A DNA stretch of 6,298 nucleotides, from positions 1 through 6,298 of the IMG/VR virus record IMGVR_UViG_3300045988_014504; one strand, given 5' to 3'. Every line of letters begins with the position of its first letter. Within the stretch, counting starts at the first letter, position 1. Below, in pieces: positions 1 to 6,298 of this stretch. The notes under the pieces were generated by a model. The model saw nothing but the letters and a program-made list of their open reading frames with translations, was not told the DNA's origin and searched no databases. The translations under genes were made by a program, and so were the position numbers. This DNA is from a virus.

Positions 1-55
1 ATGCTAATGATGCTAATGAGCGTCAAGCTCAGCTGAATCGTTCTTTTCAACGTCA
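1..55. repeat. Terminal redundancy (left copy). It is identical to 6244-6298 and marks a circular 6243-nt genome opened inside the VP2 gene.
   Basis: Base-by-base comparison: atgctaatgatgctaatgagcgtcaagctcagctgaatcgttcttttcaacgtca occurs at 1-55 and again at 6244-6298, running to the window end. Confidence 0.95.
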
Positions 56-1052
56 GGAAGCTCAAAAAACTCGTGATTGGCAGGAGGAAATGTGGAATAA
101 ACAGAATGAATATAATTCTCCTGAGGCTATGATTTCTCGTGGTTTAAACCCGTTTCTTCATGGTTCTTCAGGCACTGGTGCTTCTGTTCCTACTGGAGCT
201 CAGGCTGGTTCTGTTTCTACTCCCTCTATGCAAGCTCCTCATTTTGATTTTTCTTCTGTTGACCAGGCTTTGGTTTCATTTGCTCAGGCGAAAAAAGCTC
301 TTTCTGAGGCTAACCAGATAGATACTCTTACTCCTTATATGGCAAAAAAGATGCTAGGTGATACTAATTATAAAAATATTGGTGTTGGTCAGTCTGGTTA
401 TTGGAATAAGGAGACAGGTCGTATTTCTGCTGAATTGGATCAGTCTATGGAACGTCAACAACTAGAAAATGCTGTTTCTGCTGCTAAGCTTTCGGCTGCT
501 CAGACTACTCAGATTTATTTACAGTCTGATGCTCAAGCTATCCTGAATAAGTATATGGATGCTCAACAGCAAGCAGATTTGTTTACGAAAGCTCAGTATC
601 TTTATAATCTTGTCCAACAAGGTGCTTTAACTGAGAAGCAGGTTCAAACCGAGATTCAGCGTGCGGTTCTGCTTGCTTCTCAGGCACAAGGTCAGAAGAT
701 TTCTAATAAGATTGCTTTTGATACTGCTGACGCTCTGATATCTGCTACTAATATGGCTTATTATACGCAGTATTATGATTCTCTTTGGGATTATAAAAAT
801 GTAAATAACCGTAAGAATATGCAATATTCTAAGGATAAGGCTATCCGCGATTATTACAAATGGTCTGCTGGTAACGCTAAGAAAGATTTTGAATCTTATG
901 GTTTGCGTAATGCTATAGAATATGCATCTCGTATTTTTCAAGGTGCTGGTAATATAATTGGAGCTATGCGCCCTGGTGCTCAGATTTTCCGTAATGATTA
1001 CGGTTCTCGTAATACTACTATTTATAATGGTTCTAATGGTATTGGCTATTAA
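1..1052 (+). CDS. Remainder of VP2 (minor capsid / DNA pilot protein). The full protein is about 384 aa when joined as 6141..6243 + 1..1052.
   Basis: The frame is open from base 3 (ANDANERQAQLNRSFQRQEAQKTRDWQEEMWNKQNEYNSPEAMISRGLNPFL...), so the ATG at 90 in the ORF track is internal. The region around SPEAMISRGLNP resembles the conserved N-terminal motif of non-Bullavirinae VP2 proteins. A long Q/A-rich, probably helical, segment follows. Codons are strongly T-ending. Stop TAA at 1050-1052. Confidence 0.8.
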   Translation, partial: ANDANERQAQLNRSFQRQEAQKTRDWQEEMWNKQNEYNSPEAMISRGLNPFLHGSSGTGASVPTGAQAGSVSTPSMQAPHFDFSSVDQALVSFAQAKKALSEANQIDTLTPYMAKKMLGDTNYKNIGVGQSGYWNKETGRISAELDQSMERQQLENAVSAAKLSAAQTTQIYLQSDAQAILNKYMDAQQQADLFTKAQYLYNLVQQGALTEKQVQTEIQRAVLLASQAQGQKISNKIAFDTADALISATNMAYYTQYYDSLWDYKNVNNRKNMQYSKDKAIRDYYKWSAGNAKKDFESYGLRNAIEYASRIFQGAGNIIGAMRPGAQIFRNDYGSRNTTIYNGSNGIGY

Positions 1053-1095
1053 TCTTATTTAACGCCAACTATGTTGTACTTTGCAAACTATTTCG

Positions 1096-1103
1096 TATCT
1101 TTG
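1096..1103 (+). promoter_or_regulatory. Candidate Bacteroidota-type -7 promoter box (TAnnTTTG) in the VP2 / ORF56 intergenic spacer.
   Basis: TATCTTTG at 1096-1103 matches TAnnTTTG exactly and lies about 42 nt upstream of ATG 1145. A TTTG at 1080-1083 is too close (12-nt spacer) to be a canonical -33 element. Confidence 0.3.
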
Positions 1104-1127
1104 TAATGCAGAAAAGAACTGATAATA

Positions 1128-1147
1128 ATTTAAAATTTACAGTTATG
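1128..1147 (+). repeat. Copy 1 of a 20-nt direct repeat / shared gene leader, ATTTAAAATTTACAGTTATG, ending in the ORF56 start codon.
   Basis: 19 of 20 bases are identical to 1667-1686 (ATTTAAAATTTACAATTATG). Both copies end on an ATG that opens a small ORF. Confidence 0.85.
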
Positions 1148-1315
1148 AAATATGAATTGCGTATTAAAGTTGGCCGTAAGGTAGTATTTTCGAGAGTTGG
1201 AACTTTTGATTCTTGCGCTTCTTGGATTAAAACATGGGAAGAGTATCCTATGACGCATGAGTATGTTTATATTTTGCGTCCTATACTTCAAGATGTTATT
1301 AATCTTCAGGACTAA
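1145..1315 (+). CDS. Hypothetical small protein, 56 aa (MKYELRIKVGRKVVFSRVGTFDSC...).
   Basis: Open frame with the genome-typical T-ending codon bias (cgt, gtt, tct, gct, cct). Start moved from the track's 1106 to ATG 1145, because 1145 sits at the end of the conserved 20-nt leader also found before ORF64. No recognisable family. Confidence 0.55.
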   Translation: MKYELRIKVGRKVVFSRVGTFDSCASWIKTWEEYPMTHEYVYILRPILQDVINLQD

Positions 1316-1570
1316 GAGCCCATCGCGGCTCTGGAGCGATATACACCCGCCGCCCGCGTAGGGCTTGGTATAAAATGGAGCGGAGCGACTTCCCTAGAGG
1401 AGCGTTCCGCTCCGGTATTTTAGCACGTAGGTGCGCAAAGGCAAGACAGACTTGACTTGCCGTGCCTATACCCCTATGTTATTCAAGCGAAGCCCCTAGT
1501 TGTGTCCGAAGGAAATTTGAGTTATCATCTCAAATTCGGCCTCCCTTGTCCATAAACGCACAACTCACAC
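1316..1570 (+). other. GC-rich, hairpin-dense non-coding island. Candidates are a complementary-strand origin, a structured RNA, or an acquired element.
   Basis: No ORF of 60 aa or more on either strand. Hand-counted GC is about 57% over 1316-1500, against about 35% in 1141-1200. Helices found by eye: 1315-1320/1327-1332; 1340-1344/1368-1372 enclosing 1352-1355/1361-1364; 1377-1384/1406-1413; 1441-1445/1456-1460 flanked by 1423-1427/1461-1465; 1498-1504/1559-1565 enclosing 1514-1521/1529-1536. Confidence 0.6.
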
Positions 1571-1666
1571 TCTAACCGTAGAATAAAAAACTCCGAAATA
1601 TTTTGTTTATTCAAAAATAATGCTTTCCTTTGCCCCTGTAGAAACCGAATTCATTAGTTTATTAAC

Positions 1667-1686
1667 ATTTAAAATTTACAATTATG
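1667..1686 (+). repeat. Copy 2 of the 20-nt direct repeat / shared gene leader, ATTTAAAATTTACAATTATG, ending in the ORF64 start codon.
   Basis: 19 of 20 bases are identical to 1128-1147. The two copies start 539 nt apart. Confidence 0.85.
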
Positions 1687-1878
1687 CTGAAATTTATTAT
1701 TTCCCTTAAAGAAAAACAGACTGGTCGTGATGTTATGCCGCCTTATATTGTCAATTCTTTGGATGGTCTTGGAAATTATTCTGAGCGAGTTTCTCCGTTG
1801 GGTCTTATTGTTATTGTGGATTCAATTAAAGAAGAAAATAATTTTGTTGAACTTAAAACTCGAACTGATGAAAAGTAA
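1684..1878 (+). CDS. Hypothetical small protein, 64 aa (MLKFIISLKEKQTGRDVMPPYIVNSLDGLGNY...).
   Basis: Open frame with strong T-ending codon bias (ggt cgt gat gtt, tat att, aat tct, ggt ctt att gtt att). The ATG is preceded by the conserved leader. Stop TAA at 1876-1878 overlaps the next small gene. No recognisable family. Confidence 0.6.
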   Translation: MLKFIISLKEKQTGRDVMPPYIVNSLDGLGNYSERVSPLGLIVIVDSIKEENNFVELKTRTDEK

Positions 1879-1951
1879 TAATATTTGGAAAATCGTAATT
1901 GGTGCTGTTTCTGCTGCGCTTGGTTACATTCTTAATGCTATCGGATTATGA
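1868..1951 (+). CDS. 27-aa single-pass membrane peptide (MKSNNIWKIVIGAVSAALGYILNAIGL). Candidate holin-like or membrane-lesion partner of the downstream peptidase.
   Basis: ATG 1868 lies 11 nt before the ORF64 stop. Its TGA stop (1949-1951) overlaps the peptidase ATG (1948-1950) as ATGA. There is a short polar N-terminus followed by about 22 hydrophobic residues. T-ending codon bias is maintained after the ORF64 frame closes. Very short, so uncertain. Confidence 0.45.
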   Translation: MKSNNIWKIVIGAVSAALGYILNAIGL

Positions 1952-2268
1952 ACTATTCTCTTATGCATTTCCTTGAGTATTTGTTGTTTTCTAATGCTCA
2001 TTTTGCGGTAACTAGTGCACGTCGCACTCCCGAGCAGAATAAGGCTTGTAATGGTGCTCCTAATTCTCAGCATTTGATAGGTGAGGCTATTGACATCAAG
2101 CCTTATGGTTCTACTAGTTTTAATAAGTTGCTTGAGATGATTCATGGTTATTCTGACCATATCTCTCCCTTTGACCAACTTATTATTTATCCTACGTTTA
2201 TTCATATTTCATTTGGCTCGCGTAGTCGTCGCCAAGTAATTGATAAAAGAAATGAAATATTCTCCTGA
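1948..2268 (+). CDS. Zinc D,D- or L,D-peptidase of the M15 family (Peptidase_M15_3 / VanY-like). Probable peptidoglycan hydrolase (endolysin-like), 106 aa.
   Basis: The segment TSARRTPEQNKACNGAPNSQHLIGEAIDI carries the family signature SxHxxGxAxD (His 2071-2073, Asp 2092-2094). A C-terminal FIHISF supplies the third metal-ligand His (2203-2205). There is no signal peptide and no wall-binding domain. Confidence 0.8.
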   Translation: MNYSLMHFLEYLLFSNAHFAVTSARRTPEQNKACNGAPNSQHLIGEAIDIKPYGSTSFNKLLEMIHGYSDHISPFDQLIIYPTFIHISFGSRSRRQVIDKRNEIFS

Positions 2269-3931
2269 TTTGCTTAAAGCTGTCGACCATTGTCAATATC
2301 GCTCTTTTATAACTAATCGTTACACAGGTCAACGCATTGCTGTGGATTGCGGCCAATGTGATTACTGTATTCATAAGCGTGCTCAAAAAGCGTCCATGCG
2401 TGTGAAGACCGCCGGAAGCGCTTTCAAGCATTCTTATTTTGTAACGCTTACTTATGATAATGATCATATTCCTTTAATGAATTGTGAGGTTCTACATAGT
2501 GAGTATGAAGACACATTAAGTATCTCAGGAGATAAAGTTTTTGGTTATGAACTTCATTCTTATATCCCTGTTTCTGAGTATCAACCTGAGGATTCTTCCC
2601 GATTGTGTCATATATTCTTCACGCAAGTTCAAGGCACGGTGCCGTTTGACCGCGAAATTAAGGAATATGTTCCTGTTAAGGATAACTGGTTTCTTAGTAT
2701 GGATGCTATTCGTAGTTTTATCCGTAAAACGCAGGCCGTCGACAATTCGGTATATCCCGTTGCTGAAAAATACGGTGTTGGTAACCTTATACCCTTTTTG
2801 AATTATGTTGATATTCAGAACTATATTAAACGATTACGTAAACATTTACATTTAGTTTTAGGTACTTATGAAACGTTACATTTCTACGCTGTTGGCGAGT
2901 ATGGCCCAGTCCATTTCCGCCCGCATTATCATATCTTACTATTCACGAACTCGAAAGAAGTCTCAGAGGTATTACGACAGTGTCATAATAAGAGTTGGAA
3001 ACTCGGTCGTTCAGATTTCCAGATTGCCCGCGGTGGAGCTTCGTCGTACGTTGCGAGTTACGTTAACAGCCTTAGTTCTGCTCCCTTATTATATAAATCA
3101 TGCCGTGCATTTAGACCCCGGCAAAGAGCGTCTCTTGGATTTTTTGAGAAGGGCGAGGTTTTTAACGAGAATGAAGACCTTTATCACTCGGTCAAACAAA
3201 AAATCGATTCTGTCATTAATGGACGAGTCTATAACTTCAACGGAATTACTGTTAAATCGACTCCCCCCATGTCGTATATCCGTACCTTACTCCCCCGATT
3301 CTCAAGTGCTCGCTATGATGATGCTGTTGCGATTTCTAGAATTATTCGAGCTGTTGCAGATGCGCCAAAAAGAATTGCAAGGTTCGGTATTATAGATTAT
3401 GATTCCGATTCTATCCTTTCTATTGTTCGTGCTTATTATCAGTATCTTACATTGAATCATCACCTAACCAATGAGGACGAAATTATATTACATAATGCTC
3501 GGTGCCTTACTAGGCTCTGTAACAGTTCTTCTGATGTCGATATTGAATCTTATATTAATAAGTTGTATCGGCTATTCCTTTATGTCAGTAAATTTCTTAG
3601 GAATTGGCATTTGCCTGCCATCGGTGGTAATCTTGACCCTTATGCCAATCGTATTATGTTTATCATCAAAACTGGAATAGAATATGAAAAGAAAAAAGAT
3701 TATCAAAATTTACGAGATTCATATACAGTCCGAGCCCAATTCCCCGACATATCGGATAGTATGTTCGTCTTACCGCAGGACGGGCGTGAAATTGATTTCA
3801 TTTCGTCCTCTTCGAGTGAGACGTTTCAGCTCCTTGACCAACTCAGATACCGTAGTGCAGCATTCTGTCGTGATATGGTTAAGCATAAGAAATTAAATGA
3901 TGCGAATGATATATTTAACCGTATGGTCTAA
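2252..3931 (+). CDS. Rolling-circle replication initiator (Microviridae VP4 / gene A-like HUH endonuclease), about 559 aa.
   Basis: CGQCDYC zinc-ribbon-like motif (Cys codons 2348, 2357, 2366). RCR motif 1 FVTLTY (2438-2455). HUH motif PHYHILLF (His 2924-2926 and 2930-2932). Twin-tyrosine motif SYVASYVN (Tyr 3047-3049 and 3059-3061), closely resembling phiX174 protein A YVAKYVNK. Start set at ATG 2252, since the track start at 2240 is a TTG; it overlaps the peptidase 3' end by 17 nt. Stop TAA at 3929-3931. Confidence 0.9.
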   Translation: MKYSPDLLKAVDHCQYRSFITNRYTGQRIAVDCGQCDYCIHKRAQKASMRVKTAGSAFKHSYFVTLTYDNDHIPLMNCEVLHSEYEDTLSISGDKVFGYELHSYIPVSEYQPEDSSRLCHIFFTQVQGTVPFDREIKEYVPVKDNWFLSMDAIRSFIRKTQAVDNSVYPVAEKYGVGNLIPFLNYVDIQNYIKRLRKHLHLVLGTYETLHFYAVGEYGPVHFRPHYHILLFTNSKEVSEVLRQCHNKSWKLGRSDFQIARGGASSYVASYVNSLSSAPLLYKSCRAFRPRQRASLGFFEKGEVFNENEDLYHSVKQKIDSVINGRVYNFNGITVKSTPPMSYIRTLLPRFSSARYDDAVAISRIIRAVADAPKRIARFGIIDYDSDSILSIVRAYYQYLTLNHHLTNEDEIILHNARCLTRLCNSSSDVDIESYINKLYRLFLYVSKFLRNWHLPAIGGNLDPYANRIMFIIKTGIEYEKKKDYQNLRDSYTVRAQFPDISDSMFVLPQDGREIDFISSSSSETFQLLDQLRYRSAAFCRDMVKHKKLNDANDIFNRMV

Positions 3932-3947
3932 TTTAAATTGATTGATT

Positions 3948-5687
3948 ATGAGTGATTTTAATCCGCTAGACCGAGCGAAAATTGCCGTGCATCGCTCTTC
4001 CTTTGATTTGTCTAGCAAAAAATTATTTACGGCAAAAGTCGGAGAGATTCTTCCCTGCTATTGGCAAATTGCCATTCCTGATACTAAGTATCATATTTCT
4101 TCCGATTGGTTTACTCGTACTGTTCCCGTCAATACGGCGGCTTATACCCGTATTAAAGAATATTACGATTTTTACGCTGTGCCGTTACGTTTGATTTCTC
4201 GTGCTCTTCCGCAGGCGTTTACTCAGATGACGGATTATATGACATCTGCTGCTAGTAATACTGCTAATACCGAGATGTTGAAGTCTGTTCCGAATACATC
4301 GTTGAATTTGTTGTCACTAGGTCTTCAGACGATTAATGGTCAAGATGTCTTCGATGATGCTGGCTTCCCTTATGTCTATGGTGCTTCTAAGATATTGGAT
4401 ATGCTTGGATATGGTTCTTTCCTTGCGCCTTCGAATACCGCTAAAGCTGCTATTACCAAAGCTTATTTAGGGGTTCAGTCTCTTGATGATACTCTCAATC
4501 CTTTGGTCTATTCTTCTAGTCAGACTGTGAATCTTCTTCCGTTGTTGGCCTATCAGAAGATTTATTATGATTTCTTCTCTGAGTCTCAATGGGAAAAACA
4601 CTTGGCTTATGCATATAATGTAGACTATTGGGACGGTAAATCTCAATTGACTCTCGCTCCTGAAATGCTCCAGCTTCGGTATGCTAACTATCCGAAAGAT
4701 TACTTTATGGGCATGCTTCCGAATAGTCAGTACGGCTCGGTAGCTATTCTTCCGTCGGCAACTAATTTAGACCCCTCTAATGTCATTGTCCTCTCTCGTT
4801 CTTCTTCGGGTGTTTCTGGTGGCTCTGTTGGTCGTCTTTCAAATGCAGCTGCTTCTACTTCTATTATCTCTACTAATACTGATTCATCCAATCGGTATGC
4901 TTATGTCAATTCCGACCTTTCTGCCCTCTCAATCCGTGCTACAGAATACCTACAGCGCTGGAAAGAAGTAGTACAGTTTGCAAGTAAGGATTACTCAGAC
5001 CAGATGCGTGCTCAGTTTGGTATTAAAGCTCCTGAATACATGGGAAACCATGCTCATTATATCGGAGGTTGGTCTAATGTAATTAATATTAACGAAGTCT
5101 TGAATACCAACTTGGAAGCTGACGGTTCTCAAGCCGTTATCGCTGGTAAAGGTGTAGGTTCTGCTTCCGGTCATAAGTTAACTTATGATTGTGGCGCTGA
5201 GCATCAGGTTATCATGTGTGTGTATCATGCTGTTCCTATGGTTGATTGGAATCTGACTGGTCAAAATCCTCAGTTGACTGTTACGGCTATTACTGATTTC
5301 CCCCAACCTGCGTTCGACCAATTAGGTATGCAAGCTGTCCCTGCCTTGAATCTTCAGAATAATCCTGGTCGGGTAGTTTCTGGCTCTCTTGGATATAATC
5401 TTCGCTACTGGCAATGGAAATCTAATATTGATACCGTTCATGCCGCATTCCGTTCTGGTATGGCTTATCAGGCTTGGTCTGCTCCTATTGATGGATGGGG
5501 CGTCCTGACTTCTAAAGGTGCTTGGTCTTACCAGTCTATGAAAGTTCGTCCTCAGCAATTGAATTCTATCTTTGAGCCTCAAGTTTCAGGTCAGAACTGT
5601 TCCGTTGCTTATGACCAGTTGTTGTGTAATGTTAACTTCCAAGTTCATGCTGTGCAGAATTTGGATAGAAATGGTTTACCTTATTAA
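3948..5687 (+). CDS. Major capsid protein VP1 (Microviridae F-like jelly-roll capsid), about 579 aa.
   Basis: The N-terminal block HRSSFDLSSKKLFTAKVGEILPCYW...FTRTVPVNTAAYTRIKEYYDFYAVPLRLI matches the conserved N-terminal signature of Microviridae capsid proteins, resembling as I recall them the Bacteroidota-associated / Alpavirinae-like ones. Size and position next to rep fit. Start set at ATG 3948, since the track start at 3942 is a TTG. Stop TAA at 5685-5687. Confidence 0.9.
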   Translation: MSDFNPLDRAKIAVHRSSFDLSSKKLFTAKVGEILPCYWQIAIPDTKYHISSDWFTRTVPVNTAAYTRIKEYYDFYAVPLRLISRALPQAFTQMTDYMTSAASNTANTEMLKSVPNTSLNLLSLGLQTINGQDVFDDAGFPYVYGASKILDMLGYGSFLAPSNTAKAAITKAYLGVQSLDDTLNPLVYSSSQTVNLLPLLAYQKIYYDFFSESQWEKHLAYAYNVDYWDGKSQLTLAPEMLQLRYANYPKDYFMGMLPNSQYGSVAILPSATNLDPSNVIVLSRSSSGVSGGSVGRLSNAAASTSIISTNTDSSNRYAYVNSDLSALSIRATEYLQRWKEVVQFASKDYSDQMRAQFGIKAPEYMGNHAHYIGGWSNVININEVLNTNLEADGSQAVIAGKGVGSASGHKLTYDCGAEHQVIMCVYHAVPMVDWNLTGQNPQLTVTAITDFPQPAFDQLGMQAVPALNLQNNPGRVVSGSLGYNLRYWQWKSNIDTVHAAFRSGMAYQAWSAPIDGWGVLTSKGAWSYQSMKVRPQQLNSIFEPQVSGQNCSVAYDQLLCNVNFQVHAVQNLDRNGLPY

Positions 5688-5697
5688 TGTATTGATT

Positions 5698-6144
5698 ATG
5701 AGAAGTTTTGCTTATAAGAATGAGAATTTTGAAAAGGATTCGTGTGTTCCTGAGTTGAAGGAAGGCAATCCGTGTTATCAGGCTTCTGTTTATGACTCTG
5801 TTATGTATGATGAGACTCCTGATGGCGATTTGATTCAGTGTGATATGACTCAGATTCTTCTGAACCAAGAAAAGTATCGTCGTTTGCTTGGTGATATGAA
5901 TGTCAATAATATCCTTGCCCAAATGCATCCTACTCCGTCTACTCCTATGGATGATATGACGGATGAGGAACGTTTTGCTTGTGTTATCTCGCGTCATTGC
6001 CAGACAATGTCTGAACGCCAGGCTGTGTTGAAGCAATTGGCTCAAGAAAAGTCTGAATTAACCGCATATGCCGAGGCTATGCTGGCAGAGGAACAGGCAG
6101 CGCCCGCCCAAGTGGCTTCCGCCCCTGCCGATAGTGCACAATGA
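5698..6144 (+). CDS. 148-aa acidic protein between VP1 and VP2. It is a possible internal scaffolding (VP3-like) protein, but its function is not established.
   Basis: ATG 5698 sits 10 nt after the VP1 stop and shares the 12-nt context ATTGATTATGAG with the VP1 start. The protein is D/E-rich (MRSFAYKNENFEKDSCVPELKEGNP...DDMTDEERF...) with an A/P/Q-rich tail. Its TGA stop overlaps the VP2 ATG. The scaffold call rests only on size, charge and position. Confidence 0.6.
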   Translation: MRSFAYKNENFEKDSCVPELKEGNPCYQASVYDSVMYDETPDGDLIQCDMTQILLNQEKYRRLLGDMNVNNILAQMHPTPSTPMDDMTDEERFACVISRHCQTMSERQAVLKQLAQEKSELTAYAEAMLAEEQAAPAQVASAPADSAQ

Positions 6145-6298
6145 GGTATTTAGAGATTGGAGAGAGCATGCTCTCTCCTAGAAATGAACATCATCTTCTT
6201 GGTAGTTTGTTTAGCGCTATTGGTAATGCTTTTGCTACTTCTAATGCTAATGATGCTAATGAGCGTCAAGCTCAGCTGAATCGTTCTTTTCAACGTCA
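6141..6298 (+). CDS. N-terminal part of the minor capsid / DNA pilot protein VP2. It runs off the window end and continues at base 56 once the overlap is removed (6244-6298 = 1-55).
   Basis: ATG at 6141-6143 overlaps the TGA stop of the upstream gene (caATGAgg). Hand translation gives MRYLEIGESMLSPRNEHHLLGSLFSAIGNAFATSNANDANERQAQLNRSFQR with no stop to the window end, in the same frame as the 1..1052 reading frame. ATG 6168 is an alternative start. Confidence 0.8.
   Translation, partial: MRYLEIGESMLSPRNEHHLLGSLFSAIGNAFATSNANDANERQAQLNRSFQR
6159..6178. repeat. Perfect 20-nt palindrome GGAGAGAGCATGCTCTCTCC (potential 8-10 bp hairpin in ssDNA or RNA).
   Basis: The reverse complement of 6159-6168 equals 6169-6178 exactly. 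It lies 15 nt after the stop of the 148-aa gene, inside the first codons of VP2. Confidence 0.9.
6244..6298. repeat. Terminal redundancy (right copy), identical to 1-55.
   Basis: Same 55-nt string as 1-55. This is typical of a circular contig assembled with overlapping ends. Confidence 0.95.

What the first reader, a model, noticed from the sequence alone, without database searches (positions are those of the whole stretch)
1316..1570. GC-rich, multi-hairpin non-coding island in an otherwise AT-rich, gene-dense microvirus
Microvirus genomes waste very little sequence, yet about 250 nt here carry no ORF of 60 aa or more on either strand. Composition also jumps: by hand count, about 57% GC over 1316-1500 against about 35% in the adjacent ORF. 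The stretch is packed with helices, some nested. These are 6 bp at 1315-1320/1327-1332; 5 bp at 1340-1344/1368-1372 around 4 bp at 1352-1355/1361-1364; 8 bp at 1377-1384/1406-1413; 5 bp at 1441-1445/1456-1460 stacked under 1423-1427/1461-1465; and 7 bp at 1498-1504/1559-1565 enclosing 8 bp at 1514-1521/1529-1536 plus 1506-1508/1537-1539. Hypotheses, all inference: (a) a complementary-strand origin or primosome/primase recognition site, analogous to the hairpin clusters in the G4 and phiX174 intergenic regions; (b) a phage-encoded structured ncRNA; (c) a recently acquired host-derived segment or attachment site. I could not match it to any RNA family from memory.
Basis: partly seen in the sequence, partly recalled or inferred. 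Interest (0 to 1): 0.75.

Follow-up and report, generated by a model that had tools for sequence, protein, structure and literature searches.

The report
Candidate replication origin of gut microviruses
The GC-rich non-coding stretch in this small gut phage is a real, strongly conserved bundle of hairpins that most likely works as folded single-stranded DNA to start copying of the phage genome, a step whose signals are unknown outside the phiX174 group.

Summary
Window 1305-1570 is non-coding (longest ORF 37 aa), 57% GC against 35% next door, and folds better than shuffles. It is not a chimera: the same element sits at the same locus in more than 120 independent microvirus genomes. Twelve helices are 97.6% paired, 20 of 56 pairs show compensatory change, and no shuffle reaches this.

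The element has two modules. The 5' module (1315-1465) is absent in some phages. The 3' module (1487-1570) is a three-way junction followed by a conserved single-stranded CTTGTCYATAAACG; its architecture is kept in relatives whose peptidase is 45-55% identical (less completely at about 35-44%).

No Rfam family, bacterial genome or plasmid matches it. Three features point to DNA rather than RNA. Covariation is almost purely Watson-Crick (G:T 63, A:C 48 of about 5,600 cells). Triloops are frequent. The DNA mini-hairpin motif GCGNAGC is enriched about 80-fold on the + strand, with N free.

Best reading: a folded viral-strand ssDNA replication element, most likely the complementary-strand origin (0.45). 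Rivals are the Rep nick origin (0.2) and a structured RNA (0.2). A host-derived or attachment origin is not supported. Function is inferred, not shown.

The parts
1304..1314 (+). Conserved lead-in CTTCAGGACTA. In the window it also holds the stop codon of the small ORF 1145-1315.
   Evidence: Conserved whether or not an ORF ends here. The long-range pairing with 1541-1551 proposed by RNAalifold has no compensatory change.
1315..1332 (+). Hairpin A (AGAGCC / GGCTCT). The core GCC/GGC at 1318-1320/1327-1329 is invariant.
   Evidence: In most relatives the outer part has an A.G mismatch or a bulged G, and 1316:1331 switches between A:T and G:C.
1322..1340 (+). Helix B (ATCGC / GCGAT). It pairs the loop of hairpin A with downstream sequence, either as a pseudoknot or as an alternative fold.
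   Evidence: 1325:1337 is GC in 81, AT in 12 and CG in 5 sequences; 99% of cells are paired.
1338..1351 (+). Invariant stretch GATATACACCCGCC. Its middle, ATACACC (1341-1347), is the single-stranded linker between helix B and the next pairing.
   Evidence: Thirteen invariant columns in a row. TATACACC followed by a hairpin is also present in the distant relatives L192-L194.
1348..1364 (+). Hairpin C (GCCC GCGTA GGGC) crossed by CGC/GCG pairing (1348-1350 with 1356-1358).
   Evidence: 1348:1358 is CG in 89, TA in 6 and GC in 5 sequences, 100% canonical. 1353:1363 and 1355:1361 also covary.
1377..1413 (+). D region. It forms either a long hairpin 1377-1387/1403-1413 (+1389-1392/1399-1402), or mini-hairpin GCGGAGC (1380-1386) plus local hairpin GGAGCG-TTC-CGCTCC (1399-1413).
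   Evidence: 1400:1412 is GC in 56 and AT in 39 sequences, which favours the local hairpin. The long form has 12 A.C cells and mostly one-sided changes. In 9 distinct sequences in the script's classification (seven among the 50 rows of A3) the local hairpin is replaced, in most (7 of the 10 fetched) by a mini-hairpin GCG[A/T/C]AGC.
1414..1423 (+). Conserved GGTATTTTAG after the D hairpin. Together with D it is one of only two terminator-like sites in the window.
   Evidence: In L028 the T run is longer and directly precedes the 3' module.
1423..1434 (+). Hairpin E (GCAC-GTAG-GTGC).
   Evidence: 1425:1432 is AT in 78 and GC in 23 sequences. The loop varies (GTAG, GAAG, GGA, AGA ...).
1435..1465 (+). 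Hairpin F (GCA..GGCAAG / CTTGCC..TGC), with a variable tip.
   Evidence: The stem is conserved and the tip varies in sequence and length.
1466..1480 (+). Junction between the two modules and an indel hot spot. Relative to most relatives, the window lacks a 14-nt hairpin TATACA-CCCC-TGTATA here.
   Evidence: Insertions of unrelated hairpins or tandem repeats occur here in L011, L015, L029, L076, L101 and others.
1487..1493 (+). Mini-hairpin GCGAAGC (GCGGAGC in some relatives). It opens the 3' module.
   Evidence: The stem pairs are invariant or nearly so and the middle loop base varies A/G. The motif is identical to the d(GCGAAGC) DNA mini-hairpin (PMC13037366).
1498..1565 (+). Three-way junction. 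Helix H (AGTTGTG / CACAACT) encloses hairpin I (1505-1513, TCC-GAA-GGA) and hairpin J (1514-1536, AATTTGAG-TTATCAT-CTCAAATT).
   Evidence: H: 713 of 714 cells are Watson-Crick and one is G:T, with 3 covarying pairs. I: 1506:1512 is GC in 60, CG in 30 and AT in 9 sequences. J: 3 strongly covarying pairs in the 102-row set (5 of 8 with some double-sided change in A3). The same architecture with different sequences occurs in L192, bajarodmic virus 410, Dulem virus 257, mar63 and mar56.
1537..1558 (+). Single-stranded joiner: a pyrimidine-rich tract followed by the conserved CTTGTCCATAAACG. It is the candidate priming start site or, in the rival reading, the Rep nick site.
   Evidence: CT.GTC and downstream A positions are invariant across 24 divergent sequences while the pyrimidine tract varies. 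No partner was found by mutual information.
1565..1570 (+). Conserved TCACAC tail at the end of the element.
   Evidence: Invariant. Sequence diverges right after it.

Best explanation
The island is a cis-acting replication element that acts as folded single-stranded DNA of the packaged (+) strand. Most likely it is the complementary-strand (minus-strand) origin.

Proposed mechanism, all inferred:
1. After the ssDNA genome enters a Bacteroidales host, the GC-rich hairpins and the very stable GNA-triloop mini-hairpins stay free of single-strand-binding protein.
2. They mark the site for the host priming enzyme (primase or RNA polymerase).
3. That enzyme starts an RNA primer on the conserved single-stranded tract (CTTGTCYATAAACG) just 3' of hairpins I and J. 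This is the same layout as in G4 oric and RSF1010 ssiA.

The 3' module (1487-1570) is the core. The 5' module (1315-1465) is an accessory set of hairpins. Its D hairpin plus T-rich tail probably also ends late transcription.

Shown here: conservation, structure, strand-specific motifs, and absence from hosts. Inferred: everything about priming.
For: (1) Real, selected structure. 56 pairs in 12 helices are 97.6% paired. 20 pairs and 177 cells show double-sided change. 0 of 500 shuffles reach this, and slid controls pair at only 26-46%.

(2) DNA-like pairing rules. Over 13 helices and 102 sequences there are 5480 Watson-Crick cells, 63 G:T and 48 A:C. At the 13 covarying pairs the counts are 30 G:T and 33 A:C. 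Wobble is therefore no better tolerated than A:C.

(3) DNA-type loops. Hairpin I is C[GNA]G in the window and most relatives, with N = A, G or T; other loops occur in about a fifth of the sequences. Four of nine hairpin loops in the common form of the island are triloops. Hairpin I also takes GNNA loops (GAAA, GTAA, GATA).

(4) Mini-hairpin enrichment. GCGNAGC occurs at 8.1 per kb on the + strand of the island, against 0.10 per kb elsewhere and 0.11 per kb on the - strand, in 90 genomes. The intergenic gap of mar56, whose 5' part does not align with the window's, has five copies, four of them in that part (N = C, C, T, T; the fifth, N = A, is the 3'-module copy), against 0.035 expected and none on the - strand. 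Most variants that lack the local D hairpin (7 of the 10 fetched) carry GCG[A/T/C]AGC in its place.

(5) Precedent. These same motifs mark ssDNA priming sites: GCGAAAGC in G4, GCGTTAGC in St-1 and alpha3, CCGAAGG in RSF1010 ssiA. The DNA forms are far more stable than the RNA forms (PMC13037366). The window has CCGAAGG at 1506-1512.

(6) Position relative to transcription signals.
- Terminator-like hairpin plus T run between VP2 and the island in L192-L194 and in all 8 mini-D genomes the script could classify.
- Terminator-like hairpin directly before the 3' module in phages that lack the 5' module.
- Terminator-like site D + GGTATTTTAG inside the island in the others.

(7) The element is among the most conserved nucleotide stretches of the genome. 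It is 95-97% identical where the genomes are about 85% identical, and it ranks 5th of about 250 windows of 50 nt.

(8) No Rfam family matches in the window or in 7 homologous loci.
Against: - No priming, primer or protein binding has been observed. The initiation specificity of Bacteroidales primase is unknown.
- There is no sequence similarity to the G4, phiX174 or M13 origins.
- Two crossing pairings (1322-1326/1336-1340 with hairpin A; 1348-1350/1356-1358 with hairpin C) have one-nucleotide first loops. That geometry is typical of A-form RNA pseudoknots. In DNA they may have to be read as alternative folds.
- In most genomes the island directly follows the VP2 stop codon or an accessory ORF with no terminator, so at least its 5' part is probably transcribed.
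- The + strand has the same sequence as the mRNA, so strand specificity alone cannot separate ssDNA from RNA.
- The universal 3' module could instead be the Rep origin.
- The Watson-Crick-only argument rests on a moderately diverged clade, and no control RNA was analysed the same way.
Confidence: 0.45

Rival explanations
1. The 3' module is the viral-strand (+) origin. The phage Rep (VP4, an HUH nuclease) would nick in the single-stranded CCCTTG/TCYATAAACG tract. That tract is displayed by the three-way junction when the structure extrudes from the supercoiled replicative form. The variable 5' hairpins could then be the minus-strand origin, giving an origin cluster like the f1 intergenic region.
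For: - The 3' module is the non-coding part kept in all relatives, including distant ones found through their peptidase rather than through the island itself. By analogy, the 30-nt (+) origin is what phiX174 and G4 share, while their minus origins differ (established knowledge).
- A conserved single-stranded sequence flanked by hairpins is typical of HUH origins.
- Pairing that is symmetric between G:T and A:C is what cruciform extrusion on both strands predicts.
- There is a loose resemblance of [C-rich]-CTTG-[AT-rich] to the phiX174 origin CTCCCCCAACTTG|ATATTAATAAC.
- The common form of the island has its best local match in the whole phiX174 genome right next to ori(+), at 4318-4352, with score 29 against 23 for the next best.
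Against: - The phiX174 30-mer has no convincing match. The best ungapped score is 18 of 30, at unrelated places.
- The window's own island does not pick the phiX174 origin as its best hit.
- In phiX174-like phages the origin lies inside the Rep gene, not in an intergenic region.
- The strong + strand bias of GNA mini-hairpins is not needed for a nick site.
- The resemblance to phiX174 comes down to a 4-mer plus base composition.
Confidence: 0.2
2. The island is a structured RNA. It could be the 3' untranslated end of the late (VP1-VP2) transcript, where pseudoknots and hairpins stabilise or terminate the message, or it could be an independent phage non-coding RNA with an unknown partner.
For: - In most genomes the island starts within about 10-25 nt of the VP2 stop codon, or of an accessory ORF, with no terminator in between.
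- There are two compact H-type pseudoknot-like pairings with covariation.
- The D hairpin plus U-rich tail looks like an intrinsic terminator.
- The size and helix count resemble large riboswitches or ribozymes.
- The RNA fold z-score is -3.8.
Against: - No Rfam match at E up to 10 in the window (E up to 1 in 7 homologous loci).
- G:U pairs make up about 1% of cells and are no more common than A:C. In known structured RNAs G:U far exceeds A:C (established knowledge).
- Triloops and two-base-pair GCGNAGC stems are poor RNA hairpins: r(GCGAAAGC) melts at 39 C, far below its DNA counterpart.
- No Bacteroidetes-type promoter lies in front of the island in 84 of 115 distinct upstream contexts.
- Several lineages have a terminator-like hairpin before the whole island or before the 3' module.
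Confidence: 0.2
3. The GCGNAGC hairpins are ops-like signals in the non-template DNA strand. They would pause host RNA polymerase and recruit a NusG-family factor, as UpxY does at Bacteroides capsule operons, to control read-through into the downstream genes.
For: The Bacteroides ops consensus is 5'-YGCGNAGCR, acting as a non-template DNA hairpin (PMC11213015). Hairpin I is TGCGAAGCA in 37 of the 90 genomes scanned (41%). The + strand is the non-template strand for all phage genes.
Against: - The window has TCCGAAGGA at that position, and 1506:1512 covaries freely, so it is structure rather than sequence that is kept.
- The two invariant copies are preceded by A, not Y.
- ops sites sit in 5' leaders just downstream of a promoter and usually occur once. 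Here 2-5 copies lie after the late genes, and the next promoter-like TTTG box is downstream of the island.
- This reading does not explain helices H, J, F or the crossing pairings.
Confidence: 0.05
4. The island is a recently acquired host-derived segment, a mobile element or an attachment site for integration.
For: GC content is well above the phage average. There is an 8-mer GGTGCGCA equal to the start of the E. coli dif site; that comparison is from my own knowledge and is not a test.
Against: - A 23-nt degenerate pattern of the most conserved part found only one chance hit, in a coding region, among 185,579 species genomes.
- There is no plasmid match.
- The element is always at the same locus and co-diverges with the phages. 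No prophage copies were seen.
Confidence: 0.03

Closest known systems
Primase-dependent complementary-strand origins of G4, St-1, phiK and alpha3 (oric)
   Same: Intergenic position on the viral strand of a microvirus. A cluster of stable hairpins. A GCGNNAGC or GCGNAGC mini-hairpin motif at the priming site. A single-stranded start region 3' of the hairpins. Size of 140-280 nt.
   Different: No sequence similarity. No CTG start triplet in the single-stranded tract. A three-way junction and crossing pairings instead of three simple hairpins. The host is Bacteroidales, whose primase specificity is unknown. Function is untested.
RSF1010 ssiA/ssiB single-strand initiation signals
   Same: A hairpin capped by CCGAAGG, the same heptamer as window 1506-1512. 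The primer start lies in single-stranded DNA 3' of the hairpin.
   Different: ssiA is 40 nt long and is read by the plasmid's own RepB' primase. The phage encodes no primase, and its element is six times larger.
phiX174 primosome assembly site (n'/PriA site) and M13/f1 minus origin
   Same: ssDNA hairpins in an intergenic region that direct complementary-strand synthesis by host enzymes. The f1 intergenic region also bundles the minus origin, plus origin and terminator in one non-coding block.
   Different: No sequence similarity. PriA or RNA-polymerase recognition features could not be tested.
ssoA/ssoU-type single-strand origins of rolling-circle plasmids and ICEBs1
   Same: Structured, orientation-dependent non-coding regions of 150-300 nt that act only as ssDNA.
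   Different: The CS-6 motif TAGCGT/A (quoted from memory) is absent; the nearest is TAGCAC at 1420-1425. No plasmid homologue was found.
Conserved intergenic DNA hairpins of reekeekee- and roodoodoo-microviruses (PMC9865509)
   Same: Conserved intergenic hairpins with compensatory changes in non-phiX microviruses, tentatively linked to minus-strand initiation.
   Different: Those are one or two simple hairpins of 13-64 nt. This is a modular element of about 260 nt with 12 helices and mini-hairpin motifs, in an Alpavirinae-like gut clade.
Bacteroides ops sites for UpxY (YGCGNAGCR)
   Same: The same mini-hairpin motif on the non-template (+) strand, in the same host phylum.
   Different: The position is not in a promoter-proximal leader. 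The flanking bases differ. There are multiple copies. The hairpin I stem covaries.

Membership tests
Any Rfam 15 RNA family | Covariance-model match at or near the gathering score | tested here: not met
   The window scanned at E up to 10 gave nothing in 1305-1570. Seven homologous loci scanned at E up to 1 gave nothing in the island. No tRNA or tmRNA was found.
G4-type primase origin | Sequence homology to the oric of G4, St-1 or alpha3 | tested here: not met
   A blastn 'distant' search of 50,697 phage records returned only this microvirus clade.
G4-type primase origin | Stable viral-strand hairpins carrying a GCGNAGC or GCGNNAGC mini-hairpin at the priming site | tested here: met
   GCGGAGC at 1380-1386, GCGAAGC at 1487-1493 and C-GAA-G at 1507-1511. 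The motif is enriched 80-fold and only on the + strand.
G4-type primase origin | 5'-CTG-3' start triplet a few nt 3' of hairpin I | tested here: not met
   The tract 1537-1558, CGGCCTCCCTTGTCCATAAACG, has no CTG. The triplet preferred by Bacteroidales primase is unknown, so this does not exclude a primase start.
G4-type primase origin | Primer synthesis by primase plus SSB on the ssDNA | not testable with these tools
   Needs biochemistry.
phiX174-type viral-strand origin | The 30-nt consensus CAACTTGATATTAATAACACTATAGACCAC | tested here: not met
   The best ungapped match in the window is 18 of 30, at 4065 and 2804, and none falls in the island.
phiX174-type viral-strand origin | Cleavage by the phage Rep at a conserved single-stranded site | not testable with these tools
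   There is only a loose C-rich/CTTG/AT-rich resemblance and a borderline local alignment.
ssoA-type single-strand origin | CS-6 (TAGCGT/A) in a terminal loop, and the RSB element | tested here: not met
   No TAGCG occurs in 1305-1570 (read). The nearest is TAGCAC at 1420-1425, and it is not in a loop. RSB was not tested. The motifs are quoted from my own knowledge.
Structured RNA (generic) | Compensatory covariation in helices | tested here: met
   This is equally expected for folded ssDNA.
Structured RNA (generic) | G:U wobble tolerated far more than A:C at paired positions | tested here: not met
   G:T 63 against A:C 48 of about 5,600 cells. At covarying pairs the counts are 30 against 33.
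Structured RNA (generic) | Own promoter and terminator, or a defined place in a transcript | tested here: inconclusive
   No -7 box within 260 nt upstream in 84 of 115 contexts. The island follows an ORF directly in most genomes but follows a terminator-like hairpin in others.
Bacteroides ops / UpxY site | 5'-YGCGNAGCR on the non-template strand | tested here: inconclusive
   TGCGAAGCA at hairpin I in 37 of 90 genomes. The window has TCCGAAGGA. The invariant copies read AGCGGAGCG and AGCGAAGCC.
Bacteroides ops / UpxY site | Location in a promoter-proximal leader with an upstream pause hairpin | tested here: not met
   The island lies after the late genes. The next conserved TTTG box is downstream at 1629-1632.
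Attachment site / host-derived DNA | A matching sequence in host chromosomes | tested here: not met

The most novel reading that the evidence does not exclude
The element would be the first complementary-strand origin defined outside the phiX174/G4 group. It would be a modular folded-ssDNA machine for Bacteroidales hosts, built from GNA mini-hairpins, a three-way junction and two conserved crossing pairings that would be natural DNA pseudoknots. It might also sit side by side with the Rep nick site, as in the f1 intergenic region.
Probability: 0.3. Interest if true: 0.8.

Novelty: new variant of a known kind. Interest (0 to 1): 0.62.

Why it matters
Microviruses are among the most abundant phages of the mammalian gut. 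How any of them outside the phiX174/G4 group turns its single strand into a duplex, and where its Rep nicks, is not known.

This element gives a concrete target with base-pair-level structure in a widespread Alpavirinae-like clade. It can be put straight into priming, nicking and deletion assays. It also corrects database annotation, because some GenBank records place a hypothetical protein across it.

It also adds evolutionary evidence (covariation of the flanking stems and strand-specific enrichment, with the middle loop base free to vary) that the d(GCGNAGC) mini-hairpin is used as a biological signal in nature. If the RNA reading turned out to be right instead, a 260-nt pseudoknotted RNA in a 6-kb ssDNA phage would be equally unexpected.

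Tried and rejected
1. Rfam with permissive thresholds on the window and on 7 homologous loci, plus a tRNA/tmRNA scan: nothing.

2. RNAalifold's long-range closing helix GGAC.AAGAG / CTCTTGTCC: rejected. It has no compensatory change, two one-sided disruptions, and it overlaps hairpin A.

4. Host origin, prophage or plasmid: the genome-contig scan gave one chance hit in a coding region, and plasmids gave none.

5. Homology of the 5' module to the flank of the phiX174 origin (TATAGACCACCGCCCCGAAGGGGACGAAAAATGG). For the common form of the island this is the best local hit in the phiX174 genome. For the window's own island it is not. The shared 10-mer varies among island homologues, and phages without the 5' module exist. 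I treat it as unproven.

6. A phiX174-like ATATTAATAA at 3552-3561 inside the Rep gene. It varies as expected for codons, at a non-homologous position of Rep. This is not evidence for an origin.

7. Coding potential: the longest ORF is 37 aa, and relatives differ by 1-2-nt indels.

8. Solitary CRISPR-repeat mimic (RNA anti-CRISPR). The resemblance of 1344-1377 to type I-C repeats was judged by eye only. The covarying crossing pair 1348:1358 does not fit a repeat hairpin. Not pursued.

9. Frameshift or read-through stimulator after VP2: no slippery site and no downstream ORF.

10. My script for upstream terminators is lenient. It flagged 20 weak hairpins inside coding sequence. I use only the clear non-coding cases.
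Full report
Setting. The window is one circular microvirus genome of 6243 nt; positions 1-55 repeat at 6244-6298. All genes are on the + strand. PHROGs matches name four of them: pilot protein VP2 (ends at 1052), endolysin/M15-type peptidase (1948-2268), Rep (2252-3931) and major capsid protein (3948-5687). The two small ORFs (1145-1315 and 1684-1878) and the ORF at 5698-6144 had no PHROGs match. A peptidase between VP2 and Rep is the arrangement described for gut Alpavirinae, whose hosts are Bacteroidetes (PMC3394797).

Positions 1316-1500 are 56.8% GC, against 34.5% in the adjacent ORF and 39.9% genome-wide. The longest ORF over 1316-1683 is 37 aa. Positions 1310-1570 fold better than dinucleotide shuffles under every model: z = -5.2 with DNA parameters on the + strand, -4.1 with DNA parameters on the - strand, and -3.8 with RNA parameters on the + strand. 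Three are not.

Conservation. blastn finds the island in 35 GenBank microvirus records from lemur, dog, human and marmot samples. It is 95-97% identical in genomes that are about 85% identical overall. A 23-nt degenerate pattern from its 3' end finds 119 IMG/VR stretches. All but two are microvirus contigs, mostly about 6 kb (a few 7-9 kb), with one copy per genome. They form 108 clusters at 96% identity. This rules out an assembly chimera. Relative to the window's own bases, the island ranks among the most conserved 50-nt windows of the genome: 0.89 identity against a mean of 0.69.

Structure. I derived the helices from mutual information and then counted them on an independent MAFFT alignment of 50 sequences that are at most 93% identical to one another.
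- 56 pairs in 12 helices are 97.6% paired.
- 20 pairs and 177 cells show change on both sides.
- No shuffle out of 500 reaches the observed pairing or covariation.
- Sliding the partners by 1-3 columns drops pairing to 26-46%.

The best-supported pairs are listed here; counts are from the 102-sequence set.
- 1506:1512 — GC, CG and AT.
- 1517:1533 and 1518:1532.
- 1502-1504:1559-1561.
- 1425:1432.
- 1325:1337 — GC, AT and CG.
- 1348:1358 — CG, TA and GC.
- 1400:1412 — GC in 56 and AT in 39 sequences.

Two pair sets cross neighbouring hairpins: 1322-1326/1336-1340 with hairpin A, and 1348-1350/1356-1358 with hairpin C. They are either compact H-type pseudoknots or alternative folds.

In the D region, covariation favours a local hairpin 1399-1413 plus the mini-hairpin 1380-1386. 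The 15-bp long hairpin that is the minimum-energy fold has 12 A.C cells and mostly one-sided changes.

Modularity. Six fetched phages (L013/mar56, L028, L049, L078, L089, L105) lack most or all of the 5' module and keep the 3' module. Unrelated hairpins or repeats are inserted at 1466-1480 in others.

More distant relatives were reached through their peptidase rather than through the island itself. They are L192, bajarodmic virus 410, Dulem virus 257 and mar63, at 45-55% peptidase identity. In the large gap after VP2 they keep the same three-way junction with different sequences:
- helix H as GAGTTTG/CAAACTC or GACTTTG/CAAAGTC;
- hairpin I as CCC-GAA-GGG;
- hairpin J fully compensated;
- a pyrimidine tract;
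- CTTGTC followed by an AT-rich stretch.

Two further relatives, at about 35-44% peptidase identity (bajarodmic viruses 550 and 766), keep only parts of this: a GC hairpin or mini-hairpin and CCCTTG followed by an AT-rich stretch.

What it is not. No Rfam family matches the window or seven homologous loci, and there is no tRNA or tmRNA. A scan of one genome for each of 185,579 bacterial and archaeal species gave only one chance hit inside a coding region. PLSDB plasmids gave nothing. The host-derived or attachment-site idea is therefore not supported.

RNA or DNA? All genes are on the + strand, so the mRNA and the packaged ssDNA have the same sequence. The decision must come from the pairing rules and motifs. 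Four lines of evidence favour DNA.

First, pairing is almost purely Watson-Crick. Over 13 helices and 102 sequences there are 5480 Watson-Crick cells, 63 G:T and 48 A:C. At the 13 covarying pairs there are 30 G:T and 33 A:C. Structured RNAs tolerate G:U far better than A:C (established knowledge). Here the two are equally rare.

Second, the loops look like DNA loops.
- Four of nine hairpin loops in the common form of the island are triloops.
- Hairpin I is mostly C[GNA]G with N = A, G or T, or carries GNNA loops (GAAA, GTAA, GATA); other loops occur in some relatives.
- Most variants that lack the local D hairpin (7 of the 10 fetched) carry GCGAAGC, GCGTAGC or GCGCAGC in its place.

Third, the heptamer GCGNAGC is strongly enriched.
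- It occurs at 8.1 per kb on the + strand of the island.
- Elsewhere in the genomes it occurs at 0.10 per kb, and on the island's - strand at 0.11 per kb (90 genomes).
- The intergenic gap of mar56, whose 5' part does not align with the window's, has five copies, four of them in that part (N = C, C, T, T; the fifth, N = A, is the 3'-module copy), against 0.035 expected and none on the - strand.
- This heptamer is the 'mini-hairpin DNA' motif. d(GCGAAGC) and d(GCGAAAGC) are extraordinarily stable, while r(GCGAAAGC) melts at 39 C.
- The motif is found at the primer-synthesis site of G4 (GCGAAAGC), in St-1 and alpha3 (GCGTTAGC), and in RSF1010 ssiA (CCGAAGG, the same heptamer as window 1506-1512) (PMC13037366).

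Fourth, terminator-like signals sit upstream.
- A terminator-like hairpin plus T run lies between VP2 and the island in L192-L194 and in all mini-D genomes that could be classified.
- Another lies directly before the 3' module in phages without the 5' module.
- In the remaining genomes, D + GGTATTTTAG inside the island is one of only two terminator-like sites in the whole window.
- So the 3' module usually lies behind a terminator-like signal and ahead of the next conserved TTTG box (1629-1632).

Evidence pulling the other way. The crossing pairings have one-nucleotide first loops, a geometry natural for A-form RNA. In most genomes the island follows an ORF with no terminator, so its 5' part is probably transcribed.

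Mechanism proposed (inferred). In the incoming ssDNA the stable hairpins stay free of SSB and mark the site. A host priming enzyme starts on the conserved single-stranded CTTGTCYATAAACG just 3' of hairpins I and J, as in G4 oric and ssiA, where the start lies 3' of the recognised hairpin. The 5' module adds accessory hairpins and probably the late terminator. Others have looked for such hairpins in two other microvirus clades and reached the same tentative link (PMC9865509). I found no description of this element in the papers searched.

Main rival. The 3' module could be the Rep nick origin.
- For: the module is universal; it has a conserved single-stranded core between hairpins; pairing is symmetric between G:T and A:C; [C-rich]-CTTG-[AT-rich] loosely resembles the phiX174 origin; and the common form of the island has its best local match in the phiX174 genome next to ori(+) (score 29 against 23).
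- Against: the 30-mer itself has no match, and the window's own island does not reproduce the phiX174 hit.

An ops-like role for the mini-hairpins (Bacteroides UpxY sites are YGCGNAGCR) is possible but fits the position and copy number poorly.

Verdict. This is a real, conserved and apparently undescribed cis element. Most likely it is a folded-ssDNA replication signal. Its function remains to be shown.

Noticed in passing
L083 11799-13026 (the same array is in L092 5452-6679); cas genes at L083 6329-11348: The IMG/VR 'viral' contigs 3300029016_000046 and 3300028985_000042 are not microviruses. They carry a type I-C CRISPR-Cas locus (Cas5d, Csd1/Cas8c, Cas7, Cas4, Cas1). 12 of its 18 spacers match this microvirus clade, several at 100%. 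One spacer (12306-12339) targets the 3' end of the island. This could identify the host.
   Followed up: partly
window 1096-1315: The 56-aa ORF 1145-1315 is an accessory insert found in only some relatives. It has no PHROGs match. A perfect Bacteroidetes -7 box TATCTTTG (1096-1103) lies upstream, and its leader TTTAAAATTTACAGTTATG (1129-1147) nearly duplicates the leader of the next ORF (1668-1686). Other lineages carry different small ORFs, or only the promoter-like box (L101), at this spot.
   Followed up: partly
window 1466-1480 and the same place in L011, L015, L029, L076, L101: The junction between the two modules is an insertion hot spot. Different relatives carry a 14-nt hairpin (TATACA-CCCC-TGTATA, missing in the window), a hairpin of about 30 nt (CCCTAGATCTATTAGTAATGGATCTAGG), about 120 nt of unrelated sequence, or tandem repeats of ACACTTTGTCAAGTCCAGGACTT.
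   Followed up: no
L001 452-778 (PP511392.1, XCD03858.1); also L006 788-1084: GenBank annotates a 108-aa hypothetical protein across the island in Dulem virus 242, and an ORF that starts inside the island in OP549867. Given the covariation, the 1-2-nt indels and the lack of a conserved frame, these calls are probably spurious.
   Followed up: partly
window 1751-1880: The most conserved nucleotide stretch of the genome across 108 relatives (0.91 identity to the window) is the 3' half of the 64-aa ORF 1684-1878. It overlaps a second frame (1727-1951). The cause may be dual coding or another cis element.
   Followed up: no
window 1340-1376 versus phiX174 4318-4352 (L198): In most relatives (the window itself differs at 1368-1371 and scores lower), TATACACCCGCCGCCC-hairpin-CGAAAAATGG aligns with TATAGACCACCGCCCC-GAA-GGGG-ACGAAAAATGG just after the phiX174 viral-strand origin. 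This is the best local hit in the whole phiX174 genome (score 29 against 23). The significance is borderline.
   Followed up: partly
window 1571-1683: Downstream of the island there are an invariant A run (1584-1589) inside an AT-rich hairpin (GAATAAA...TTTATTC, 1581-1612), an invariant TTTG (1629-1632), and an invariant TTATTAA (1658-1664) about 20 nt before the ATG at 1684. These probably form the promoter and leader of the downstream genes, but the -7 box match is poor.
   Followed up: no
L193 303-1144, L195 406-1227, L197 424-1036: More distant relatives have non-coding gaps of 600-840 nt after VP2, very large for microviruses. They hold direct repeats (L193 has two copies of about 120 nt) and long A/T runs besides the 3'-module analogue.
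   Followed up: no
window 1-55 and 6244-6298: The window is a circular genome with a 55-nt terminal redundancy, so the unit length is 6243 nt. The VP2 gene runs across the junction.
   Followed up: yes
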